Source of the DNA: an uncultured archaeon
GTDB taxonomy: Archaea; Iainarchaeota; Iainarchaeia; Iainarchaeales; GCA-2688035
Direction: 5' to 3'
Length of the DNA stretch: 64,000 nucleotides
Assembly (NCBI GenBank): GCA_964354805.1
Contig: CAYHBD010000030.1
Span: 6,800-70,799 of the forward strand
In this document: in pieces, positions 1-64,000 of the stretch
How positions within the stretch are numbered: position 1 is the first letter of the stretch
How the letters are laid out: the number at the start of each line of letters is the position of its first letter
Translations under genes and position numbers: made by a program
The notes under the pieces: model-generated
The model's database searches: none
Told to the model about the DNA's origin: nothing
Seen by the model: only the letters and a program-made list of their open reading frames with translations

Positions 1-432
1 TCTTTCAGGGAAAGAATGGCATGGCAAGCCAAAAGTGCTTTCAATTACAAGAATATCGCAGGGCAGCACTTCAGCTTTCTTTTGGATCAGCGAATCCTGC
101 AGCTTGAAGTCAGAGGTAACTGCAATTGTCTGGTTTCCCTCAACCAGAACCTGCGCGCTGCCAAGAATGTGCCCTGAATTGTGCAGGCTGATTGTTGTGC
201 CGTCGATTGCAATCTTTTCATTAAAGCGCAGTGCAGTGCTCTTCTGCATATGGCTGAATCTGGTTTCGACTATTGCCTTTGTTTCTTCGCTGCAAATGAA
301 ATTGCTTTCGTTGTTCAATGCAACATGGTCTGCATGCGCATGCGTAATAACGGCATTGCATTGCCTGCTTCCCCTTTCAGGGTCAATAGCAATCTTTTCA
401 ACAAGAAGGCCTTTTTCCGAACAAATCTGCAT
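1..432 (-). CDS. Metallo-beta-lactamase fold hydrolase, N-terminal part, possibly beta-CASP RNase family. The gene runs off the window start.
   Basis: Absent from the ORF track because it has no stop in the window. Translation from ATG at 432-430 gives MQICSEKGLLVEKIAIDP...AVITHAHADHVALNN...LHNSGHILGSAQV...LVIESTFG. It carries the HxHxDH zinc motif and GHILGSA / ESTFG motifs. Confidence 0.6.
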   Translation of the reverse strand, partial: MQICSEKGLLVEKIAIDPERGSRQCNAVITHAHADHVALNNESNFICSEETKAIVETRFSHMQKSTALRFNEKIAIDGTTISLHNSGHILGSAQVLVEGNQTIAVTSDFKLQDSLIQKKAEVLPCDILVIESTFGLPCHSFPER

Positions 433-444
433 GCAGTAATAATA

Positions 445-580
445 TGCAGGCGGGGAATAAAAAGCTTGGGGGAACTATTAAAATCTGATTTGACACCAGG
501 GAAATAAAAAGTGTGGGCTATAAAAATCTTCTTTGGCCCCTGAAAAGAAAAAGCCTGAGGCGAAACTATTAAATCCTGCT
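445..580. repeat. Three tandem imperfect repeats of about 45 nt in a divergent intergenic region
   Basis: Units are AATAAAAAGCTTGGGGGAACTATTAAAATCTGATTTGAC, AAATAAAAAGTGTGGGCTATAAAAATCTTCTTTGGCC and AAAAGAAAAAGCCTGAGGCGAAACTATTAAATCCTGCTTTGAC. Confidence 0.6.
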
Positions 581-605
581 TTGACTTAATTATACTGTTT
601 TCTTT

Positions 606-1724
606 ATGCCTGCAGAGCATGCCGTAATGCAGATTGCCGGGAAGATTAATGAATTGCACAGCAATTTAAGCCGGCAGAACTGGGGCAGCGCAAGCAGGAG
701 CTCCTTTTTGGCTTCCTTGCAGAAAAGCGTTGATGCCCTGGATGATTTGTATTTTCTTTTCAGCGAGGCGATTGCCGAAATTGAAAAAGAGCACGCTGTT
801 GGCAAGCCTGACCTGCAGCCTTTTTTGGGTGAAATGCAGAAGCTGCTTGAATCACTGCACAGAAACCTGCAGATGGAGAAAGAAAAGAAAAGCGTGGCAA
901 AAACGGTGAATGTCCTTGAGAAAGAGGAAACGCCTGAATTGTACTCTGACCTGCAGCAGAAAATCCTTGCAATGCTTTTAAAGTCGCGCTATTCGCTTGA
1001 AAGAATCAGCGTTTTCCTCAGAAGGCAGGGAATCGAAATTGTCACTGACAAAAGCACTGCAAAGCAGGTAATTGAAGTGCTGCAGAGGAAAGAGGATGAA
1101 CTGCAGGATTTAAGGGGGAAATACGAGGCAATAAGAAAAAAGAGTTATATGGGTTACTTTGAGGAAGACACTGTAGCTGACATGGAGCATGAATTGATTG
1201 AATTGGGCAAAAAACTTTTTTTGAACGCGGACGATGTTGGAAAAACCATGAATTTGCACAGGAGCAGGCTGGAGCAGGCTGAAAGCAGCTATGCTGAACT
1301 GCTGCAAAAGCTTGACGGCATGCAACAGGCTTTTTCGCTTCACACCCAAAAATCAGGGGATTTGGTCAGGGCACTGAAAAAGGAAAGGGACTACGCGAAA
1401 AAAATCGTTCTTGACATAGAGAACGAAACACTGCAATTAAGGAACACTTACAGCAGGGAAATGCTGAACCTGCAGGAATCAAAACTTGCTGCAAAAAAAG
1501 AGGCAGAGCAGCACTTTTCAGGAGAAATAAAAAAGCTGCAGAAACAGCTGTCAGAAGAACATGACCTGCTGCAGCACTTCAAAAAAGTTGCGGAAGACAA
1601 GCTGAACAAAGAGCAGGCGCTTGAAGAAAAAATAAAGCAATTGACCATGCTTCTCAAAACAAAGGAAAAGCACGAGGCAGTGAAAAAGCATTACAGGGAA
1701 GCGAGGAAAAGGAAGAATAAATAA
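606..1724 (+). CDS. Hypothetical coiled-coil protein, K/E/Q/L-rich
   Basis: 372-aa ORF with heptad-like K/E/L composition. No recognisable catalytic motif. Confidence 0.5.
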   Translation: MPAEHAVMQIAGKINELHSNLSRQNWGSASRSSFLASLQKSVDALDDLYFLFSEAIAEIEKEHAVGKPDLQPFLGEMQKLLESLHRNLQMEKEKKSVAKTVNVLEKEETPELYSDLQQKILAMLLKSRYSLERISVFLRRQGIEIVTDKSTAKQVIEVLQRKEDELQDLRGKYEAIRKKSYMGYFEEDTVADMEHELIELGKKLFLNADDVGKTMNLHRSRLEQAESSYAELLQKLDGMQQAFSLHTQKSGDLVRALKKERDYAKKIVLDIENETLQLRNTYSREMLNLQESKLAAKKEAEQHFSGEIKKLQKQLSEEHDLLQHFKKVAEDKLNKEQALEEKIKQLTMLLKTKEKHEAVKKHYREARKRKNK

Positions 1725-1726
1725 AA

Positions 1727-2323
1727 CTACTCAGCCATTCTTGCAATTATCTGTGTTGGCTCGAAATCGGGATCTTTCTCCCTTTTACTTTTTCTTAAAT
1801 ACTCTTCCCCATACCAACTTGAAACTTTGTCTTCAGGCACTTTACTCACACTTGTTACCACAAAATCACTTTCTTCTAATATCGTTTTCCATCTTTTCAT
1901 AGCAAGTTTAGGCGTTTGTAACCTAATTCTTCCATTGGGTACAAGAACTTGTTTGACTAATTTCAAAATTTTTCTTGCTTCTGTATTTGCTATTTCAATA
2001 TTAGCGTAATGAGCTTCAGGGAATAAAAATTGTTTTCCCAAGTTTGCGAAAAAATATTCTGCATTTATCACTTTCACTTTTCTTTCTTCTGCAATCAACT
2101 TTCTTAGAAAGGTTTCAGCCTGCCCTTTTTTTCCATAAACCAGCATAGCCCCTGGCACTTTTCGCCTAACTCTTATTCCTTTTCTCTGATGCCAGGCCGC
2201 TCTACTGCTACTGTCTATACCAATAACTTTTCTCCCTATCTTAGGCAATAATGCATTTAGTCTTCCAGCAGACCCTGCTCCAAGCTCTAATAAGGAAATT
2301 GGTTTCTTTCCTCTTTTAATCAT
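1727..2323 (-). CDS. Class I SAM-dependent methyltransferase
   Basis: Motif I-like LLELGAGSAGRL and IGIDSS. The ATG at 2323 lies 2 nt from the lysA stop. The track ORF extends to 2341. Confidence 0.6.
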   Translation of the reverse strand: MIKRGKKPISLLELGAGSAGRLNALLPKIGRKVIGIDSSSRAAWHQRKGIRVRRKVPGAMLVYGKKGQAETFLRKLIAEERKVKVINAEYFFANLGKQFLFPEAHYANIEIANTEARKILKLVKQVLVPNGRIRLQTPKLAMKRWKTILEESDFVVTSVSKVPEDKVSSWYGEEYLRKSKREKDPDFEPTQIIARMAE

Positions 2324-2324
2324 A

Positions 2325-3632
2325 TCAGATTTCCCTCTCATTCTTAATTAGCTCTTCCAGCATTTGCCTTTCCCTGATTACTTTTGCCTCTCCGTTCAAC
2401 AGGAGAATGCACGCAGGCAACAGCCTTGAATTGTAATTTGATGCCATCACAAAACCGTAAGCGCCGGCGTTGAGAATTGCAAGCGTGTCACCCTCTTTTG
2501 CTGCTGGCAGCGCTCTCAGCTTTTCCCTGTTTTCGTTAAAAACATCCACGCTCTCGCACAAATTCCCTGCAACCAAAAATTTTCGCTTCAGCTTTCCATT
2601 CACATTGTCGCATACAACCATTTCATGGAAAGCACCGTAAAAAGCAGGCCTTATTAAATCATTGAAGCCAGCGTTCACTCCAATCAACGGAACATTTTTT
2701 TCCTCAACAGTATTTATTTCACACAGCAAAACACCGGCATCGCAAACAATAAAGCGCCCTGGCTCGATTGCAATCTCTGCCCTCAAACCGCTTTTCTGCA
2801 TTTTTTCAACAATTCCCTTTGCGTAACGCTGCAACGGAAAATCCTGCTGCTCTTCTCGGTATCTTACGCCCGGTCCTCCTCCGAAATCAACAAATTGCAG
2901 CTTTTTCCCTAAAATTTTTTCAACCTTTTTTGCAACGGCAATTGTTTTGCCAACAGTTTTAAGAAAAACCTGCACATCCTTGCCAAGCCAGCCTGAACCA
3001 ATGTGCTGGTGCAGACCGACAACATTGAAGCCGAGCGCTTTCGCTTCCTTGAACGCAAGCCCGATTTTTTTCTCTGGTATGCCGAATTTGATGAATTTGC
3101 CTGCGGTAATTGTGTGGCTGTGCGCTCCAGCTCCAATGCCAGGATTCCACCTAATACTTACATCACCTTTATAACCCAAGGAATGCAATCTCCTCATTTG
3201 TGAAAAGCTGTCAATGTTTATCCTCACACCCAATTCAATCAATTCCTGCAATTCGCTGTCGCTGACCGAGGTGCCTGTGAAAAGGATTTTTTCTTTTGAA
3301 AAACCTGCTTTCAGCGCAATCTTTACCTCATTCACTGAAACAGCATCAATGAATGCTCCCTCCCTCAACAGCAGCTGCAGCACTGCAATGTGCGAGTTTG
3401 CCTTCACTGCGAAATGGATTCTTGGACTTGCGCCAGCTTTGGCAAAAGCGCTTTTTATCGCCCTGAAATTTTCAATTATTCTGTTGCCATTGTAAACAAA
3501 AAGCGGCGTGCCGTACTGTTTTGCAAGCGCTACCGCGCTGTTCCCTGCAATGTATAGCTGGTTTTGCTTGACTTGCAAATGTCCGTCAATTTCCCACCAC
3601 ATCATGAACTCACCATTCAATTGCTCCAACAA
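2325..3632 (-). CDS. lysA: Diaminopimelate decarboxylase
   Basis: PLP-dependent fold III decarboxylase motifs (HFAVKAN, FGGGPGVRY, CESVD), in a dap gene cluster. An internal start MMWWEIDG at about 3605 would remove the overlap with dapF. Confidence 0.9.
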   Translation of the reverse strand: MLEQLNGEFMMWWEIDGHLQVKQNQLYIAGNSAVALAKQYGTPLFVYNGNRIIENFRAIKSAFAKAGASPRIHFAVKANSHIAVLQLLLREGAFIDAVSVNEVKIALKAGFSKEKILFTGTSVSDSELQELIELGVRINIDSFSQMRRLHSLGYKGDVSIRWNPGIGAGAHSHTITAGKFIKFGIPEKKIGLAFKEAKALGFNVVGLHQHIGSGWLGKDVQVFLKTVGKTIAVAKKVEKILGKKLQFVDFGGGPGVRYREEQQDFPLQRYAKGIVEKMQKSGLRAEIAIEPGRFIVCDAGVLLCEINTVEEKNVPLIGVNAGFNDLIRPAFYGAFHEMVVCDNVNGKLKRKFLVAGNLCESVDVFNENREKLRALPAAKEGDTLAILNAGAYGFVMASNYNSRLLPACILLLNGEAKVIRERQMLEELIKNEREI

Positions 3633-4440
3633 AAACTTTTTGCGCTGCTCCCCTCAAAAAAACTTTTTCGCCTGCCTTTATTTCAAGAGCACCGCCTGGC
3701 ATTTCAACGCTGACCCACTGGTTTGCATCAGCAACGCCTGCGTTTATGGCTGCGACAACTGTTGCAATTGCGCCGCTGCCGCAGGCAGATGTTTCGCAGG
3801 CGCCCCTTTCATGCACCCTCATTTTAATTTTCTTCGGAGAAACAATGTTCGCAAACTCAGTATTTGTTCTATGTGGCTGAAACGCTTTGTGCCATTCAAA
3901 CTCATGCCCTATTTCTTCAACAGGAAAATGCTGCACATTCTCTTTCAGAAAAACAACGGCATGCGGATTTCCAACATCAACGCTGTAATACTCAAAGCCC
4001 TTTATCCCGGCAATTAACTGGAATTTTCCCTTGAAGATAGGCTTTGCCAGCAGCTGCAATTCAACTGTTGCCTTGTTTTTCTTTTCATCGGAAACCTTTG
4101 CTGAAACAATTCCATTGCCTGATTCAATCCTGAAATCCTTTTTCTTTTTTCCTTCGATTAAAAAACGTTCAAAGGCAACGCATCTCAATCCATTAACGCA
4201 TGTTTCTGCCTCGCTGCCGTCAGCATTAAAGGTTCGCATCCTGAAATCGGCTTTGGCTGAACTGGACTTGCACAAAAACAGCACGCCATCTGCCCCGACT
4301 GCAACGTGCCTCTTGCAGTTGTTTACTGCAAAAAATTCCTTGTCCCTTTCAGGAACCACTTCCCCCTGCATTTCATTTACAACAATGAAGTCATTTCCCA
4401 GGCCGTGCATTTTGCTGAATTGAACAATCATTTTTATCAA
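3610..4440 (-). CDS. dapF: Diaminopimelate epimerase
   Basis: MHGLGNDFIVV N-terminus, plus the two catalytic Cys contexts (NADGSEAETCVNG and ETSACGSG). Confidence 0.9.
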   Translation of the reverse strand: MIKMIVQFSKMHGLGNDFIVVNEMQGEVVPERDKEFFAVNNCKRHVAVGADGVLFLCKSSSAKADFRMRTFNADGSEAETCVNGLRCVAFERFLIEGKKKKDFRIESGNGIVSAKVSDEKKNKATVELQLLAKPIFKGKFQLIAGIKGFEYYSVDVGNPHAVVFLKENVQHFPVEEIGHEFEWHKAFQPHRTNTEFANIVSPKKIKMRVHERGACETSACGSGAIATVVAAINAGVADANQWVSVEMPGGALEIKAGEKVFLRGAAQKVFVGAIEW

Positions 4441-4464
4441 ACCCTGTTTCCATTGTTTTTCCTG

Positions 4465-5658
4465 TCATTCCAGCAGCCGCTCTGCTGCTTCCCTTGTTTT
4501 TTCAACACTTTGCACCATTGCAAAGCGCACAAACCTTTCCCCCGGGTTTTTGCCCTGGAAATCATGCGAAATCAGGCTGCCTGGGATATTGTTAATGCCC
4601 TTTTCAAGCAAAAGCCATTCGCTGAATTGCGCTGCTGTTTTTCCCTTAGGCACTTGAACCCACAAAAAAAATGTCCCCTTTGGTTTTTCAATTCCGCATC
4701 CAATCTGCTGCAGTGCAGGCAGCAATGCATCAATTCTTGCGCTGTATTCTTTTCTCATTTTTTCGCAGTGGGCTTCATCGCCCCAGGCAGCGATTGCTGC
4801 ATCCTGGATGAATGTTGCAACTCCCTGCACGCTTTTCCTTGTGATTGAAGCAAATGCTTTGAGCAATTCACTGTTTTTGCTTGCGGCAAAGCCCACAGCA
4901 TAGCCAGTCATCATGCTTCTCTTTGAAAGCGAATTCACTACAATGCTGCACTCTTCTGCTCCCTTGATCTGCATAATGCTCAAAGGCCTTTCGCTGAAAT
5001 AAAGTTCGCTGTAGCATTCATCAGAAACAAGAATTACATTGTGTTCATTGCAGAAATCAACCGCCTCTTTCAGCTTTTCCTTTCCATAAACCTGCCCTGT
5101 AGGGCTGTGGGGGCTGTTCAGGAAAAGAATTTTTGCCAGCTCAGCTGTTTTGCTGTCAATTGAATCAAACAGTGGCAGAAAATCGTTTTCAGGAAGCAGG
5201 TTCAGATAATAAGGCGCACCGCCTGCCAGCAGCGTTCCGTCAGTGTAAGGCGGATAACCCGGATTTGGAATCATGGCAATTTCCCCCTTATTGGGATTAA
5301 TGAAGTAAGATGGAATGTGGAATGAAGCAAATTTTGCACTATATGTTGAAACAATTTCCCCTGCCTGCATTGAAACACCAAAGCGCTTTTTCATCCATTT
5401 GCACACAGCTTCCCTGAATTCCTCGCTCCCGATTGAAGCAGGGTAGCCGCTGCCTTTTCTTGCATCAACCGCTTTCTTGCACTGCTGCCTTATTGCAGCA
5501 GGTGTTTCATCTGTAGGATCGCCTATGCCGAAATCAATCAAGTGCCCAGAACCGAATTTTGCAATCGCCTTTTTCTTTAAGTCATCGATTGCGTCAAAAG
5601 GATATGGCTTGCCAAGAATGCGCCGCAAATTTTCATTAATCGGCAACTTAAAATTCAT
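4465..5658 (-). CDS. dapL: Class I aminotransferase, probable LL-diaminopimelate aminotransferase
   Basis: PLP-lysine motif NSLSKRSMMTGYAVG and position inside the dap cluster. The start is set at MNFKLPINEN (ATG 5658). The track ORF extends to 5730. Confidence 0.7.
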   Translation of the reverse strand: MNFKLPINENLRRILGKPYPFDAIDDLKKKAIAKFGSGHLIDFGIGDPTDETPAAIRQQCKKAVDARKGSGYPASIGSEEFREAVCKWMKKRFGVSMQAGEIVSTYSAKFASFHIPSYFINPNKGEIAMIPNPGYPPYTDGTLLAGGAPYYLNLLPENDFLPLFDSIDSKTAELAKILFLNSPHSPTGQVYGKEKLKEAVDFCNEHNVILVSDECYSELYFSERPLSIMQIKGAEECSIVVNSLSKRSMMTGYAVGFAASKNSELLKAFASITRKSVQGVATFIQDAAIAAWGDEAHCEKMRKEYSARIDALLPALQQIGCGIEKPKGTFFLWVQVPKGKTAAQFSEWLLLEKGINNIPGSLISHDFQGKNPGERFVRFAMVQSVEKTREAAERLLE

Positions 5659-5818
5659 TGTATCCACCCAGAAATTCAATTCAATCAAAAAAGAATTAAA
5701 GAATTCTATTTGGGAAAATTTAAATAACAATAAGGGTTAAAACGAATTTCGTCCAAATTGGTTATTTATATATAGGTTTTCGTATAGAGGCATTTTATCG
5801 CTTTAAAGGTGAATTGGG

Positions 5819-6571
5819 TTGCGCATTGCATTAATCGGCTTTGGAAAAATGGGCAAAGAAATCGCAAGGCTGGCGAAAGAGCAGGGCATGGCTGTTGCAG
5901 CAACAATTGACCCAAATGAAAAAGAAGCCGGCTTCAAGGGAATAAGCAAAGAGGCAATTGCTGATGCCGATGTGTGCATTGACTTCAGCCAGCCTGATGC
6001 TGTTGTTGAAAACGTGAAAAAAATCGCTTCTTTCGGCAAAAACATTGTTGTTGGAACAACAGGCTGGCTGGAAAAGGAGCAGGAAGTGAAAAAAGCTGTT
6101 GAAAAAAACGGGACTGGGCTGGTTTATGCCAGCAATTTTTCTTTGGGGGTGAATGCTTTTTACAGAATAGTTGCACAGGCTGCGGCAGTAATGAACAAAT
6201 TCCCGGCTTATGATGTTTTCTGCTTAGAAATGCACCACAGGAACAAAGCAGACAGCCCTAGCGGAACAGCAAAAAGCATTGAAAAAATTTTGCTTGAAAA
6301 AATTGAGAGGAAAAAGAAAGCAATTGAAGAGAAACTGGACAGGAAAATTGCTGCAGATGAAATGCACGTTGCCTCGCTCAGGGGCGGCAGCGTGCCTGGA
6401 ACGCACGCTGTTTTCTTTGACAGCAGCGCTGATACAATTGAGCTGCGCCATACCGCAAGAAGCAGGGAAGGCTTTGCTTTGGGAGCACTGCAGGCTGCCA
6501 AGTGGATTAACGGGAAAAAGGGTTTTTATTCAATTGAAGACATGCTGGGGGAGATGATTGCCGATGAGTAA
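5819..6571 (+). CDS. dapB: 4-hydroxy-tetrahydrodipicolinate reductase
   Basis: Rossmann N-terminus MRIALIGFGKMGKEI and the EMHHRNKADSPSGTA signature. TTG start. Confidence 0.9.
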   Translation: MRIALIGFGKMGKEIARLAKEQGMAVAATIDPNEKEAGFKGISKEAIADADVCIDFSQPDAVVENVKKIASFGKNIVVGTTGWLEKEQEVKKAVEKNGTGLVYASNFSLGVNAFYRIVAQAAAVMNKFPAYDVFCLEMHHRNKADSPSGTAKSIEKILLEKIERKKKAIEEKLDRKIAADEMHVASLRGGSVPGTHAVFFDSSADTIELRHTARSREGFALGALQAAKWINGKKGFYSIEDMLGEMIADE

Positions 6572-7466
6572 AAAAATTTCGGGATGTATTCCTGCGTTGG
6601 TTACGCCGATGCGCGAGGATGGCAACAGGCTGAATCACGCAATAAACTTTGATGCTTTGCGCGAATTGGTTGATTATGTAATAAAAGGCGGCGTGAATGG
6701 AATCGTTGTTTCAGGCTGCACCGGGCATGCTGCCTCACTTACAGCAGCTGAGCAGGTTGATTTAATTGAAAAATCAATGGAGATGGCAGGCAGGGTGCAG
6801 TTCATTGCTGGCGATGGAAGCAACTGCACCAGAGAGGCAATTGACTTGGCGAAAAAAATTGAGGATGTTGGAGTGAAAACTCATTTGCAGATTTCTCCCT
6901 ACCAGAACAAGCCAACGCAGGAAGGCCTTTATCAGCACTATGCCGCGATTGCGAATGCAATCGAAGGGGAAATAATTGTCTACAATGTTCCCGGCAGGAC
7001 AGGGAAGAATGTTGAGCCTGAGACTGTTGCCAGGTTGGCCAAAGAATTCAGCAGCATAATTGCTGTAAAGGAAGCATCAGGCAACTTGCAGCAGATAAAG
7101 AAAGTGATTGAATTGACTCGCGATTTCAAATTTGATGTAATAAGCGGCGATGACCCTTTAACTCTTGAAATAATCAAAGCAGGGGGCACTGGCTGCATTT
7201 CTGTTGCGGCAAACATTGCGCCAAAACAAACAAGCAAAATGATTTCACTTGCTTTGCAGGGAAAATTTGACAAGGCAAAAAAAGAGGATGACGCGCTAAG
7301 GGAGCTGTACAGGGTTCTTTTCATTGAAACAAACCCCTGCCCCGCACACTACGCTTTGAGAAAGCTTGGCATTGCTGTCGGGGTTCCGCGCTTGCCATTG
7401 GTTGACGTAATGCCGGAAACAGCAAAACAGATTGATGCAGCGCTCCTGCAACTTGGATTGATTTGA
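6558..7466 (+). CDS. dapA: 4-hydroxy-tetrahydrodipicolinate synthase
   Basis: PALVTPM, YNVPGRTG and the KEASG active-site lysine context. Overlaps the dapB end by 14 nt. Confidence 0.9.
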   Translation: MPMSKKISGCIPALVTPMREDGNRLNHAINFDALRELVDYVIKGGVNGIVVSGCTGHAASLTAAEQVDLIEKSMEMAGRVQFIAGDGSNCTREAIDLAKKIEDVGVKTHLQISPYQNKPTQEGLYQHYAAIANAIEGEIIVYNVPGRTGKNVEPETVARLAKEFSSIIAVKEASGNLQQIKKVIELTRDFKFDVISGDDPLTLEIIKAGGTGCISVAANIAPKQTSKMISLALQGKFDKAKKEDDALRELYRVLFIETNPCPAHYALRKLGIAVGVPRLPLVDVMPETAKQIDAALLQLGLI

Positions 7467-7490
7467 CGCTGTCTCCCGGTTAGAAAGCTA

Positions 7491-7498
7491 TTTAAATA
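7491..7498 (+). promoter_or_regulatory. TATA-like box (TTTAAATA) upstream of the 7545 gene
   Basis: An AT-rich TTTAAATA about 50 nt upstream of the TTG start. The call rests on the pattern alone. Confidence 0.3.
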
Positions 7499-7544
7499 AC
7501 CTCCAATTTATCTATAGTAAACACGTTTTTCGGAAGCGATTGTT

Positions 7545-9077
7545 TTGGACGGATTGGATAAATTTGAGGAACCCTCTTATAGCAGCGCTGAAATAAAGAT
7601 TGAGGGAGAGGGCTTTGGCGGCGGGTTTGGGTCAGTAAAAAAATTTGTGCCTTACATTATTGCAATCGTTGTTCTGGGCGCAATTGCTTTGTTTGCATAC
7701 GATTTCTTCATTGGCTCGGTTTCCAATGTCTCAATAACGATTAAGGACACTGAGGGCACTGTTTTGGAGGACAGTAGCATAAAGCTTTTTGCGGCTGGCA
7801 GCAATGAGCCGTTTTTTACCGGCAGCGATGCCTCAACTTACACTGTTGCAATGCGGCCAGGCAGCTACAGGGCTGAAGTAAAAGCTACAGGCTATGCAAT
7901 AAAAACAGTCCAGATTGAATTGGGCGCAAACGAAAACCAGAAAACAATTGAATTGGAAAAAGACTTTGATGTTAAAATAACTGGCTTTGAACAGGCTTTT
8001 CCTGCAAAATTGTTTTTAGGGCAGGCAACAACAGTGCTGGTAACAGTGGAAAACAAATCTGATAAAAGCGCTACAGTGCAGTTAGTGCTTGAAGACGGCT
8101 TGAAAGAATTGGTTGAAGATGATGAAACAGGCGCTGTAACAATTGCCGGCAACAGCAGTGCAACAATAAATATTGCAATCAATGTGAAAACCACAATTAA
8201 GATAAAGAACGAAAAGGATGGCGACAGCAAAAAAGCTGTTGTAAGGGTGAAATACACCAAAAAGCAGGAATCACGCAGTTTCACTCTTTTCCCGAACCCT
8301 GCCGACAAAATAACGCTTGGCAGCGCAACTTTCAGCGTAAAAGCCAGGGAAGGCCTGAACAAGCAGAGCAAAAAAATAAAAGTGACAAACAGTAATAAGT
8401 TCTCAATTGAGGACTTGAACTTGAGCATTGAAATCACAAGCAGCACGAGAAACGATGAAGCCCAGGTGCTGCAATGGTTCCAGTTCACTGAAATAGCTGA
8501 CGAGCCAAAGCCACAGCTGATCAGCATTCAAAGCATTGCAGCAGGCAGCTATGTTGAAAAGGAACTGCAGGTAATCGCGCCATTGAGCGCAAAAAAAGAG
8601 CCCGGAATAAAGGGAAACATTGTTTTAAGCGCTGGCTATCTGCAGCAGCCGAAAAAATCAACCCTTACACTGGAAATAGCTGAAGAAGCAAGCTATGGCA
8701 TTGCATTAACCCTTACCCCAAACCAGCCATATGAAATTGTATGGGATGACACTCAAAGAAAATACGAGAAAAAAATTGTAACACTGAAAGTGAAGAACTC
8801 AGGGCAAATTGTTTTGCAGAACATTGTTTTGTCAATTGAAAACGATGATGATTGCAGCACTAACTGGCTTTCTTTCCTTGAAAGCACAATTGATTCCTTG
8901 GCTGTCGGCCAAACAAAGGAACTGAAAATGGAGGCAACAGCGCCAATAGTGCAAAGGGGCAATGAAACCAACATGTACTGCAACGTGCATTATCTCTTTG
9001 ACAATCCTGTGCAACTGGGGGAATACGTTGAAGACACATTGCCTGCATTCATTCAAATAAGGCCAGAGGCAGAGTAA
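7545..9077 (+). CDS. Membrane-anchored surface protein with repeated beta-sandwich-like (CARDB/NEW3-like) segments
   Basis: N-terminal TM helix (PYIIAIVVLGAIALFAYDFFIG) followed by T/S/K/V-rich beta-strand-like repeats. Composition resembles the 33608 ORF. Confidence 0.5.
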   Translation: MDGLDKFEEPSYSSAEIKIEGEGFGGGFGSVKKFVPYIIAIVVLGAIALFAYDFFIGSVSNVSITIKDTEGTVLEDSSIKLFAAGSNEPFFTGSDASTYTVAMRPGSYRAEVKATGYAIKTVQIELGANENQKTIELEKDFDVKITGFEQAFPAKLFLGQATTVLVTVENKSDKSATVQLVLEDGLKELVEDDETGAVTIAGNSSATINIAINVKTTIKIKNEKDGDSKKAVVRVKYTKKQESRSFTLFPNPADKITLGSATFSVKAREGLNKQSKKIKVTNSNKFSIEDLNLSIEITSSTRNDEAQVLQWFQFTEIADEPKPQLISIQSIAAGSYVEKELQVIAPLSAKKEPGIKGNIVLSAGYLQQPKKSTLTLEIAEEASYGIALTLTPNQPYEIVWDDTQRKYEKKIVTLKVKNSGQIVLQNIVLSIENDDDCSTNWLSFLESTIDSLAVGQTKELKMEATAPIVQRGNETNMYCNVHYLFDNPVQLGEYVEDTLPAFIQIRPEAE

Positions 9078-9121
9078 TCCGCAAAAACTGTTTCTTATTT
9101 GCCAAATTAGAAAAAGCAGCT

Positions 9122-9526
9122 TCAAAGCGCCTTTTTAATCAATTCCTTTAGGCTTGCGGGGGCTTCAACTTCTTTTTGCAAAAACTCTTCTTTTGAGAAC
9201 CATTTTAGCTGGGCAATCTTCTCGTTTTCCTTGTGTGGCAGAACAGGCTTCTGGCTGCCTGCATCGCATTTGAAAACAGTGTTCACAACCTGCGCTCCAT
9301 CGCTCAAGCGCATGAAGTGGAAAACCCCAACAGGCTCTTTTGGCTCAATCTTTAACCCTGCTTCCTCCCAAACTTCCCTTTGCAGTGTTTGCATTGGCTC
9401 TTCGCCGTGCTCTACTTTTCCGCCAGGCAAATCCCAGACCTTTTTCCTTCCAACCTCTAACTCAAGCGCAAGGAATTGGCCATCCCTCACAATCAGAGCC
9501 TTTAAGGCAGCAAAAACATCAGGCAT
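9122..9526 (-). CDS. NUDIX hydrolase
   Basis: Complete Nudix box: GGKVEHGEEPMQTLQREVWEEAGL. Confidence 0.85.
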   Translation of the reverse strand: MPDVFAALKALIVRDGQFLALELEVGRKKVWDLPGGKVEHGEEPMQTLQREVWEEAGLKIEPKEPVGVFHFMRLSDGAQVVNTVFKCDAGSQKPVLPHKENEKIAQLKWFSKEEFLQKEVEAPASLKELIKKAL

Positions 9527-9708
9527 AATAAAAAAATGAATGGAAAGGAAAATTTAAAAAGGAAAGTGAAAGAAAAAAAAGAACAAAAATTACAGAGATG
9601 GCTTCCAGAACAAGCCCATATGCCCAACAATGAAAAGCGCCATATTTTTAGTGGTTGCCAAAGATGCTGGGCATTGCTTGAAATGCCAGCTTCCTGCTGC
9701 TCAAAATG

Positions 9709-10668
9709 TCAGCTTCTTGCAATTGAGGCGATTTCTTCAAGGCTTTGCGCTTTCTCAAACAGGCGCATTTTTTCTGGGTTCGATGCAAAAAACCTGACTG
9801 CCTGTGTCTTCATCCTGCCCAAATAAGCGCTGATGCCGAACTTTTTGCACAATTCAAGGTATTGCAGGAAAGCCTGCTCCCTGGACAGGAGGTTTGCGCC
9901 ATCAGGCGCGCTTTTCCCAAGGCTTTTTTCCAGCGGGAAAAAAGGCTTGTTGCCCAGAATTTCCGCAAAAATTCCGGGATTGCCTATTGCCGCACTGCCA
10001 ACCATTGCAGCATCACAGCCGGTCTTTTCAAGCATTCGCTCAAAGCTAGGCTTGTTGATTACACCGCCATTCCCTATTACAGGAATGCCAACAGCTTTCT
10101 TGACGCGCTTTATTGCCACAAAGTCAACCAGGCCCCTGTTTTCCTGCTTAATGGTTCGCCCATGCACAGCAATTGCCGAAGCGCCCGCTCTTTCAATCTG
10201 CTTTGCCAGCTTGATTGTGCGCAAAACATTAGGGTCAGACCTTATTTTTGCAGTAACAGGCTTTCCAAGGACATGCCAGCAGGAAATGATTTCGCAAATT
10301 CGCGCAGGCCTCCTCAAAAGCGCGACGCCTGCCCCCTGGTTAAGCACATTACCCGAAGGGCATCCCAGGTTCAAATCCAAAAAATCGAATTCCTTTTCAG
10401 CAATAAGCAGTTCAACCGCCTTTTTCATGCTTTCAACCCTTGCCCCAAAAACCTGCATTGCCAAAGGCCTGTCCTCACCGCAGGTCTGGGCAAGCCTTTT
10501 GACAGAAAGATTGTTCCTTATAAGGGCCTCAGAATTAATCATTTCCGAATAGCACAAGGAAGCGCCCTGCTCCCTGGCCAAAAGCCTGAAGGCAAGGTCA
10601 GTAACCCTGTACATTGGCGCCAAAACAAGCCTGTTTTCCATTTTTGTGCCGGCAATGCTGAAATCCAT
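9709..10668 (-). CDS. dus: tRNA-dihydrouridine synthase (Dus family)
   Basis: LAPMYRVTDLAFR, DLNLGCP and AVHGRT motifs. The start is set at MDFSIAG. The track ORF extends to 10764. Confidence 0.8.
   Translation of the reverse strand: MDFSIAGTKMENRLVLAPMYRVTDLAFRLLAREQGASLCYSEMINSEALIRNNLSVKRLAQTCGEDRPLAMQVFGARVESMKKAVELLIAEKEFDFLDLNLGCPSGNVLNQGAGVALLRRPARICEIISCWHVLGKPVTAKIRSDPNVLRTIKLAKQIERAGASAIAVHGRTIKQENRGLVDFVAIKRVKKAVGIPVIGNGGVINKPSFERMLEKTGCDAAMVGSAAIGNPGIFAEILGNKPFFPLEKSLGKSAPDGANLLSREQAFLQYLELCKKFGISAYLGRMKTQAVRFFASNPEKMRLFEKAQSLEEIASIARS
9908..9949. repeat. Hairpin-repeat family copy inside the Dus coding region, in frame
   Basis: GCGCTTTTCCCAAGGCTTTTTTCCAGCGGGAAAAAAGGCTTG. A 9-bp stem CTTTTTTCC/GGAAAAAAG. 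The core is near-identical to copies at 52784-52815 and 58038-58070. It encodes NKPFFPLEKSLGKS. Confidence 0.75.
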
Positions 10669-10831
10669 TACAAAAACAATACAGAAAAAGACTATATTCC
10701 AATGCCCTAATGCACAGGCTTTTGCCGGAAAGCAGTGAAAAACAAAGGCAAAACCCCAAGCCATCTTCGCTCAGCTTTTAATAAAAGCCGGCAAAAACAG
10801 CCTCGCTTTGCTCGGCGAGCTCGATGGAATA

Positions 10832-10946
10832 AGCCCCGGGAGGGATTTGAACCCTCGACCCCCGGCTATCTCGAATTTTTCTTTTCGCACGCCTTTTTCT
10901 AAAAGGCTTTTACGAGGTCGGTGCTCTACCACTGAGCTACCAGGGC
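10832..10946 (-). tRNA. tRNA-Thr (anticodon CGU) with a 43-nt canonical 37/38 intron
   Basis: Manual cloverleaf: acceptor GCCCTGG/CCGGGGC, D arm GCTC-AGTGGTA-GAGC, anticodon loop CTCGTAA after splicing, T arm GAGGG-TTCAAAT-CCCTC. BHB motif: central helix CTCG/CGAG flanked by 3-nt bulges TAA and ATA. Confidence 0.85.
10868..10910 (-). other. tRNA-Thr intron, made of hairpin-repeat family sequence
   Basis: Sense sequence AAAGCCTTTTAGAAAAAGGCGTGCGAAAAGAAAAATTCGAGAT, with a 7-bp hairpin GCCTTTT/AAAAGGC followed by GCGAAAAG. Confidence 0.8.
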
Positions 10947-11013
10947 GCTTCTTTTCTTTAAAGAAAATTGAATGCAAAACGCTTTTTAATCCCTTTTCCT
11001 TAATTGGTGTAGA

Positions 11014-11946
11014 ATGCCCAAGGATGACCAGCAAAAGGTTGAAGTTTTTCTGCGCGAATTTGTTTCAACTCTTACTGAACAACACGCAAAAGAAATTGAT
11101 TTTATTCTTCTTTTCGGCAGCGCTGCAAGAGGCGAATTTGTTCTGGGAAAAAGCGATGTGGATTTAATAATCCAAGTGAAAAGCGATGAAAAAAGAAAAG
11201 AGGTTGAAGCGTTTGCCGAAAAGGTTTTCTGGCAGCTTGACAGAAAGCACGGCATGCAGCTAAAGCGCGTTTGTAGCACCGGCATTGGGGCAAGCGTTTT
11301 GGAGAATGCAGTTAAAGCGCTTGAAGCCCGGGCGCGGTTGTACAAGCCATTTGAGGTTTTTGGCCCAAAAGACATTGACTGGCGCAGAGGCATGATTAAA
11401 AGGCTTGACTTGCTGCCGGGCGCTTTTCTGGTTGCAAGCCAGCTGACGCTTTTGTACAAAATGAAGAATGAGGGAAAAATTTTATTCGGCAGGGATATTA
11501 GAAAGGAAATAAGGCCGAGGTTCACGCTTTGGGAGAAGCTGAAAAGCCTTTTTGTTCCCCAAAGCATTTCTTTTGCAGCACTGGCACTTTCGCTTTTCTT
11601 GCCAAAAAAAGCAGTTGCTTATGCCGTAAAAGCAATTTTTTATGAGGTTGAATCAGTGAACCTTTTCCTGCAGAACAAAATACCGAAAAAAGGAAAGGCC
11701 TGCTTTTTTGCAAGGGCAACCGAATTCAGAGACCGGTTATTGGATGATCTGCGGTTCTACATTGAACTGCGTTTTGGTTTGCTTGGCGAACAAAAGCTTG
11801 CTTTTGTAAAAAAGGCTGCCGCAGTTAAAAAGAACGGCTTTCAGGGGGGCAGGGTTGCCGCACTGCGCTTTTGCTTTAATGCATTTTGGGTCATTTACAA
11901 CTGCAATTCAAACATTATCCTGAAAACAATTTTTGCAATTGCCTGA
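11014..11946 (+). CDS. Nucleotidyltransferase-domain protein (minimal NTase fold) with a C-terminal extension
   Basis: LFGSAARGEFVLGKSDVDLII matches the GS-x(9-10)-DxD NTase signature. Confidence 0.65.
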   Translation: MPKDDQQKVEVFLREFVSTLTEQHAKEIDFILLFGSAARGEFVLGKSDVDLIIQVKSDEKRKEVEAFAEKVFWQLDRKHGMQLKRVCSTGIGASVLENAVKALEARARLYKPFEVFGPKDIDWRRGMIKRLDLLPGAFLVASQLTLLYKMKNEGKILFGRDIRKEIRPRFTLWEKLKSLFVPQSISFAALALSLFLPKKAVAYAVKAIFYEVESVNLFLQNKIPKKGKACFFARATEFRDRLLDDLRFYIELRFGLLGEQKLAFVKKAAAVKKNGFQGGRVAALRFCFNAFWVIYNCNSNIILKTIFAIA

Positions 11947-12004
11947 AAAACCCCTAACAAAATGTTTAAATATTAGAAACCCGTTCTTTTATCAGGTGAT
12001 TTAA

Positions 12005-12517
12005 TTGAACCAGAGCGGACAGGCTTATAGTGTCTTCAAGTTGCTGATTGCCGCAATCATTGCAGTAGCAATCCTTTACATACTTATTTCAATAATCGGC
12101 GGAATCAATATTTTCGGCAGCGATGTTCAAACCGTTGCAAAGCAAATCATTCAAAAGCAGGTTGACATGCCTGGCCAGCTGGACACAAGCACAGCAGCCG
12201 TTTTCAAAGCAGGAACAAACCTGGCGCCAAGCGCACTGGTTGGAAACAGCGGCCTGACCCCAGACCAGATTTGCCTGTATAAGGGTGACCTGGTTGACAA
12301 CCAAGCAGTGGAAGTTACAGGTAGCACACTAATGCAAAACGGGACAACTGATTTAACAGTGAAAATAAGCGTCATGTGCCACAAGGCAAACGCTTTAGTG
12401 GATGCCCTTGAAGAAGTAGGATTGCCGATTGATTTTGGCGACACAACCACCGGAACTTGTGGATGCAACCTTGATACGCCCCAGAAATGCTGCGTGGTAA
12501 TGCTGAGATTTGCTTAA
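12005..12517 (+). CDS. Type IV pilin-like protein (class III signal peptide)
   Basis: N-terminus MNQSGQAYSVFKLLIAAIIAVAILYILISIIGG: a short charged leader, a G|Q site, then a hydrophobic helix. SD AGGTGA lies upstream of the TTG start. Confidence 0.55.
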   Translation: MNQSGQAYSVFKLLIAAIIAVAILYILISIIGGINIFGSDVQTVAKQIIQKQVDMPGQLDTSTAAVFKAGTNLAPSALVGNSGLTPDQICLYKGDLVDNQAVEVTGSTLMQNGTTDLTVKISVMCHKANALVDALEEVGLPIDFGDTTTGTCGCNLDTPQKCCVVMLRFA

Positions 12518-12556
12518 GCCCTTCTTTTTCTTTCTTTTTTTTCATTTTTGCTGTTA

Positions 12557-12582
12557 TTGGCTTATCCAAGCTTGTAAGCCAA
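12557..12582 (+). terminator. Candidate hairpin after the first pilin gene
   Basis: TTGGCTTA-N10-TAAGCCAA, a perfect 8-bp inverted repeat followed by an AT/T-rich tract. Confidence 0.3.
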
Positions 12583-12748
12583 TTAAATTTTCCTGCAATT
12601 TCTTAACTTTGAATACAAAACAATTAGTTTCAATTTACATTCAAAAAAATCGCATTAATAATTTCAATTTTTCAATTAAATGCCATTTAAGCGAAAACCC
12701 GCCTATCCAAAAAAATTAAATATAGCTTTTACCACAATTATTCTTATT

Positions 12749-12922
12749 ATGTTGGCAGTTGTTAAACGGGCGCTCGGCGAGAGGAGGGCTCAGAGTGAGT
12801 GGAGCAGCGTTTACATGCTGATTGTTTTAATTATCGCTGCCCTTCTTTTGATTGCGGTAATAAAGCCGATGTTCAAGCAAAGCCAGAGCATTGTGCAGAA
12901 AACACAGCCGAAAGCAAGTTAA
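12749..12922 (+). CDS. Small pilin-like protein (class III signal peptide)
   Basis: MLAVVKRALGERRAQSEWSSVYMLIVLIIAALLLIAVI: a basic leader, an A|Q site and a hydrophobic helix. The track ORF starts at 12680. Confidence 0.4.
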   Translation: MLAVVKRALGERRAQSEWSSVYMLIVLIIAALLLIAVIKPMFKQSQSIVQKTQPKAS

Positions 12923-13039
12923 AGAGCCCGAGGAAAAGGAATCCTTGGGAAAAAAAATTAAAAGGTGCAACTAAAATGCCGAACACAACACTGGCAAAGA
13001 GTGCCCAGGACCCAAAATGAATAATAAAGGTGCAAAGAA

Positions 13040-13861
13040 ATGCTGAACAGAAAAGGCCTTGCGAAGCAATTTTCCCAAAGCTTTTTTTCCGAAGGAAAAA
13101 AAGGCTTAGCAAAGCAATTTTTCCCAGGGGTTTTTTGCACGCGAAGCAATTTTCCCATCTTGCAAAACCCAAGGTTTTGCGAGACCTCGCAAAAGCGAAG
13201 CTTTTGCAAGGAGGCTTTTTTTGCAACGGCAAAAAAAGGCTTAAGCGAAAAAGGCCGAGCTGAAAGCCGTTTTCCCTGGGATTTTTTTGCAACAGCAAAA
13301 AAAGGCCAGGAGAGCGCGCCATTTGAGCTGCTGGTTGCTGTAATAATAATGGGCTTTGTCATATTCATTGGAACAAGTGTAATGCAGCAGGTAAATTGCG
13401 AGAAATGCAAGGGCGAAACCAATGCAAAGCTGGATCGAATGGCAACCGCGTTACAGAATGCTGACGAATCAGGCAGTATTCAACCAAACGTAAGTTTTTT
13501 TTTAAGCGGCTGCTTCAACCAACAGGAAGAAAAAATCTGGATTGAGGACGAAGACGATCCCCAAGTGTGTGCTGCCTATCATTGCGGTGAGAAGCAGTTA
13601 TGCACTTTGCTGAAATACTATGGTAATGGCTGCGGCGGGTTCAGCATCATAAAGTGCCTGGATATCACCCCTGACGCCGATTTTCCTTCCATATCAGGGG
13701 GCAGGTGCGAAGAAAGAGATGGAATGCAATTAGTGGATTTCGAGAAAAGGGAGGAGCCGATAGCAACAGGGGGCAACAAGCAGGGCAACTATTTGCTGTG
13801 GAACAAGACAGGGCAGGGCGACACTTTTTCAACAATCTGCGCTTACAGGAAAGAGGGTTGA
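13040..13861 (+). CDS. Cys-rich type IV pilin-like protein whose leader peptide carries a 249-nt repeat array
   Basis: ATG 13040 with SD AAGGTG. Removing 13059-13307 gives MLNRKGQESAPFELLVAVIIMGFVIFIG, a canonical class III signal peptide. The ORF also reads through the array without a stop. Confidence 0.6.
   Translation: MLNRKGLAKQFSQSFFSEGKKGLAKQFFPGVFCTRSNFPILQNPRFCETSQKRSFCKEAFFATAKKGLSEKGRAESRFPWDFFATAKKGQESAPFELLVAVIIMGFVIFIGTSVMQQVNCEKCKGETNAKLDRMATALQNADESGSIQPNVSFFLSGCFNQQEEKIWIEDEDDPQVCAAYHCGEKQLCTLLKYYGNGCGGFSIIKCLDITPDADFPSISGGRCEERDGMQLVDFEKREEPIATGGNKQGNYLLWNKTGQGDTFSTICAYRKEG
13059..13307. repeat. Array of hairpin-repeat family modules (249 nt) flanked by the direct repeat AAAAGGCC
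   Basis: AAAAGGCC occurs at 13051-13058 and 13300-13307. Perfect hairpins: 13081-13090/13094-13103 (10 bp), 13162-13169/13173-13180 (8 bp), 13215-13224/13229-13238 (10 bp), 13282-13290/13295-13303 (9 bp). Confidence 0.85.
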
Positions 13862-13868
13862 TTCAACC

Positions 13869-14531
13869 ATGCTTGGATTCACTTTAAGCAAACTGAATCT
13901 GCTGATTTTGGTGACAGCCTTGTTTGGGATAATTGCATTCTTTTTATTTACGCTAACAGACATGATGGTTGCCAGGTCGGCACAGCAAATGGTCAATGAC
14001 CTTGTTGAAAGAACCAGCGGCATTATGACACCGAGCGTTGACTGCTTTGAGGAAACGGTTACAATACCAGAGGAAATAACCTACTTCAGCGGAAAACGCT
14101 TCTATTACGTAATGAAGATATCAAGGGAGCCGGCTGAATACAACTCGGAATATCTAAGCAAATTGATTTTCAAGGTTGCGGCAAGAAAAGAGCAAACCAA
14201 ATTCATTGCAACAAATAGCTATGACATGAATGCAGAAATCATGCTTTACCAATGGCCTGTTGCAGAAATTAGAACTAACCTAAAAGAGCAAAGCAGCATT
14301 ATACTTGATCCAATGAACGAAACTACTGCAAGCAATTCAGTTAAGTTAATAAAAGAGGTTTATAATAGAAAAAATTTCCTGCACGTAATTGCCTGCAATA
14401 CCGACCAAGGGCAGTGTGAAATGAATGAGGGTTATGCAGGCTGCTGCGTAAAAAAATGGAGGGGCGTTGAATCAAGCTGCCTGCCGCCTGCAGAGAATTG
14501 CGAAAACTTGAGCTGCGATACAAGGGGGTAA
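13869..14531 (+). CDS. Pilin-like protein
   Basis: N-terminus MLGFTLSKLNLLILVTALFGIIAFFLF resembles a G|FTL prepilin motif followed by a hydrophobic helix. The C-terminal part is Cys-rich. Confidence 0.45.
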   Translation: MLGFTLSKLNLLILVTALFGIIAFFLFTLTDMMVARSAQQMVNDLVERTSGIMTPSVDCFEETVTIPEEITYFSGKRFYYVMKISREPAEYNSEYLSKLIFKVAARKEQTKFIATNSYDMNAEIMLYQWPVAEIRTNLKEQSSIILDPMNETTASNSVKLIKEVYNRKNFLHVIACNTDQGQCEMNEGYAGCCVKKWRGVESSCLPPAENCENLSCDTRG

Positions 14532-14536
14532 AAAAA

Positions 14537-15037
14537 ATGAAAAACGGGGGTTTTTTGGGTCCAATTGGGGATGATTTGCCGAGCCTGATTCCGCTGCTTT
14601 TTGCTTTAATGCTTTTTTTTTATGCTTTTACATCTGCTTGGAATAATTTTGACAGGAGGAATGAGGATTTTGCCGATGACCTGGCAGTGCTCAGGGCAAG
14701 CAATGCATTGAGGGGAAACAATTATATTGCGGGAATTGAAAAATTCAATGAAAACTGCGAGACAGCGAAAGGAACCCAGAGAATGCACTTTTTGGCCGGA
14801 TTGCTGCCCTTGCCTACAGGGAAAGATGAGCAATTTGTTGGAATTGATACTGAAAAAATAGTCAGCGGCGATCAAAGCTTTTTTGAAGACTTTCAATGCA
14901 GCAGCACTGAGGAAATACCCGTGCTGGAAAGCGAAAAAAGCGTTGTTAGGTTCTTTCCTGTTGCCTTGGAAACAAAAGAGGAAAACGACAAGTTTTATGT
15001 AAAGCCGATGTTGCTGGTGGTCATTGCATGGAAATAA
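14537..15037 (+). CDS. Pilin-like / membrane-anchored hypothetical protein
   Basis: MKNGGFLGPIGDDLPSLIPLLFALMLFFYAF. Start chosen at ATG 14537. The track ORF starts at 14498. Confidence 0.4.
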   Translation: MKNGGFLGPIGDDLPSLIPLLFALMLFFYAFTSAWNNFDRRNEDFADDLAVLRASNALRGNNYIAGIEKFNENCETAKGTQRMHFLAGLLPLPTGKDEQFVGIDTEKIVSGDQSFFEDFQCSSTEEIPVLESEKSVVRFFPVALETKEENDKFYVKPMLLVVIAWK

Positions 15038-15849
15038 AGCTTGGCGAAAAAGGTCCTGTTTTGCGAAGCCTATTTTCCCCAGGCTTTTGCAACAGCAAAA
15101 GGCTGTTGCGAAGCAAAACCCATTTCCCTGGGATTTTTTGCACGCGAAGCAATTTTCCCAAGGCTTTTTCACGAAGTGAAAAAGGCTTAAGCGAAAAAGG
15201 CCAGTCCAGTTTGACTGATTCCATGTTTTTCCTGGTAATAGCCAGCATTTTGAGCACTTGGCTTTTCTATTCAAGCGCAACCTACGGCCTGACAATAGAC
15301 CAGCAAATTTCAAGGCAGGGCAGGGAGGAATACACCAAGTCTGCGCTTGAAACAATTTTGTACAGCAGCGCGCCGAGGCAGGCAGGCCTTTCTTTGGAAG
15401 AAGCATCAGAGATTGACTACCTGCTTGCGGCAATAAAAGAGGACTACGCTGATGACACTGAACTGGATGAAACAAAAGCAATTCTTTTCCAGAACATAAA
15501 TGCCGTAATGCAGCCGCTTGCAACAAACAGCAACTACCTTTTCTACATATATATTGCTCAAAAAAATAAATTTGTTGTCACTTTTTTGTACGCAAGCGAA
15601 GCAAAAAACGATGACGGCTGGAGCTTAACCGGCAACAAAATTGTTTTTTCCTGCGTGCCGCCAAGCAAGCAGGCAGTGGAAGAATTCCTGCTTACGGTTG
15701 GCAGGATGTCTGTCAGCAACAGCAGAATTCAGCTGCTTGAATCAAAAGAGCCGGCTCCTGACAGATACGATGCCCTAATCACTTTAATCACTTGGATTCC
15801 AACGCCAGTTGATGAAAGCGACCTAAACTGCACTAAATTCACTGGCTGA
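15028..15849 (+). CDS. Type IV pilin-like protein whose leader peptide carries a 147-nt repeat array
   Basis: ATG 15028 with SD GGTGG. Removing 15056-15202 gives MEIKLGEKGQSSLTDSMFFLVIASILSTWLF. The ORF reads through the array in frame. Confidence 0.6.
   Translation: MEIKLGEKGPVLRSLFSPGFCNSKRLLRSKTHFPGIFCTRSNFPKAFSRSEKGLSEKGQSSLTDSMFFLVIASILSTWLFYSSATYGLTIDQQISRQGREEYTKSALETILYSSAPRQAGLSLEEASEIDYLLAAIKEDYADDTELDETKAILFQNINAVMQPLATNSNYLFYIYIAQKNKFVVTFLYASEAKNDDGWSLTGNKIVFSCVPPSKQAVEEFLLTVGRMSVSNSRIQLLESKEPAPDRYDALITLITWIPTPVDESDLNCTKFTG
15056..15202. repeat. Array of hairpin-repeat family modules (147 nt) flanked by GCGAAAAAGGTC / GCGAAAAAGGCC
   Basis: Direct repeats at 15044-15055 and 15191-15202. 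Hairpins at 15084-15090/15095-15101 and 15164-15172/15176-15184. The 27 nt at 15134-15160 are identical to 13131-13157. Confidence 0.85.
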
Positions 15850-16546
15850 ATTTTTTCCCGCAATCAGGACAGACTACTGTTTCAATGCTGCCAATCCTTT
15901 CAACCTTCTTCGCGCAAGAATAACAAAAAGCTGTTCCGCACTCAGGGCAGAAAACCACTTTGCTTGCAGGCTTTGCGCATTTCGGGCACTGCTGTTCCGC
16001 TTCACCAAGATCGCCCAAACTGAATTCTTCACCTTCTTCCTTCTGCACTACACTCTGCGCTCCCTTCTTTTCCTCTGCAAAAATATCCTCAACACTCAAA
16101 GAAGCGAGTTCTTTAGCTTTATCACCCTGCGATTGCCCGGCAATTTGCTTATCCGCTTCTTCAAATTCAGACCATTCCTTTTCATCGCCCTCCGCTGTCT
16201 CCTTTTTCCCTTCCACGGATTCCCTGCCTCTTCTCCTTTCAATCTGTTTGCTGGCCTGCTCCCTTACATCTTTGTCCTTTAATTGCTGGAAAATGTTTTC
16301 TGCAATCTGGTCGTACTCGGCTTTTTCAGGGTATCTTTTGTGCTCTTCCCTGAATTTCCTCACTTCCTGCAAAGTCAAATGCATTGTCACATCCTTATCA
16401 GCCGCCTGTTTAGGCTGATCTTTTGGCATCTGTTCAAACAAATAGTCGGCAACGCCGCCAACTTCCTTTTCGGCTGCCAAACCACCCTTTTGTTCAGCAC
16501 CCTGCCTGTAAAAGCGCTTCATCCTTCTCGGAATTTCCTCAGCCAT
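15839..16546 (-). CDS. Acidic hypothetical protein with a C-terminal zinc-ribbon
   Basis: C-terminus CPKCAKP...CPECGTAFCYSCAKK...CPDCGKKF. Start set at MAEEIPRR, which avoids overlap with glyS. Confidence 0.5.
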   Translation of the reverse strand: MAEEIPRRMKRFYRQGAEQKGGLAAEKEVGGVADYLFEQMPKDQPKQAADKDVTMHLTLQEVRKFREEHKRYPEKAEYDQIAENIFQQLKDKDVREQASKQIERRRGRESVEGKKETAEGDEKEWSEFEEADKQIAGQSQGDKAKELASLSVEDIFAEEKKGAQSVVQKEEGEEFSLGDLGEAEQQCPKCAKPASKVVFCPECGTAFCYSCAKKVERIGSIETVVCPDCGKKFSQ

Positions 16547-16610
16547 AAAAAAACAACCTGCTTTGCTAAAATTCTTTTCCAACCCAAAAAATGCTTCTTT
16601 TTTTCCCGAT

Positions 16611-18098
16611 TTAAAATTTTTCCTTTCCCGCCTCAAGTTTCCATAACAGTAATGGCAATTCCCCTATTTTAACCCTCTTCTGTTGCATTGAATCGCGCTC
16701 CCTGAGCGTAACAGCATCATCTTTCATTGAATCATAATCAACCGTAACAGCGAACGGAACGCCAACCTCGTCAACCCTTGCATACCTTTTTCCAATGCTT
16801 CCTTTCTCATCAAAGAAAACATCCAAGCTGAAAGAATTCAGTTCATTAAAAATTTGCTTTGCTTTCGCATCCAATCCATCTTTGCTCACCAATGGAAAAA
16901 CAGCGCAAAGATGAGGCGCAATGGCAGGGGGCAGCCTAAGGTAAATCCTTTCTTCAGGGCCTCTTTTCTCTTTCCTGAAAGCATTGTCCAAAACAACGTA
17001 AAAAGCCCTGTCAATTCCAGCCGACAGCTCAAAAACATGCGGGATGAATTCTTTGCCGTCCTCTTTTACCGCCAGTTTCTGCTTGCTCTGCTTTTGGTGC
17101 CCTGCCAAATCAAAATCAGTCCTGTAATTGCATGCAACCAGCTCAATCCAGCCCAAGTCTGTTTCCACTTCAAAATCCCATGTTTCCCTTGCATAAAAGG
17201 CCCTTTCATCCTTGCCAAGCTGCCTGAAACGCATTTTTCCAACAGCAATCCCAAAAGCCTCGTACAACTGCTGCAGCCTGGTCAAATAGTACGCAACCAG
17301 CTTGCCTGAAACAATTTTTTTTCCAACAGCATCCTTGCAGGAAACAGCATTAACCTTTTCCTTTCCAAACAAAAGCAAATTCAATTTATAGTTCTCCACT
17401 TCCTTAAAATTTTCCACTTCATTTATCTTTTCAGGGTTAAAGAACACTTCAATCTCCATTTGCCCTATTTCCCTCTCCCTGAGCAAAGTGTTTCTCGGGG
17501 CAATCTCGTTCCGAAAGCTGGCGCCTGCCTGCGCAATCGCCAAGGGCAGAGTCTGCCTAGCTGTTTTGTACAGCCTTTGGAAATCGCAAAAAATGCTCTG
17601 GCAGGTTTCAGGCCTAAGGTAAGCAGCCTGCTTTCCTGTTGCGCCTATGTCCACTTTCATCATCATGTTGAATTTTTTCACTTCACTAAAATCCTTGCCC
17701 CCGCACTTCGGGCACTTTACAGCGTGCTTTTCAATCAGCTTGTCCAGTTCGCTTGTTGCAAGGCTTTCCGGAACAATTCCCTCAACTTTTTCCGCAATCA
17801 GCTTGTCAGCCCTGTGCAGTGAATTGCATTTCCTGCACTGCACAATTGGATCGTTAAAGTTTTCAATGTGCCCGCTTGCTTTGAACACTTCTTCAGGCAG
17901 AATCTGCGAACCGAATATTTCAACCATTCCTTCCTTTTCAACCAGCTGCTTTCTCCACAAATCAATAATTTTTCTCCTGATTGTTTCCCCTTCCAAAGCG
18001 AAATCAAAAAAGCCTGAGGCAGCGCTGCTGTATATTTCGGCAGCCGGGAAAAACAAGCCCCTCCGCAGAGCCAGATTAACCAATTCATCCTTTGGCAT
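16611..18098 (-). CDS. glyS: Glycine--tRNA ligase, archaeal/eukaryotic dimeric type
   Basis: N-terminus LALRRGLFFPAAEIYSSAASGFFDFALEG, class II core motifs and a C-terminal anticodon-binding region. Confidence 0.9.
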   Translation of the reverse strand: MPKDELVNLALRRGLFFPAAEIYSSAASGFFDFALEGETIRRKIIDLWRKQLVEKEGMVEIFGSQILPEEVFKASGHIENFNDPIVQCRKCNSLHRADKLIAEKVEGIVPESLATSELDKLIEKHAVKCPKCGGKDFSEVKKFNMMMKVDIGATGKQAAYLRPETCQSIFCDFQRLYKTARQTLPLAIAQAGASFRNEIAPRNTLLREREIGQMEIEVFFNPEKINEVENFKEVENYKLNLLLFGKEKVNAVSCKDAVGKKIVSGKLVAYYLTRLQQLYEAFGIAVGKMRFRQLGKDERAFYARETWDFEVETDLGWIELVACNYRTDFDLAGHQKQSKQKLAVKEDGKEFIPHVFELSAGIDRAFYVVLDNAFRKEKRGPEERIYLRLPPAIAPHLCAVFPLVSKDGLDAKAKQIFNELNSFSLDVFFDEKGSIGKRYARVDEVGVPFAVTVDYDSMKDDAVTLRERDSMQQKRVKIGELPLLLWKLEAGKEKF

Positions 18099-18202
18099 AA
18101 TTAACTAAAATAATGGATTAAGTGTTTTAATAAATTGCTGTTTTTGCCATTAAGGCTGATTTTCGCAATTTCCGCTTCTTGATTAATCTTTTAAATTATT
18201 GA

Positions 18203-19027
18203 TTGTCTAATGTTATAACTATGCAGGACAGATTGCAGCAATTGAGGCAAAAGCTTATTCAAAAAGCCAAAAAGCAGGTTCAAATCAAGTATGCTGAAAG
18301 CGATGTGCACATAATCAGGGCAGTAAGCGCTTTGCAGGATTTGGATGCTTCTTTCAACCTGCTTGCGGAGAACTGCATTGAGTGGTACGGCGCACATTTC
18401 CCAGAATTGCAGCAGCAGCTGCGCAACAACGAATTGTGCCTGCAGCTGATTTGCTCACTCGGAGAGAGAAAAAATTTCAGCGAAAAAAAGCTTGTGGAAA
18501 TAGTCAAGGAAAAGGAAAAGGTCAACGGCATTATGGCTGCCGCGGGAAAAAGCATGGGCAGCGATGTAAAACCTGATGTTTTGAGCGCATTGAAAGAGCT
18601 TGCAGAAAACTCATTGAACCTGAAAAAAGAAAGGGTGGCATTGGAGAAAATGATTGAAAAAGAAATGAGCGCATATGCCCCGAACACTGCCCTGCTTGCT
18701 GGGCCTGTTCTTGCTGCAAGGCTGCTTGCGGCAGCAGGCGGACTGCGGCAGCTTGCATTAATGCCTGCAAGCACGATTCAACTGCTTGGGGCGGAGAAGG
18801 CATTGTTCCTGCATTTGAGGAACCCGAAAATCAAGGGCCCGAAGTACGGTTTCCTGTACCAGCACGCTCTGGTGAGGAGTGTACAGCCAAAGCACAAGGG
18901 AAAGGTTGCGAGAAGCGTTGCAGCAAAGCTTGCGATTTCAGCAAAAGTTGATTTTTTTGGCTCAAAGGAAAAAATCGCCGAAAAAATGCTGCTTGAACTG
19001 AAAGAGAAAATAAAAAAATTGCATTAG
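18203..19027 (+). CDS. nop5: C/D box sRNP protein Nop5 (Nop56/58 homolog), short form
   Basis: AHFPEL motif and NOP-domain signature LMPASTIQLLGAEKALFLHL...GPKYGFLYQHALV. Lies directly upstream of fibrillarin. Confidence 0.85.
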   Translation: MSNVITMQDRLQQLRQKLIQKAKKQVQIKYAESDVHIIRAVSALQDLDASFNLLAENCIEWYGAHFPELQQQLRNNELCLQLICSLGERKNFSEKKLVEIVKEKEKVNGIMAAAGKSMGSDVKPDVLSALKELAENSLNLKKERVALEKMIEKEMSAYAPNTALLAGPVLAARLLAAAGGLRQLALMPASTIQLLGAEKALFLHLRNPKIKGPKYGFLYQHALVRSVQPKHKGKVARSVAAKLAISAKVDFFGSKEKIAEKMLLELKEKIKKLH

Positions 19028-19034
19028 GTGGATC

Positions 19035-19700
19035 TTGTTGCAGGAATTGTTTCCGGGTGTTTTCAGTGACGCAACAAGATTGTTTACTGCAAACGCAGTG
19101 CCAGGCACCAGGGTTTACGGCGAGCGTTTGGTGAAAGAAAGTGGGGTTGAATTCAGGCAGTGGGATGCTTTCAGGAGCAAGCTTGCTGCTGCAATAAAAA
19201 ACGGATTGAGTGAAATGCCGGTAAAGCCAGACAGCAATGTCCTTTACCTTGGCGCTGCTGAGGGAACAACAGTAAGCCATGTTGCTGACATTATTGGGGA
19301 GAAAGGCATTGCCTTTGGAGTTGATGTAAGCGAAAGGGTAATGAGAAAGTTCATTTTGATTTGCGAGCAGCGCAAGAACATTGTCCCGATTTTGGCTGAT
19401 GCCGGCAATCCAAAAACATATGAGGAATACATTGAAGGAAAAAAAATCGATGTATTGTACCAGGATGTGAGCCAGAAAAACCAGGCTGAGATTTTCCTGA
19501 AAAACAGCGGGTGCTTTCTGCGCAAGGGAGCGCATGGCCTGCTTGCAATAAAGGCAAAAAGCATCAGCCAGCAAAAGCCTGTGAACGAAGTGTTTGAAAA
19601 TGAAATAAGCAAATTAAAAGAGCAATTCAATATAAAGCAGGTAATCAACCTCAAGCCATTTGAAAAAGACCATGTGATGGTGCTATGCGAAAAGAAATAA
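19035..19700 (+). CDS. flpA: Fibrillarin-like rRNA/tRNA 2'-O-methyltransferase
   Basis: GTRVYGERL, VLYLGAAEGTTVSHVADI and VLYQDVSQ motifs. Confidence 0.9.
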   Translation: MLQELFPGVFSDATRLFTANAVPGTRVYGERLVKESGVEFRQWDAFRSKLAAAIKNGLSEMPVKPDSNVLYLGAAEGTTVSHVADIIGEKGIAFGVDVSERVMRKFILICEQRKNIVPILADAGNPKTYEEYIEGKKIDVLYQDVSQKNQAEIFLKNSGCFLRKGAHGLLAIKAKSISQQKPVNEVFENEISKLKEQFNIKQVINLKPFEKDHVMVLCEKK

Positions 19701-20245
19701 GGCGGCAGTTCATTCACTTCTTCTTCGGCTCAATCTTCATTATATTGATTTTAATATTCGGGGTGCAGCAAACACTGCTTTTTTTGAGCGCCGTTTTCCT
19801 AATAGGGCTGCTTTTCTCTTTCCTTCTCAAAAAAGGAATAAATGTCCCGTTGATCTGGCACGTTGTTAAAAAGGTTGAAAGGGACTACGAACAGCACCTG
19901 CCTGGCAAGGGAGCACTGCTGCTTGTTTTAAGCGCAATAATTGTAATGGCGTTATTCTTGCAAAACGAAAAAATTGTGCTTGGCGCACTGTGCGCTGTTG
20001 TTTACGGGGACAGCACCTCAACAGTGATTGGCATTGCAATAGGAAAGCACAAAATCCTTGGAAAAAGAACCTGGGAGGGAACGCTTGGCGGAATGCTGTT
20101 TGCATTCATCTTCCTGCAGCTGCTTTTCCCACTGCACATTGCCCTCATTACAGCAGCCGTTGGAATGGCAGCAGAGCTGCTGCCGTTTGACGACAACTTC
20201 ACAATTCCCATTGCGGCTGGTGTGGTGCTGGCGATTTTAATTTGA
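19685..20245 (+). CDS. Integral membrane protein of the CTP-dependent polyprenol kinase / cytidylyltransferase superfamily
   Basis: Multiple TM helices and the motif VYGDSTSTVIGIAIGKHK...RTWEGTLGG. Confidence 0.5.
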   Translation: MRKEIRRQFIHFFFGSIFIILILIFGVQQTLLFLSAVFLIGLLFSFLLKKGINVPLIWHVVKKVERDYEQHLPGKGALLLVLSAIIVMALFLQNEKIVLGALCAVVYGDSTSTVIGIAIGKHKILGKRTWEGTLGGMLFAFIFLQLLFPLHIALITAAVGMAAELLPFDDNFTIPIAAGVVLAILI

Positions 20246-20336
20246 TGCTTCCTATAGCCCTGCAGCAATTTATTATAAATTTTCCCTCACCCCATATTAT
20301 TATCCATGGACCCATAGCCTAGTGGATAGGGCAACT

Positions 20337-20370
20337 AAAGAGGTGAGTTTTTCAATTCTCTCTTTTGCAA
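20337..20370 (+). other. tRNA-Arg intron 1 (34 nt) at non-canonical position 29/30
   Basis: hBHBh' motif: outer helix AGG/CCT, central helix GCAA/TTGC, 3-nt bulges CTA and AAG, inner helix AAGAG/CTCTT. Confidence 0.75.
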
Positions 20371-20378
20371 GCCTCCTA

Positions 20379-20444
20379 AAGCCTTTTCTTTAGAAAAGAA
20401 AAGGCTTGCGAAAAGAAATTTTTCGCTCTGCAAAAAACGGGGCT
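20379..20444 (+). other. tRNA-Arg intron 2 (66 nt) at canonical position 37/38, made of hairpin-repeat modules
   Basis: Central helix CTCC/GGGG with bulges TAA and CTA. It contains a perfect 11-bp hairpin GCCTTTTCTTT/AAAGAAAAGGC and the hairpin GCGAAAA/TTTTCGC. Confidence 0.8.
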
Positions 20445-20481
20445 AGCAGTAGGTCGTGGGTTCGATTCCCACTGGGTCCGT

Positions 20482-21003
20482 ATGGCTTGGTTAAAGCGTT
20501 TGAAGCACAAAGCCAAGAAAGCAGTTGTTGTGCTCAGGTCAAGGCCTCTGCTGAGAGACCCAACAGCTTTAGGAGTTCCAAGGGTTATTTGGAAAACGAA
20601 ATCGCATGGGAGAAGAATCATTTGGAAAAGCCCAGCAGAGCCAAGGGAAATTGAGGCAAGAAAGATTCTGCCAAAAATTGTGCCAAAAGAATGTGACACT
20701 TTTTATTTCAGGCTATCAAAGAGATACCCTTACAAAATTGGCGCAAAGCGCTGGGAGCAGTACTATGATTTGCCTTCAATGGAAGATGTTTTCCACGGTA
20801 GAATGCACAGGCGAATGAGAAAACTTCTGCGGGAAAAGAGAATATCTTTCGAAAAACTGCTGAACATGTGCACTGAAGCGGAAGAGGAATTGCACAAAAT
20901 CCTAAGGGAACACAAAGATGAATTGAATCTTGACCTTGGTCCAGACCAATTAATGGTTGGCGTAAGAAACGGCAAATTGGACCTAATTTTGGTTGATGTA
21001 TAA
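20482..21003 (+). CDS. Hypothetical basic protein
   Basis: 173-aa ORF starting right after the tRNA. No recognisable motif, and the start is uncertain. Confidence 0.3.
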   Translation: MAWLKRLKHKAKKAVVVLRSRPLLRDPTALGVPRVIWKTKSHGRRIIWKSPAEPREIEARKILPKIVPKECDTFYFRLSKRYPYKIGAKRWEQYYDLPSMEDVFHGRMHRRMRKLLREKRISFEKLLNMCTEAEEELHKILREHKDELNLDLGPDQLMVGVRNGKLDLILVDV

Positions 21004-21117
21004 CCCTGTTCGTCAAAACCCCAAATTTTTTCACAGGTTAATGGCAATTGACGAAACCCTTTAAAAGCTGTTTTGGTTAATTTACTTTTAAGTGGGTTAA
21101 TTTTTTGGGTGTTTTGA

Positions 21118-21831
21118 GTGGCTGAGAAGCTGACTACAACAATTGCCGGGGAAATCTGCCTGAGCAAGGACCCGGGCGGCAGCATGAAAAAGTGGCGGGA
21201 GATTTTTGGCGTAACGCAGACAGAGCTGGCACTACACTTGAAGGTTACTAACAGCACTATTTCCGATTATGAGGGCGGAAGGAGAAAAAGCCCTGGAATT
21301 GCGGTCATAAGCAGGCTTGTTAATTCGTTGATTGAAATGGACAATGGCAGGGGCGGCAAGGTTGTAAAGCAATTGGAGAAGGATTTCAAGCCGAAGGAAG
21401 AGGCTTTTGATTCGCACGAGTTCAGCGCAGCAATGAAGGGCCCTGATTTTGCGAAAAAGATTGACGCAACATGCGTTGCAAACCAAAGCAGATTGAAGGA
21501 CGTTCAGATTTACGGCTTCACTGTAATCGACAGCATGAAGGTCATCTTGGAAGTGCCTGTTCACGAATACATGCTTTTGTACGGGAAAACGCCTGACAGG
21601 GCGCTGATTTTCAGGTTTGTAGAGAACGGAAGAAGCCCGCTGATTGCAGTGAAGATCGGCAGGTTCAGCACTGACATGAGGCCAGCAATCGTTGTGCTGC
21701 ACGGAAAAATCACTGCCGAAACAGTTGACCCAATTGCAATAAAGATTGCTGAAAGCGAAAAAATCCCGCTGCTCGTAACGCAGAAAAGCATTGAGGAAAT
21801 AATGGCTGAACTGAAAAAATTTGAGAGCTGA
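21118..21831 (+). CDS. XRE-type HTH transcriptional regulator with a C-terminal domain
   Basis: The HTH segment FGVTQTELALHLKVTNSTISDYEGGRRKS is typical of the Cro/C1 family. Confidence 0.6.
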   Translation: MAEKLTTTIAGEICLSKDPGGSMKKWREIFGVTQTELALHLKVTNSTISDYEGGRRKSPGIAVISRLVNSLIEMDNGRGGKVVKQLEKDFKPKEEAFDSHEFSAAMKGPDFAKKIDATCVANQSRLKDVQIYGFTVIDSMKVILEVPVHEYMLLYGKTPDRALIFRFVENGRSPLIAVKIGRFSTDMRPAIVVLHGKITAETVDPIAIKIAESEKIPLLVTQKSIEEIMAELKKFES

Positions 21832-21868
21832 AAAAATAAAGCAAATTCAAATTAAAAAAATCCGAGAG

Positions 21869-22603
21869 CTAAATCCTGAGCGCGAATGTTTCCCTCTTTT
21901 TCTGTTTCCCTGTCCTGTCAACTCCAATCAGCTTGAATGTTTTCGTTGCATCTGTTTTGAATTCTTTTTCCAGCTGCTTTACAGCCAAGGCAGCTGCTTT
22001 TTTTGATCCGACTATTGCATCGATTGAGTTTTTTTTCTGTGTTGCGGAAACAATTGCGGCCAGACCGTCTCTTTTTTGCAGGGATGCGAGCAATTGCCTC
22101 AGCCTGTTGAAAGCAGCAGCTGCTTTTTCCCCCCTAAGCTGCACTATTGCCTCAAAGTAATTGCTTTTCAGCTTCATGCAAGCATCGCACTGCATTGCGG
22201 GAAAAGAGATTGTTGTTTTCCTTTCAACCAGAACAGGCGTGTTTTCAATTACGCCCTTTGCCGTTACGATTGCCTGCATTTCCTTTTCACTCAACCGCTG
22301 CAATTCAACTGACAGGGCAGCATCTGTCAGCTCCTTAACCTTGCATTTTTTTTTGACGAACTGCTTCAATAGTTCCAAGTCAAAAGCGTGCATTTTCCCT
22401 GAAAGCAAAATTTTTCCGCATTGCTTGCAGCGCTGCAACTCGATTTTTTCAGGCAACTGCAGAAGCGTGTGCTCTTTCAGGAAGCACTGGAGGCAGCTGC
22501 CCCTTACAAAAAGGCTGTCTGTTGCACCGCAGCTCGGGCAAAATAATCTGCCCAAAGCCTTTTTGCCTTTTGGCAAAAAGCCTTGGGAAAAGTTGCTTCG
22601 CAT
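21869..22603 (-). CDS. NMD3-family protein (archaeal homolog of the ribosome export adaptor)
   Basis: N-terminal double zinc motif FCPSCG...CLQCF...CKQCGK. Start set at ATG 22603, 4 nt after the upstream stop. The track ORF extends to 22645. Confidence 0.7.
   Translation of the reverse strand: MRSNFSQGFLPKGKKALGRLFCPSCGATDSLFVRGSCLQCFLKEHTLLQLPEKIELQRCKQCGKILLSGKMHAFDLELLKQFVKKKCKVKELTDAALSVELQRLSEKEMQAIVTAKGVIENTPVLVERKTTISFPAMQCDACMKLKSNYFEAIVQLRGEKAAAAFNRLRQLLASLQKRDGLAAIVSATQKKNSIDAIVGSKKAAALAVKQLEKEFKTDATKTFKLIGVDRTGKQKKRETFALRI
22551..22601. repeat. Hairpin-repeat family copy forming the first 16 or so codons of the NMD3-like gene
   Basis: Gene-sense sequence GCGAAGCAACTTTTCCCAAGGCTTTTTGCCAAAAGGCAAAAAGGCTTTGGG, with a 9-bp hairpin CTTTTTGCC/GGCAAAAAG. 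It encodes RSNFSQGFLPKGKKALG, similar to the peptides encoded by the pilin arrays. Confidence 0.75.
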
Positions 22604-22607
22604 CCCA

Positions 22608-23450
22608 TTAACCCACCTTGAGGAATTGCTTTTTTTCAAAGCCAAAGTAGAAAACAGTACTTAACACGTAGTAGTATGTGGCAAAAACTGCCAGCAGAAA
22701 CCTTACCACTATCAATAAGGAAAAAACAGCCAATTGCTGAAGCAAATTCTGTGGCCCTATTAACCATACATCAACGCTTAAGAAAATACTGATGCCCATC
22801 GTTAAAAGAAAAAAAATGAATGCTTTTATAATATTTGTGTTGTGTTTAAACGAAACTGATACTGTTTGCTTAAGTGTTTTGGAAAAATTTAAGTTCTCTA
22901 AAGAGCCAATGGGGTAAATCAAAAAATATATGAATATAAACCAAAAGAACATTGCCAATAAAGCCGCAAAAACCAAGATTGCAGACAAAAATAAATCCCC
23001 TGATAAATAGGATGTGTAAGCAAACCAAGTAAGTGGCAACCAAACAATAAGGATTGCCACCAAAGCGGCAAATAAGGGCATAAAAATTTTTCCGAAGTGA
23101 TGCAAAACATTTTGCAATGCATTCTTAAAAGATATTTTTCTCTTTTTATAATAATCTTGGACCATTGGGGGATACATCGGATTTATAAGAAAAAAATCAA
23201 TCGAATCAACTGCCAGACTGTATAAGGCAATAATAAGCATAGAACCGATTATATCCAACGCCCTACTTAATTCACTGCTGCTCAAATTATATGGATTCAA
23301 AAGGGACGTATCCAATTGAAGCCCGTAATAGGTAAGCAGAATAAATGCAGGCAACTGAAAGAATGCAACCAGAATCTTCGGAATGAACAGTTTGGGGCAC
23401 ATTCGCAGCAGAAGAAAGCTGTCAACCATGATTCTGTAAAAGCTCATCAA
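22608..23450 (-). CDS. Polytopic membrane protein, hypothetical
   Basis: 280 aa with at least six hydrophobic helices. No catalytic motif recognised. Confidence 0.5.
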   Translation of the reverse strand: MMSFYRIMVDSFLLLRMCPKLFIPKILVAFFQLPAFILLTYYGLQLDTSLLNPYNLSSSELSRALDIIGSMLIIALYSLAVDSIDFFLINPMYPPMVQDYYKKRKISFKNALQNVLHHFGKIFMPLFAALVAILIVWLPLTWFAYTSYLSGDLFLSAILVFAALLAMFFWFIFIYFLIYPIGSLENLNFSKTLKQTVSVSFKHNTNIIKAFIFFLLTMGISIFLSVDVWLIGPQNLLQQLAVFSLLIVVRFLLAVFATYYYVLSTVFYFGFEKKQFLKVG

Positions 23451-23478
23451 TGCTCACTTAAACAATTTTATTCCGTTT

Positions 23479-24756
23479 TTACTCGTTTAATGCAATTTTT
23501 TTCCCAAGCTGCGGGACAATTGCCTCAATGCCTGTTTCTTCTTTTATTTTCTGCCTGAAAACATCAATCACTTCCTTGTCTCCGTGCACAAGCAAAACTT
23601 TCTCAGGCTGCCATTTCTTTATTGCATGCAGCATTTCCTGCTGCGAGGCATGCGCACTAAAATCAAATTTTGCAACCTTTGCTTTTACGTCATATAATTG
23701 ACCGTCAATCTCTATTTTATTTGTTTCCATAAGCATTCTGCCTGGCGTTCCTTCAACCTGGAAGCCCGTAAGGAAAATGCCGCTTTTCTCGTCATTGTGC
23801 AATCTCTTGATGTAATCAAATATCGGGCCGCCTGTAAGCATGCCTGATGTCGTAACAATTACGCCAGGCTTTTTCAATACCTTATTCCTTGCGCCCTTGT
23901 TCTTAACCCAGCTGGCGTGCTTTAATGCCTTTTGCAGCTGTTTCGGGTCCTTTAAATATTCAGGGAAGCGCATTGTTGCAAGAGCAACCCTCTGACCCAT
24001 TCCATCCAAATAAATTGGCGCATTCACCTTGTGCTCGAACAATATATCAATTATTTCCTGGCTTCTCCCGACAGCAAAAGCAGGCACCAAGGCAAAGCCC
24101 CCTTTTTCAATCGTGTTCTGCACTTCCTCTATAAAAAGTTTTTCGCACTCTTTCCTTTTTGGATGATTCCTGTCGCCGTAAGTTGACTCAATCGCAAGGT
24201 AATCGACCTTTCCAGTATTCAAGTCCGCTCCCTTGAACAAGCGAGTTTCCTCTGGCTTGAAATCTCCAGTATAGAGAAGGGTCTTTTCCCCCATTGCCAA
24301 TTTCACCATCGCGCTTCCGAGAATGTGCCCTGCATCAAAAAGGGTCATTGAGCAATGCTTGGTTATATCTAATTTTCTTTTGTAAACAGCAGGGAAAGTG
24401 AAACGTTCCGCTTTCGCTATATCCTCTTTTGAAAAAGGGACATTCTCGCTTTCCATTCCCGCAATATGCAGGCTGTCAAACCACAAAATTTTGCACAATT
24501 GCAGAGTCGGCGGGGTCATGTATGTAAGGAACTTGCTTTCAACAAAAAGCGAGGGCAGGCTTCCGCTGTGGTCCAAGTGCGCATGGCTTATTATTACTGC
24601 ATCTAGGTTTGTCTGGATAGGCAGCGGATCGAATGTTCCCTGCGGGAGCAGCTTTACTCCCCTTTCAAGCAGAAACTTTTCCCCGCTGTCAACAAGGAAA
24701 CTGCTTCTGCCGACCTCGTTGCATCCGCCTAACGCAGTGAAAGAAACAGGCCGCAT
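23479..24756 (-). CDS. Beta-CASP / metallo-beta-lactamase ribonuclease (aCPSF2-like, no KH domains)
   Basis: ISHAHLDHSG (HxHxDH), ESTYGDRNHP and the C-terminal LVHGD motif. Confidence 0.85.
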   Translation of the reverse strand: MRPVSFTALGGCNEVGRSSFLVDSGEKFLLERGVKLLPQGTFDPLPIQTNLDAVIISHAHLDHSGSLPSLFVESKFLTYMTPPTLQLCKILWFDSLHIAGMESENVPFSKEDIAKAERFTFPAVYKRKLDITKHCSMTLFDAGHILGSAMVKLAMGEKTLLYTGDFKPEETRLFKGADLNTGKVDYLAIESTYGDRNHPKRKECEKLFIEEVQNTIEKGGFALVPAFAVGRSQEIIDILFEHKVNAPIYLDGMGQRVALATMRFPEYLKDPKQLQKALKHASWVKNKGARNKVLKKPGVIVTTSGMLTGGPIFDYIKRLHNDEKSGIFLTGFQVEGTPGRMLMETNKIEIDGQLYDVKAKVAKFDFSAHASQQEMLHAIKKWQPEKVLLVHGDKEVIDVFRQKIKEETGIEAIVPQLGKKIALNE

Positions 24757-24808
24757 TTTGAATCAAGCCAATTTTTTTAAAATTTTTTAATTATTTCCCG
24801 CCAGAATT

Positions 24809-24991
24809 TTATTTAACCACAATCGCTTTCGCCGGGCAGCTTGCCTCGCAGGCCCTGCACTGAATGCAGTCATTCGGGTTTTTTACAACGGCTTTCCCTT
24901 TCTGCATTTCGAAAACATTGACAGGGCAAACCGAAACGCAGGTGCCGCAGCCAGTGCACTTGTTTTTGTCAACATAAGGCCTTTCAGCCAT
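24809..24991 (-). CDS. 2x[4Fe-4S] ferredoxin
   Basis: Two CxxCxxCxxxCP motifs: CTGCGTCVSVCP and CIQCRACEASCP. Confidence 0.85.
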   Translation of the reverse strand: MAERPYVDKNKCTGCGTCVSVCPVNVFEMQKGKAVVKNPNDCIQCRACEASCPAKAIVVK

Positions 24992-25060
24992 TTTGCCATC
25001 ACCTCTGGTTAAAAATTATTTTTTCCTTTCATTTACCTCTTTCTTTATCTCTGTTTAAAA

Positions 25061-25294
25061 TCACTTTTTCTTTCCCTTTGCCTCTTTTTTAATTGCCTCA
25101 TTCATTTCCTTGAGCAAAGAATCAATTTCCTTTTCATCCATGCCATGCGCTTTTGCGCCCTGCTCGACTGTTTCAAAAACGGCAACATGGCAGCCAACGC
25201 AATGCAACCCCCTGCCAAGCATTACAGGCACGGCATCAGGAAACACGCTGACCACTTCGCCAAGAGTCGTATTTCTCTCAATTTTTTTAACCAT
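25061..25294 (-). CDS. DUF1858-type redox disulfide protein
   Basis: TLGEVVSVFPDAVPVMLGRGLHCVGCHVAVFETVEQGAKAHGMD. Start set at MVKKIERN. The track ORF extends through the duplicated sequence to 25399. Confidence 0.6.
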   Translation of the reverse strand: MVKKIERNTTLGEVVSVFPDAVPVMLGRGLHCVGCHVAVFETVEQGAKAHGMDEKEIDSLLKEMNEAIKKEAKGKKK

Positions 25295-25300
25295 AAGGAA

Positions 25301-25400
25301 ATCAATCACAGAAAAGTTTTTTAAATGCCCCCTGACAGCAACGTGCTCAAAGCAATCACAGAAAAGTTTTTTAAATGCCCCTAACGGCAACGTGCCCAAA
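25301..25400. repeat. Tandem duplication (2 x about 49 nt) covering the 3' end of nrdG
   Basis: CAATCACAGAAAAGTTTTTTAAATGCCCC...GCAACGTGC.CAAAG occurs at 25304 and again at 25353. Copy 2 encodes the NrdG C-terminus (HVAVRGI). Confidence 0.8.
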
Positions 25401-26081
25401 GAAAGGCTTTAACGCAGCGGCAAACTGCAGCAGTTCCTCCCTGCTGTATGCCCTGCTGCCCTGCATTTTTTTATCCAAAAGCGGAACGCTTGAATCAAAC
25501 TGCTGCAAAAAGAATTGCTCGGCGCCCTGCAGCCATTCGCCGATTGCAACCAAATCGGCTTTGCTGTGCAATGCAGGCACAATGGTTATCCTGAACTCGT
25601 ATTCAACGCCGCTTTCTTTAATCAAGTCAATGCTGCGCTGGATTTTTTGCAAATCAACCCTGGCGCCGGCTGCTTTGCTGTATTTTTCTTTCGCAGCCTT
25701 TATGTCCATTGCAATGTAGTCCACTGCTTTGGCGGCAATCAGCTTTTGCAGCATTTCCGGTTTTGAACCATTTGTGTCAATTTTAACCAGCAAGCCCAAG
25801 CGCTTGGCCTTTTTGCAGAAAGCAGGCAGCCCTGCATGCAGCAGCGGCTCTCCGCCTGAAATGCATACGCCATCCAGAAACTTTCTTCTGTCGCGAAGGA
25901 AACGCAGCGCTTCTTTTTCCGTTATTTTTACGCCTGTTTCCTTGTCCAGAACAAGCTGGGCGTTGTAGCAAAAGGGGCACCTGAAATTGCATTTTGGCAG
26001 AAAAAGCGTTGCAGCAACCTTGCCCGGAAAATCAATCAAAGTTGTCTTTTGCACTCCTTTAAAGATAAGCAAACCATACAC
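25371..26081 (-). CDS. nrdG: Anaerobic ribonucleotide reductase activating protein (radical SAM)
   Basis: CNFRCPFCYN radical-SAM cluster motif, and adjacency to nrdD. Confidence 0.9.
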   Translation of the reverse strand: MYGLLIFKGVQKTTLIDFPGKVAATLFLPKCNFRCPFCYNAQLVLDKETGVKITEKEALRFLRDRRKFLDGVCISGGEPLLHAGLPAFCKKAKRLGLLVKIDTNGSKPEMLQKLIAAKAVDYIAMDIKAAKEKYSKAAGARVDLQKIQRSIDLIKESGVEYEFRITIVPALHSKADLVAIGEWLQGAEQFFLQQFDSSVPLLDKKMQGSRAYSREELLQFAAALKPFFGHVAVRGI

Positions 26082-26121
26082 CTGAAATAGTTAAAAAATA
26101 AATAAATTCGGCTGCAACTGG

Positions 26122-26271
26122 TTATACTTTGCCCATTGCTTTTTTCTCTGAGAATGTCTGCCTTTCCTTGAATTCTTCCTGTTTGCCCAGATTCCAGTTC
26201 TGGACTGGCCTCAGGTATCCTACAACCCTGCTGTAGACCTCGCATGGCGCGTTGCATTTTGGCATTTTCAT
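26122..26271 (-). CDS. Stand-alone glycyl-radical peptide of class III RNR (the detached NrdD C-terminus), 49 aa
   Basis: Below the ORF-track size cut-off. MKMPKCNAPCEVYSRVVGYLRPVQNWNLGKQEEFKERQTF... carries the RVVGY glycyl-radical motif. SD GGAGGT lies 3 nt upstream of the ATG. Confidence 0.75.
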   Translation of the reverse strand: MKMPKCNAPCEVYSRVVGYLRPVQNWNLGKQEEFKERQTFSEKKAMGKV

Positions 26272-26317
26272 CGACCTCCGTTTTTTAATTTTAATTTTTT
26301 GCCAATCTCAAATAAAA

Positions 26318-28333
26318 TCACTGCATTTGCCGCACTGTTTGCTTTGCTGCCTCTTCTTTTTTTTCGCTCACTTCAACAGGGCAGTTGAAGTGCTTGCCCT
26401 TGACATAGCCGTGAACAGGGCAAACACTGAAGGTTGGCGTAATAGTGTAATACGGCATCTTGAAGCCGTAAGCTATTTTTTTAACCAGCCTGCCGCATGC
26501 CTCTCCCGATTCCATTGCCTCTCCAAGGAAACCGTGCAATACTGTTCCGCCAGTGTATTTGCACTGCAGTTCATCCTGGTGCTTTAATGAATCAAAAATG
26601 TCGTCAGTGAAGTCAACAGGCAGCTGTGTGCTGTTTGTATAATATGGTGCATCCTTGCCTGCTGTTTTTATTTCCGGGTAGTTTCTTTTGTCTATTCTCG
26701 CAAGCCTGTAGGAGGCGCCCTCTCCGGGAGTTGCCTCCAAGTTGAATATGTGGCCTGTCTCTTTCTGGAATTCAGTCAGCCTTTCCCTGAAGAAGTCAAG
26801 TGATTTTAATGCAAGCTGCCTTCCTTCCTTGCCTGCAATGCTTGTTTTCAGGAAATTTTCGCAGCATTCATTCATTCCAATCAGACCTATTGTTGAAAAA
26901 TGGTAATCCAATGTGCCCAAATAATGCTTGCTCCATGGCAGCAAGCCCTGCTGCATGTTTTTGTTCACTTCCTTTCTTTTGATCTCAAGGCTTTCCTTCG
27001 CAAGATAAAGCAGTGTATCCAGCCTCTCGAAGAAATCATCCTCGTCTTTTGCAAGAAAACCAAGCTTTGACATATTGATTGTCACAACTCCAATGCTGCC
27101 TGTTTTTTCACCAGAACCAAACAGGCCGCCTGTTTTTTGCTTCAGGTCGCGCAAATCCAATTGAAGCCTGCAGCACATTGAGCGAACATCGCTTGGCTTG
27201 AGCGAGCTGTTGATGAAGTTCTGGAAGTATGGAATGCCGTACTTTGCAGTCATGTTGAAGAGAGCCTGCGCGTTCTCGCTTTCCCAATCAAATTCTTTCG
27301 TAATATTGTATGTCGGAATTGGAAAGGTGAAAACCCTGCCGTTTGCGTCCCCTTCGGTCATTACCTCAATGAATGCCTTGTTAATCATATCCATTTCATC
27401 CTGGAAATCAGCATATGTTTCATCGGCAAGCATTTGACCGCCGTAAATCACTGGCATGTCCCTCATGTCAGATGGAACAGTCCAATCTAGGGTAATGTTT
27501 GTGAATGGCACTTGGTTTCCCCAGCGTGATGTTGCGTTTGTTGCAAAAATGAATTCCTGCAATGACTGCTTTACCTTCTTGTAATCCAGATTGTCTTTTG
27601 CAACCAATGGCGCCAGGTAAGTGTCAAAGCTGTTGAATGCCTGGGCTCCAGCCCACTCGTTCTGCAAGGTTCCCATGAAGTTGACAATCTGGCCAAGTGC
27701 TGCATTGAAGTGCTTTGCAGGCTTTGCAGCAATCCTGCCTGGCACTCCACCGAAGCCGATTTCAAGCAGCTGCTGCAGGCTCCAGCCTGCGCAGTATCCT
27801 GAGAATGTGCCGTTTCCCAAATCATGGATGTGGAAGTCGGCGCTCCTGTGCGCGTTTGATATCTCTTCCGGATAAATGTTTCTCAGAGCATACTCTGCAA
27901 TGACTGCACCGCTTATGTGTGCCTGCAATCCTGAAAGGCTGTAGGAGGCGTTGCTGTTTTCCGCAACCCTCCAGTCAGTCAGCATTACGTAATCGTCAAC
28001 GATTTTATTGATTTTGTTCAGGAAAGCGGCTGCATCCCTCAGCTCTGCTCTTTTCTGCCTGTAAATGATGTATGCCTTTGCTGTTTTTGCGTGCCCTGCC
28101 TCAATCAGTTCCTTTTCAACAGTGTCCTGAATCTCTTCAACGCCCGGAGTCTTTGTCCCGAATTTTTTCTTCAGGGCGTGCACTATTCTGTCGGTCAGGT
28201 CAACTGCAATCTGCCTGTTTGTTCCGCCGACGGATTTTGCGGCAGCAAAAATAGCGTCCTCAATCTTCTTTCTGTCAAAGGGGGCAGTGCTGCCGTCCCT
28301 TTTTCTCACGCTTTCCAAAAAACGCTGAACCAT
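26318..28333 (-). CDS. nrdD: Anaerobic ribonucleoside-triphosphate reductase (class III) catalytic chain, lacking the glycyl-radical tail
   Basis: N-terminal ATP-cone-like KRDGSTAPFDRKKIEDAI, then the NrdD core. It ends ...CPVHGYVKGKHFNCPVEVSEKKEEAAKQTVRQMQ* just before the expected second CxxC and RVxGY. Confidence 0.9.
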   Translation of the reverse strand: MVQRFLESVRKRDGSTAPFDRKKIEDAIFAAAKSVGGTNRQIAVDLTDRIVHALKKKFGTKTPGVEEIQDTVEKELIEAGHAKTAKAYIIYRQKRAELRDAAAFLNKINKIVDDYVMLTDWRVAENSNASYSLSGLQAHISGAVIAEYALRNIYPEEISNAHRSADFHIHDLGNGTFSGYCAGWSLQQLLEIGFGGVPGRIAAKPAKHFNAALGQIVNFMGTLQNEWAGAQAFNSFDTYLAPLVAKDNLDYKKVKQSLQEFIFATNATSRWGNQVPFTNITLDWTVPSDMRDMPVIYGGQMLADETYADFQDEMDMINKAFIEVMTEGDANGRVFTFPIPTYNITKEFDWESENAQALFNMTAKYGIPYFQNFINSSLKPSDVRSMCCRLQLDLRDLKQKTGGLFGSGEKTGSIGVVTINMSKLGFLAKDEDDFFERLDTLLYLAKESLEIKRKEVNKNMQQGLLPWSKHYLGTLDYHFSTIGLIGMNECCENFLKTSIAGKEGRQLALKSLDFFRERLTEFQKETGHIFNLEATPGEGASYRLARIDKRNYPEIKTAGKDAPYYTNSTQLPVDFTDDIFDSLKHQDELQCKYTGGTVLHGFLGEAMESGEACGRLVKKIAYGFKMPYYTITPTFSVCPVHGYVKGKHFNCPVEVSEKKEEAAKQTVRQMQ

Positions 28334-28505
28334 TAAACCAACCCGGTAACACTAAAAAATTATTTAAAAAAAATTCTGTCAATACAAGGCAACGGAAAAA
28401 ATAATGCGAAACATATTTATAAAAGTTTCCTATGGATTTTTGGCACAGTAAGGTTTTTATAGCCTTAAAAAAATTTAGTTATTTCAACCAAAATTTTTTT
28501 GTAGC

Positions 28506-29027
28506 TTAAAATTCATCTTCAACAATAATTTCGCTTTCTTTTCTCCTGCCTGTAACGAATGGCTGCTCTGCTGCATAGCCGATTGGCAGAATCGCGACAG
28601 GCAGCATATCCTTTCCGGCATTTATCGCATCTGAAACAGTAGCAGCATCAAATGCACCGACCCAAACACTGCTTAGGCCGAGTTCCTGCGCTGCAAGCTG
28701 CGCGTAAGCGCAAGCGATTGTTGCATCCTGCAATGCATACAATTCTCTTCCTCTATTGCTGTACCTGCCTGCGCTTCTTTTCAAATCAGCTACAAACACA
28801 AGCAATAAGGGAACTTGCCCTACAAAGCCCTGACCCAAAGAAGCAGCAGCCAACTGCTGCCTTTTTGCTTCGCTTTTCACAACAACAATTTTGAATGCCT
28901 GCAGGTTGCCTGCGCTTGGCGCACTATTTGCAGCGCGCAGTATCTGCTGCAGCTTGTTGGTCTCAACCTTTTTTTCCTGAAAGCGCCGCACGCTGTGCCT
29001 TGCCTCAATCAATTCAAAAAATTGCAT
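28506..29027 (-). CDS. Nitroreductase family protein
   Basis: MQFFELIEARHSVRRFQEKKV is the typical family N-terminus. The track ORF extends to 29135. Confidence 0.8.
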   Translation of the reverse strand: MQFFELIEARHSVRRFQEKKVETNKLQQILRAANSAPSAGNLQAFKIVVVKSEAKRQQLAAASLGQGFVGQVPLLLVFVADLKRSAGRYSNRGRELYALQDATIACAYAQLAAQELGLSSVWVGAFDAATVSDAINAGKDMLPVAILPIGYAAEQPFVTGRRKESEIIVEDEF

Positions 29028-29056
29028 AAGAATTTGTTCATTCAAAGCGCTTTTAA

Positions 29057-29350
29057 TTATTGTTTTTTGAAAAACAGCCTGCACAGGCAGTGGCCCTGCT
29101 CCCTTATTTCGCTCTTGTGGAATGCGCAGGGGCAAATCTTTGTATCGTCCTCAGCTTTTTTTCCGGTCAGCGCCCTGCAGGGGCAGTATTTTGCGCCCTT
29201 TGAATTGAGATTCTTTGCCAAAGCGCTTATTACTAAATTCACTATTTTTTCATCCGGATTTAAAACAAGGCCTTCCCTCTCAGCGTAAGCAGTGCTTTCA
29301 GCCAGAATCTTTTTTTCTATTGAATCCAAAAAAATCACCCATTTCTTCAA
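29057..29350 (-). CDS. Ferredoxin:thioredoxin(disulfide) reductase catalytic-subunit-like protein
   Basis: CPCR...CPC...HCLC cysteine pattern, characteristic of the FTR catalytic chain. Confidence 0.75.
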   Translation of the reverse strand: MKKWVIFLDSIEKKILAESTAYAEREGLVLNPDEKIVNLVISALAKNLNSKGAKYCPCRALTGKKAEDDTKICPCAFHKSEIREQGHCLCRLFFKKQ

Positions 29351-29580
29351 ATGCCGAGCGCTCTCAGCAGCGCTGCCTCGTCAAAGCCAATGATTATTTT
29401 TCCGCCAATGTCAATGACAGGGACAGCAGTCTGCCCTGTCTTGCTGATCATTTCCCTCAGCTTTTGCGGATTGCTGGCTACATCAAAATCCTGGAAATTG
29501 ACATTGTGTTCGCTCAGGAATTCTTTCACCATGTCGCAAAAAGGGCAGGTTGGCGTAGAATAAACAATTACTGGCTGCAT
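29347..29580 (-). CDS. Glutaredoxin / NrdH-like redoxin
   Basis: MQPVIVYSTPTCPFCDMVKEFL contains the CPFC active site. The track ORF extends to 29628. Confidence 0.8.
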   Translation of the reverse strand: MQPVIVYSTPTCPFCDMVKEFLSEHNVNFQDFDVASNPQKLREMISKTGQTAVPVIDIGGKIIIGFDEAALLRALGI

Positions 29581-29626
29581 ATAAGATAATTTAAAAAGAA
29601 AAAATATTTTTAAGGCAACAGGGTTC

Positions 29627-29697
29627 AAAGCGTGTTGAATACCTCAGTCTTTTAGAGGCATAATTTAGGCAAATTATTTATTTTTTCAACACGCTTT
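29627..29697. promoter_or_regulatory. Perfect 13-bp inverted repeat spanning a divergent promoter region
   Basis: AAAGCGTGTTGAA (29627-29639) and TTCAACACGCTTT (29685-29697), separated by 45 nt, between the glutaredoxin gene and the 29746 gene. Confidence 0.45.
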
Positions 29698-29745
29698 CAA
29701 AAAAAGAAAAACCTTTTAAAGAAACCCCTGCCAAAAATACTTAAT

Positions 29746-30414
29746 ATGCCTGAATCAAGCGAAAGCGAAGAAAACGAAATTGAAGGAGCGGAAAACGCTG
29801 CAGTGTGGGAAGCAAGCCGAAAAGCAGAGCAAGATGCTGTGCAAAAGGCAAATAATGGCAGAAGACCAACAACGCCTTTGATTGCGGTAATTGCTGTTTT
29901 GGCAATTATTATTGCAGCGGCAACTCTTGTTTTTTTATTCAGGCAACCAAGCCAAACAGGGCTTACAGTGTTATCCAATAACACAGACAGCAACGCCGCT
30001 GTTGCAGGGATAAAAACTTTTTCAAAGACAAACGACCAAATTGAAACAATTGACGGAAAGCCTGTGATAAGGCTTTTTTCAACAACCTGGTGCCCGCACT
30101 GCCAGTGGATAAAGGAAACATTTGACGCTACCGTAAAGCCTTATGTTGATTCCGGAAAAATTGTTGCAAGGCACTGGGAGCTTGACATTCAGGATGATAC
30201 GCTTACAGCCGCTGTTGAAGGCAGTGTTCCAAAAGAAGAGCAGGACGTATTCGCCAAATTCAGCCCTGGCACAAGCATACCTGCATTTGTTTTCGGAGGA
30301 AAATATTACAGGATTGGAAACGGCTACGAAACGCAAAAAGATTTGGCTGCTGAGAAAGCGGAATTTACTGCAGTAATTGAAGCACTGCTGAAAGAGATGG
30401 AAGAACAAAAGTAA
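29746..30414 (+). CDS. Membrane-anchored thioredoxin-fold protein
   Basis: One TM helix (PLIAVIAVLAIIIAAATLVFLF) and the WCPHC active site. Confidence 0.6.
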   Translation: MPESSESEENEIEGAENAAVWEASRKAEQDAVQKANNGRRPTTPLIAVIAVLAIIIAAATLVFLFRQPSQTGLTVLSNNTDSNAAVAGIKTFSKTNDQIETIDGKPVIRLFSTTWCPHCQWIKETFDATVKPYVDSGKIVARHWELDIQDDTLTAAVEGSVPKEEQDVFAKFSPGTSIPAFVFGGKYYRIGNGYETQKDLAAEKAEFTAVIEALLKEMEEQK

Positions 30415-30540
30415 AAAAAACTTTTTCTAAGCGGATAGGCAAAAGCAAGAAAGCTTTTTCTTATCAGGCTAAGCTTTGCTGAAAGAAGATGAAGGAAAGA
30501 AATAGTGCAATCTTTTTAATTCAATTTTTTATTTACAATA

Positions 30541-31677
30541 CTAACAGCTTCCGCCGCTAACGGTTCCGCCGCTATATTGCTCTGAAATGCCTGATGAAGC
30601 GAGTTCCTTTGACAGCACAGTTGAGCATGCTGCTGGCTTGGTTGTGAAACCATAGCACAAGAGGTTTTTTACGTTTTCAGCTGACCTCTCGCTTCCGGTC
30701 GCATTGTTGTCAGCACCGAATTCGAATTCGTCGACTTGCATGCCGTTAAGGAACAGGGTTGGCGAACTTCCAACGCCATTCTGGTTTGCTAGATCAAAGT
30801 CTGCCTGAGCATATGCAATGCCCTTTGAAGTGTCTGTCATGCATGTGTTCAGCTTTGCCTTGTCAATGCCTGCAGCAGTGAGCGCTGCCTCGCTGTCGCC
30901 TTTTTTCATGTATTCGGAAACATAAGGCCAATATTTGCCGCCCTGCTCTTCCCTGATGCAAATCTGGCGCAGGTTCTCCTGCGCTTCCACATCGCCGTGC
31001 ATCGAGGTTATTTTTCCGCCCTCAATAGAGCCAATATAACGAACTTTTATGTTTGCCCCAAGACCTGTTGCCACTGGTGCAAGAATGCGCTGCATCTGCA
31101 GACCATATGGGCAGTTTGAAACAATGAATGCTTCAAGCAGGGCGCTTTCCTGCGGCTCTATATCTTTGTAGGAAAAAGTCGGCGTTGGCTCTGCCTCAGG
31201 TTGTGGCTCAGGCAATGACTTGTCCAAAAAGAAAATATTGGAGAATTCCTGACCGGTAAACATTGTTGTGCCCTCTTTTGTAACATAAACCGTTATGTTG
31301 CCCTTCTGCCCGCTGCTTTCCATCAGAATATCTGCGGAATACAAATCGCTGTTCAATGAAGTAAGCGAAACAACGGTTGCATTGGCATCCTGGCCTTGCA
31401 TTAATCCTGTTAAATAAGTCTGCAGCTTCAGCTGCAATGCATTCACATCAGGACCGACAGCAGGGGAAGGAGCCAAGCCGGCTGTATTGGGCATAGCAAC
31501 CCTGTCAATTAACGCACCAACAATCAATCCGACAATCAGGACAACAATCACTGTAAGCAATAAATTCTTGCAGCAGAAAAAAGCAATGCCTTGTTTCTGC
31601 TTTTTAGCCTCATGCTCTGCTTTTGCTTCAGACTGTTCAGCTTTTTCTTCAGCCGCAGCGCCTTCTTTCTTGCTCAT
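30541..31677 (-). CDS. Membrane-anchored DsbA/thioredoxin-like protein
   Basis: N-terminal TM helix, the NCPYG motif in a thioredoxin-like context and a C-terminal PTLFLNG motif. Start set at MSKKEG. Confidence 0.5.
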   Translation of the reverse strand: MSKKEGAAAEEKAEQSEAKAEHEAKKQKQGIAFFCCKNLLLTVIVVLIVGLIVGALIDRVAMPNTAGLAPSPAVGPDVNALQLKLQTYLTGLMQGQDANATVVSLTSLNSDLYSADILMESSGQKGNITVYVTKEGTTMFTGQEFSNIFFLDKSLPEPQPEAEPTPTFSYKDIEPQESALLEAFIVSNCPYGLQMQRILAPVATGLGANIKVRYIGSIEGGKITSMHGDVEAQENLRQICIREEQGGKYWPYVSEYMKKGDSEAALTAAGIDKAKLNTCMTDTSKGIAYAQADFDLANQNGVGSSPTLFLNGMQVDEFEFGADNNATGSERSAENVKNLLCYGFTTKPAACSTVLSKELASSGISEQYSGGTVSGGSC

Positions 31678-31734
31678 GCTAAAATTCAACCAGCAAAACA
31701 ATTAAAAAGCTTCTTTTATTGTAAGAAAAAATCA

Positions 31735-32196
31735 TTATTTAACGAAAATCACGTCTTTTTCCGAATCAATCCGCCTGAAAGTGCGGAAAATTTCCGCAGC
31801 CTGACTGAAATTCCCTGCCCTCTTGAAAAAACTGACTGCGATTGCAGCCTGCTGCTTTGCAACCCTCGCAATTTCCTCTTTTGCCTTAACCAAATCCGCG
31901 TGGTGCAGTGCAGTAATGCTTATCACTGAATCAAAGCTGCTGCGCTTGAAAGGCAGCTGCTCTGCCCTGCCGACAACTTTAACTCCATTGAAATGCTGCA
32001 GCATTTCCCTGCAAGGGTCAAGCGCAATGCACTGCGCTTGCTGCCGGAATTCCCTTGTTGTTATGCCAGTGCCTGCGCCAATGTCAAGCAGCAATCCATG
32101 CAGCGCAGCGTGCTTTTTAATCAGGGCTGCTTTTGCCAGCTGCTCTTGGGCATGCAGGGCATCATAGCCTTTGCTTATTGCGTTATAGTATCGCAT
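31735..32196 (-). CDS. Class I SAM-dependent methyltransferase
   Basis: LLLDIGAGTGITT (motif I). Confidence 0.6.
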   Translation of the reverse strand: MRYYNAISKGYDALHAQEQLAKAALIKKHAALHGLLLDIGAGTGITTREFRQQAQCIALDPCREMLQHFNGVKVVGRAEQLPFKRSSFDSVISITALHHADLVKAKEEIARVAKQQAAIAVSFFKRAGNFSQAAEIFRTFRRIDSEKDVIFVK

Positions 32197-32268
32197 TCCA
32201 AAATTATTAATTATAAAAAGGAATAAATAAAGGGTGGGTTTTGATTAATAAAAGAGCCATTTTTCATA

Positions 32269-32745
32269 TCAGCCGAACAGCCGCCCGATTGCATCTCCTG
32301 CAAAGTGGGTTAAAACAATAACGCATATTGCAATCAGCAAATGCTCTGCAACCGCGTAGCTGGGTTTTTGCCCCTCGCCTTTTGCAATGAAAAAGCTGAG
32401 CACAGCCAGCAGCAGCAAGCCCCATGCCACACCTACAATCATTGCTGTTGAAAGCGGCAATAAAAGCACTGGCAAAACAAATGAAAGGGCAACAAAGAAT
32501 TTGGCGACAAAAGTTGCTGCCGTTGACTGCCAAATCTCTTTGCTTGAGTGCTTTTTCTCCGATTCCTCGCTTACATGAATGCCAAGCGCGTCGCTGAATG
32601 CATCAGCAATTGCAATCGTCAGAATGCCGCCGATTACAACCGGCTGGCTGTGTGTCCCTGAGTGCAGCCCGACCATTAAGCCAAGAGTTGTTATTATTCC
32701 GCTTGTCACGCCGAAGCTGAATCCAATACTTAAACTGTGGTTCAT
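32269..32745 (-). CDS. VIT1/CCC1-like membrane protein (putative Fe/Mn transporter family)
   Basis: Glycine-rich TM helices and the IADAFSDALGIHVSEESE motif. Confidence 0.5.
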   Translation of the reverse strand: MNHSLSIGFSFGVTSGIITTLGLMVGLHSGTHSQPVVIGGILTIAIADAFSDALGIHVSEESEKKHSSKEIWQSTAATFVAKFFVALSFVLPVLLLPLSTAMIVGVAWGLLLLAVLSFFIAKGEGQKPSYAVAEHLLIAICVIVLTHFAGDAIGRLFG

Positions 32746-32856
32746 AGCAAAAAGGGATAAGAGAAATTAATAAAAAAGCATAATAATACCACTTGGAAAA
32801 ATAAAAAGAGGCAATACCGCCGCCAACGGCGCCTAAAAAAGACAATTACTCTTTTA

Positions 32857-32878
32857 AATATGTTGTTGCCAACATATT
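32857..32878. promoter_or_regulatory. Palindromic operator candidate (ATGT-N8-ACAT) overlapping the ABC operon promoter
   Basis: AATATGTTG-TTGC-CAACATATT is a perfect 9-bp inverted repeat. It contains ATGT-N8-ACAT and sits about 25 nt upstream of the 32902 start, in an operon that ends with a PadR gene. Confidence 0.5.
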
Positions 32879-32901
32879 AGCAACTTTTTGGGTGATTCCG
32901 A

Positions 32902-33615
32902 TTGCCAGCTGAGGCCGTGATTAGGGCTGAGAATGTTTCAAAAGCTTACCAGATGGGCACTATTCAGGTAAAGGCACTGGACAATGTCAGCCTGGGCATT
33001 AAAAAAGGCGAATTCATTGCAATAATGGGGCCAAGCGGCAGCGGGAAGACAACTTTGCTTGATGTTTTGAGCGCTTTGCTGAGGCCAAGCAGCGGTGAAG
33101 TGTTCATCAATGGCAGGCCGATAAGCGAGATGGACGACAACCAGCTCGCTGTTGTAAGGGGCAGAACAATCGGATTTGTTTTCCAGACATTCAATCTGAT
33201 AGCGAGAATGACTGCTTTGGAAAATGTCATGCTGCCTTTGTGGTTCCTGGGAAAAAGCCCGGAGGAAAGAAAAGCTGCTGCAGAGAAAATTTTGACAGAT
33301 GTTGGCATGGCTGAAAGGATGCAGCACAGGCCGAACGAGCTGAGCGGAGGCCAGAGGCAGAAGGTTGCGATCGCAAGGGCGCTTGCAGTAAACCCTGATG
33401 TGATTGTTGCCGATGAGCCTACCGGAAACCTTGACAGCGCAAGCGGCGAGCAAATCCTGAACATAATAAAGGAATTGCACGAGAAAAAAGGGAAAACAGT
33501 TCTGATGGTAACGCATGAAAGATACGTTGCGGAGAAGGCTGAAAAAATCCTGCATTTGCGGGATGGCATGATTGTTAAAAAGGAAGAAATAACCAAAAAA
33601 AGGAGAGGTGGTTGA
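32902..33615 (+). CDS. ABC transporter ATP-binding protein (MacB/LolD-like)
   Basis: Walker A GPSGSGKTT, signature LSGGQRQ and Walker B VIVADEPT. Confidence 0.9.
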   Translation: MPAEAVIRAENVSKAYQMGTIQVKALDNVSLGIKKGEFIAIMGPSGSGKTTLLDVLSALLRPSSGEVFINGRPISEMDDNQLAVVRGRTIGFVFQTFNLIARMTALENVMLPLWFLGKSPEERKAAAEKILTDVGMAERMQHRPNELSGGQRQKVAIARALAVNPDVIVADEPTGNLDSASGEQILNIIKELHEKKGKTVLMVTHERYVAEKAEKILHLRDGMIVKKEEITKKRRGG

Positions 33616-34861
33616 AAAAATGAATTGGAAAAACGTTTTGTTTTTGGCGCTGCTGATTTTTTTCGCAGGCAACGCGGCAGCAGGGGACCTGATTGCGAGC
33701 TCATTCAGCTATGAGCCAGCGCCTGCAGCGCCAGGCGGCACCTTGAGCGTGTGGGTATACATAAAGAATGATTCATCCTACTTGTCAGAGGACGCCAAAC
33801 TTAAAGTGGAATTAAGCTATCCACTGTCGCTGCAGCCAGGGCAAGAGGCTGAAATAGGGTTGGGCGACATAGATCTTTTCAAAACAAAAGCAGTTGAATT
33901 CAAGATTCTGGTGGATCCGAAAGCAATAGATGGAAGATACAGCATAAAGTTTCTTTTTGGCGAGGGTGGTTTCTTCAAGAGCAAAACCGAGCTTGTAAGC
34001 GTACTAAGCAGGACGCCGAAGCTGGAGATAATCGAAAGCGATGTTACACAGCTTGAGCCTGGCCAGGTTGCAACAGTCAACCTTTCAATTAAAAACATCG
34101 GCGGCAGCATCGCAAAAAACATTGTTGTGAAAACAACTGAGGACAGGACAGTCACTTCAACAGGCGTTGTGGTTGAAAGGGAAATTGTTTCACTTGGGGC
34201 AACAACGAAATATGTTGAATTCCTTGACCCTGACCAGCAGACTACAGTGCAGATGCAGCTTGCAGTGAACGAAGGTGCTGAACTGAAAAATTACTCGGTT
34301 CCAATAACAATGGAATACTATGACATAAATGGAACCGCAAAAACAGACACGGGCTACCTTGGCTTGAAAGTAACAGCAGCACCAGAGGTTGATGCTGTAA
34401 TCAGCAGCGTAACGCCATACGCTTTCCCTGGCACAACAGCGGAACTTACAATTGACTTGTTCAACATAGGTTCGGCTGACGCAAAATATGTAACAGTTGA
34501 ATTGAGCGGGGAAGGTGTTGAAATAGCCGAGCCAAAGCAATTCATTGGAACGCTGGAAGCTGACGACTTTGATTCATTCAAAACAAGCGCTAAATTCAGC
34601 CAGGCAGTGCAGCCGGGGCAGCAATTGCCGATCACGCTGAAAATAATTTACAAGGACCCTGAACAGCAAACGCAGGTCAAGCCAAAACAGCTTTCACTGA
34701 AAGTGCTCACTGCAGCGGAGATGCAGGCAACAGCAGGCATTGGGCCAGCCGCAATAATTATAGGGCTGTTCTCCCTGGCAGTCCAGCTGATTGGATTGTA
34801 CGTTGTAGCACGGTTCGGCTACAGGAAATTCAAGCAGTTCAGGGGAAAGAAGGGGAAATAA
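33608..34861 (+). CDS. Secreted beta-sandwich repeat protein (S-layer/CARDB-like) with a C-terminal TM anchor
   Basis: Signal peptide MNWKNVLFLALLIFFAGNAAAG, repeated V/T/S beta-strand segments, and a C-terminal TM helix plus basic tail. It sits between the ABC ATPase and the permeases. Confidence 0.6.
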   Translation: MVEKMNWKNVLFLALLIFFAGNAAAGDLIASSFSYEPAPAAPGGTLSVWVYIKNDSSYLSEDAKLKVELSYPLSLQPGQEAEIGLGDIDLFKTKAVEFKILVDPKAIDGRYSIKFLFGEGGFFKSKTELVSVLSRTPKLEIIESDVTQLEPGQVATVNLSIKNIGGSIAKNIVVKTTEDRTVTSTGVVVEREIVSLGATTKYVEFLDPDQQTTVQMQLAVNEGAELKNYSVPITMEYYDINGTAKTDTGYLGLKVTAAPEVDAVISSVTPYAFPGTTAELTIDLFNIGSADAKYVTVELSGEGVEIAEPKQFIGTLEADDFDSFKTSAKFSQAVQPGQQLPITLKIIYKDPEQQTQVKPKQLSLKVLTAAEMQATAGIGPAAIIIGLFSLAVQLIGLYVVARFGYRKFKQFRGKKGK

Positions 34862-34940
34862 AAACCTGCAATTAATTTCCTTTTGAATTTTTTTCAATTC
34901 AAGGGAAAAAAATGAAATAGAAACAGCAAATTATCCCCAT

Positions 34941-36173
34941 ATGCTTTCCTTTCTTAAAGGTGGTTGGTTGATTGATTCAGAACTGCTGGATGTGGCATTC
35001 AAAAACCTCAAAGCGCGAAAGCTGCGCAGCTATCTCACCCTGCTTGGCATAGTTATCGGGATTGCAGCAATTGTAGCGCTTGTTTCATTGGGCGAAGGAC
35101 TGAACCAGGCAGTAACCCAGCAGTTCGAGCAGCTCGGCCTGAACACCCTTGTTGTAGAGCCAGGCAGCGGCAGCTTTGTTTCAACGGCCGTTGCAAGAAC
35201 CTTAAAGGAAGATGACGAAAGGCTGATTGAGGGCATTGCAGGCGTTGAGGCAGTAGTCGGATTTTATGAAACAGCAGCTGTTGCCGAATTCAAGAACGGG
35301 AAAAGCAGCGTATTCATAATCGGCTTTGACCCCAAAAAAATGCCTTACCTCGAAAAAATGGGTTACAGCGAGTTAACTAAAGGGAGAAAATTGCAGCCAA
35401 GCGACAAATATGCTGTCATGCTGACAGAGGGCTTTGCGGCAAACGGCTTTGTCGACGAAACATTGAGGGTAAAAGACAGCCTTGAAATAAACGGCCAGAA
35501 ATTCAAAATCGTCGGCATAACAAAAGACATGGGCGGCTTCATGGGCGGAGGCATAATGTCAAATTTCCTCTTCATGCCAAAGAAAACAGTGCAGGACTTT
35601 TTTTCCGGAAGCAATCCGACAGAATTGATTGTAGAGTTAACAGACAAGTCAATGGCTGACGAGGTTGCGGAAAAAATAAAGACAAAGCTGCTGCGGGCGC
35701 ATGGGGAAGAAGATTTTTATGTCATGACAATGGAGAACATAATGGAAAGCGCGGGCGTTGTGCTGGGATTAATTCAGCTTGTGCTTGTCGGCCTTGCGGC
35801 AATCTCACTGCTTGTTGGAGGCATTGGAATAATGAACACAATGCTGATGTCAGTAATGGAAAGGACAACAGAGATTGGCACAATGAAGGCAATCGGCGCA
35901 ACAAACAGCAGGGTTTTGTCAATATTTCTGGCTGAGGCAGCACTGCTCGGATTCACAGGCGGCCTGGTTGGCTCTGTCTTCGGCATTATGATTGCAGCAG
36001 GCGTTTCGGTTGTTGCAACAGCAACCGGCTTTCCCCTGCCTGTTGTCGTTAATCCGCTTGCATTTGTTGTGGCAATTGCCTTTGCAATGGCTGTCGGAAT
36101 GATTTCAGGGTACTATCCCGCAAGGCGAGCGGCATTGCTCGAACCTGTTGCAGCACTGAGGTACGCCGAATAA
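34941..36173 (+). CDS. ABC transporter permease (FtsX/MacB family)
   Basis: N-terminal AFKNLKARKLRSYLTLLGIVIGIAAIVA and C-terminal FtsX-domain GGIGIMNTMLMSVMERTTEIGTMKAIGA. Confidence 0.85.
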   Translation: MLSFLKGGWLIDSELLDVAFKNLKARKLRSYLTLLGIVIGIAAIVALVSLGEGLNQAVTQQFEQLGLNTLVVEPGSGSFVSTAVARTLKEDDERLIEGIAGVEAVVGFYETAAVAEFKNGKSSVFIIGFDPKKMPYLEKMGYSELTKGRKLQPSDKYAVMLTEGFAANGFVDETLRVKDSLEINGQKFKIVGITKDMGGFMGGGIMSNFLFMPKKTVQDFFSGSNPTELIVELTDKSMADEVAEKIKTKLLRAHGEEDFYVMTMENIMESAGVVLGLIQLVLVGLAAISLLVGGIGIMNTMLMSVMERTTEIGTMKAIGATNSRVLSIFLAEAALLGFTGGLVGSVFGIMIAAGVSVVATATGFPLPVVVNPLAFVVAIAFAMAVGMISGYYPARRAALLEPVAALRYAE

Positions 36174-36180
36174 AAAAAAC

Positions 36181-36297
36181 GAAGGTGAAAAATTGGCTTT
36201 GATTAAATTTGAATTTTTTGTGGCATATAAAGTTTATGTATTGCCACTTTTTTTGATGAAACTTTTTCCAAAAATTTCTTGCATTGCATTAAAATAA
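36181..36297 (+). pseudogene. Decayed duplicate of the permease 5' end (SD plus the first 34 or so codons)
   Basis: GAAGGTGAAAAATTGGCTTTGATTAAATTTGAATTTTTTGTGGCA parallels GGGGTTGAAAAATTGGCTTTGGTTGATTTTGAATTGTTTCAGGTTGCG at 36351-36398. It reads MALIKFEFFVAYK... and then stops. Confidence 0.45.
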
Positions 36298-36362
36298 AAA
36301 AAAGGTTGAAAAAAATGGATTAAAATTGCATCAAATTAAAAAAAACAAAAGGGGTTGAAAAA

Positions 36363-37562
36363 TTGGCTTTGGTTGATTTTGAATTGTTTCAGGTTGCGTT
36401 CAAAAACCTGAGGAGCAGGCGGTTGCGCAGCTTTCTCACTATTCTTGGGGTAGTTATCGGGATTGCGGCAATTGTTGCGCTTATTTCCATAGGCGAGAGC
36501 CTGAACCAATCTGTAACCAAGCAGTTCGAGCAGCTCGGCACAAGGACTTTGACTGTTACGCCAGGCGGCGGCCTTGCCGAAAGCACTTTGGCGAAACTGC
36601 AGACCGAAGACGTTGACACAATTGAAAAAGTGAAAGGGGTTGATTTTGCAACAGAGCTGTACATTGTATCAAGGCAGGTGGTTTTCAAGGGGGAAAAAAA
36701 GAGTGCTGTGATAATCGGCATTGACCCGGAAAAAATAGACGAACTCGGCATGATTGGAATGGTTGAAATCGGTTCAGGAAGGCAGCTTTCAAAAAATGAC
36801 ACCACTGCCATAATCGTCGGAGAAAACTTCGGCGAAAAAATCCTCAAACAGGACCTGCGCCTGAAAGAGAGCCTTGAAATGGACAGCACAAAGCTGAAGG
36901 TTGTCGGAATACTGAAAGGCGCAAAGCAGAGCCTTGCAGCAATGTTCAACACCGCCATTGCAATGAACAGCGAGGAATTAAAAAAATTGAGCACTGAAGA
37001 AATAACCCCATTCAGGATAATCGTGAATGTTTTGCCGGGCGAGGATGTGGAAGAAGTAAAGCAGCGCATAGCAGACAGGCTGGAGAAAAAGCACGGGAAA
37101 AAGGATTTCCAGGTTATGGCAATGCAGCAGATTGCCGACATTGCAGGGAGCGTTATTGGATTGATTAGCCTTGTGTTGATTGGAATTGCGGCAATCTCGC
37201 TGCTTGTAGGAGGCATTGGAATAATGAACACAATGCTGATGTCAGTAATGGAAAGGACAAGGGAAGTTGGAGTGATGAAAGCGATTGGCGCAACAACAAA
37301 CAGGATCATTGCAATCTTTGTTGTAGAAGCAGGAATGATTGGCCTGGCCGGCGGAATAATCGGATTGCTGGTCGGCGCTGGAATTGCAGCCGTTGTTTCA
37401 TTAGTAGCTGACGCTGCAGGCCTGCCCCTTGCAACAGCAGTAACACCCACACTGGTTATCGGGGCGCTTGCATTCAGCATGGCAATCGGGATGATTGCAG
37501 GCGTTTACCCGGCAAAAAGGGCGGCAAGCATAGACCCAGTGGAGGCGCTGAGATATGAATAA
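36363..37562 (+). CDS. ABC transporter permease (FtsX/MacB family), second copy
   Basis: Paralog of the 34941 ORF. It has AFKNLRSRRLRSFLTILGVVIGIAAIVA and GGIGIMNTMLMSVMERTREVGVMKAIGA. Confidence 0.85.
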   Translation: MALVDFELFQVAFKNLRSRRLRSFLTILGVVIGIAAIVALISIGESLNQSVTKQFEQLGTRTLTVTPGGGLAESTLAKLQTEDVDTIEKVKGVDFATELYIVSRQVVFKGEKKSAVIIGIDPEKIDELGMIGMVEIGSGRQLSKNDTTAIIVGENFGEKILKQDLRLKESLEMDSTKLKVVGILKGAKQSLAAMFNTAIAMNSEELKKLSTEEITPFRIIVNVLPGEDVEEVKQRIADRLEKKHGKKDFQVMAMQQIADIAGSVIGLISLVLIGIAAISLLVGGIGIMNTMLMSVMERTREVGVMKAIGATTNRIIAIFVVEAGMIGLAGGIIGLLVGAGIAAVVSLVADAAGLPLATAVTPTLVIGALAFSMAIGMIAGVYPAKRAASIDPVEALRYE

Positions 37563-38115
37563 AATAAATGAAGCCATGCCTGGAATTTTCAAGGGCCACC
37601 TTTGCTACATGATTTTGAGGGCCCTGCAAAAAAAGCCTTTGCATGGATATGCCATAATAAAAAGAATTGAGTTAATCACCGGCGATATCTGGAAGCCTAC
37701 AACTGGAAGCGTGTACCCCGCACTGGAGCAGATGCTAGGCAATGGCCTAATTTCAATAAAGGAAACAACAAAAAAAGGCAGGGAAAGGAAAGTATACGAG
37801 CTGACTGCAAAGGGGATGCAAGAGCTGAAGGAGAGGAAAAAAAGCGTTGAGAAAATAGTAAAAACAACAGATGAAATGTTCCAGCACCTTTTCCCGAAAG
37901 AGGTAAACAAAACAGAATTGCTGCAATTAATTGAAGAAGGCAGATTCCTGCAAAAGGAAATGATTGAAACAAGGCTGAATATGCTGAAGCTGCTTTCGCT
38001 CGGCAAAAAAGAAAGAATAAGCAGCAATGAAAAAGCCCAAATTAAAATAAAACTGGCTGAATTAAACGCCATGCTCAAGAAAATAATTGAAAGCAAAAAT
38101 CAACCGCTTGGTTGA
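37555..38115 (+). CDS. PadR-family transcriptional regulator
   Basis: LHGYAIIKRIELITGDIWKPTTGSVYPALEQM is the winged-HTH signature. Overlaps the permease stop. Confidence 0.8.
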   Translation: MNKINEAMPGIFKGHLCYMILRALQKKPLHGYAIIKRIELITGDIWKPTTGSVYPALEQMLGNGLISIKETTKKGRERKVYELTAKGMQELKERKKSVEKIVKTTDEMFQHLFPKEVNKTELLQLIEEGRFLQKEMIETRLNMLKLLSLGKKERISSNEKAQIKIKLAELNAMLKKIIESKNQPLG

Positions 38116-38214
38116 GAAAAATCAACCGCAGTCATATTAAGTCCCCAGGCAGCAATCTCTTTTGGCTTGCCCACCAATTGTTTGGAAAGCCTGCCAAAAA
38201 AGGGGTTGTGAATT

Positions 38215-38493
38215 TTGCAGGGGATTACTGTTTTGGAGCTTGCCTTCATAAAGATTTTGAGAGCCAGGCTTCCGGACGCAAGCCCCATGCACCTGAAGGC
38301 AATGCTTGCATTGCTCAGGGAAAAACAAAGCTATTTAACCCTGGATGAAATAGAAACATCAACGGCAATCCACAACGGCGAACTGAAAAAAATAATGCGT
38401 GATTTTACCGCAACGCAACTGGTTGAAAAAGAAGGCTGCCTTTTCAGGAAACCGGAAAACAAAAAAGTAATGCAAATTATCTTAGGGAACTAA
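38215..38493 (+). CDS. Hypothetical small protein, possible winged helix
   Basis: 92-aa ORF. No firm motif. Confidence 0.3.
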   Translation: MQGITVLELAFIKILRARLPDASPMHLKAMLALLREKQSYLTLDEIETSTAIHNGELKKIMRDFTATQLVEKEGCLFRKPENKKVMQIILGN

Positions 38494-38582
38494 GCAACCT
38501 CAATTTACCCCCTTTTTCCAACTTGCCCCTTGCCCTATCGCCTCAAGCAAAAGGAATAAAAATCTTGCAAAGCCAGTTATGT

Positions 38583-39341
38583 ATGGTTGGAATGATTGGA
38601 ATAATCGGCGGTAGTGGCCTTGAGGGCCCGAAGATTTTGAAGGACGCGAAAGAGGTTGAGGTTACCACGCCTTACGGAAAGCCTAGTTCAAAGCTTATTC
38701 TTGGAAAAATCAGCGGCATTGATGTTGCAATAATTTCAAGGCACGGAGAAAAGCATACTATCCCACCAACTCAAGTCAATTTTAGGGCAAATATTCAGGC
38801 GCTAAAAGACCAAGGAGTTACACACATACTCGCGACAACCGCTTGCGGAAGCCTTAGAAAAGAGATTGAAAGAGGTGACATTATTATTCTTGACCAATTT
38901 ATTGACTTTACAAGGCACAGAAAAGTAACCTATTATGAAGAGTTTCCACCTGGGGGGGAAAACGCAAAACATACGTCAATGCCCGATCCATTCTCGGAAG
39001 CATTAAGACAACTACTAATTGAAACTTGCAAAGAACTGAAGTTTAAGTTTCATCCAAGAGGAACAGTGATTACTATCGAAGGGCCAAGGTTTTCTACTAG
39101 GGCCGAATCAAAAATGTTTAGGATTTGGGGTGCAGACGTGATAAACATGTCAATTGCCCCAGAATGCATTTTGGCAAACGAGGCAGGCCTTCAGTATGCG
39201 GCTGTTGCGATGTCTACAGACTATGATAGTTGGGCTGAGGAGGAGGCCCCTGTAGAATGGGAAGAACTCCTCAGAACATTCCACAAAAACGCAGATAATG
39301 TTAAGGCTCTTCTTATCAAAACAATACCAAAAATAAAATAA
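38583..39341 (+). CDS. mtnP: S-methyl-5'-thioadenosine phosphorylase / purine nucleoside phosphorylase
   Basis: IGIIGGSGL, RHGEKHTIPP and INMSIAPECILANEAGLQYAAVAMSTDYDSW motifs. The track ORF starts at 38523. Confidence 0.85.
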   Translation: MVGMIGIIGGSGLEGPKILKDAKEVEVTTPYGKPSSKLILGKISGIDVAIISRHGEKHTIPPTQVNFRANIQALKDQGVTHILATTACGSLRKEIERGDIIILDQFIDFTRHRKVTYYEEFPPGGENAKHTSMPDPFSEALRQLLIETCKELKFKFHPRGTVITIEGPRFSTRAESKMFRIWGADVINMSIAPECILANEAGLQYAAVAMSTDYDSWAEEEAPVEWEELLRTFHKNADNVKALLIKTIPKIK

Positions 39342-39343
39342 AC

Positions 39344-40270
39344 TTAGATGGCATTGTGGCTTACGATGGGAAGGAAACTGTATTGCTCCCGCAGGTCTTC
39401 GTAATCTTCTGGCACCAGCCCAAACTCGATATTTCTCTTTATCTGCATGGGCATTTTTCTTCCGTAAATCCAAGAACGATAAGTTTCCCAGACAATATTC
39501 AAATCTCTAGCAGCCGCTCTCAGGCTTTTTCGGCAATTTAAATTATATCTTAAAGCGCCCAAATACTGCTGTTTATCGTATGACTTGCATTTCTTGAGAT
39601 ATTCCACTGCCTCTGCCAACTTTTTACTTTTGTAGCCAATTGAAAAACCAACAAGCTCTTGATATTTTTCAAGATTTTCCAGAAGAGAGATTATCAGCTT
39701 GTCTGAACCGAATTTTTTTCTCAGCACTTTACTTTGGATGCCAATGTCCCAAAGCAGCCGTTTAATTTTCTCCAATAAGGCAGTGTCTGCTTGGGTTATT
39801 ACAATTTGTCTTCGATTATAGATAACATCCACACTTCCTTCTGAATCAGAAAATCCACGAATAAATCGCGCTTTTATGTTTTTATCTCCCTTAAGAACAA
39901 ACTCTGGAATTTGCGCGTTGTTTTTTGTAAGCTTAGCCAATCGTTTTGCCAGGAGAGTGCTATAAGCATAGCAATTGTAATAGTATTTATCATCTACCGG
40001 CGCATCTATACCATAAGTCTTCTTAATCAAAGCTGCAAAATGAAGGCAAAAGTCTAATTCCTTAACACGCAATCTAATATAGCCCCTGTCATTCCTTAGG
40101 TGACCATCACCCAACATTATGCCAACTATCTCCGCTTCATCCAAAAGCTCTTCATAAGTCTGCGGAACCTCTATTTCTTTTAGATTTTTGGATTTCAAAC
40201 AGAACCCCTTACAACAGTATTCACTTTTTATTATTAAAGCCCTTTGAAAGAGCGGGGTTCCGGTGGTCAT
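39344..40270 (-). CDS. Free-standing LAGLIDADG-family endonuclease-like protein with a C-terminal HTH-like region
   Basis: Two LAGLIDADG-type motifs, IVGIMLGDGHL and FIRGFSDSEGSV. It is not embedded in an intron or an intein host. Confidence 0.7.
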   Translation of the reverse strand: MTTGTPLFQRALIIKSEYCCKGFCLKSKNLKEIEVPQTYEELLDEAEIVGIMLGDGHLRNDRGYIRLRVKELDFCLHFAALIKKTYGIDAPVDDKYYYNCYAYSTLLAKRLAKLTKNNAQIPEFVLKGDKNIKARFIRGFSDSEGSVDVIYNRRQIVITQADTALLEKIKRLLWDIGIQSKVLRKKFGSDKLIISLLENLEKYQELVGFSIGYKSKKLAEAVEYLKKCKSYDKQQYLGALRYNLNCRKSLRAAARDLNIVWETYRSWIYGRKMPMQIKRNIEFGLVPEDYEDLREQYSFLPIVSHNAI

Positions 40271-40365
40271 AGGAAACCATCTCCTTTCATGTTCTTTAGA
40301 AGTTCATCAAATGAGAATCCATCTCCAAAAGGACTTCTTTTTTCTTCTGTAATCGAAAAACTCAT
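40267..40365 (-). CDS. Candidate 32-codon upstream ORF translationally coupled to the LAGLIDADG gene
   Basis: SD GGAGGTG lies 6 nt upstream of ATG 40365. It encodes MSFSITEEKRSPFGDGFSFDELLKNMKGDGFL, and its stop overlaps the downstream start (ATGA). Confidence 0.3.
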   Translation of the reverse strand: MSFSITEEKRSPFGDGFSFDELLKNMKGDGFL

Positions 40366-40603
40366 AGCATCACCTCCAATGTATTATGAATTTTTTCGTG
40401 GACGTCTTGCGAATTTTGGAGGCATTAAATTCTTTCCACCGAGAAACAGAATTTAAGCGTGGAAAGATTTAAGCCGAGAAAATTCGAGTCCTAAGAAAAA
40501 ATTCCAATATTGGAGGTGATGACATTTTTCTTACAGCAAATGCGAATGCCAAAAGCACATTGCCGGCGCAATAGTGAAAGTTGAAGAAGATTAAACGTCA
40601 TTT

Positions 40604-40969
40604 CTATTGCTTCCGCAGGAACTCGTTTCCTGCAAACGTTGTCTGCAGCACTGGCTGCTGCTCTTTTGCATAAGCCTTTTCCAAAGAGGCTGTGAAGCAT
40701 TTTATTTTTTCAATCCACTCCAAATTCAGGCAGTATTCATTGTTTTCCTTCAATATAACGCCTTTCGCAGCCAGCTGGTTCAATGCCTTGTGGACAGCCT
40801 GGTATGAAACATGCAAAGCATACTGGCGGGTGACAGCGGAATAAATAGATTTTAAACTCAAAGGCCAGCGGCAGCTGAGAATTGCAACAACAGCATCCTT
40901 AACCTTTCCTTCACCTTCAAAGCCAGAAGGCGAAGCAATTAACAGCATCGCCCACCCCCGACCTTTCAC
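40604..40969 (-). CDS. Hypothetical winged-helix DNA-binding protein
   Basis: LSLKSIYSAVTRQYALHVSYQAVHKALNQLAAKGVILKE resembles a wHTH recognition unit. Confidence 0.4.
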   Translation of the reverse strand: MKGRGWAMLLIASPSGFEGEGKVKDAVVAILSCRWPLSLKSIYSAVTRQYALHVSYQAVHKALNQLAAKGVILKENNEYCLNLEWIEKIKCFTASLEKAYAKEQQPVLQTTFAGNEFLRKQ

Positions 40970-41005
40970 AGGCCATGTTATATAATACCCATCACCCCTT
41001 CCTTT

Positions 41006-41027
41006 TATACATTTGCATTTATGTATA
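41006..41027. promoter_or_regulatory. Inverted repeat TATACAT-N8-ATGTATA upstream of the 40969 gene
   Basis: Perfect 7-bp arms at 41006-41012 and 41021-41027, about 40-60 nt upstream of the minus-strand start. Confidence 0.3.
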
Positions 41028-41081
41028 CACGTGAAAAAGGGGCAAAGAGCAAAAAAGGAATTATGTAGTAGGTGCTGTCCG

Positions 41082-41603
41082 CTATTCTTTCACAAAAATG
41101 CGGAACAAGCAGAATGGGTCGCCTTTTGCCCTGCACTTTATTTCCCTGCATTCAATGTTCTCTGCTGCAAAAGCGCTGGCTGCGCTGCCTGCAAGGAATC
41201 CGGCAATAAGAAAATCAACTGCAGCATCTGAAGGGTGCAGTGCTTTTGCAATATGGGAATCAGTCACTTTGACAAGCGCTTTTTTGTTCAGAGCATCAAA
41301 TTCAATCAGTTCGCCTTTGCCCAGGCCAGCCAATGCCAAGGTGTTAAGGTCGAATTCGGTTTGCTTTCTTGCATCCATTTTGAATTTTTCCTTTACCGCC
41401 TTGCTGTGCCTGCTGCTTGATTCTTTTGCAACAGCGTAAATTATGTCACTGTATTTTTCCGGCTGGGCTTTGCGCAGTTCTGTCAAAAGGGTGCTGTAAA
41501 AGCTTACCGGGCTCATTGCCATGTTCTGGCCAAGCAGCTTTATTTCGCCTTCCTCGAAACTGATCTGGTTTGCCAAAAGCAATTGCTTTACAAAATTAAA
41601 CAA
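41082..41603 (-). CDS. V4R-domain protein
   Basis: C-terminal FLAGSAASAFAAENIECREIKCRAKGDPFCLFRIF matches the V4R Cys pattern (C-x2-x-C...C). Confidence 0.6.
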   Translation of the reverse strand: MFNFVKQLLLANQISFEEGEIKLLGQNMAMSPVSFYSTLLTELRKAQPEKYSDIIYAVAKESSSRHSKAVKEKFKMDARKQTEFDLNTLALAGLGKGELIEFDALNKKALVKVTDSHIAKALHPSDAAVDFLIAGFLAGSAASAFAAENIECREIKCRAKGDPFCLFRIFVKE

Positions 41604-41702
41604 ACAACAACCACCTGCTGTTATAAAACAAAAGCCTGGAAAAAACTATAACTTAAATTTTCCCAAAAATAATAGGACCCTACTTTAATGAAAACCGGCA
41701 GG

Positions 41703-42464
41703 CTATGCCTTGAATTTGTCGCCTTCTGTAATTGTTATGCCTTCCTCTGTGATGTTGTACGGCAGTATGTCTTTCTCGTAAGCGCTGTACCTCATTTTTC
41801 TCACAAACATGCTTCTGTAGTCCGCAATCCCGATCTCAAAATAGCGCAATATTATTACCCCGTCCGTAATGAATTCGCTTACTCCGTCACTACTCAAGGC
41901 TCTTGCATCTTCAGGCAGTTCGCTTGTAAGCAGGGTTGTTGTATTGTAGCGCTTCAATTCCGCAACCAGCTTGTACAAAATGCTCTTTGAAACAATCTGC
42001 TCTGTCCTCGGAATAGGCGAAATGTTTTCAGCAACCTGCACAAGGCTGAAACTGCCTTTCTGGCTCAAGCCTCCAATTATCAGCGCATCTGTCATTGTTG
42101 TCAAGCTGTCAATTGCAATCCTCTTGGGCTTAAAGATCTTGATTGCTTCAAGCGCTTTTGCAAGAATGTCATCGCCCTGAGTAATGTCAAAGTAAACAAT
42201 TTTGAGCAGGTTCTTTTTCTGCAGATCCATCAAATCCCAGCGAAATCCTTCAGCGTGCCGCTGCAGTTCAATGTCATCCTGCTCAGTGCTGATATACAGG
42301 CCTTTTTCCCCAAACATCTTTGCGCCATTAACAAGAAACTGCAGGCAAAAAGTGCTCTTTCCAGTGCCGGCTCCGCCGCTCAGCAAAACAATGTTCCCCT
42401 CAGGAATTCCGCCTGTCAGCGCCTTATCCAAGCCCCGGATCCCGGTTTTCGTTCTAGCCATCAA
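41703..42464 (-). CDS. KaiC/RecA-superfamily ATPase (single KaiC-like domain)
   Basis: GIRGLDKALTGGIPEGNIVLLSGGAGTGKST (Walker A) and the Walker B context RIAIDSLT. Confidence 0.8.
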   Translation of the reverse strand: MMARTKTGIRGLDKALTGGIPEGNIVLLSGGAGTGKSTFCLQFLVNGAKMFGEKGLYISTEQDDIELQRHAEGFRWDLMDLQKKNLLKIVYFDITQGDDILAKALEAIKIFKPKRIAIDSLTTMTDALIIGGLSQKGSFSLVQVAENISPIPRTEQIVSKSILYKLVAELKRYNTTTLLTSELPEDARALSSDGVSEFITDGVIILRYFEIGIADYRSMFVRKMRYSAYEKDILPYNITEEGITITEGDKFKA

Positions 42465-42581
42465 TAATATAACCGTTCACTGATATTTAAATCTTTCACT
42501 GATATAAGGCTGTTGTGTTGTCATGAATTAATGTTCTCCAACAATTAATGCAGCACATTCCTGTGCGCAAACTGCCCTGTT

Positions 42582-43157
42582 TTAAATTTCCAGCTGCAAT
42601 TGCTGCTGGACTCTTTTGTCCGAGAAATCGAAAAGGTGCTGTTGTTTTACAATGAATTCGCAGTCGGCTTCTCCCAATGCAGTGCAGTGGGTTTCAACGC
42701 AGTCAACATCTGAAGCAAAGGCAGAGCTGAAAATGCCCGCAATCACCCCTCTCAAAAGGTGGTCGGCTGGCATCGAGGGCTTTTTGTGCAGCCTTGATGC
42801 AAAGGGGTTGTTTGCCACCTTGACTATTGCTTTTTTTGTTTTGAAATCAAGGTCAATGCTTTGCAGCATTCCCCAGCCAGAGGCAGTAAAAAACTTGTTC
42901 AGGAAATCAACCATTTGCGCTGATTCAAGCCCGAAACCAAATCCAAACTGGGAAACCAGGTTTTCTTTGACGTTTTTTCGCACGCTTGCATACAGCTGTT
43001 TTTCAAAATCGCAGTCTCCAGTGGAAAGCAGCGCGCTCAGGACATCAACAGGGCAAATGAGAAAGGGCACGTTCATCAGGAAAAACTGGTTTTGCCTGTA
43101 CTGCAATGCATTGGTGAAAATGAACCTGTCCAAAAAATTGTTGAGCATTATTGGCAC
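42582..43157 (-). CDS. V4R-domain protein, second copy
   Basis: C-terminal GVIAGIFSSAFASDVDCVETHCTALGEADCEFIVK. Confidence 0.6.
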   Translation of the reverse strand: MPIMLNNFLDRFIFTNALQYRQNQFFLMNVPFLICPVDVLSALLSTGDCDFEKQLYASVRKNVKENLVSQFGFGFGLESAQMVDFLNKFFTASGWGMLQSIDLDFKTKKAIVKVANNPFASRLHKKPSMPADHLLRGVIAGIFSSAFASDVDCVETHCTALGEADCEFIVKQQHLFDFSDKRVQQQLQLEI

Positions 43158-43233
43158 CTTCCGAATTTTTCCGCTTTGGGCAGAATAATAATCGCTCTTT
43201 TATTTAAATAGTTTTCCTATTTTATTGATTTAG

Positions 43234-44157
43234 ATGAAAACAATCACAGTTGACCTGCATACGCACCTGATTGAGAAGCGGGAGAAGCCTGAGCGCTATT
43301 GGAGGGCGGTGAAGGCAAAAAAGCTGGATGCTGTTGCAATAACAGAGCATTTTGATTGCAAGCCGGAAAAGGCATACCAAATGCTTTTGGAAAAAAAGCC
43401 CAAAGCTGCTTTATTGCTCCCTGGAATGGAGCTGCAGACAAGCATTGGGCACGTTCTTGCTTTTGGCAAAAGCGATGAAATTTTTTCAATTGAAAAACTG
43501 TTCGAGAAAAAGCTGCCTATAAAAAAAGCAATTCAGGTTGCGCAAAAAAACGATTTGCTTTTGAGCATTGCACACCCCTGGGGATTGAGCTATGACAGCG
43601 CTGCATATTTGATGGGGGAAAAGCGATTGCACAAGCTGGTTACAGAAGGCGAAATTGGGGTTGAGGCATTCAACGGCATGTTCGGGCAGATCGGATACTT
43701 TTTTTACGGCACAAGCTGGGTCAGGAAGCCATTGAATTTTTTCGATTTTTTGGAGAAAAGCAGGATTGGAAGGAAAACAAGGCTGAGCAGGCTCGGCAGA
43801 AAAGCCAGGGAAAAGCTTGACAAAAAAGGCAGGGAAATCATTGAGAGATGCGTCAAGCCGCTTGAGCTGGCGCAGCACGCAAGTTTTTTCACTGCTGGCA
43901 GCGATGCCCACAGCCACGAGATGATTGGCGCAGGCGTGATGAAAATAAAAATTTCCGGAAGGCTGAGTGAAAAAAACATTTTGGGTGCGATGCAGCAGAA
44001 AAAGAACATTGAGTTTGTCGGGCCCTTTGTTAAAAAAACAAAGGCTGGAAATTACGGCATTGCAATGCAGCAGCTGCGCAAGAAACAGTTTTTGTCGGGC
44101 TTGCGGTATGCAACAAAGAGGGCGGTTGTAAAAAAGCTGAGGCTGCGGAGAAAGTGA
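43234..44157 (+). CDS. PHP-domain metal-dependent phosphoesterase
   Basis: VDLHTHL N-terminal motif, ITEHF, and the later SIAHPWG and GSDAHS motifs. Confidence 0.7.
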   Translation: MKTITVDLHTHLIEKREKPERYWRAVKAKKLDAVAITEHFDCKPEKAYQMLLEKKPKAALLLPGMELQTSIGHVLAFGKSDEIFSIEKLFEKKLPIKKAIQVAQKNDLLLSIAHPWGLSYDSAAYLMGEKRLHKLVTEGEIGVEAFNGMFGQIGYFFYGTSWVRKPLNFFDFLEKSRIGRKTRLSRLGRKAREKLDKKGREIIERCVKPLELAQHASFFTAGSDAHSHEMIGAGVMKIKISGRLSEKNILGAMQQKKNIEFVGPFVKKTKAGNYGIAMQQLRKKQFLSGLRYATKRAVVKKLRLRRK

Positions 44158-44216
44158 TTTGAATTGATTGTGATTGATGCAAAAAAAACTGCATTTTGGG
44201 CTGGAAGTGATTTCAT

Positions 44217-44627
44217 TTGATTGCTGCTGTTTCGCCTGATTCAAAGCTTGGTGATGTGCCTGCTGATGCAGCTGAACTGCATTTGGTAAGACCAGTGAAA
44301 AGCGAATTGCTTTCAGGGATTCTGCGAAAATGCAGTGCGCTTGAAAAAGTTACTTTGAGCAAAAGCTGCCTGCGCAGGATGCCTGCACAAAGCAGGCAAT
44401 TGCTGCTGGAAAAGGGAATTGCGTTGGTTGAGCAAAACAGGCCAGGCAGGCCGATTGGCTTGCCATTGCAGAAGATGCTGCACGCGCTTGAAATGAGGAA
44501 AGACTACCAGACCCTGCGCGAAATTGAAAGAGTTACAGGGATTCCAAAAAGCACTGTGCATTATTTGCAGAGATATGCCCAGAGGACAAAGATTAAAAAC
44601 GGAAAAAACATAGTCTATCTAAAGTGA
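44217..44627 (+). CDS. Hypothetical protein with a C-terminal HTH
   Basis: REIERVTGIPKSTVHYLQRYA resembles a resolvase-type HTH. Confidence 0.4.
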   Translation: MIAAVSPDSKLGDVPADAAELHLVRPVKSELLSGILRKCSALEKVTLSKSCLRRMPAQSRQLLLEKGIALVEQNRPGRPIGLPLQKMLHALEMRKDYQTLREIERVTGIPKSTVHYLQRYAQRTKIKNGKNIVYLK

Positions 44628-44636
44628 GGGAGAAAA

Positions 44637-44963
44637 ATGCCTAACGAATTTTTTAAGCAGATGGTGCTTGATTTGACCAGAAAGGGTGCAGTTGAAAAGG
44701 TGCGCTTTTTGAAAAACCTGCACAAAAAAGTAATGCCCTCGCAGTTTGAAAAAATCAGGAGAAATGACAAAAAAGTAATGCAGGAACTTTTTTTGCCAAA
44801 ATGGCTTTCTTGGGAACTGCTTAGAGCATGGGCTGACAATGTAACGCCAATCGGAAAAGGAAGGGCATGCGCTTTATGCGATTTAAAAAGCGATCTTGGA
44901 ATCATGTTCAATGAAAAATTCGTCTGCGAAAACTGCTTCATAAGGCTGCATCAGCTGAAATAA
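44637..44963 (+). CDS. Hypothetical protein with a CxxC...CxxC motif
   Basis: CALCDL...CENCF at the C-terminus. Confidence 0.4.
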   Translation: MPNEFFKQMVLDLTRKGAVEKVRFLKNLHKKVMPSQFEKIRRNDKKVMQELFLPKWLSWELLRAWADNVTPIGKGRACALCDLKSDLGIMFNEKFVCENCFIRLHQLK

Positions 44964-44967
44964 CTGG

Positions 44968-45654
44968 TTATTCCCTTTCTCCAAACAAAGCAGTGCCCAA
45001 GCGCAACATCGTGCTCCCTTCCTCGATTGCAATTTGGTAATCATTGCTCATTCCCATGCTCAGTTCGCGCAAACCAAGCTGCTGGGCAAGCTGCCTCATT
45101 TTCTTAAAATACTGCCTTGTCTGCTCCGCAGGCAAAAGGGGAGCCATGCAGAACAAGCCTTTCACCTGCAAATTGGGCAGTTTTTTTATTTCATTATAAA
45201 AAGAGGGAACATTCTCCGGCAGCACGCCGAATTTGCTTTTCTCAGCGGCAATATTCACTTCAATAAAAACTGGGAATTGCTTTTCCGCTGCATCATTTAT
45301 TTTCCGGGCGAGCTTTAACGAATCAACGCTCTGAACGCACGAAAACAATTCAACAGCTTGCAGGACTTTGTTGCTCTGCAGGTGCCCGATGAAATGCCAT
45401 TCAACTCTGCCGCCGATTTCTTTTATTTTTTGCTCTGCTTCCTGCACATAGTTTTCTCCGCAGATTCGAATGCCTGCAGCAATCGCTGCATTGATTTTTT
45501 CAATTGGCTGGGCTTTAACCGCTGCAAGGATTGAAATTTCATCTGCATCTCTGCCTGCCTTTGCGCAGGCAGCTGCAATGTTTTTCTTGATTGCAGCAAA
45601 ATTCTGGTTTATTTTTTCAGCAGATAAATTTTGCATATTTATCCTCTGTTGCAT
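44968..45654 (-). CDS. yggS: YggS/PROSC-family PLP-binding protein
   Basis: LAAVKAQPIEKI, ICGENYVQEA, WHFIGHLQSNK and MGMSNDY motifs. The track ORF's N-terminal extension to 45786 overlaps a better small ORF. Confidence 0.85.
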   Translation of the reverse strand: MQQRINMQNLSAEKINQNFAAIKKNIAAACAKAGRDADEISILAAVKAQPIEKINAAIAAGIRICGENYVQEAEQKIKEIGGRVEWHFIGHLQSNKVLQAVELFSCVQSVDSLKLARKINDAAEKQFPVFIEVNIAAEKSKFGVLPENVPSFYNEIKKLPNLQVKGLFCMAPLLPAEQTRQYFKKMRQLAQQLGLRELSMGMSNDYQIAIEEGSTMLRLGTALFGERE

Positions 45655-45727
45655 TTCGTAACGCGTCTGCAAAAGCATTTTTTGTTTTTGCCGAGCTGTT
45701 GTTAGCCTCAAGGTAAAAGAAAAGAAA

Positions 45728-45865
45728 TTACCAGTTTGGCCTTCTTTGCTCTTGCTGCATCCTGTAATGGCAGCCTGGGCATTCAAGAGTCATAAGAACC
45801 CTGTCGCCGGCCAATTCAGCGAAATCAACGGCTCTCATTTCTGTTCCGCATTTCGGGCAGCGCAT
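45728..45865 (-). CDS. Small zinc-ribbon protein (45 aa), not in the ORF track
   Basis: MRCPKCGTEMRAVDFAELAGDRVLMTLECPGCHYRMQQEQRRPNW has two CxxC pairs. Confidence 0.45.
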   Translation of the reverse strand: MRCPKCGTEMRAVDFAELAGDRVLMTLECPGCHYRMQQEQRRPNW

Positions 45866-45984
45866 TTGAGGTCAAATGATTTATGGGGGGCAATTGTTTA
45901 AAAGGATAATTTGGCAGGAGGGGATTCAGCGAAATATTGCTCGGCTTGGGAATTGTTTTAAAAGGATAATTCAGGGTTTTTATT

Positions 45985-46671
45985 TTGGTTCTTATGGCAA
46001 TAAAGGCTGTTTTGTTTGATTTGGATAACACTTTGGTTGACTTCATGCGGATGAAGCAGCTGTGCAGCGAGGCTGCGATTCACGCAATGAGGGATGCCGG
46101 CTTGCAAATGCAGCATGGCAAGGCATTGCGCTTGCTGTTCAAATTGTATGAGAAGCACGGGATTGAAGACCAGAAAATTTTTGAGAAATTTTTGCGAAAA
46201 GCGATTGGCGCTGTTGACTACAGGATTCTGGCACAGGGTATTGCCGCTTACAGGAGAGTAAAGGCAGGCTACCTGGTCCCTTACCCCCATGTCAGGGAAA
46301 CACTGATTAAGCTGAAAGAAAATGGCATTGCGCTCGGAATAGTGAGCGATGCCCCGAGAATGCAGGCATGGCTCAGGCTGGCTGAAATGAATTTAACCGA
46401 ATTCTTTGATTTGGTGATTGCATTGGAGGACACAGGGCAAAAAAAGCCGAGCAAGCTGCCTTTCAGGCAGGCGATAAAAAAACTGCGCATTAAGCCAAAA
46501 GAAATTCTTTTCGTCGGAGACAACCCGCAAAGAGATATAAAGGGAGCGAAAAGCGTTGGAATGAGGACAGCCCTGGCGCGCTATGGGCAATTGATGAAAG
46601 GAAAAGCAAAAGCGGAATTTGTTTTAAACGACATAAGCGATTTGGCAAAAATAGTAAAGACGTATACATAA
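45985..46671 (+). CDS. HAD-superfamily hydrolase
   Basis: Motif I VLFDLDNTLVDF, and later GIVSDA and VGDNPQRDIKGA. Confidence 0.8.
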   Translation: MVLMAIKAVLFDLDNTLVDFMRMKQLCSEAAIHAMRDAGLQMQHGKALRLLFKLYEKHGIEDQKIFEKFLRKAIGAVDYRILAQGIAAYRRVKAGYLVPYPHVRETLIKLKENGIALGIVSDAPRMQAWLRLAEMNLTEFFDLVIALEDTGQKKPSKLPFRQAIKKLRIKPKEILFVGDNPQRDIKGAKSVGMRTALARYGQLMKGKAKAEFVLNDISDLAKIVKTYT

Positions 46672-46685
46672 CAGAAGTTGTTTGC

Positions 46686-47687
46686 TCAAGTGTACTCCTT
46701 AAACATGAAACCTTTGTTTTTTTGAAAAAATTCCCTTGCCAGCTCTATGCATTTCATTAACGCAGCTTTTATGTCTTCTCCTTCTCCGTTGAAGCCTGCT
46801 GCGCCTGCATGGCCTCCGCCGCTCCCTGGATAGAATGCAGGCATTTTTTGGAAAACGTCTTTTGCCAAATCAAACCCTGTTTTTTTCAAAACGTGCTGTG
46901 CTGCCCTGCCGCTGATGCGAAGCTTTCCGTCATCGCTGTCGCCGGCAAATGCGATGTCTGCGCCGATTTTCACCAGTGTTGATGCAGCATCAGCTTCAAA
47001 CGCCCCGATGTCTGCTGTTGCCGCAATGAAATCGTTAATCCTGAATATCCTGCTTCTTTTCGCTGCTTTCAATGCAGCAATCTTTTGGTCGAATGTTAAT
47101 GGAGCTGAGAAAAGGCTAAGCAGCCAGCTCAGGTTTTTTTTGTTCTTTTGCATTACTGCCGCCATTATTGCAAATGTTTTGCTGTTTGCTGTCTGAAAGT
47201 GGGCGCTGTCAGTTACAATGCCTGCTGCAATGCATGTTGCAATTCGTTCATCAATCGGAATGCGGTTTTTTTGCAGCAAGTCGAATACTATTTCGCAGCT
47301 TGCGACAGCTTCTGGGTTTATCAGGGCATTTACCCTCTTGCCGATTTTTTCGCCTGTTTTTTCGTGGTGGTCGATTAAATAGATTGGACCGTTAAAGCGC
47401 TTTATTGCGTCTGCTGCGCTGCCGGCCATTGAAAGACTGTTGAAATCCACAAGGAAAAGGCAGCCAAAGCTTGAAATGTCATCGAATCCGTTTAAGTGGT
47501 ACGGGATTTTTTGTTTTTCCGCAAAAGCTTTTGCTGGCTTTGCAATGTGTTGCGGAACAGCGATTTCCACTTTGTTTTTTTTGCTTAATGCGAAAGACAA
47601 CCCCGCTGCTGCAGCAATTGCGTCAACATCGCAGCCTGCGTGCGTTACAATTAGGATTTTTTTTCCTTTAATGCTGCTAAGCTGCAA
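46686..47687 (-). CDS. DHH/DHHA1 phosphoesterase (NrnA/RecJ-like)
   Basis: VTHAGCDVDAIAAA, LIDHHE and GGGHAGAAGF motifs. Confidence 0.8.
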   Translation of the reverse strand: MQLSSIKGKKILIVTHAGCDVDAIAAAAGLSFALSKKNKVEIAVPQHIAKPAKAFAEKQKIPYHLNGFDDISSFGCLFLVDFNSLSMAGSAADAIKRFNGPIYLIDHHEKTGEKIGKRVNALINPEAVASCEIVFDLLQKNRIPIDERIATCIAAGIVTDSAHFQTANSKTFAIMAAVMQKNKKNLSWLLSLFSAPLTFDQKIAALKAAKRSRIFRINDFIAATADIGAFEADAASTLVKIGADIAFAGDSDDGKLRISGRAAQHVLKKTGFDLAKDVFQKMPAFYPGSGGGHAGAAGFNGEGEDIKAALMKCIELAREFFQKNKGFMFKEYT

Positions 47688-47793
47688 AGCAAAACCACTT
47701 TCCTGCCCAAGGGGTTACTATTAAATTACTGCAGAGTTAAAGCACAAGCCTATTTTTTCTTTTTCTGCCGCTTCTGCGGCGTCTGGCGCTGGC

Positions 47794-48168
47794 TTATTTT
47801 TTCTTTTCTTCTTTTTCTGTTTCTTTTACTATGTCTGTTGCTGCCCCTTGCTTTGATTCAATCTCTGATTTCAGCTTGTTCAGCTTGTTCACAAGGCTGT
47901 CTTCCTGCTTTTGCAGTGTTTTTACCCTTAAATCAGTTGATTCCTTTTTTTCCTCTAATTCCTTTTTCACAACTGGGGTGTCTGTCTGGATTAATATGTT
48001 TCCGACAGCTTTGTAGACGCGCTTTTCCTTTGTTTTTGCCAGCTCGTCCAGTGCCTGCTGCAATGCCGAACTCTGCATCTGCAGCTGCTGTTTTTGCCCT
48101 GAAACAGTGAACAGCTGTGACCTGCTTCTCTCGAATTCCCTGGCTTTCAATTCAATTCCTTCAACCAT
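47794..48168 (-). CDS. pfdB: Prefoldin beta subunit
   Basis: Coiled-coil / beta-hairpin / coiled-coil layout with VYKAVGNILIQ, at the usual position at the end of the exosome superoperon. Confidence 0.8.
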   Translation of the reverse strand: MVEGIELKAREFERSRSQLFTVSGQKQQLQMQSSALQQALDELAKTKEKRVYKAVGNILIQTDTPVVKKELEEKKESTDLRVKTLQKQEDSLVNKLNKLKSEIESKQGAATDIVKETEKEEKKK

Positions 48169-48171
48169 TTG

Positions 48172-48519
48172 CTATTCCTCCAAAATGCTTTTTGACAAAA
48201 TAATCGAATTAACTATGCTGTTAACGCTTGCCCTCAGTGCGGTTGCATCTGATGCATTAATACCTATTTGCACTGCATTGTTTTTAATTTTAACATGTGT
48301 TGCGCTTCTCTTAGCATGCACTGCATTTAATTCTGGACCAATTGCTTTCAAAAAAATGCCTGCTTCTTTTTTCGGCACAGCAATGCTGATGCTCAAATCA
48401 AAGCCTTTTTTGCTTAAGCCTTTTGCTTCGCAAAACCCTTGGGAAATTTGCTTCGCCTGCAAAAAACCCTTGGGAAAAGGGTTTTGCTTACGCAAAACAT
48501 ATTCCGGTGAATGCTGCAA
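48172..48519 (-). CDS. pcc1: KEOPS subunit Pcc1-like protein with repeat-derived N-terminal codons
   Basis: The C-terminal two thirds, FDLSISIAVPKKEAGIFLKAIGPEL...IGINASDATALRASVNSIVNSIIL, match the Pcc1/CTAG pattern. TTG start 48519 with SD GAGGT 8 nt upstream. Confidence 0.65.
   Translation of the reverse strand: MQHSPEYVLRKQNPFPKGFLQAKQISQGFCEAKGLSKKGFDLSISIAVPKKEAGIFLKAIGPELNAVHAKRSATHVKIKNNAVQIGINASDATALRASVNSIVNSIILSKSILEE
48412..48497. repeat. Hairpin-repeat family copy in the 5' end of the Pcc1-like gene
   Basis: Gene-sense sequence TTTTGCGTAAGCAAAACCCTTTTCCCAAGGGTTTTTTGCAGGCGAAGCAAATTTCCCAAGGGTTTTGCGAAGCAAAAGGCTTAAGC, followed by AAAAAAGGC. Confidence 0.8.
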
Positions 48520-48525
48520 GCGCGA

Positions 48526-48666
48526 TTACCTCGCTTTGATGTTTTTTGCAATCGGTTCCCTGACTTTGTACATTATTTTGTAAGCGCAGACTGGGCAGCG
48601 CAGGATTCCTTCAGGCAGGGCGTTGATTACTTCACCGCATTTAGCGCATTTGTAAGGCATTCTCAT
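48526..48666 (-). CDS. rpoP: DNA-directed RNA polymerase subunit P (Rpo12)
   Basis: MRMPYKCAKCGEVINALPEGILRCPVCAYKIMYKVR is the zinc-ribbon pattern of RpoP. The track ORF's 5' extension overlaps the L37Ae tail. Confidence 0.8.
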   Translation of the reverse strand: MRMPYKCAKCGEVINALPEGILRCPVCAYKIMYKVREPIAKNIKAR

Positions 48667-48682
48667 TACCTCCCAAAAAAAA

Positions 48683-49333
48683 TTATTTTTTCTTTCGCTC
48701 TTCTTTCTTTTCTTTTGCTTTCTCTTTTCCTTTTGTTTCCTTTTCAATTCTCTTTTCTTTTCGTTCTCTTGGCGCAATTTTTTCTTTTCTTTCTTTGCCG
48801 ATTTCTTTTTCTTCGTGTTCCCCTAATTGCTTTTCCTCACTGCCGATTTGTTTTTCTTCTGGCTTGCGCTCTTTCCATTCTATTGTTTCTTTTCCTTGTC
48901 CGAAAAAGTCCCTTCTTCCTTTTCCTCGCTCTCTCCATTCCCTTCTTTCCCTGTAGATTTCCCTGCTTGCTCTTCCGCCCCATTCCCTTTTTCCCTCTGC
49001 CCCGCTTTCATCGCCTGCCTCTTCTTCTGCCCAGTCTTCTTTTGTGCTTAGCAGTTCTTTCATTGAAGGCAAAAAGCTTCTCTGGGCAACCATTTTTTGC
49101 ACAATCGAGCCAGGCAAAGTGGTGGGCAAATACGCGCCTCCTGCGAATGTGTTATCGCATTTCCTGCAGCTATAGATGCCTGGCGCTTTTCTCCTCACTC
49201 TCTCGGCTCCGCAGAACGGGCATGGGTAGTATTTGTGCTGCTTGCTTTCAATTTTAAGCAGGCTTTTTCTTATGCCAACGCCGTATCTTGCCCCATAGCG
49301 CCCAGCGGTTTTAACTTTTAAAGTGTTGCCCAT
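48683..49333 (-). CDS. rpl37ae: Ribosomal protein L37Ae (eL43) with a K/E/R-rich C-terminal extension of about 130 aa
   Basis: The N-terminal 85 or so aa, TAGRYGARYGVGIRK...YPCPFCGAERVRRKAPGIYSCRKCDNTFAGGAY, are the canonical eL43 zinc ribbon. The rest is a charged low-complexity tail. Confidence 0.85.
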   Translation of the reverse strand: MGNTLKVKTAGRYGARYGVGIRKSLLKIESKQHKYYPCPFCGAERVRRKAPGIYSCRKCDNTFAGGAYLPTTLPGSIVQKMVAQRSFLPSMKELLSTKEDWAEEEAGDESGAEGKREWGGRASREIYRERREWRERGKGRRDFFGQGKETIEWKERKPEEKQIGSEEKQLGEHEEKEIGKERKEKIAPRERKEKRIEKETKGKEKAKEKKEERKKK

Positions 49334-49411
49334 ATATTACAGAACTCCTGCTTTTGAAAATCCTTACAGCAGTTTCATGCACTCTTTTTCCTCTAGCTGC
49401 CCCCTGTTCGC

Positions 49412-50191
49412 TTACAGCAGTTTCCTTATCTCTTTCCCTTTGCGCATTGCAACGTCAAGGCAGTTTTCTATCTCGGCTGATGTGAATGCTCCGCCCAAGC
49501 CTTTTTGGAAAGCGCAGAACAAATTGTCCTCTGTTGTTGCGCAGCTGAACCTTGCCTCCATTGCCTTTTCCTCTACAAGAGCCGGGTCCAAAACAACTTT
49601 GCCCCCGATTTTTGCAAAGGTTGAAAGCAGCGGTTTTCTGCTCAGGTGCAGCTTGCCCGCAAATTCCCCTTTAACTATCTTGTCTTCCTCCAGCTTTGGG
49701 TACTTTGTTTCAAGCAGTGCGGACATTGCCGCAATGCTGCTTGCGTCAAACAGGTTTCCGTCGTCGTTCATCATGTACAGGTCAATGTACACCATCCAGA
49801 CTTTTTCCTTTTCAACAATGCACAGCTTCTTGAAATCAATTGTTTTGCTTTCCCTAATGCCCCTGTCAACAACCCTTGCCAGCTCTGTCGCCTCCTCTCT
49901 TGGAGGCCCTGACTCAAAGCTAGGCGAAGCCAGCGGCAGGAATTCTGCTCCAACGCTTATACTGCCTTCGTCAGGCATATCTGGGAATGGCGTAGCAGGC
50001 TCCATTTTAATGCCTGCGATCACGTCCGTTTCTCCGAGCAAAACCCTTGCTGAACCGTTTGCGTTCTCGCTTATGTTGTGCTGGATTTTCACTTCCCTGT
50101 ATTCGTCAACTTTTCTGGCATCCAGCCTTTTCCCTTCTTTTATTGCCTCTATTACTTTGTCGCTCTTCAGAGCCCAAATCGCTTCTTCCAT
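49412..50191 (-). CDS. rrp42: Exosome complex component Rrp42
   Basis: RNase PH-like: GKRLDARKVDEYREVKI...ANGSARVLLGETDVIAGIK. Follows rrp41. Confidence 0.85.
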   Translation of the reverse strand: MEEAIWALKSDKVIEAIKEGKRLDARKVDEYREVKIQHNISENANGSARVLLGETDVIAGIKMEPATPFPDMPDEGSISVGAEFLPLASPSFESGPPREEATELARVVDRGIRESKTIDFKKLCIVEKEKVWMVYIDLYMMNDDGNLFDASSIAAMSALLETKYPKLEEDKIVKGEFAGKLHLSRKPLLSTFAKIGGKVVLDPALVEEKAMEARFSCATTEDNLFCAFQKGLGGAFTSAEIENCLDVAMRKGKEIRKLL

Positions 50192-50955
50192 TACGCATCA
50201 CCTTTTTCGCTGCTTTCCTGTTTCTCCGCAGCAAGGAACCTTTTCCGCAGCGCTTCCCGCTGAATTTCGTAAATCTGCTTGCACCCCTTCATTGCCAGCT
50301 GCATTGACTTGTGCCATTCCTCTTTTGAAAGCAACCCGTCCATTTGCATTAAAACAATCTCCTCTGTTCTCGGCATTATTGCAACAGGCATATCTACTGC
50401 ATCCGGCGCGTCCTCTTCATCCTTATCCAAGTCAAGTATTACTTCACCGCCTGCTTTGCCTACTCCCACAGCTGTAACCAGGTCTCGCATTGGAACACCC
50501 GCATCAGCCAATGCAACTGAAGCTGCTGTCAATGCGGCAACTCTTGTGCCTGCATTGCTGTCCAAGACCTCAACGAAGACATCTATTGTCGTGTTTGGAA
50601 AGCGCTCCAAAAAAATCGCTTTTTGCAGGGCTTCGCCTGAAACCTTGCTTATCTCAATTTCCCTTCGCCCTGGCTTTGGCATCTTTCTGTCCGGAACACT
50701 GAAACTCGCCATCCTGTACTGGTAGTCCACCAATGCCTTGTAAGGGTTTTGAATGTGCTTTGGCAGCGCTTCTCTTGGGCCGTAAACCCCTGCAACTATT
50801 TTGTTCTGTCCCCATTCAATGTAAGCCGAGCCGTCTGCCCTGCTCAAAACCCCGGTCTCAATCTTTATCGGTCTCAATTCATCCAATTTTCTTCCGTCCA
50901 ACCTTTTTCCGTTTTTGACGTATTCGATTTTTTCTTCTTTTTTCTTCATTCTCAA
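50191..50955 (-). CDS. rrp41: Exosome complex exonuclease Rrp41
   Basis: RLDGRKLDELRPIKIETGVLSRADGSAYIEWGQNKIVAGVYGPRE. Confidence 0.9.
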   Translation of the reverse strand: MRMKKKEEKIEYVKNGKRLDGRKLDELRPIKIETGVLSRADGSAYIEWGQNKIVAGVYGPREALPKHIQNPYKALVDYQYRMASFSVPDRKMPKPGRREIEISKVSGEALQKAIFLERFPNTTIDVFVEVLDSNAGTRVAALTAASVALADAGVPMRDLVTAVGVGKAGGEVILDLDKDEEDAPDAVDMPVAIMPRTEEIVLMQMDGLLSKEEWHKSMQLAMKGCKQIYEIQREALRKRFLAAEKQESSEKGDA

Positions 50956-51180
50956 TCAACACCTTCTCTTTTTTTAAAAATCAACTGCTTTTTTTTCAAT
51001 TCTCACTTATTTTTTCCATCTCTTCTCTTTTTCCTCAATTCAATCCAGCTAATTGCCCACTTCAATTTATTTTATTATTTTTTATTCCTCTTTTTTTCTT
51101 AATTCAATTCCAACCAATTGCTTTTTTCATTTGATTTGCTTTTTTCTTTTCCCTCAAATCAATTCCATTTTTATTGACAT
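50956..51180. other. Unusually long (225 nt) pyrimidine-rich spacer inside the exosome operon, with internal direct repeats
   Basis: CTCAATTCAATCCAGCTAATTGC (51034-51056) and CTTAATTCAATTCCAACCAATTGC (51098-51121), plus partial copies near 51153 and 51006. Confidence 0.5.
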
Positions 51181-51864
51181 TTATTGCTTCTGTTCGCTTT
51201 GGGGCTTTTGTTCGATTTTGGCTCCTTTTTTCTCTTTCAGGAAAGCAGCAACCTTGTTGGTGAGATTGCTTAGGTGGGATTCCCTTTCAATCAGTTCAAC
51301 TGCTTCAATGAACAATGGCACATTGCCACCCTTTACCCAAACCCAACCGTTTCTCCCTACAATTGGGTTGCTTTCACTTCCATCCTTGAGCACGTTCAGC
51401 ATTGAACCGTTCTTTCCAATAATGCGAGGCACTTTCGCAGGGCTGACTTCAATGACCTCGCCACCGTAGAAAACCCTTATGTCCTCCAATCCGGCCTCGT
51501 TTATTTCATTCACATCCCTGATGATTGCGCTGATTACGCCGCCCCTCTTTAATTCATACCTTACATCGTCCTTTGAAACAAAGCTGCGGTAAATGCTGTT
51601 TATGTCAACAATGTAGCTGTTGAATGTTTCCCCTGAAATTATTCCGACAATCAAATCATCCCTCACAGGGAGATACCTTCCGTGCAATGGCACAACATAA
51701 GCAGCGCCTGAATCAGGGTAGGTTATTCCCAAAGCGTCGGAATAAACCTTTCCGTTCTCAACAAAAACATGCTGCCCAATGCTTTTCCTTTCCTCAGTAA
51801 CCAAATCGCCGGGAATAACTATTTTCTTCTGCTTCTTTTCAACTTCAACTGCTTCCTCTTCCAT
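51181..51864 (-). CDS. rrp4: Exosome RNA-binding subunit Rrp4 (S1 + KH)
   Basis: IVIPGDLV N-terminus, then an S1-like core and the KH motif VPRIIGKNGSMLNVL. Confidence 0.85.
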   Translation of the reverse strand: MEEEAVEVEKKQKKIVIPGDLVTEERKSIGQHVFVENGKVYSDALGITYPDSGAAYVVPLHGRYLPVRDDLIVGIISGETFNSYIVDINSIYRSFVSKDDVRYELKRGGVISAIIRDVNEINEAGLEDIRVFYGGEVIEVSPAKVPRIIGKNGSMLNVLKDGSESNPIVGRNGWVWVKGGNVPLFIEAVELIERESHLSNLTNKVAAFLKEKKGAKIEQKPQSEQKQ

Positions 51865-51933
51865 TCTTTACCACACGTCCTTCAGTTTTTCCGTTTTTTT
51901 TTATTTCTCCTTCCTACTATCTTTGCCCCTGCT

Positions 51934-52638
51934 TTACCTTTCGCCTTCCTGCACGATTTTTGTTTCGCATGCCCCGTGGCATACTGCGTTCAATTCATTC
52001 AGAAAATCCTGTTTCATTCCGCCTGGCAATTCAACAACCGCAACCAGGCTGCCGTCGTTCTGCCATTGCTCTTTTACCACCTTGAACCTGTGCACTGTTG
52101 CAGCGCCCCTGCCGCTGTGTTCTGCGCCGATTTTCACTGCAATCTGCAAATGCTGCATTGAAATCGGCAGAATCCTCTTGAGCTCCTTTAAAATCTCCGG
52201 CAGCTGCTCTTCAACCGATTTGTTTTCATCAACCCTGATTTTCGCTTCAATCAATGCATTTTCAATCCTTTTGGGCGGATGCGGTGCTGCTGTCTGGGGA
52301 TTGATCGCGTTCCTTGCAATGAATTCAACCACTTCCCTTTCCCTTGCTTCCTTCATTGCTTTCCTTTGCTCTGTTGTTAAATGCAGTATGCCCTGCAAAA
52401 TTATTTTTTTTGCGATTACCGCAACATCTGTTGAACCAAAGACCTTGTTCAATGCAGCTGGGCTTTGCGCTTCGCCCTTGCTCGCGTCCTTGAATACTGT
52501 GTCCACTGCAAGCAAATCGCTTAAGCCCACTTGTTTCCCTTTTTTTAACTGCATTGCAAGGTCTGGGTCAACCAATATTTCAAATTTTTCTCCGAATGAT
52601 TCCAGCCTTGCAGTAACAGCATTCTCCAAGTTAACCAT
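51934..52638 (-). CDS. sdo1: SBDS-family ribosome maturation protein
   Basis: Conserved N-terminus ARLESFGEKFEILVDPD and its superoperon position. Confidence 0.85.
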   Translation of the reverse strand: MVNLENAVTARLESFGEKFEILVDPDLAMQLKKGKQVGLSDLLAVDTVFKDASKGEAQSPAALNKVFGSTDVAVIAKKIILQGILHLTTEQRKAMKEAREREVVEFIARNAINPQTAAPHPPKRIENALIEAKIRVDENKSVEEQLPEILKELKRILPISMQHLQIAVKIGAEHSGRGAATVHRFKVVKEQWQNDGSLVAVVELPGGMKQDFLNELNAVCHGACETKIVQEGER

Positions 52639-52689
52639 GCTACCTCAAAAACTCCTTTTGATAAAAAAAATGTTTTTACGTTTTTTTTC

Positions 52690-52830
52690 TTTGAAAAAAT
52701 CAATGCTTGCAAAGCAATTGCCCTTTCCCCCATAATGCCAAGCTAAAGAATTATTTGTTTTTGTTCCATTGCTTGGCATTATGCCAAGGCTTTTTTCCCG
52801 CAGGAAAAAAGGCTTATCCAAAGAAAATTG
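52690..52830. repeat. Composite palindromic element in the psmA-SBDS spacer, including a hairpin-repeat family core
   Basis: Hairpin at about 52701-52720. A perfect 13-bp stem CATAATGCCAAGC (52731-52743) / GCTTGGCATTATG (52771-52783). Family core CCAAGGCTTTTTTCCCGCAGGAAAAAAGGCTT (52784-52815). Confidence 0.7.
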
Positions 52831-52855
52831 CATTAAATCCATTCAAAAAATTTCT

Positions 52856-53581
52856 TTACTTTTTCCCTAAAATAGACTTGAGCTTTTGCTTTGGCACTTT
52901 TTCAAACTTTTTCCCTTCCTCAATCAAAGCAAAATCAATTCTATTAACATCAAGTTTCTCCTTTTCATCCAGGCCTTTCTGCAGAGCCCTCGAAATCAAC
53001 TCAATCCCTTCCTCCAAAGGCATGTTCTCCTTATAGTCTTTCTCAAAGAATTTCATTGCTTCCTTCTTCTCTCTTCCGATCGCGATCGCGGTGTATTCAG
53101 CCAATGCACCGCTTGGCTCTGTCTCAAACAGCCTCTTTCCAGAATCATCAACTCCGCCAATGATAAAAGAAACGCCGAACGGTCTCATGCCAGCGTACTG
53201 CGTAAACAGCTGCTTAACAGCGCACAGTCTTTTCACCAATGTCTCCACTTCAATCTTCTCCTCGTAATACATTTTGTTCTCCTGCGCTTCTTTCCTCGCA
53301 ATCTGCACCAGTCTCCTGGCATCCCCAACCAAGCCGCTGCTTATTGCGCCAATGTGGTCATCAACCTTGAATACTTTTTCAATGCTGTCAGCCAAAATCA
53401 GCCTTGAAACAATCTTCTTGTCAGCGCCAAACAAAATGCCCTTATCATAAACAATTGCCGCGCCCATTGTTCCCTGCTCAACAATCTTGCTCGCGTACTC
53501 AACCTGGTAAAGCCTTCCATCAGGGCTGAACATGGTTGAAACCCTGTCGTAAGCGCTGCTCCTCCTGTTCATTGGATACAT
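52856..53581 (-). CDS. psmA: Proteasome alpha subunit
   Basis: YDRVSTMFSPDGRLYQVEYA N-terminal signature. Confidence 0.9.
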   Translation of the reverse strand: MYPMNRRSSAYDRVSTMFSPDGRLYQVEYASKIVEQGTMGAAIVYDKGILFGADKKIVSRLILADSIEKVFKVDDHIGAISSGLVGDARRLVQIARKEAQENKMYYEEKIEVETLVKRLCAVKQLFTQYAGMRPFGVSFIIGGVDDSGKRLFETEPSGALAEYTAIAIGREKKEAMKFFEKDYKENMPLEEGIELISRALQKGLDEKEKLDVNRIDFALIEEGKKFEKVPKQKLKSILGKK

Positions 53582-53645
53582 TCAAAACCAGCCCCTCAAA
53601 CAAAATTCTCTCTTTCCCCTACTTTTATATTTTGAAGAACGTAAG

Positions 53646-53975
53646 CTATAAAAAGCTTCTTAAACCCCTCAAAGTCCCGCTTGTTTTCACTGTTTTCGGC
53701 TCGAATTGCTTTGCCATGGCTTCAATTCCCTTCCTGGCTTCCCGCTCTGCACCAAGAATGCACCTTATAATCCCTTTTCCTGTTTCAGGCTCAAATCCAA
53801 TAAACCACAAGCCAAGCCTTTTCCTTTGCTCCAAAGAGAACTGCCCCATGACCAAATCAAAAGCCTGCCTCGCGCTGCTGCAGCTGCCAGGCTTTAGCCG
53901 GAAAAGAATGTATCTGCGCTTTGGCCTCTTGCTTTTTTTGGGAAGCTTTCGCACAGGCTGCTTTTTTTCGGTCAT
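53646..53975 (-). CDS. rnp2: RNase P protein component 2 (Pop5/Rpp14)
   Basis: KRRYILFRL start of the fold and the C-terminal TSGTLRGL, upstream of psmA as in other archaea. Confidence 0.7.
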   Translation of the reverse strand: MTEKKQPVRKLPKKSKRPKRRYILFRLKPGSCSSARQAFDLVMGQFSLEQRKRLGLWFIGFEPETGKGIIRCILGAEREARKGIEAMAKQFEPKTVKTSGTLRGLRSFL

Positions 53976-54517
53976 TTCAATTCACTCAAAGAACTGTCTG
54001 TGCAGAGCTTGTTAAATATTTCTTTTTCAAGCTCTTGGGCAAGAGTTCCGCATGAAGCAATCTTCTCGCGCTTTTCCTTTGTTTTTCCATAGCTTGCAAC
54101 CAGATATTTGAGCCTGTCTTCCAGTGAAACAATCTGGTTGTGATTAACCCGCTTGTCCGCATAGTAAACAATTTTTTCCTCCCAATTGGCGAAAGGTTTT
54201 TTCCTAAGGATGTAATATAAGTGGTGCTTTTCAGTAATTGCCCCGATTTTTGGAAAGCCCTCTTTTTCAAGAATCGCCCTGCTCATTTTGCCGTGCAGGT
54301 GCCTAAATCCCTGTTCTAGGGTTTTGGTTTTGTCAAGGTCATGCAGCAGCGCAGCCCTGTCAACAAGCTCCACATCAACTTTTTCTCCAGCCTGCTTCAT
54401 TTTGCGTGCAAGAAATACTGCAACCCTTTCAACCTGCAAGCTGTGCCTTACAATATTTTCCGGCACTTTGTGTTTGTGCAGCAATTGCAGGCATTGCTCC
54501 CTTGAAGGAAGAGTCAT
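53972..54517 (-). CDS. HD-domain phosphohydrolase
   Basis: H...HD motif context ALLHDLDK and the later HH pair. Confidence 0.7.
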   Translation of the reverse strand: MTLPSREQCLQLLHKHKVPENIVRHSLQVERVAVFLARKMKQAGEKVDVELVDRAALLHDLDKTKTLEQGFRHLHGKMSRAILEKEGFPKIGAITEKHHLYYILRKKPFANWEEKIVYYADKRVNHNQIVSLEDRLKYLVASYGKTKEKREKIASCGTLAQELEKEIFNKLCTDSSLSELK

Positions 54518-55522
54518 TCAAACATCCGCCAATTTGTATTCCCTTTTCCCGTAGCCATGCTGTTCAAGCCATTCAATCTGCTGCGTAGGGCTCCTGAAAC
54601 CACACCAATCAAAAAAGTCTTTTCCAAATTTTTTATTGACCAAGTCAATTGATGCTGCGTCAATTGCAAGAATGTTGTCGCTCACAAGAATGCCGATGTC
54701 AGGCATTTCCGCAAGCGTTGCATCGCCGTGGCAGTCGCACATTGCTCCAATGCTCATTAAAGCGTTCACATAAAGCAAATCTTTTTTCTCAAAGCACTCG
54801 AGAACAGGAAGCGTACAGCTTGCCAATGCAATGTCAGGCATTAATTCTTTTGGGCTCATTGCTCCCTGCTTGCATGCTTTGAAGCACTTTGCACAGCCCC
54901 AGCATTTTTCATAATTAATCACTGCTTTTTTGTTTTTTAGCGCAATTGCGTTCACTGGGCAGACTTTGATGCACGTGCCGCATCCAATGCATTTTTTTAA
55001 GTCAACAACCATGTTTGCCTTGTCATGGCATGCTTTTTTTGTTTTGGTGTCAACGCAGCCCATTCCAAGGTTCTTTATTGCCCCGCCCAAGGCTGTGAAT
55101 GCATGCCCTTTGCAGTGGGTTAAAACAACCATTGCATCCGCTTCCGCAATCTCTTTGCTTACGCCCACAGGAAAGAGCTTTCCCTGCTTTTGCACTGAAT
55201 TGTTTGAGATAACAATTGGGCAGCCCATTGTTTCAGCAGTAAAGCCATTTCTCCTCGCGGTATCGTAATAATCCTCAACAGTGTGGCGTTTCACTTTGTA
55301 TTTTGTTGTTGAATCGTAAAGGAACGGCTTTGCGCCTGCTTCTTTCAAAACGTCAACAATTTTTCCTGCAATCGGGGGTCTGATGTAATTCAGGTTTCCA
55401 CGTTCGCCCATGTGCAGCTTTACTGCAACGCTTTTTCCCCTCCAGTTGCCTAAGGGAAATTTGCGCAGTGCTGTTGCCATTTTTTCCAGGAAATGGTCTT
55501 TTACGAAATACACATTGCTCAT
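54518..55522 (-). CDS. DUF362-domain protein with a 2x[4Fe-4S] ferredoxin insert
   Basis: CIGCGTCIKVCP and CWGCAKCFKAC motifs within a DUF362-like frame. Confidence 0.65.
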   Translation of the reverse strand: MSNVYFVKDHFLEKMATALRKFPLGNWRGKSVAVKLHMGERGNLNYIRPPIAGKIVDVLKEAGAKPFLYDSTTKYKVKRHTVEDYYDTARRNGFTAETMGCPIVISNNSVQKQGKLFPVGVSKEIAEADAMVVLTHCKGHAFTALGGAIKNLGMGCVDTKTKKACHDKANMVVDLKKCIGCGTCIKVCPVNAIALKNKKAVINYEKCWGCAKCFKACKQGAMSPKELMPDIALASCTLPVLECFEKKDLLYVNALMSIGAMCDCHGDATLAEMPDIGILVSDNILAIDAASIDLVNKKFGKDFFDWCGFRSPTQQIEWLEQHGYGKREYKLADV

Positions 55523-55623
55523 TCTTGCTCAAGAAAAAAATAGTTAAAAAGGATTAAAAAACAACCTAAAAAATTCAGAAAAAAAATAATTTGCCTTGTC
55601 TGCATATTGTTGGAATACTGCGT

Positions 55624-56196
55624 TTACCTTACTTTCTCCGCGCCCTTTCCTTTCCTTCTCAATCCCCTCGATTTTTTGCCCCTTGAGGTAAGGCCCCTTA
55701 ATGCCCTTCCCTTGTGCTTTCTGCTGCAAATCCAGTTTATTTCCCTGTCTGATTTTATTTCAGGCGCGTTGACGTCAACCAGAATTATTTCGTAGTAGTG
55801 GTTTACGCCATCGTCGCCGATGTAATAAGAATTCAGAACCTCGCAGTTTGGATACCTTCTTGTGCACCTCTGCTCTGCGATTGCCTGAATGTTGATGTTC
55901 CTTGTAAGCTTGCTTACCCCCATTCGCTTGGGCCTTCTTCCGCTTGTCGGCCGAGTATGCATGCCGCTGCCTTTTCTTATTCTTACTCTTGTGACAACAA
56001 AACCCTTTTTTGCCTTGTAGCCAAGGGTATGGGCCCTTGCAATGTTCGTCGGCTTTTCCAATCGAACAATGGCTTTTTTCTCTTTCCTGAATCCAATCAG
56101 CCTTTCCCTCTGGATTTTTTTGTAGTCGTATGACTCGTCTTTTTTGCCAGCGAACTCGCGCTGGAATGTCTGCTGAATGAATTTTGCTGCGCCCAT
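55624..56196 (-). CDS. rpl15e: Ribosomal protein L15e
   Basis: ARAHTLGYKAKKGFVVTRVRIRKGSGMHTRP and the basic C-terminus. Start set at MGAAKF. Confidence 0.9.
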   Translation of the reverse strand: MGAAKFIQQTFQREFAGKKDESYDYKKIQRERLIGFRKEKKAIVRLEKPTNIARAHTLGYKAKKGFVVTRVRIRKGSGMHTRPTSGRRPKRMGVSKLTRNINIQAIAEQRCTRRYPNCEVLNSYYIGDDGVNHYYEIILVDVNAPEIKSDREINWICSRKHKGRALRGLTSRGKKSRGLRRKGKGAEKVR

Positions 56197-56302
56197 TTCA
56201 ATCACTTAAAAAATCATTGAAAAAAGAAGCATTTAATGGCTTGATTTTTAATAAAAATTAATTAATTGCAAGCCTTTTTAAAGGTTAGTAATACAAATCA
56301 AT

Positions 56303-56725
56303 TTGATTATGAAAACAGGATTCAAAAGCAAGGCAGCAAACGAGCACATTAGGGTTGAGGAAAACCAGTGGGCGGAAATTCTTGCAAAAGGGAACGCTTT
56401 TGCAGGCATGCTTTTGCTGCAGGACCAGAAGCTGTGCGCTGTATGCCATGAAATTGAGAGGGCGCTTAATGCAGGCAAAGTCAGCGCTGAACAAGTAGAA
56501 TTTTTTGCTGCAGGGCTTGGAGGCAGAATTGATGCTGTATTGAAAATGCTGGATGAGGCTGAAGAGGGTTTTAAGGCAAAAGCCGAATTCGTTAAATTGA
56601 AGGAAAAGCTTGAAAAACCGGAAAACGGCAAGGCAGGGCTTGATTCCTTGAAAAAACTGGCCGGGCAAATTCATTTGGCGAGCCATTTGCTCTGCGATGA
56701 ACTGCATGAAAAAATAGTGAAATAA
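56303..56725 (+). CDS. Hypothetical helical protein
   Basis: 140-aa ORF. No motif recognised. Confidence 0.4.
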   Translation: MIMKTGFKSKAANEHIRVEENQWAEILAKGNAFAGMLLLQDQKLCAVCHEIERALNAGKVSAEQVEFFAAGLGGRIDAVLKMLDEAEEGFKAKAEFVKLKEKLEKPENGKAGLDSLKKLAGQIHLASHLLCDELHEKIVK

Positions 56726-56821
56726 AGGCAGCAGGATTCTAATCTAATCAATTGCCTTGTTTGTTTTTTTCACTGCACTCTGAGTTAATTAATTCCATTA
56801 TTTCCTTTTTTTGCTTTTTCT

Positions 56822-56935
56822 AGATCGCTTTATACGAGTTATAGTTCTCTTAGACCGCGGGAATCCGCCTGCTACTATAAGTCCACCACAAGGTGGTCGC
56901 GAGCCCCTGCCATGGCATACGCCTCTGGCCATAAA
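56822..56935. ncRNA. GC-rich structured island, candidate small RNA of unknown class
   Basis: Nested helices: GATCGC/GCGAGC, TTATAGT/ACTATAA (7 bp), GCGG-GAAT-CCGC and CCACC-ACAA-GGTGG. It lies in an otherwise AT-rich 290-nt intergenic region. The strand is not determined. Confidence 0.2.
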
Positions 56936-57013
56936 ATCACCTACAAAATATCAGCAGAAGTGATATATAAATAGCAATGATTGATTTGCGTTAAAAATAT
57001 GTTTTAAATCAAA

Positions 57014-57979
57014 TTGCTGGAAAAGAATCTTGCCATGCAGCAGAAATGCGTTGAATGCGGAAAAAAGGCAGTCATCTCTTTGCCCTATGGTCCGCATCGT
57101 TTCTGCAAACAGCATTTTCTGCACTTTTTTGAGAAGAGGGTTAGGCGCACAATCAGGGAGAACAGGCTGGTGCAGGGCAGAGAGAAGCTGGTTGTTGCAT
57201 GCAGCGGTGGCAAGGACAGCTCGACAGCACTTTTTTTGGTTAACAAGATTTTTTCAAAAAGCAATCCTGTGGAAGCGCTTTTGATTGACGAGGGAATAGC
57301 AGGCTACAGGGACAAGGCGCTTGCAACAGCTGAAAGGAACTGCAATGAATGGAATGTGCAGTTCAAAAGGGTTTCGTTCAAGGAAGAATTCGGCTTCACA
57401 ATGATGGACGTAATGCGCAAAACAGGCGCGGAAAAGCTGATTGGCAGCAGCTGCTCTTTCTGCGGAGTGCTGAGGAGGCGCTTGATGAACAAATACGCGA
57501 AGGAAATGCACGCTGGAAAGCTTGTTACAGGCCATAACTTGAATGACGAAGTGCAGAGCATTCTGATGAATGTTTTTGACGCTGATTTGGCCAGGTATGC
57601 AAGGCTCGGGCCAATGATCGGCGCACTGAAACTCCGCGGTTTTGTGCCGAGGATAAAACCATTGTATTTGTGCCCTGAAAAGGAGGTTATTTCTTTTGCC
57701 CAAATGCAGGGAATTGGGTACTGCGGGGTAAAATGCTGCCCTTTCCACTGGCAGGCGAAGAGAAACGATTTCAGGGCAATGGTGAATCGCTTTGAAGAAA
57801 AATACCCTGGAACAATGTTTTCAATAATGCGCTTCTTTGAGCAGACAAAGCCGCTGGTTGCAAAAGGATTGGGAAAAGCAAGGGAATTGAAATTGAATGC
57901 ATGCATTAAGTGCAGTGAACCAACCAGCGGAAAAATTTGCAGGGCATGCCAGCAGATTGACAAAATAATTAAAAATTAG
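57014..57979 (+). CDS. tRNA 2-thiolation PP-loop ATPase (TtuA/NcsA family)
   Basis: PP-loop ACSGGKDSS with N-terminal and C-terminal CxxC zinc-finger pairs (CVECG...CKQH; CIKCS...CRAC). Confidence 0.8.
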   Translation: MLEKNLAMQQKCVECGKKAVISLPYGPHRFCKQHFLHFFEKRVRRTIRENRLVQGREKLVVACSGGKDSSTALFLVNKIFSKSNPVEALLIDEGIAGYRDKALATAERNCNEWNVQFKRVSFKEEFGFTMMDVMRKTGAEKLIGSSCSFCGVLRRRLMNKYAKEMHAGKLVTGHNLNDEVQSILMNVFDADLARYARLGPMIGALKLRGFVPRIKPLYLCPEKEVISFAQMQGIGYCGVKCCPFHWQAKRNDFRAMVNRFEEKYPGTMFSIMRFFEQTKPLVAKGLGKARELKLNACIKCSEPTSGKICRACQQIDKIIKN

Positions 57980-57985
57980 GAAATT

Positions 57986-58106
57986 TGGGCCCGACCGGGA
58001 TCGAACCGGCGACCTCCACCATGTTGAAGACCTTTTTCCCAAGGCTTTTTTCCGCAGGAAAAAAGGCTTTGTCGAGGTGGCGTCATAACCGCTAGACCAC
58101 GAGCCC
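57986..58106 (-). tRNA. Intron-containing tRNA, probably tRNA-Val (GAC). The anticodon loop assignment is uncertain.
   Basis: Acceptor GGGCTCG/CGGGCCC, anticodon stem CCACC/GGTGG, variable loop AGGTC, T arm GCCGG-TTCGATC-CCGGT. The loop 5' part is TCGACA, followed by a 48-nt insert. The best model gives loop TCGACAT, with C at position 33. Confidence 0.65.
58022..58069 (-). other. Intron of the tRNA-Val-like gene, made of a hairpin-repeat family core
   Basis: The plus strand reads CCTTTTTCCCAAGGCTTTTTTCCGCAGGAAAAAAGGCTTT. The core is near-identical to 9917-9948 and 52784-52815. Confidence 0.7.
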
Positions 58107-58189
58107 TTAAAATTTAAAAGTGGGGCATCATATTTTTTAAGGTATCTGAATTGGATGTTTCCTTCGGCAAAAAAAAGAATTCCGCCAGA

Positions 58190-59548
58190 TTATTTCTTTT
58201 TCTTTCTCAGTTCATCCAGTGCGATCCCCATTTCTTTTGCGAAGTTTTTTTCAAAAGAATCCAGTTCAGCCATTTTCCTGTCAACCAATGCAAGCTTCGC
58301 CCTAATCTGCGTCTCCAATGCAACCCTGCTTGCGCGCAACTCATCCAATTGCCCTGCAGCTTCCCTGCCCAAGCCGGCTGCGCTGCCCTGCAGTCTTTCC
58401 TCAATTTTTGCGGCAGCGTCTTTTGCCAGGCCTTCCGCAATCTCCGACTGCAGCTGCAGGGTCTTGTTCACCCTGTCATCCATAGTGCGCAATCTCTTGT
58501 TTGCCTCATCCAAAACGCGCTGCAGTTCGCTCTTTGCTTTAATCAGCTCCGCACCCATTTCAGCTGTAATGCGCTGCTTTGTTTGCTCCAAGTCGCGCAG
58601 CTTTTCCGTTAAAGCACTTTCCTGCTCTTTCCTCTGCTGCTTTTCCGAACGAATTTTTTCAATATCGCTTTCAATCTCTTTTGCCGTTGACCTCATGTCC
58701 CGCAGCTTCAATTCAATCATCTGGGCAAAAGCGTTTGCCTTTTGCTGCAGCTCTGTGTCAACCTTGCTTACCAGCAATGCCCTCTGGCTGTCAAACAAAA
58801 CCTTGATCTTGTCCAATTCCCGCTTTGTGGCCGCAGCAATCTTCGCATCCAAAATACTGTCCAGCTCCTTGCGCAACTGCCGCATTTCCTGCAGTTTGCT
58901 GCTGACTGTTGCAAGAATGCCTCGTTCCCACAGCTTGCTCAAATCCTGTTCTTGGCCGGCTGCTTTTGGTTTTGCAAAAATTGGCGCCCTGCGCTTTTCC
59001 TCTTTTGCAGCAGGCTTTTTTTGAACCAATTCTTTCGCTTTCACTGCAGGCACCTCTTCAGCTTCTTCCCATTCTGCTTCTCCAGCAGGCGTTTCCTCTT
59101 TCTCCCAGTCAGCTTGCATTTTTTCTTTCGCGCCCCAATCTTTTTCAGCAGGCACTTCTTTCTCTTCCTCTTCGTATCCAAGCCCGCGTATGATTTCGCC
59201 TGTTTCCTGTTTCTCTTCCTTAACGCGTTCAATTATCTGGTCAGCCAGTTGCTCTGTCGCCTTTTCTTTTTCAGTTGCAACTGGGCTTGGCTGCCCGACA
59301 GCAGGCATTGCTTTCCCTTCAACAGCCTTTTCAGGTTGTTTCTTTTCCTCTTTTCTTTTAAAAAAACCGAACAGGGGCTGCTTGTGTGGCTGCTCCGGTG
59401 CAGGGCTTTTCGCTTCCTTTATCAAAGTAAGCGCTTCCGGCTTGCTCACGCCGACAACAGCAAGGTTTTCAACTATTTCTTCCTCGCTTACATTCATTGA
59501 AAGCAGCTTTTTAATGCTATCAAGCAGTATCTCTTTTTTCGCTGGCAT
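58190..59548 (-). CDS. Hypothetical long coiled-coil protein, K/E-rich
   Basis: Start set at MPAKKEILLDSIKK. There is a central acidic region and a C-terminal 250 or so aa of heptad repeats. Confidence 0.5.
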   Translation of the reverse strand: MPAKKEILLDSIKKLLSMNVSEEEIVENLAVVGVSKPEALTLIKEAKSPAPEQPHKQPLFGFFKRKEEKKQPEKAVEGKAMPAVGQPSPVATEKEKATEQLADQIIERVKEEKQETGEIIRGLGYEEEEKEVPAEKDWGAKEKMQADWEKEETPAGEAEWEEAEEVPAVKAKELVQKKPAAKEEKRRAPIFAKPKAAGQEQDLSKLWERGILATVSSKLQEMRQLRKELDSILDAKIAAATKRELDKIKVLFDSQRALLVSKVDTELQQKANAFAQMIELKLRDMRSTAKEIESDIEKIRSEKQQRKEQESALTEKLRDLEQTKQRITAEMGAELIKAKSELQRVLDEANKRLRTMDDRVNKTLQLQSEIAEGLAKDAAAKIEERLQGSAAGLGREAAGQLDELRASRVALETQIRAKLALVDRKMAELDSFEKNFAKEMGIALDELRKKKK

Positions 59549-59659
59549 TGCGGTACTGAATATATTTAAAGTGAATAAAAAGCTATCCGCAATGGGAAAA
59601 TTGGGAAAAGCCAAGGCAGGTAAAACAATTAAAAGCTAAAACATGCAATAATTGTTTTT

Positions 59660-60430
59660 ATGCGTGGCAGGAAGGGCAGTAATTTGTTTTTGCCTGGCAG
59701 GAAGCCAAAGTTTGCTGGAAAGCGAACGAAGTGGGAGATTAAAAGAGCGAAGAGACCGGGAAAAAGAATTAGGCAGAGGAAACTGCCCTTGGTTGAACCG
59801 CTTATAATTGCGCCAGTGCAGGAAAGGCAGGCTGCTTTGAAGCAAGGGAAAATGGTTTTCTATGACGGGGCAAAGAGGATTGAATTGCCGCTCGTAACTT
59901 GCAGGCTGCTTACAACTCGTAGGGCGGGGGGTTTTGATGATGTGCAGAGATTGGCTGGCGTCTACAAAGTGCCCTCAAACGGAATTTTTACATTAAGGGC
60001 TGGACTCACACACTTGTGGGTTTACCAATTAGAACACATCAAGAAAGGCCTTGTTGAAAACCCGACATATGCTGGTTTTTTTTCAAAACTCTCGGATTTA
60101 GGCCACATGGATCTTCGCAGGTCGAACTTAATAGGCCGTGGGCTTGGCGTAAAGGGCGCTTCAAGGGCTGAAAGGCATCAGAGGGCACTGCACAAAGGAA
60201 AACACTCTTTCGAAATGCTTCCAAAATTTCAAAGAATATTCACAAAACTTGGGTATAAATATAGAGGCACGGTTCGACGCAAGTATGAGGTAAACCCCCT
60301 TTTCAAAATGAAGAAAACCGGCAAATTCCAGAAAAAAGACAACTTATCCGAATTTTACAGAATTGAAGCAATTGACCCAAAGAACGGAAAGGTAAGGATC
60401 TTTAGTTTTCCAATTAAAGAGAAAAAATAA
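59660..60430 (+). CDS. Hypothetical basic protein
   Basis: 256-aa ORF with a highly basic N-terminus. No motif recognised, and the start is uncertain. Confidence 0.35.
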   Translation: MRGRKGSNLFLPGRKPKFAGKRTKWEIKRAKRPGKRIRQRKLPLVEPLIIAPVQERQAALKQGKMVFYDGAKRIELPLVTCRLLTTRRAGGFDDVQRLAGVYKVPSNGIFTLRAGLTHLWVYQLEHIKKGLVENPTYAGFFSKLSDLGHMDLRRSNLIGRGLGVKGASRAERHQRALHKGKHSFEMLPKFQRIFTKLGYKYRGTVRRKYEVNPLFKMKKTGKFQKKDNLSEFYRIEAIDPKNGKVRIFSFPIKEKK

Positions 60431-60433
60431 AAT

Positions 60434-60505
60434 TGGACCCTTCGGGAATCGAACCCGAGGTCTCCACAATGCCAATGTGGCGTCTTACCACTCGACTAAG
60501 GGCCC
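60434..60505 (-). tRNA. tRNA-Ala (anticodon GGC), no intron
   Basis: Cloverleaf GGGCCCT-TA-GTCG-AGTGGTA-AGAC-G-CCACA-TTGGCAT-TGTGG-AGACC-TCGGG-TTCGATT-CCCGA-AGGGTCC-A. The G3:U70 wobble is the Ala identity pair. Confidence 0.9.
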
Positions 60506-60526
60506 ACTGTGTAATGAAAGTGTTGC

Positions 60527-60588
60527 AACACTTTGAACAATGAAACAATGTTTTTTTATTTCTTAGTTCAAAGTGTTGAGTAACTAAT
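60527..60588. promoter_or_regulatory. Palindrome and repeated arm between the Sm gene and tRNA-Ala
   Basis: AAAGTGTTG/CAACACTTTGAAC (60527-60548), then GTTCAAAGTGTTG (60576-60588), with a T-run between them. It may act as a terminator or a promoter element. Confidence 0.3.
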
Positions 60589-60622
60589 AAAAAAAGTTGT
60601 GATTAAGGGCAAGGTCAGCGGT

Positions 60623-60841
60623 TCAGCCGCTTATGAGTATTACGTTGTCTCCTCTTACCATCAGCTTGCCGTATTTTGTTTTGAGCTCGCCTTTCTCAAG
60701 CTCTTCTGCGTTCTCCAGAACAAGGTTCAGGTGCACATCGAATGCTTTCAGCGTTCCCCTGACTTTCGCGTCTCCCTTCAGCACAACGAGGACTTCTTTT
60801 CCGATTGATTCGCTCAGCATGTCAAATGGTCTGTTTGCCAT
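60623..60841 (-). CDS. Sm-like archaeal protein (SmAP/LSm)
   Basis: Sm1/Sm2 motifs: VLVVLKGDAKVRGTLKAFDVHLNLVLENAEE...MVRGDNVILI. Confidence 0.9.
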   Translation of the reverse strand: MANRPFDMLSESIGKEVLVVLKGDAKVRGTLKAFDVHLNLVLENAEELEKGELKTKYGKLMVRGDNVILISG

Positions 60842-60875
60842 ATTAAACTTACCTTTTTTTTGTTATTTTTTCAAG

Positions 60876-61730
60876 TTATTTTTTTGCAGCCCGTTTTTGC
60901 GCTTCTGTTTCTTTTTTTATTTCGGCTGCTTTTGGCGTCTTCTTGCCTCTTTTAAATAAGCCCGCCAATCTGCTTAAAAAGCCTTTCCTCTTTTCCTGGA
61001 CATAGAAGCTCTCTATTTTCACTCCCGCGATTTTTGCGGCAATTTTCCTTATTGCAATCGAAGCAGGCGAATTTGGCTTCCTCAAAATCACCGGCTGGAC
61101 TTTTTCCTGCATGAAGCTTCTCCTGACCTCGGGATCGAACGGAATCACCCCATAAACCGGCAGCTCCAGCATTTTCATTATGTCGTCGCTGCCTATTTCG
61201 CCCTTTTCGCCTGTGCTTAAATTTAGCACTACAGCAATCGGGTTGCTGCCCAAGCGCTGTGCTGTCAGCTTTATTTTCAGAACATCGGCAATGCTCGGGC
61301 TGTCGGCAACAGTCAGCAGCAGGATTTCATCCGCTGCCGCAAGCGCCGCCATAACGTTTTTTTCGATTCCGGCAGGCGCATCCAATAAAATGAAATCGTA
61401 TTTTTCCGCAACGCTCCTTACAACCGATTCCAGCCTTTCGCTGTCAACCCTCCTGTAGCTCTCCAGGCTCAGCCCGCTTGGAATAAAGTTTGAGCCGGCA
61501 GGCCCGTCATAAATGGCGTCCTCTATTGCGCTCTCCCCAAGCAATACATCATGCAGCGTTATCGGGCTGCTTTGCATTCCAAGCAGCAGGCTCAAGTTCG
61601 CCATTGCAATGTCGGCATCAACAAGCAGAACCCTTTTGCCCAGCTGGCTTAATGCAATGCCAAGGTTTGCTGTGAGCGTTGTTTTGCCCACTCCGCCTTT
61701 TCCGCTTGCAATCGTAATTATTCTGGCCAT
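60876..61730 (-). CDS. minD: MinD/ParA-family ATPase
   Basis: Deviant Walker A ASGKGGVGKTT, plus the DADI and LLDAPAG motifs. Confidence 0.85.
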   Translation of the reverse strand: MARIITIASGKGGVGKTTLTANLGIALSQLGKRVLLVDADIAMANLSLLLGMQSSPITLHDVLLGESAIEDAIYDGPAGSNFIPSGLSLESYRRVDSERLESVVRSVAEKYDFILLDAPAGIEKNVMAALAAADEILLLTVADSPSIADVLKIKLTAQRLGSNPIAVVLNLSTGEKGEIGSDDIMKMLELPVYGVIPFDPEVRRSFMQEKVQPVILRKPNSPASIAIRKIAAKIAGVKIESFYVQEKRKGFLSRLAGLFKRGKKTPKAAEIKKETEAQKRAAKK

Positions 61731-61825
61731 TTCAAACCCTTTGTTTAGTTAAAGATGTCCAAATGTTTTTTATTTAAAACCTTTCAAAGCATTGGCTGAT
61801 TTTTGCACCTGCCGGGTTTCATGCT

Positions 61826-62284
61826 TCAATTAAACTGTTTTTGCAGCACCTTTTCAATGTCCTTTGCAATCACCCTCAGCTCCAGTGTTGAAAGGCTGTT
61901 GTTTGCCTTAATTATTAACAATTTTCCGTTTGAGGGAAAAAGCATGTGCCATTGGTTGTTTCTTTTTACCGCGATTGCGTCCGGTTTTGAGGAATCGCTG
62001 CTTATGAATTTGAATAAATCCACTGCCCTCCCTGCATCTACTGCACCGTTGCCTTCGCTGCTGCAGACAAGCCTGTTGTTCAGCCGCACAACTGTTATGC
62101 TGTTCACTGCGTGCTTTCTCTTCAGGCATTCAAGCAGTTTTTTTGCGTCTTTTCCCGTCAATTCAATTTTTTCGCTCTGCAGCATGTCGTACAGCAGCCG
62201 CAGCTGCTCCCTTGGAACAGCTGTGTCGTCAACCGCAATTATTTTTGCGGCAAATCGCGTTGCAAGGTATGATAGTGGATTCAT
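61826..62284 (-). CDS. Hypothetical protein, possibly Roadblock/LC7-like
   Basis: 152 aa. The C-terminal alpha/beta pattern is only weakly suggestive. Confidence 0.3.
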   Translation of the reverse strand: MNPLSYLATRFAAKIIAVDDTAVPREQLRLLYDMLQSEKIELTGKDAKKLLECLKRKHAVNSITVVRLNNRLVCSSEGNGAVDAGRAVDLFKFISSDSSKPDAIAVKRNNQWHMLFPSNGKLLIIKANNSLSTLELRVIAKDIEKVLQKQFN

Positions 62285-62364
62285 TTAGCATCGCCTTGAA
62301 TTGAACATTTGCCTAACTGCATTGCTTGCCATAATTACATCTGCGTTCATTTCTACATTGCTCC

Positions 62365-62853
62365 TTAAATTGAACCAAGCCCGAATCGTTTTAAAACTTT
62401 TTCCTTATCCTCTGCCGGGCCTGCACTGCCATGCAGCACGTCGCGCACCAATTGGGGTCTGTATTCAGCAGGCAGCAGCCTGCCGAATGTCTGCATGTCA
62501 ACTGGCTGCAGCAGCTGTACTTTTTCATTGAATGCGATAATTAAATCAAGCTGCTGGCTTGACAATGCGTTTACATCAAACACGCCTTTTTTTGCTTTCA
62601 GCAGGTTCAATGAAAGCCTTAAGGCGTCCAATCCAAAAAAAACAGCGTCGAACTTAACTGCTTCAAAAATTGCGCCAATTACTGCATTGCCCCTGATAAG
62701 CAAAACGGCTTCCTCAATTCCAGCAGCGCCCTCGGCTGTTGCAACAACATAGCCGCTAAAGCCAGCGTTCAGCAGCTGGGCAATTCTCTCATCCGCCCTG
62801 CTTTCATCGAACGAAACCATCTGGGCAACCGCTTCTCCGACAGGAAGATTCAT
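62365..62853 (-). CDS. Hypothetical protein
   Basis: 162 aa, co-directional with the MinD-like gene. Confidence 0.3.
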   Translation of the reverse strand: MNLPVGEAVAQMVSFDESRADERIAQLLNAGFSGYVVATAEGAAGIEEAVLLIRGNAVIGAIFEAVKFDAVFFGLDALRLSLNLLKAKKGVFDVNALSSQQLDLIIAFNEKVQLLQPVDMQTFGRLLPAEYRPQLVRDVLHGSAGPAEDKEKVLKRFGLGSI

Positions 62854-62970
62854 GTTAAAAAAACACCTTGTTTAATTTGTTCAATTATTTGAAATTTTTT
62901 TCCGTTTTTTTAAAAAAATAATTAAATAACCCAATCCACTAATTTAATAATTGCTCAACAATTTTTTCCA

Positions 62971-63444
62971 TTAAGTTCCCAAAACGATTACAACGTCTGC
63001 GGTATTCTTCAACGCAGCAGCGCTTGCCTCTTCAGCCAGGACAACGATTGTTTCCTTTCCATACCTCTTTGCTTTTATTACTGCCGGCAGGAAATCGCAG
63101 TCCCTTGTAACAAAAGCAATTGTGTGAATTGTTTTGTTGAAGATTGCTTCAGCCGCATCAACAGCCATTGCAACATCAATGTCCCCAACAGTGATGACAG
63201 ACTCAAAGCCCTCGTTTACAACCGCTTCCACCAACTTGCTTGTAGCAAACTGGTTCAAAAAAACCTTTGCAACCTTCAGATTGCCGTATTTTTCCAACGC
63301 ACCCTTAATGTCCCGCAAGCCGATATCCAGTTCCTTCCGCAAAATGTTCGGGCCGTCGACAAAAACAGCTATGTTTTTCTCCTTTTTTTTCTTAATCGCA
63401 ACCCCAAGCCTTTTCTTTACCCTATCAAAAACCAAAACAAACAC
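62971..63444 (-). CDS. NYN/LabA-like (DUF88) domain protein
   Basis: IAVFVDGPNI start of the fold and the later FVTRDCDFLPAV motif. Confidence 0.6.
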   Translation of the reverse strand: MFVLVFDRVKKRLGVAIKKKKEKNIAVFVDGPNILRKELDIGLRDIKGALEKYGNLKVAKVFLNQFATSKLVEAVVNEGFESVITVGDIDVAMAVDAAEAIFNKTIHTIAFVTRDCDFLPAVIKAKRYGKETIVVLAEEASAAALKNTADVVIVLGT

Positions 63445-63580
63445 CTGCTGCCAGCTACAATCAGAGGATAAAATGGATTAACACAAAAGGATATTTAAAC
63501 CCAATTTTGGAGCAACAAAACGGAAAATAGCTTATTGGAAACAATTTATTCAACCAAAGCCAGGCAATTCAACCAAAAAG

Positions 63581-63590
63581 TTATTTAAAC
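63581..63590 (+). promoter_or_regulatory. TATA-like box upstream of aIF5A
   Basis: TTATTTAAAC about 38 nt upstream of ATG 63624. The same 15-mer, TATTTAAACCCAATT, also occurs at 63492. Confidence 0.3.
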
Positions 63591-63623
63591 CCAATTCACC
63601 TAATTAATTCAGGTTGATTTTTT

Positions 63624-64000
63624 ATGCCTGAAGGGGAAAAGCGGTTTGTTTCAGTAGGCAGCATAAAACCAGGCAGTTTTCTTTTAATAGACGGAGAAGC
63701 ATGCCAGGTCAAGAGCTTTGAGAAAAGCAAGCCTGGAAAGCACGGCGCTGCAAAAGCGAGAATTGTCGCATTCAATATTTTCACCGGCTCAAAAAAAGGA
63801 TTGCTTAAGCCCACTGGGTCAGAGGCAGAAGTGCCGATAATTGCCAGGAGCAGCGCCCAGGTTGTTGCAGTAATGGGAGACATTGTACAGATAATGGACC
63901 TGCAGAGCTATGAAACATTCGATCTGAAAAAGCCGCCTGAAATAGAAGGATTGGCAAGCGGTGTCGAAGTGGAATACATCAGGTGGGGCGACAGCGTAAA
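63624..64000 (+). CDS. eif5a: Translation initiation factor 5A (aIF5A), partial at the window end
   Basis: Absent from the ORF track because it has no stop in the window. MPEGEKRFVSVGSIKPGSFLLIDGEACQVKSFEKSKPGKHGAAKARIVAFNIF contains the hypusine-site motif KPGKHG. Confidence 0.85.
   Translation, partial: MPEGEKRFVSVGSIKPGSFLLIDGEACQVKSFEKSKPGKHGAAKARIVAFNIFTGSKKGLLKPTGSEAEVPIIARSSAQVVAVMGDIVQIMDLQSYETFDLKKPPEIEGLASGVEVEYIRWGDSV

Follow-up and report, generated by a model that had tools for sequence, protein, structure and literature searches.

Rickettsia palindromic elements (RPEs) are inserted in frame in unrelated protein genes, including those of conserved enzymes, where they are translated and tolerated (PMC10969869). 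A second group of bacterial repeats, the potential intrastrand triplex (PIT) repeats, which include BoxC and TMECO and are known from E. coli and cyanobacteria, is composed of three blocks, ordered Y-Y-R or Y-R-R according to the strand, which can fold back twice into a triple helix; their function is unknown, and their copy number and context vary between close strains (PMC4666352). In the literature, we found no archaeal or DPANN description of such repeats. With regard to archaeal introns, transposition has been reported in Thermoproteales, where similar sequence occurs in the introns of different tRNAs. Here, we analyse a 64-kb stretch of DNA from an uncultured archaeon of the Iainarchaeota, hereafter the window, in which repeat arrays interrupt the leaders of two pilin-like genes, with a focus on the second of them.

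The product of pilin-like gene 2 consists of MEIKLGEKG, then 49 repeat-encoded residues, then QSSLTDSMFFLVIASIL (Table 1). Free of the array, its N-terminus would read MEIKLGEKG followed by QSSLTDSMFFLVIASILSTWLF, which has the features of a class III signal peptide, namely, a short basic leader, [KR]-G, a Q/A/F residue, and a hydrophobic stretch of ~20 residues. The glutamine at +1 after E-K-G is the putative prepilin-peptidase cleavage site. Homologues of the gene were found in Candidatus Diapherotrites/Iainarchaeum (28 in total, with invariant G58, Q59, L62, T63 and D64), and the G-Q-x-x-L-T-D motif is invariant across the 17 that were aligned. Four neighbouring genes have similar N-termini. 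The protein, with or without the array, gave no Pfam or NCBIfam match at E values up to 10, and none of the 10 large ORFs scanned within the window is a prepilin peptidase or an ATPase or membrane protein of pilus assembly. The 'pilin' label is drawn from the N-terminal motif only.

A sequence-only reading of this DNA had placed 147 nt of repeats, at 15056-15202, between MEIKLGEKG and QSSLTDSMFF, and this proved exact to the base. The flanks that it reported are also correct (GCGAAAAAGGTC at 15044-15055 and GCGAAAAAGGCC at 15191-15202), removal of the 147 nt does leave MEIKLGEKGQSSLTDSMFFLV, and the 27-nt block said to be shared by the two arrays (15134-15160 and 13131-13157) is identical in both. 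This block falls inside a 38-nt stretch, made of truncated unit 2 and its junction, which recurs in the array of pilin-like gene 1 at 13120-13157 with 95% identity. What escaped that reading was the architecture of the element, a hairpin combined with a mirror repeat.

Table 1. Coordinates of the pilin-like genes, their arrays and the other copies of the element in the window.
Feature	Position	Strand	Remarks
Pilin-like gene 2	15028..15849	+	273 aa; class III-type signal peptide, leader interrupted by array
Original leader codons MEIKLGEKG	15028..15055	+	Overlap the stop codon of the upstream gene; include 5' flank repeat GCGAAAAAGGTC
Array	15056..15202	+	147 nt = 49 codons, in frame; open in gene frame only
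Unit 1, complete	15062..15107	+	nhmmer E = 6e-7
Unit 2, truncated (GCGAAGCAAAACCCATTTCCCTGGGATTTTTTGCAC)	15108..15143	+	Purine 3' arm absent
Unit 3, complete	15144..15190	+	nhmmer E = 9e-10; RNA hairpin predicted
3' flank repeat GCGAAAAAGGCC	15191..15202	+	Restores E-K-G just before Q+1
Pilin-like gene 1	13040..13861	+	Array about 13059-13307 at equivalent site, MLNRKG^QESAPFELLV
54-nt double-hairpin piece	13158..13211	+	Inverted repeat; within one unit, separates Y1 (TTTTCCC-A) from Y2 (AGGCTTTTT)
Full element (hairpin 1 + TTTTCCC + hairpin 2) in Dus	9885..9943	+	nhmmer E = 4.5e-11
Candidate third intron-bearing tRNA	20307..20485	+	~97-nt insert with variant element TTCTTTTC..CCTTTTCT..AGAAAAGG on minus strand
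Single unit, extreme 5' end of NMD3	22555..22602	-	Just after ATG or just upstream of alternative TTG start
Two units + small hairpin, rpoP-pcc1 spacer	48400..48500	-	
Intergenic unit, proteasome-alpha / SBDS-like gene	52778..52815	+	Both genes on minus strand, hence unit antisense
tRNA (Val-like) with ~48-nt anticodon-loop intron	57986..58106	-	Rfam tRNA, 45.8 bits

The array is best explained as a cluster of three copies, two complete and one truncated, of a dispersed repeat of about 45-57 nt. Unit 1 contains, in order, a remnant of hairpin 1 (GCGAAGC), the Y1 block TTTTCCC (15073-15079), a CA linker, the hairpin GGCTTTTGC-AACA-GCAAAAGGC and a closing TG. In unit 3, GCGAAGCAA precedes Y1 TTTTCCC (15153-15159), an AA linker, the hairpin GGCTTTTTCAC-GAAG-GTGAAAAAGGC and a closing TT, to which the outer CA..TG pair of unit 1 is compensatory. 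As the units are unequal in length, Tandem Repeats Finder picked up the arrays in fragments only. With as many as 3 mismatches tolerated, the window has 8 occurrences of the 16-mer GCGAAGCAATTTTCCC, compared with a mean of 1.9 in shuffled sequence, and none of 100 shuffles reached 8. Each of the other two sense frames of the array carries one stop, and since stop codons are few in most of its frames (0-3), freedom from stops is by itself weak evidence. A start codon downstream of the array, which would turn the array into a 5' UTR, was rejected for both pilin-like genes of the window, as the stretch from the array to the cleavage site offers no start codon in frame and the ATG ahead of the array is conserved; at the original leader of gene 2, ATGGAAATAAAGCTTGGC is kept in 5/5 relatives.

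A profile of the unit (nhmmer, E<1e-3) detects about 15 units at 9 loci in the window, which comprise both pilin-like leaders, the NMD3 5' end, the interior of Dus (tRNA-dihydrouridine synthase), two spacers and tRNA introns. The arrays are thus not peculiar to leaders or to pilins, given that the same units lie in frame inside Dus in the window and NMD3 in the relative L001, and also in tRNA introns and spacers. In the Dus gene (9709..10647, minus strand), the element is antisense and in frame, just past the TIM barrel, with a net gain of 54 nt encoding FFPLEKSLGKSAPDGANLL. The double-hairpin piece nested in array 1 recurs at the same internal position in the Dus genes of L118/L119 and in the third pilin-like gene of L004. 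The Pfam NMD3 model begins at residue 36 of the window protein, and position 2 of the Pfam Pcc1 model aligns to a TTG just downstream of the spacer units; a real start codon downstream of the unit is possible for pcc1 and perhaps for NMD3, where a TTG directly follows the unit. Regarding the tRNAs, the intron of the Val-like tRNA consists of the element in antisense, at plus-strand positions 58026-58072. In the candidate at 20307..20485, the T-arm and acceptor 3' half match Rfam weakly, and ARAGORN calls a tRNA once the ~97 nt are removed. On the unmodified window, ARAGORN finds one of three or four tRNAs because introns block detection, and in Rfam only tRNAs reach the gathering score, with chance-level matches alone around 20250-20560.

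Across the family, the unit comprises, from 5' to 3', an optional small hairpin (UUUUGC-GNA-GCAAAA), the Y1 block (..UUUUCCC), a 2-nt linker, a Y2-loop-R hairpin whose purine arm R ends AAAAGGC, and 2 nt pairing with the linker. The sequence of Y1 mirrors that of Y2 and thus corresponds to R in parallel register, with U opposite A and C opposite G; as in a three-block repeat, the second block is mirrored by the first and reverse-complemented by the third. Such a Y1/Y2/R pattern is the sequence signature that an intrastrand pyrimidine-motif triple helix or H-DNA would leave. In the Watson-Crick stem, paired cells amount to 92.8%, against 76.6% in shuffles, covariation scores 0.45 as compared with 0.13, and the outer hairpin pairs are A-U, C-G or G-C. 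The parallel Y1:R register matches at 55% compared with 45.3 +/- 1.6% in shuffles (0/500 reach the value), every slid register scores lower, and a separate test gave 49% versus 30.6 +/- 2.1%, these statistics being derived from related copies in an alignment built from fixed columns. Members with a homopurine arm mirror perfectly, including at 5-7 extra positions, and the interrupting G shifts together with the C of Y1 (L012 7/7, L027 7/7, L089 5/5). Other sequence families have an identical architecture. When the mirror test was generalised to all pyrimidine-purine hairpins, antisense copies and low-complexity T-runs diluted the signal, and the test served only to find new families. In the window's own subfamily, the mirror is limited to UUUUCC(C) versus AAAAGG(C), or 5-6 triplets; as these letters were fixed by the search pattern, the evidence for a triplex comes mostly from other subfamilies. 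The covariation supports both the Watson-Crick stem and the parallel third strand, hence a potential intrastrand triplex, which, we infer, may also form in vivo.

Within the array, the reading frame changes from one copy of the DNA unit to another (AKQFSQ versus RSNFP), and antisense frames are used elsewhere. A protein-level repeat was rejected on this ground, and the repeat is therefore at the nucleic-acid level. The same property, together with antisense reading in other genes, argues against the notion that the repeat-encoded peptide is functional in itself, either as a basic cytoplasmic extension or by offering several K-G sites that control prepilin targeting or processing. The leaders are indeed strongly basic (12 K+R versus 4 D+E in pilin-like gene 2, and 18 versus 6 in gene 1), and each complete unit ends KKG or EKG; however, neither leader sequence nor leader length is conserved between close strains whose mature proteins are 75-84% identical, and the distant orthologues work with a class III-type leader of about 8 residues, which makes a functional peptide very improbable.

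These distant orthologues, at 42-50% identity, lack the array and read M..L(S/G)x(R/K)G followed by QA(A/S)LTD, in agreement with the proposal that the array was inserted into an ancestral short leader. Variation between strains, which had been suggested as a point to verify, was also observed: at the site where the window has 147 nt, the arrays of four close relatives measure 48, 96, 135 and 153 nt, all of them multiples of three, and the array of pilin-like gene 1 differs in length in L001 and L004. The concern that the arrays are artefacts of collapsed or chimeric repeats is understandable for short and similar repeats in a metagenome-type assembly, the more so as the exact window protein has no match in public assemblies. 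Such an artefact can hardly be credited, since arrays occupy the same codon in five related genomes with the frame always kept, and the orthologous array is identical across independent assemblies and samples, namely in L001 (JGI), L002 (Logan) and L003 (JGI), and again in L004 (NCBI) and L005 (Logan).

Insertion polymorphism extends to Dus and NMD3. The orthologue P0030/L117, 94% identical, and 10 others lack the 54-nt in-frame insert of the window Dus, and the L118 Dus carries a further 54 nt nested inside this insert. NMD3 of L001 contains an internal in-frame array of 189 nt that is missing from the window NMD3. Comparison of empty and filled sites in relatives thus establishes in-frame insertion in both genes, and in-frame copies are found as well in the third pilin-like gene and in an HD-domain protein of L013. 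Each of the eight coding inserts that were measured (48, 54, 54, 96, 135, 147, 153 and 189 nt) has a length divisible by three and is free of stops in the frame of its host gene. The units, 32-56 nt long, differ from one another, and the frame is kept in all variants, which is not the pattern of a contingency locus with identical short units and on/off frame shifts.

Preservation of the frame is also the main ground on which we rejected bulge-helix-bulge (BHB) introns, that is, arrays cut from the mRNA by the tRNA-splicing endonuclease and RtcB to give a protein without the extra residues; a spliced intron would be under no such constraint. There is an archaeal precedent in crenarchaeal cbf5, whose mRNA intron is removed by these two enzymes. 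Copies of the element make up anticodon-loop introns of tRNAs both in the window and in at least 7 other archaea, and DPANN endonucleases are reported to accept relaxed substrates (PMC3239211). Yet the element is antisense in 8/8 tRNA introns and sense in the pilin-like genes. A crude helix-bulge scan at the array borders did not discriminate in either direction: it gave the arrays 8-9 of 10, equal to the random-window background, and did not rank true tRNA sites first. Overall, we regard splicing of the arrays as quite improbable.

With regard to distribution, a pattern scan of one genome per species returned more than 109 loci, overwhelmingly in DPANN and other archaea, and the family is present in tRNA introns, rRNA spacers and conserved enzymes over many archaeal phyla. 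In-silico removal of the element recovered 8 anticodon-loop tRNA cases. Such a presence in tRNA introns and rRNA spacers, repeated over many phyla, might indicate that the element serves the host and is not selfish. As to orientation, copies within ORFs were 29 sense and 22 antisense, and those in tandem intergenic positions 10 sense and 21 antisense; these counts come from crude ORF calls, some of them spurious (e.g., 14606..15526, minus), and are readable as 'no strong bias' only. With no strong bias, the element does not behave as an orientation-dependent RNA signal.

This bears on the possibility of a regulatory device, in which RNA hairpins or triple helices and T5-T7 tracts would attenuate transcription or translation of minor pilin genes, the number of units tuning expression. 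The array RNA is unusually stable in predicted folding (-64.8 kcal/mol, z = -3.6), and its T5-T7 runs are of interest given that oligo-T tracts are intrinsic terminators for archaeal RNA polymerase. Furthermore, array length differs between close strains, several copies sit at the 5' ends of genes (NMD3, pcc1 and many other loci), and in a Nanoarchaeote the N-terminal leaders of two membrane-anchored ORFs also contain arrays. Nonetheless, regulation appears unlikely, as the same units are found in either orientation and within enzymes, tRNA introns and spacers, no orientation bias relative to transcription was seen, and length changes that are all multiples of three leave no room for on/off frame switching.

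Both arrays lie at K-G codons in equivalent sites, as originally noticed (CAGAAAAGGCC^AGGAG in gene 1 and GCGAAAAAGGCC^AGTCC in gene 2), and the empty sites of both genes read AAAAGGCC^AG; that of NMD3 reads GTGAAAA^AGAAATG. The sequence-only reading had offered either targeting of the A-run-GGC microhomology or survival of leader insertions only, and each holds in part. Targeting is favoured by the fact that every unit ends AAAAGGC, so that the target mimics the element's own 3' end, whereas a restriction to leaders is too strong in view of the in-frame Dus and NMD3 copies. The comparison of class III signal-peptide genes that it recommended is in line with a preferred target: of the pilin-like genes, the three whose cleavage codons include A-run-GG have an array in one strain or more, and the two that lack this motif have none. 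An element is present in the third pilin-like gene (AAAAACGGGGG) in L004. The direct repeats flanking the array (GCGAAAAAGG..) are explained by the resemblance of the element's 3' end to the target. No transposase is present among the ORFs scanned, which represent part of one 64-kb window, and neither terminal inverted repeats nor a clean target-site duplication was found for the element, so that polymorphism is the sole ground from which we infer its mobility.

We consider it probable that the arrays derive from a selfish structured repeat that enters A-run-GG sites, is translated and is then removed with the leader. The element would multiply in the Iainarchaeota (Diapherotrites, DPANN) lineage, behaving like selfish DNA, and would enter polypurine A-run-GG sites, the K-G-Q codons AAA-GGC-CAG resembling its 3' end AAAAGGC. 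Insertion at K-G would regenerate both the target and the cleavage motif and would thereby allow further copies to stack into arrays, and only frame-keeping copies would persist within genes. In pilin-like proteins, the 16-90 extra basic residues would lengthen the cytoplasmic leader and be removed by the prepilin peptidase; with the mature protein unchanged, the cost would be small. A broader and more tentative proposal, possible but rather doubtful in our opinion, is that the units constitute a previously undescribed triplex-forming family across Archaea. Its fold, with Y1 in the groove of the Y2:R hairpin, as ssDNA, H-DNA or RNA, would be recognised by a propagation or maintenance machinery, and the element would home to polypurine sites mimicking its own 3' end, such as the K-G codons of class III signal peptides; in DPANN and other archaea, it would give rise to tRNA introns, to structures in rRNA spacers and to protein extensions that keep the frame.

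Should the selfish-repeat interpretation be correct, reduced DPANN genomes would hold an abundant, structurally constrained repeat that remodels coding sequence without loss of frame, makes signal-peptide leaders as much as ten-fold longer, occupies tRNA introns and varies from one close strain to another. The arrays would also represent a natural test of how much extra leader the prepilin peptidase and the membrane-insertion machinery tolerate. The element could then be the archaeal counterpart of two bacterial puzzles, the RPEs and the BoxC/PIT repeats, with covariation clear enough for the design of triplex experiments. In other respects, annotation deserves caution: gene callers yield 'pilins' of 270 aa whose leaders span 50-90 residues, as well as NMD3 and Dus proteins of increased size, and tRNAs whose introns contain the element escape ARAGORN and, in some cases, Rfam.

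Several known systems share some of these features. REP/BIME sequences, with their RAYT transposases, and IS200/IS605-derived palindromic elements are, like the archaeal units, short imperfect hairpins that are highly repeated, clustered and strain-variable. REP/BIME elements have a conserved single-stranded tag at the 5' foot and the archaeal element likewise has a conserved 5' tag, but without GTAG or CGTC; moreover, no Y1 transposase is present in the sequence examined, and REPs are extragenic whereas the archaeal copies are often intragenic. Like the 'transposing' archaeal tRNA introns, the element forms the bulk of several anticodon-loop introns and recurs across tRNAs and genomes. It differs from archaeal BHB introns in that the copies in protein genes keep the frame and have the opposite orientation to those in tRNA introns, and the element was not seen to supply the splice motif.

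The likeness to RPEs and intragenic MITEs is closer, all being small, multi-copy, palindromic, non-coding elements of a reduced-genome host, although, compared with MITEs proper, no pair of terminal inverted repeats and target-site duplications and no partner transposase were seen for the archaeal element. As with RPEs, a multi-copy dispersed hairpin element lies in frame within ORFs that are unrelated to one another, and the corresponding sites are empty in relatives. RPEs are longer (about 100-150 bp), whereas the archaeal units, of 45-57 nt, form tandem arrays, possess a mirror-repeat third block, prefer an A-run-GG target, and occur in tRNA introns and rRNA spacers as well, across many archaeal phyla. 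The three consecutive blocks, the dispersed multi-copy state and the variability between strains are shared with PIT/BoxC/TMECO. TMECO is G/C-rich (CCCTCNCCC..GGGNGAGGG..GGGNGAGGG), bacterial and mostly intergenic, and its triplex has been shown in vitro; the archaeal element combines A/U-richness with a CC/GG clamp, has covarying outer pairs that lengthen the hairpin, and is often in frame in coding sequence and in tRNA introns, and its potential triplex is predicted from sequence. Taken together, these comparisons suggest that the closest known analogues of the element are the Rickettsia palindromic elements and the bacterial BoxC/PIT triplex repeats.

The second pilin-like gene of the window (pilin 2, 273 aa, 15028..15849, + strand) begins, as the sequence-only reading had described, with MEIKLGEKG, followed by 49 repeat-encoded codons (147 nt, 15056-15202) and then by QSSLTDSMFFLVIASIL, the array being flanked by GCGAAAAAGGTC and GCGAAAAAGGCC. 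The first array occupies the corresponding position in a further pilin-like gene (pilin 1); the 27-nt block said to be common to the two arrays is indeed identical in both, and lies within a 38-nt stretch of 95% identity. The core 16-mer occurs eight times in the window (1.9 expected), and the pilin 2 array region folds far better than shuffled sequences (z = -3.6). The whole basis of the "pilin" label is the N-terminal motif and the cluster of similar small genes; curated family models gave no match, and no pilus machinery was seen in the scanned part of the window.

A protein search revealed 28 homologues of pilin 2, all in Candidatus Diapherotrites/Iainarchaeum (DPANN). In orthologues at 42-50% identity the leader is plain and some eight residues long, e.g. 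MAIALSQRG/QAALTDALYFLL, and four close relatives (75-84% identity, BLASTP) harbour, at the codon where pilin 2 has its array, arrays that differ from it in length; as judged from these alignments, the pilin 2 array is an insertion. Variation of array length between strains, a proposed check, was found: the insert measures 147 nt in the window and, at this same site in relatives, 96 nt (L001-L003), 153 nt (L004, L005), 135 nt (L007) and 48 nt, corresponding to a single unit (L006), every length being divisible by three. The arrays of L001, L002 and L003, from three different assemblies, are identical, as are those of L004 and L005. That the arrays are assembly artefacts is thus excluded, because independent assemblies agree.

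None of the eight coding inserts measured (48, 54, 54, 96, 135, 147, 153 and 189 nt) disrupts the frame, and the pilin 2 array is open solely in the gene's own sense frame, which favours translation of the arrays over splicing; their interpretation as BHB introns is disfavoured, since the inserts preserve the reading frame. The insert would lengthen the basic cytoplasmic leader of pilin-like proteins (12 K+R vs 4 D+E in the 59 residues of the pilin 2 leader). Every unit ends in AAA-AAA-GGC or GAA-AAA-GGC, and K-G before Q+1 is therefore always restored; cleavage there by prepilin peptidase would yield the same mature protein. A function of the repeat-encoded peptide itself is disfavoured by frame switching between units and by the peptide's lack of conservation. 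A protein repeat was rejected, because the same DNA is read in different frames and orientations.

The units belong to an element dispersed through the genome and are not specific to pilin genes: a search with a unit profile located copies across the window, including in an enzyme gene, spacers and a tRNA (Table). Two conserved genes, Dus and NMD3, provide clean pairs of filled and empty sites. In Dus, the window has a net 54-nt in-frame insert directly after the TIM barrel, which a 94%-identical orthologue and ten further ones lack, and the Dus of another relative carries a further 54 nt nested within the element. In L001, NMD3 is interrupted internally by 189 nt of antisense units in frame (three of 48 nt and one of 45 nt); the window has no array at that place.

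Table. Element copies and intron-bearing tRNA genes in the window
Position	Strand	Feature	Found by
9885-9943		element copy inside Dus gene	unit profile
10832-10946	-	intron-bearing tRNA-Thr(CGU)-like gene; has GCCUUUUAGAAAAAGGC then GAAAAGAAAAA	Rfam
both pilin-like leaders		element copies	unit profile
20307-20485	+	candidate (apparent third) intron-bearing tRNA; element variant	missed by Rfam
22555-22602		element copy, NMD3 5' end	unit profile
48400-48500		element copies, rpoP-pcc1 spacer	unit profile
52778-52815		element copy between proteasome-alpha gene and SBDS-like gene	unit profile
57986-58106	-	intron-bearing tRNA; element copy inside intron	Rfam; unit profile

Other repeats were also noticed. 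A 54-nt double-hairpin piece (TCTTGCAAAACC..GGTTTTGCGAG / CTCGCAAAAGC..GCTTTTGCAAGG) interrupts the element at one and the same internal point, with TTTTCCC-A on one side and AGGCTTTT on the other, in each of three genes (window 13158-13211, L118 ~3150-3205 and L004 2492-2545); it is either an extended member of the family or a second element that has the first as its target. An L37Ae/L43e-like ribosomal protein ORF (48683-49333, - strand) has a lysine/glutamate-rich C-terminal extension of ~130 residues, encoded by imperfect TTTTC/CTTTT-type tandem repeats (48688-48813). One spacer region holds two unrelated tandem repeats (25003-25091 and 25299-25401), one with a 45-nt period (2 copies), the other with a 50-nt period (2.1 copies, 90% match).

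With regard to target sites, the empty sites CAGAAAAGGCC^AGGAG and GCGAAAAAGGCC^AGTCC fall on the codons for K-G-Q at the putative cleavage site. A third pilin-like gene reads MKNGG/FLGP in the window and carries the element at that point in L004, and two neighbouring ones, whose cleavage codons lack A-run-GG, have an array in no strain. The insertion target resembles the 3' end of the element itself, which would explain the apparent "target duplication" as well as why units stack into arrays. In a Nanoarchaeota MAG (L067 1685-2885), two adjacent ORFs, one SLT/transglycosylase-like and one for a membrane protein of small size, bear arrays (three 60-nt units in one, two units in the other) in N-terminal leaders, before a hydrophobic segment; leader arrays have thus arisen in a second phylum. 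A CTP-synthase-like ORF of an Iainarchaeum MAG (L009 1245-3062) has ~80 extra in-frame codons upstream, including two sense units; either the protein is extended at its N-terminus or the start was miscalled.

The window contains two intron-bearing tRNA genes and probably a third; all of them escaped ARAGORN, and Rfam detected those at 57986-58106 and 10832-10946. The repeat or a variant of it is present in their introns. In-silico splicing in several phyla placed the element antisense to the tRNA in 8/8 anticodon-loop introns (window 58026-58072, L032, L033, L045, L046, L057, L062 and L072), beginning 1-3 nt past the 5' splice site. These introns are an exception, as orientation relative to genes otherwise shows no strict rule (crude gene calls give 29 sense vs 22 antisense copies within ORFs and 10 vs 21 in tandem spacers), a pattern more consistent with a selfish or DNA-level element than with an RNA signal that depends on orientation. 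Attenuation of the minor pilin genes by RNA structure and oligo-T tracts is conceivable, but no datum requires such a regulatory role. In rRNA operon spacers of Iainarchaeum and Micrarchaeota genomes, copies also adjoin the tRNA-Ala that lies between 16S and 23S (L008 4215-4248, L054 4254-4289, L086 623-656).

A pattern scan with one genome per species (TTTTCCCNRRGNTTTTN{6,16}AAAAGGC; >109 loci among the matches listed) returned, among those listed, nearly only archaea, namely, DPANN (Iainarchaeum, Micrarchaeota, Aenigmatarchaeota, Woesearchaeota, Nanoarchaeota, Parvarchaeota, Altiarchaeota) and Thermoplasmata, Thaumarchaeota, Methanobacteriota and Hydrothermarchaeaceae. Among these listed matches, the gap, for which the pattern specifies no hairpin, forms one in all cases, and the dinucleotide following CCC covaries with that following GGC (pair 16:41, A-U 62, C-G 20, G-C 20; pair 17:40, A-U 87, G-C 21; paired cells overall 92.8% vs 76.6% in shuffles), these statistics being computed over a set including related copies. 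The 5' flank of TTTTCCC mirrors the purine arm (ttttttcTTTTCCC with AAAAAAGAAAAGGC, cttttctTTTTCCC with GAAAAGAAAAAGGC, ttcttTTTTCCC with AAGAAAAAAGGC). With related copies included, the parallel register reached 49% vs 30.6 +/- 2.1% in shuffles in a first test and 55.0% vs 45.3 +/- 1.6% in a second (equalled by 0/500 shuffles), and it scores above every slid register. Antiparallel pairing cannot account for the asymmetric mirror cases. Further sequence families built on this three-block plan emerged from an independent hairpin scan. The combination of a mirror repeat with an adjoining inverted repeat is the textbook mark of an intrastrand triplex of the pyrimidine motif (H-DNA), and the element family may form such a structure; the proposal carries most weight for the family at large and less for the window's units, because the mirror of their subfamily spans only UUUUCC(C) vs AAAAGG(C). 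A Spirochaetes MAG contig (L042, ~4225 and ~7400) has its own Y1-Y2-loop-R triplex-type repeat family, with a common loop GGACAAGC (e.g. TTTTCTTT..TTTCTTTT..AAAAGAAA).

No description of the element was found in the literature on archaeal/DPANN repeats. In function it comes closest to the Rickettsia palindromic elements, which are palindromic repeats of small size lying in frame within many genes of a reduced genome (PMC10969869). The closest structural match is the bacterial dispersed PIT (potential intrastrand triplex) repeats BoxC, PIT and TMECO, of unknown function (PMC4666352), with which it shares the Y-Y-R / Y-R-R plan and strain-variable contexts. The archaeal element differs from known systems in its composition and extended covarying hairpin, its tandem arrays, its preference for A-run-GG sites, signal-peptide cleavage codons included, and its occurrence within introns of tRNAs and spacers of rRNA operons.

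Follow-up and report, generated by a model that had tools for sequence, protein, structure and literature searches.

A tRNA-Arg gene with the anticodon CCU was located on the forward strand at positions 20308 to 20480 of the window (the whole stretch of 64,000 nucleotides analysed here), corresponding to G000:C30:27107-27279 in the source genome (G000). The gene is interrupted twice, and joining its exons 20308-20336, 20371-20378 and 20445-20480 (29 + 8 + 36 nt) gives a 73-nt cloverleaf, which ARAGORN folded as a faultless tRNA-Arg(cct). Judged from the sequence, this is, with a probability of about 0.88, a functional gene of an archaeon of the order Iainarchaeales (DPANN), from which two introns would be spliced by proteins; no other gene for a CCU tRNA was found in the assembly. 

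The locus has the layout GGACCCATAGCCTAGTGGATAGGGCAACT, 34 nt of intron, GCCTCCTA, 66 nt of intron and AGCAGTAGGTCGTGGGTTCGATTCCCACTGGGTCCG. The exon junctions predicted for the mature tRNA are GGGCAACU/GCCUCCUA/AGCAGUAGG, with the junction words GGGCAACT/GCCTCCTA between exons 1 and 2 and GCCTCCTA/AGCAGTAGG between exons 2 and 3. The features are as follows, with H, h and h' the central, outer and inner helices of the bulge-helix-bulge (BHB) motifs.

20269-20280, forward strand: putative archaeal TATA-like box TTTATTATAAAT, recognised by its sequence, about 35 nt upstream of the mature 5' end.
20308-20336, forward strand: exon 1, tRNA positions 1-29, comprising the acceptor 5' strand, the D arm and nucleotides 1-3 of the anticodon stem.
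20328-20374, forward strand: BHB 1, with h formed by AGG (20328-20330) and CCT (20372-20374) and H by GCAA (20331-20334) and TTGC (20365-20368).
20335-20337 and 20369-20371, forward strand: bulges CTA and AAG of BHB 1, with h' running from 20338 and to 20364.
20337-20370, forward strand: intron 1, 34 nt, at the non-canonical position 29/30, with a strict hBHBh' motif (H 4 of 4 pairs, h 3, h' 6 contiguous).
20371-20378, forward strand: exon 2, positions 30-37, the 8 nt GCCTCCTA, comprising the last two nucleotides of the anticodon-stem 5' strand, C32, U33, the anticodon CCU and A37.
20373-20376 and 20439-20442, forward strand: central helix of BHB 2, CTCC with GGGG; its bulges are TAA (20377-20379) and CTA (20443-20445).
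20379-20444, forward strand: intron 2, 66 nt, at the canonical position 37/38, with an hBH-type motif and no closing h'.
20379-20418, forward strand: repeat module in intron 2, a 13-bp hairpin (20379-20391 with 20395-20407, loop AGA) followed by the box GCGAAAAGAAA (20408-20418).
20408-20426, forward strand: second hairpin of intron 2 in the RNAfold minimum free energy (MFE) structure, 7 bp (20408-20414 with 20420-20426, GCGAAAA with TTTTCGC, loop GAAAT).
20445-20480, forward strand: exon 3, positions 38-73, comprising A38, the anticodon-stem 3' strand, the variable loop AGGTC, the T arm, the acceptor 3' strand and G73.

No CCA is encoded at the 3' end of exon 3. The classic identity elements for arginyl-tRNA synthetase (ArgRS) are C35 and A20 in the D loop. 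The predicted product has the anticodon CCT, a D loop AGTGGATA that places an A at position 20, and the discriminator G73, and is read as a tRNA-Arg, CCU isoacceptor. Both introns show the archaeal BHB arrangement, in which a 4-bp helix lies between two 3-nt bulges, one on each strand, and the predicted cleavage points follow the second nucleotide of each bulge, at CT/A and AA/G for intron 1 and at TA/A and CT/A for intron 2. 

An initial annotation, made by a model from the letters and their open reading frames, had proposed the same gene with two introns and an 8-nt middle exon, and its exons, coordinates and motifs were all recovered. This includes the textbook hBHBh' motif at 29/30, with GCAA/TTGC, AGG/CCT and the bulges CTA and AAG, and the motif at 37/38 with CTCC/GGGG, the bulges TAA and CTA and little inner helix (h' = 0 on recount). 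It had also described intron 2 as made of family hairpins with a perfect 11-bp stem; the hairpin is real and is shared with at least 15 other tRNA introns, but its length is 13 bp, or 12 bp when the first A is kept in the bulge. Its remark that such introns occur in some DPANN lineages fits the origin of the genome.

Intron 1 falls in the strict hBHBh' class of Marck and Grosjean (h and h' of at least 2 bp around a 3-4-3 core): its outer helix has 3 bp and its inner helix extends to about 11 bp overall beyond the six contiguous pairs next to the bulge. When introns were shuffled at the fixed intron 1 junctions, 1.7% reached a 4-bp central helix and 0.1% also an inner helix of at least 3 bp, where H 4, h 3 and h' 6 were observed. 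No other copy of intron 1 was found in its own genome, in which only short chance matches were seen. A 25-nt match to intron 1 was noted in G005, within apparently unrelated DNA.

Comparison with related genomes supported the exon structure directly. In the source genome the tRNA gene lies between a pair formed by fibrillarin and CTP_transf_1 (CarS-like) on one side and an unannotated ORF, then an HTH gene, on the other. G009, G011, G016 and G012 have fibrillarin, the CarS-like gene, the tRNA and the HTH gene in this same order. The positional orthologue of G016 has no intron, and those of G009 and G011 carry an intron at 37/38 only (22 nt in G009; about 70 nt, of unrelated sequence, in G011). 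Exon 1 is 97% identical to the 5' part of the G009 orthologue, and exon 2 is contiguous with exon 1 in all three. Both G009 and G011 read ...GGGCAACTGCCTCCTA..., which is exactly the predicted join of exons 1 and 2, between ACT and GCC. The orthologue of G012 has both introns, with 35 nt at 29/30 and 15 nt at 37/38, and is 96% identical across exon 1, intron 1 and exon 2. G001, of the same genus as G012, has a CCU gene without intron next to its CarS-like gene; intron 1 is thus missing at four positional orthologues (G009, G011, G016 and the CCU gene of G001). Upstream of this intronless gene of G001 stands AATTCTATTATAAATTTTCCCC, nearly identical to the putative TATA-like box of the source locus. 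The UCU gene of G001, at a locus syntenic with the UCU gene of the source genome (C7), does contain intron 1, together with an 18-nt intron 2. Two compensating substitutions set its central helix at 29/30, GCGA/TCGC, apart from the GCAA/TTGC of the source gene. The gene also gives the impression of a chimera, its 5' half being of the CCU type and its T arm of the UCU type.

The order was searched more widely with BLAST of the mature sequence and a pattern search, covering 196 genomes. An intron at 29/30 was found in seven of these, spread over four families; the count is a lower bound because the search pattern was strict. Besides G000, G012 and G001 (UCU gene), they are G066 (family f28; 32 nt at 29/30 and 33 nt at 37/38, with the same three exons including the 8-nt exon), G047 (family f26; 32 nt), G090 (family f2; 38 nt) and G070 (family f2; 22 nt). 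All seven spliced products were called tRNA-Arg by ARAGORN, and all seven 29/30 junctions carry a BHB motif (H 4 of 4 pairs in six and 3 of 4 in one, h 3, h' at least 5). Ten other places returned by the pattern search were discarded as not being intron-bearing Arg tRNA genes.

For a covariation analysis of the seven introns, columns were set at fixed offsets from the junctions and not by pairing. In these junction-anchored columns 97.4% of the cells paired; shuffles gave 79.8% and slid registers no more than 56%. Two-sided changes were present in 8 of 13 pairs. None of 500 shuffles matched the observed value on four of the five measures, and one of 500 did so for further pair types. The central and inner helices of BHB 1 thus covary; the outer helix has three invariant pairs, on which the analysis is silent. 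Together with the orthologues, this covariation supports the two-intron gene with its 8-nt middle exon.

The 29/30 intron may not be ancestral to the order. It may have moved laterally, from genome to genome and between the two Arg isoacceptor genes, through gene conversion or intron transposition, a reading that we hold tentatively and put a little below even odds. The patchy occurrence of the intron points this way, as do its placement within one genus, in which G012 carries it in the CCU gene and G001 in the UCU gene at a different locus, and the chimeric look of that UCU gene. On the other side, the introns of G000, G047 and G066 resemble each other by eye (for example GAGGTGA..GTTTTT and CTTGCAA), a relatedness that is also compatible with vertical descent and repeated loss, and the patchiness is itself measured with counts that are lower bounds.

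Transcription of the gene would yield a precursor of about 173 nt plus a leader. The splicing endonuclease EndA would excise both introns at their BHB motifs, and the ligase RtcB would join the exons. In BHB 1, G24-A27, the half of the D stem formed by its 3' strand, would be used as central helix and C31-U33 as outer helix. In BHB 2, C32-C35 with GGGG would form the central helix and the anticodon stem, including G30-C31, the outer helix; the hairpin of the repeat module, at 12 bp, would stand at the place of the inner helix. The two motifs cannot form together because both need C31-U33, and splicing would therefore be sequential with refolding: cut, ligate, refold and cut again. It would follow from such an order that the 8-nt exon is always covalently joined to a neighbouring exon, while all four cuts at once would leave it held by two base pairs only.

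Folding models lean towards removal of intron 1 first, which appears somewhat the more probable order. The precursor had an MFE of -69.1 kcal/mol, compared with -64.1 kcal/mol when BHB 1 was enforced and -60.5 kcal/mol when BHB 2 was enforced, so that the BHB 1 conformer is better by 3.6 kcal/mol. In naked RNA the central helix of BHB 1 had a probability of about 5% and its outer helix of about 0.1%. For the central helix of BHB 2, two of the four pairs had probabilities of 0.2-0.5% with intron 1 present, and all four reached about 17% after its removal. The order with intron 1 first is favoured because the BHB 1 conformer is the better one and because the BHB 2 helix gains probability once intron 1 is lost. 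Neither BHB is the ground state in nearest-neighbour models, and capture of the BHB conformer by the protein is assumed.

The same gene model could also be processed with the canonical intron 2 leaving first, or in free order, which we consider somewhat unlikely. There is a precedent in the pre-tRNA-Glu of M. kandleri, from which the canonical intron was removed first in vitro by three different EndAs (PMC5829648), and BHB 2 can be drawn together with the central and inner helices of BHB 1, at -60.5 kcal/mol. The modelled conformer energies and BHB 2 pairing probabilities given above speak weakly against it, as does the outer helix of BHB 2, predicted to have only 2 bp while intron 1 is present.

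Intron 2 differs from intron 1 in lacking an inner helix (h' = 0), and it is classed as relaxed hBH and not as strict hBHBh'. Its central helix is complete (4 of 4 pairs) and its outer helix counts 5 pairs after removal of intron 1. The perfect hairpin directly abuts the 5' bulge, and the strand opposite this bulge runs into a single-stranded A-rich linker; the order within the intron is long hairpin, 7-bp hairpin, A-rich linker. Its first 40 nt consist of the module, hairpin plus GCGAAAAGAAA. In the form hairpin plus G(C/G)GAAA(A)GAAA, this module stands at the start of the intron in at least 15 further tRNA genes of the same genome. Many matches to the module were found across 41 genomes of the family and order. 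It is missing from the 37/38 introns that G012, G009 and G066 have in this gene, which suggests that the module is a recent arrival in, or replacement of, intron 2. Several other module-bearing introns of the genome also have h' = 0, and a substrate of this shape would therefore be routine for the enzyme of this organism.

The exon structure was also compared with its alternatives by enumeration. Between the acceptor strands, segments bounded by a BHB (a central helix of 4 bp and 2 bp or more of outer helix) were removed in every possible way, one, two or three at a time, and the products were scored by cloverleaf pairs and by seven conserved nucleotides. The proposed structure was the unique best of 858, with 21 of 21 stem pairs and 7 of 7 conserved nucleotides, followed by one with 20 and 5. 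Extended over the genome, the BHB enumeration covered 44 seeded spans; its output contained much noise where a tRNA was of class II or the BHB of a span failed the filter. The exon structure of a Leu(UAA)-like gene at C9:80936-81082 was ambiguous in this set.

Standard tools did not recognise the raw locus. Rfam gave no match at the gathering threshold and, with E up to 10, no tRNA call, returning only chance miRNA-like matches on the hairpins and a T-arm fragment; plain ARAGORN called nothing at the locus. With the option -i, ARAGORN reported a tRNA-Glu(ttc) of 95 nt with a single 80-nt intron, a model with a practically negligible chance of being right, which was rejected for its mismatched anticodon stem and long extra arm and for the 1 of 4 central-helix pairs at its junctions, the more so as a proper Glu(UUC) gene is present at C10:64296-64450 and the orthologues without intron 1 read Arg(CCU), a comparison that already refutes it.

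The assembly consists of 1.38 Mb in 49 contigs, with a G+C content of 44% and a completeness of 88.5%. Among the Arg codons of 410 long ORFs, AGG ranks first, with 20.8 per 1000 and about half of the total. Other Arg tRNA genes were found for UCU, UCG and GCG, and no second CCU tRNA gene was found in the assembly; as completeness is 88.5%, a second Arg(CCU) gene, or a partner of EndA, could be missing. That the only CCU gene found faces this demand for AGG is a strong argument against a pseudogene.

It is very unlikely that the gene is dead, a former tRNA-Arg broken up by a mobile hairpin repeat and one further insertion, with BHB-like pairings that are incidental. Such a reading could draw on the dispersed repeat module in intron 2 and on the silence of the standard tRNA finders. 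The exons are intact with all stem pairs, however, and at both insertions the bulges of 3 nt and the helix of 4 bp are in register. Intron 1 has been retained with compensatory changes over four families, and most other tRNA genes of the genome bear the same module in a spliceable position, which would be hard to reconcile with a relic, as would the loss of the sole decoder gene found for the commonest Arg codon. The preferred reading thus stays that of a functional, twice-interrupted tRNA-Arg(CCU) gene. Counting against it are the folding energies of the naked RNA, the missing inner helix of intron 2 in view of the strict motif that alpha4 enzymes need, and the Thr that the EndA has in place of its catalytic Lys (see below).

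Both a splicing endonuclease and an RtcB-type ligase (C9:56487-57794) are encoded in the genome and would be the enzymes acting on this precursor. The EndA gene lies at C11:9474-9947 on the minus strand and encodes about 169 aa from an internal ATG, with the domains PF02778 and PF01974 and a TIGR00324 score of 119 bits (cut-off 59.6). The protein shares 75-81% identity with proteins from metagenome-assembled genomes (MAGs) that carry the label Candidatus Iainarchaeum and 67% with its counterpart in archaeon GW2011_AR10, which puts the genome in the Iainarchaeales. A second EndA-like ORF was not found with a beta-subunit model, phmmer or hmmsearch --max over all ORFs of the genome, and no beta- or epsilon-type paralogue was found in the genome. 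Among 61 sampled genomes of the order, single-contig assemblies included, 54 had one EndA match each above the Pfam cut-off. The phmmer alignment to the alpha4 EndA of M. jannaschii (1a79) is gapless, with query residues 7-169 against chain residues 9-171, and shows none of the broad-specificity inserts (L1/CSL, L2/ASL or L3) relative to 1a79. A 5-residue insertion of the ARMAN-2 EndA (4fz2) is missing from the Iainarchaeal protein as well. By its gene criteria (a single gene, a length near 170-180 aa, N- and C-terminal domains, no beta subunit and no fused repeat) the enzyme is predicted to be of the alpha4 type.

Of the catalytic triad Tyr-His-Lys (Y115, H125 and K156 in M. jannaschii, where the sequence used for numbering matches the 1a79 alignment), only Lys has been replaced, while Tyr and His are retained. 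All 21 sequences of the Iainarchaeales group that align at the K156 column have Thr in it, directly after R, K or H. The Tyr-His loop, nearly invariant, reads PRGKKPG and equals that of M. jannaschii in length. A Lys at the K156 site is present in all solved EndA homologues.

Alpha4 enzymes need a strict hBHBh' motif (PMC3239211), and two papers link cleavage of relaxed or ectopic introns either to inserted loops or to enzymes of the (alpha-beta)2 and epsilon2 types (PMC3239211, PMC5829648). Alpha4 enzymes of DPANN that bear the L3 loop go with more disrupted tRNA genes (PMC3239211 or PMC5829648). The initial annotation had concluded from the introns that a broad-specificity endonuclease must be at work and had pointed to the EndA subunit type as a check. 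This conclusion is unsupported by the architecture, because no insert is seen in what is a single alpha-type gene; nor is an enzyme of relaxed specificity required for the 29/30 intron, because its motif is a strict hBHBh'. As intron 2 and several other introns have no formal inner helix, the EndA may have some tolerance for motifs of that kind. The Thr in the K156 column and the PRGKKPG loop likewise leave room for a broader specificity.

A wider proposition can be built on these data, speculative and, taken as a whole, unlikely. The heavily interrupted tRNA set of Iainarchaeales, including the 29/30 intron of four families and many introns in which a repeat hairpin takes the place of the inner helix, would be cut by a single loop-less alpha-type EndA with Thr in place of Lys. 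Its active site would be rearranged, perhaps by way of the invariant Lys-Lys of the Tyr-His loop or of the basic residue before Thr, and its tolerance would go beyond the strict-BHB rule, while the mutually exclusive BHBs would enforce ordered splicing and protect the 8-nt micro-exon.

The gene itself is no surprise, as multi-intron tRNAs and the 29/30 site are textbook knowledge for Crenarchaeota and multi-intron tRNAs are known in some DPANN, for example ARMAN-2. What is added is modest: a 29/30 intron spread over four families and present also in a paralogous UCU gene, and a plain alpha-type EndA with Thr at the catalytic Lys. A gene that is missed by standard annotation and is the sole AGG decoder found would, however, skew inferences on completeness and codon reading for Iainarchaeales MAGs. 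With a strict non-canonical and a relaxed canonical intron in one gene and one insert-free alpha-type EndA per genome found, the system offers a natural test of the rule that links EndA architecture to intron type. The orthologues with none, one or both introns and the UCU paralogue make it, in addition, a small and manageable system for following how a tRNA intron is gained, lost and transferred. A limited literature search brought up no study of tRNA introns in Iainarchaeota or Diapherotrites, although such work may exist.

Several known systems come close to this one. In Thermoproteales and other Crenarchaeota, tRNA genes carry one to three protein-spliced introns and 29/30 is a listed non-canonical intron site (Sugahara et al. 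2008, 2009, reviewed in PMC4090602). The present gene resembles them in having a non-canonical intron beside a canonical one and in forming its BHB by alternative pairing of the precursor. It differs in its host, which belongs to DPANN and not to TACK, and in having one alpha-type EndA in place of an (alpha-beta)2 enzyme with a Crenarchaea-specific loop.

ARMAN-2 (Micrarchaeota), whose disrupted tRNA genes are cut by a three-unit epsilon2 EndA (PMC3239211), is likewise a DPANN archaeon with many interrupted tRNA genes, some with two introns, with strict hBHBh' motifs at non-canonical sites and genes missed by standard tools. Its three-unit EndA of 395 aa has an extra Lys-containing insertion, unlike the 169-aa protein found here, which has no insertion relative to M. 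jannaschii. The pre-tRNA-Glu(UUC) of M. kandleri also combines two introns, an enzyme without specific loop and a removal order at issue (PMC5829648); there, a canonical intron is accompanied by a relaxed HBh' intron in the D arm and the enzyme is (alpha-beta)2, whereas here the non-canonical intron is the strict one and the canonical intron the relaxed one. The split tRNA-Ala of Caldivirga maquilingensis is broken at the same position 29/30 and resolved by a BHB (PMC4090602), but consists of trans-spliced gene halves, unlike the one contiguous gene described here. Large-scale tRNA intron transposition has been described in Thermoproteales (Fujishima et al. 2010, cited in PMC4090602), and the Iainarchaeal genome is similar in that one sequence family, hairpin plus GCGAAAAGAAA, is common to introns of different tRNA genes. 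Intron 1 lies outside this family, to which intron 2 belongs.

The three-exon structure of tRNA-Arg(CCU) has a parallel elsewhere in the source genome (G000), in a tRNA-Lys(UUU) gene outside the window.

G000:C45:30-159, minus strand: tRNA-Lys(UUU), three exons (31 + 8 + 35 nt)

The intron at 30/31 (33 nt) forms a strict bulge-helix-bulge (BHB) motif, in which CACT/AGTG is the central helix and the bulges are TG|A and AA|G; the other, of about 22 nt, lies at 37/38. ARAGORN identified the spliced 74-mer as tRNA-Lys(ttt); with ARAGORN -i, the unspliced gene is miscalled as Leu(caa). Two introns also appear to be present in a class II tRNA, probably tRNA-Leu(UAA), whose anticodon stem is CAGGA/TCCTG and whose loop reads CTTAAGA.

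G000:C9:80936-81082, plus strand, outside the window: class II tRNA

One, near 31/32, measures about 39 nt and contains the helices GGCAG/CTGCC and AATTTTTT/AAAAAATT, and the other, near 37/38, about 23 nt. A consistent placement of 3-4-3 BHB junctions was sought for both introns and none was found.

Introns were located in two further tRNA genes outside the window.

G000:C18:1231-1338, plus strand: tRNA-Phe(GAA), one intron
G000:C42:32258-32377, minus strand: tRNA called Ile(tat) by ARAGORN, 48-nt intron

The intron of tRNA-Phe(GAA), 34 nt in length, is situated in the D loop (offset 19-53) and shows a strict BHB (outer helix 3, inner helix 6). Rfam gave a truncated match only at this locus, and ARAGORN -i miscalled it as Pro(agg); upon removal of the intron, tRNA-Phe(GAA) is obtained with 21/21 stem pairs. 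The 48-nt intron of the Ile(tat)-called tRNA lacks the dispersed hairpin module and carries a C-box-like word, GTGATGA. It may encode a C/D-box guide, as euryarchaeal tRNA-Trp introns do.

Directly downstream of tRNA-Arg(CCU), an ORF starts with an ATG one base past the tRNA 3' end; it may be a genuine gene sharing a transcript with the tRNA.

Window 20482-21003, plus strand: 173-aa ORF, possible gene

No Pfam match was found for this ORF, nor any terminator-like site between it and the tRNA 3' end.

Arg isoacceptor genes were compared in two relatives of one genus, G001 and G012.

G001:C83:7217-7288, minus strand: tRNA-Arg locus L005
G001:C84:39061-39133: tRNA-Arg locus L096

In G001, the 29/30 intron resides in the tRNA-Arg(UCU) gene, at a locus syntenic with contig C7 of the source genome, and the CCU gene adjoining a CarS-like gene is intronless; the sister genome G012 has the opposite arrangement (CCU versus UCU). 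The UCU gene of G001 is apparently chimeric: its 5' half is of CCU type, whereas its T arm is of UCU type. This pattern points to possible gene conversion between the isoacceptor genes.

A sole copy of the splicing endonuclease EndA was found in the source genome.

G000:C11:9474-9947 (locus L001, 1474-2031), minus strand of C11: EndA

At the position of the M. jannaschii catalytic lysine (K156), Thr is present in all Iainarchaeales-group homologues aligned there (21/21), and the Tyr-His loop, PRGKKPG, is nearly invariant; together these features suggest a possibly rearranged active site. The surrounding motif reads [IL]-[RKH]-T, compared to S-V-R-K in M. jannaschii, and Lys is kept at this column in homologues of Halobacteriales and Marine Group IV and in all solved structures.

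Follow-up and report, generated by a model that had tools for sequence, protein, structure and literature searches.

Does the NMD3-like gene of this uncultured archaeon begin inside a copy of a dispersed repeat, and does the repeat supply its start codon? In the window, which is the whole stretch of 64,000 nucleotides that was analysed, the gene lies on the minus strand directly behind a membrane-protein gene. An earlier note, made from the sequence letters, had placed the start at ATG 22603, 4 nt past the upstream stop (22608). These coordinates agreed with our reading, and the spacer is TGGG. The sequence GGGATGCGAAGCAAC was found at the NMD3 start as first described, and the frame from ATG 22603 reads MRSNFSQGFLPKGKKALG-RLFCPSCG. 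The features at the junction are as follows.

21869..22603, minus strand: NMD3-family coding sequence, 244 aa when read from ATG 22603, with the first CxxC codons at 22540-22529
22608..23450, minus strand: upstream gene for a conserved multi-pass membrane protein of 280 aa, with its stop TAA at 22610-22608
22614..22618, minus strand: Shine-Dalgarno-like AGGTG within the end of the upstream gene, in alignment columns that were invariant
22607-22604, minus strand: spacer TGGG between TAA and ATG
22604..22606, minus strand: GGG where the ancestral GTG start codon stood, a decayed start placed by ungapped alignment
22601..22603, minus strand: present ATG start (the favoured one), lineage-specific and straddling the left edge of the element, whose consensus begins TGCGAAGCAA

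NMD3 is a 60S export and biogenesis factor that acts in ribosome biogenesis. A Pfam search matched PF04981 (NMD3) to residues 22-244 of the window protein (E=5.4e-35; 121.5 bits vs a cut-off of 24.9); the match covered the complete profile (positions 1-243 of 243) and began at C22, the first zinc-binding Cys. In alignments, C22, C25, C37, C40, C59, C62, C139 and C142 were invariant or nearly so. A single-sequence PDB search with the protein gave no match, and a PDB search with a profile of it and its homologues reached NMD3 of human and of yeast (E about 5e-18). An AlphaFold2 model of the 244-aa protein had a mean pLDDT of 88.9, with residues 1-17 below 50 and the rest at 87-97. When this model was compared with the PDB by Foldseek, the top 11 matches were all Nmd3 chains of pre-60S particles, the best being yeast Nmd3 (E=1.4e-13). 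The window protein shares four CxxC pairs and the NMD3 fold with solved structures of yeast and human NMD3 (5T62, 6N8K and 6LU8). It lacks the C-terminal NLS/NES extension of eukaryotic NMD3, as expected in archaea. The host gene is truly related to NMD3 and has a regular archaeal NMD3 core.

The sequence overlapping the ATG had been assigned to a genomic repeat, and this was borne out. The 9-mer GCGAAGCAA occurred 68 times in the 1.38-Mb genome, counted on both strands, vs about 10 expected, and TTTCCCAAGG occurred 75 times vs about 3 expected. A nhmmer search seeded by the NMD3 copy alone recovered dozens of copies down to E=1e-5, and two profile rounds yielded 119 distinct copies in the genome with the consensus TGCGAAGCAATTTTTCCCAAGGCTTTTTTCCAAAAGGAAAAAAGGCTTT. 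The 48-nt copy scored 55.5 bits against family profile positions 1-49, in a profile that was seeded from this very copy. The repeat family is real and far above chance. Its parts at NMD3 are as follows.

22554..22601, minus strand: copy of the dispersed hairpin element, 48 nt, boundaries within about 1 nt
22592..22601, minus strand: 5' module GCGAAGCAAC, containing a GC-GAA-GC mini-hairpin
22559..22580, minus strand: main hairpin, in which CTTTTTGCC and GGCAAAAAG pair perfectly over 9 bp around an AAAA loop

Read from 22601 to 22554, the copy is GCGAAGCAAC TTTTCCCAAGG CTTTTTGCC AAAA GGCAAAAAG GCTTT. With 7 bp as the minimum, the core was directly followed by a perfect stem (7-10 bp) in 60 of 128 cases, and 24 different, perfectly complementary stem sequences were present across the family, which is compensatory variation. 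Where both landmarks could be located the unit length was 46-59 nt, so a length divisible by three is not inherent in it. Neither the consensus nor the window copy contained a stop codon in any of the six frames. Of the 119 copies, 76 lay in frames that run for 120 codons or more with no stop, several being deep within long ORFs, and 36 of these 76 ORF-embedded copies were no more than 100 nt from the open 5' end. The latter count was rejected as a sign of 5'-end bias in the family, since all frames are open and upstream extragenic copies look alike. The likeness of the NMD3 leader to the peptides of the pilin arrays, which had also been pointed out, held: the pilin ORF 15028..15849 contains RSNFPKAFSRSEKGLS, encoded by the same element in the same frame as in NMD3.

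The two-module motif was also present in other Candidatus Iainarchaeum MAGs, which assigns the organism to the Iainarchaeota (DPANN). An Rfam search of the element returned only sub-threshold noise, and a literature search found no paper describing repeats in this Iainarchaeota lineage. Two genes for PF01797 transposases (Y1_Tnp, IS200/IS605-type; C35:614-967 and C13:1382-1729) were found in the genome; by analogy with REP/RAYT, they are candidate mobilisers of the element, by way of ssDNA hairpin recognition, and candidates only.

The locus was compared with close homologues whose NMD3 is 79-86% identical in amino acids to that of the window (loci L021-L027) and, more widely, with 40 genomes of the same order, none of the same genus, in which 19 family relatives were inspected at the locus. 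NMD3 was found in 39 of the 40. These exact 48 nt were lacking at all seven close loci, the element being absent from L021, L022, L023, L025, L026 and L027, and the N-terminal peptide that it encodes occurred in none of the 40 same-order genomes and none of 6 closer database homologues. NMD3 is 229 aa long in the closer homologues (P0002-P0006) vs 244 aa in the window. It starts 3-6 codons before FCPxCG in all 19 family relatives inspected. Ahead of the first Cys, archaeal relatives have 3-6 residues and the window protein has 21; the PDB profile alignment gave about 14-21 such residues for eukaryotic NMD3s. The filled and empty junctions read as follows.

L021, L022 and L023, empty: ...CAAGGTGGCC TAG GTG AAG GGC AGA TTA TTT TGC
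L025, L026 and L027, empty: ...CAAGGTGGGC TGA t GTG TCC CTT AAC CTT TTT TGT
Window, filled: ...CAAGGTGGGT TAA t GGG ATG (48 nt) GGC AGA TTA TTT TGC

The window has gained exactly 48 nt (16 codons), in frame, between ancestral codons 2 and 3, and the insert boundaries agree with family profile positions 1/2-49. An insertion at the extreme 5' end of the coding sequence, as the earlier note had proposed, is thus what the empty-site loci at 79-86% identity display. Two details of that proposal need amendment. The 16 repeat-encoded codons stand as the 48-nt insert, whereas the peptide listed for them has 17 residues; and the zinc motif FCPSCG does lie downstream of the repeat, but not directly, as GGC AGA TTA (G-R-L) intervenes and is ancestral NMD3 sequence outside the repeat. 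At the junctions GGGAT|GCGAAG and GGCTTT|GGGCAG there was no target-site duplication of the empty-site GTGAAGGGCAGA, and its two ends do not form inverted repeats with each other. Neither of two protein searches nor a metagenome scan turned up a second genome with this insertion, and the scan returned only the known empty-site contig. The comparison confirms that the 48-nt stretch is a lineage-specific, in-frame insertion two codons into NMD3.

The start codon itself was followed through an alignment in which CAAGGTGGG-TTAATGGG of the window pairs ungapped with CAAGGTGGG-CTGATGTG of L024, L025 and L026, with coinciding stop codons. The start is GTG in all seven close loci vs GGG (22606-22604) in the window, and the codon after the old start is ATG in the window and AAG, TCC or CCA in the relatives. 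GCGAAGCAA begins with the G of ATG 22603, and the T before that G agrees with a T ahead of GCGAAGCAA in the consensus; the A may be a mutated base of the ancestral AAG or a variable base at the element flank. The left boundary is resolved to 1-2 nt, and the ATG is at least partly element-derived, through its G and perhaps its T. That the start codon might come from the repeat, as the earlier note suggested, is in this sense largely upheld: the last 1-2 bases of the ATG overlap the element and GTG is lost, with the A left unassigned.

The surroundings of the start are old. The membrane-protein gene, for which a Pfam search gave no match (22608..23450), ends 0-20 nt ahead of the NMD3 start in 19 of 19 family relatives and in the close relatives as well, and AAGGTGG is invariant in its tail in the alignment with close relatives. 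The AGGTG lies 6-7 nt before GTG in the empty-site relatives and 10 nt upstream of ATG 22603 in the window. A search for a bacterial-type promoter or terminator found none. In the aligned sequences the ancestral GTG is gone, and the sole canonical start near the conserved ribosome-binding site is built at the edge of the element. A point against such a handover is that GGG might be a consensus or assembly error for GTG.

Genome-wide, GGTG was sharply enriched 5-9 nt upstream of ATGs, and the genome clearly uses Shine-Dalgarno motifs; every inspected relative had such a motif ahead of NMD3. On sequence grounds, ATG 22603 is likely to be the start in use. The 10-nt spacing from the Shine-Dalgarno motif to ATG 22603 is marginal against the 5-9 nt that is optimal in this genome, usable if suboptimal. 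The AUG is partly paired in the MFE fold, within a GGGAUGC-GAA-GCA..UCCC structure, which counts against this start. The open frame says little about translation because the element is stop-free in all frames. Two upstream in-frame codons, TTG 22645 and TTG 22639, were rejected as starts: they lie within the membrane-protein gene, have neither a Shine-Dalgarno motif nor a counterpart in relatives, and their frame is closed by stops there.

A further in-frame codon lies behind the element.

22553..22555, minus strand: in-frame TTG, rival start, giving MGRLFCPSCG.., one residue shorter than the ancestral MKGRLFCP

Had the start shifted to this TTG (22555-22553), the protein would have 228 aa and begin MGRLFCPSCG.., the 48 nt would be a spacer or RNA hairpin and effectively intergenic, and the ATG would be incidental. 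The TTG occupies the place of ancestral codon 2 and would give back a near-ancestral MGRLFCP, and GTG and TTG starts are frequent in this lineage; most copies of the element appear extragenic or gene-proximal, and the open frame through the element is uninformative on this point, every frame being open. The reading nevertheless seems unlikely. Although the genome uses Shine-Dalgarno motifs and NMD3 has one in every relative, no GGTG, GAGG or AGGT occurs within 30 nt upstream of TTG 22555, and this codon is separated by 52 nt from the upstream stop and comes right behind a 9-bp hairpin. A start at the TTG would leave a canonical ATG beside a decayed GTG unexplained, and L024 has a similar insert with no alternative start, which must be translated.

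Considerably less probable still is an assembly error, in the insert or in the GGG, or an inactivated NMD3. The genome is indeed a MAG of 49 contigs, 88.5% complete, but the insert lies well inside an 82-kb contig, adds 48 nt cleanly and in frame, and carries a perfect hairpin. The genome holds a single NMD3 match, the structure model is confident, and the remaining 227 residues of the protein are 86% identical to the relatives, with every Zn-binding Cys kept. The independent assemblies of the relatives show the same phenomenon elsewhere in NMD3. Least credible of all is excision of the element from the mRNA by the tRNA-splicing endonuclease, as a bulge-helix-bulge intron of the cbf5 or kae1 type that would restore a short N-terminus in the mature message: a strict hBHBh scan of 22480-22680 gave 8 candidates vs 7.3 +/- 3.2 in shuffles, none of which brackets or cleanly excises the element, the MFE fold shows a simple hairpin, with a G.G mismatch and a single bulged U, where the intron would call for two 3-nt bulges 4 bp apart, and an in-frame, stop-free insert has no need of removal from the mRNA.

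NMD3 has been entered more than once in the sister lineages. In L024 an independent 69-nt insert of the same hairpin family follows the GTG immediately. From there to the zinc motif no further in-frame ATG, GTG or TTG was found, and this insert must be translated because L024 offers no alternative start. Units of 48 nt, in the opposite orientation, also stand in mid-NMD3 after EINEK, four in L024 and one in L021. A maximum-likelihood tree of the shared 229 columns was (window,((L021,L022)92,((L024,L025)90,L026)83)). The N-terminally filled alleles (window and L024) are not sisters in this tree, and their inserts are unlike in length and structure; the internally filled alleles L021 and L024 are each sister to an empty allele (bootstrap 92 and 90). 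Two independent gains per site are a more parsimonious account than a single gain with several later losses, each perfectly precise. The recurrent gains at NMD3 sites hint at preferred target sites, and NMD3 would, if such a preference is true, be a hot spot, with two independent gains at codon 2/3 and a recurrent internal site. A broader proposal, that the family favours tight stop/start junctions and first codons, donates working start codons and N-terminal peptides, and so repeatedly reshapes the 5' ends of essential DPANN genes, is doubtful.

We consider it probable that in-frame insertion of the element, decay of the GTG and takeover by the ATG together make up the best explanation overall. 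The ancestral layout was the stop of the membrane-protein gene, 0-1 nt, and GTG AAG GGC AGA TTA TTT TGC. Into this came a 48-nt modular, mobile hairpin element, in frame between codons 2 and 3 of NMD3. It would have landed inside the coding sequence because that layout left no intergenic room, and would have survived because its length is a multiple of three and it holds no stop codon. Afterwards the ancestral GTG decayed to GGG, and the neighbouring ATG, with its last one or two bases from the element, would have become the start, not far from the upstream stop and still served by the conserved AGGTG. A protein begun at ATG 22603 would then carry 16 element-encoded residues, a basic, Gly/Lys-rich and disordered tail before the first zinc knuckle. 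The sequences themselves show the insertion with its limits, the lost GTG, the new ATG and the unbroken frame; use of the ATG, a harmless tail and the way in which the element moves are inferred. A short, flexible and basic tail is likely to be tolerated, because the disordered residues 1-17 of the model are exactly the element-encoded part and because eukaryotic NMD3s themselves have pre-Cys stretches of similar size; the N-terminal tail is probably tolerated and neutral.

The locus offers a clean, dated case, with filled and empty alleles at about 79-86% identity. It would place a selfish hairpin repeat inside an essential, translationally coupled archaeal gene, five bases past the start, with the start codon passed to the edge of the repeat, and suggests that hairpin elements can rewrite gene starts. 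For annotation, such repeats make N-termini, start codons and protein lengths strain-variable in these MAGs, and gene callers will be inconsistent on starts. No new principle is involved; the case adds a handover of the start codon, exact alleles both filled and empty, and repeated hits in NMD3.

Among known systems, the archaeal bulge-helix-bulge intron class was rejected, there being no two 3-nt bulges with a 4-bp helix that bracket the element. Prokaryotic MITEs (for example Correia, ERIC and BOX; PMC10969869) are likewise small, non-autonomous repeats that can fuse in frame to ORFs, supply expression signals and alter gene ends, but they have IS-matching terminal inverted repeats and a target-site duplication, neither of which is visible at the NMD3 insertion. 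Bacterial REP/BIME sequences, mobilised by RAYTs (Y1 HUH, IS200/IS605-like), resemble the element in being short hairpins with compensatory stems, flanked by a short motif that is conserved. Modular build and arrays are common to both, and this genome has its two Y1_Tnp genes. REPs are, however, extragenic by definition, whereas the NMD3 copy lies in a coding sequence, and the motif of the archaeal element differs from the GTAG-type tag of REPs. No archaeal REP/RAYT system of this type was described in the literature searched.

In behaviour the element is closest to the Rickettsia palindromic elements (RPEs), reportedly described by Ogata et al. in 2000, a likeness of behaviour and not of ancestry. 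RPEs are palindromic repeats of about 100-150 bp that lie in frame within Rickettsia housekeeping genes (PMC10969869). Both are multicopy palindromes, in frame in conserved housekeeping genes, stop-free and absent from orthologues; RPEs add a peptide at a structurally tolerant place, as the archaeal element probably does, and both look selfish, not adaptive. They differ in size, the archaeal element being 48 nt long and modular, with units of about 43-59 nt, and in host, a bacterium in one case and a DPANN archaeon in the other. Unlike RPEs, the archaeal family also forms tandem arrays (four 48-nt units in NMD3 of L024), and its copy at the window's NMD3 lies two codons past the start, where the start codon has also been replaced. 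The comparison suggests that selfish DNA within proteins, of the Rickettsia type, extends to the reduced genomes of DPANN archaea, where intergenic space is scarce.

The NMD3 gene of a close relative, L024, also carries an N-terminal insert of this element family. Its start region reads GTG CCA GCGAAGCAATTTTCCCAAC...GGCTTT ACG CAT CTT TTT TGC, and the N-terminal insert region (3001-3090) has no other in-frame start. The same N-terminal site is empty in L025, the sister of L024. The data indicate that the 69-nt insert in L024 is an independent event involving the same element family. A second site of this family was observed within NMD3 of close relatives, 3' of EINEK (about residue 104 of the window protein). 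The L024 array at this internal site adds 64 aa, consisting of three copies of SLLPSAKALGKNGLRQ and one variant, and the site is empty in L025, in L022 (the sister of L021, another close relative) and in the window.

L024:3001-3090, N-terminal NMD3 insert of the element family, 69 nt, directly 3' of the GTG start
L024:3001-3948 (orthologue), internal NMD3 insert, opposite orientation, four tandem 48-nt units
L021:28-765 (orthologue), internal NMD3 insert, one unit

The native 5' coding sequence of the window NMD3 (GGGCAGAUUAUUUUGCCC; 22530-22553, minus strand) folds as a 7-9-bp hairpin, which lies directly 3' of the element insertion point. The stop/start coupling between NMD3 and the membrane-protein gene upstream of it was kept in all Iainarchaeales relatives examined, and the 280-aa product had no Pfam matches.

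22608-23450, minus strand, multi-pass membrane protein, 280 aa, stop/start-coupled to NMD3
23479-24756, beta-CASP/RMMBL nuclease gene, upstream of the membrane-protein gene

Among the 76 copies located in long open frames of the genome (G000), 36 were less than 100 nt from the frame's 5' open end compared to 9 less than 100 nt from the stop. Since none of the six reading frames of the element contains a stop codon, this excess cannot distinguish 5'-UTR copies from N-terminal coding ones. At L031:3660-3780 in Ca. Iainarchaeum UBA10036, a copy of this two-module element was observed 7 codons 3' of an ATG in a 419-codon open frame, reading MAEKKEN|AKQFSQGFLQSKKAF|AKLF..., and this copy may be a further N-terminal insertion in a different genome. 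At another locus (L029:7352-7430), an element copy directly adjoins the apparent 3' half of a tRNA gene on the other strand (GGGAATCGAACCCGG).

Two transposase genes were identified in G000, with PF01797 scores of 103 and 100 bits, respectively.

Contig C35:614-967, minus strand, IS200/IS605-type Y1 transposase (PF01797)
Contig C13:1382-1729, plus strand, IS200/IS605-type Y1 transposase (PF01797)

By analogy with the RAYT/REP system, these two Y1 transposases are candidate mobilisers of the hairpin repeat.
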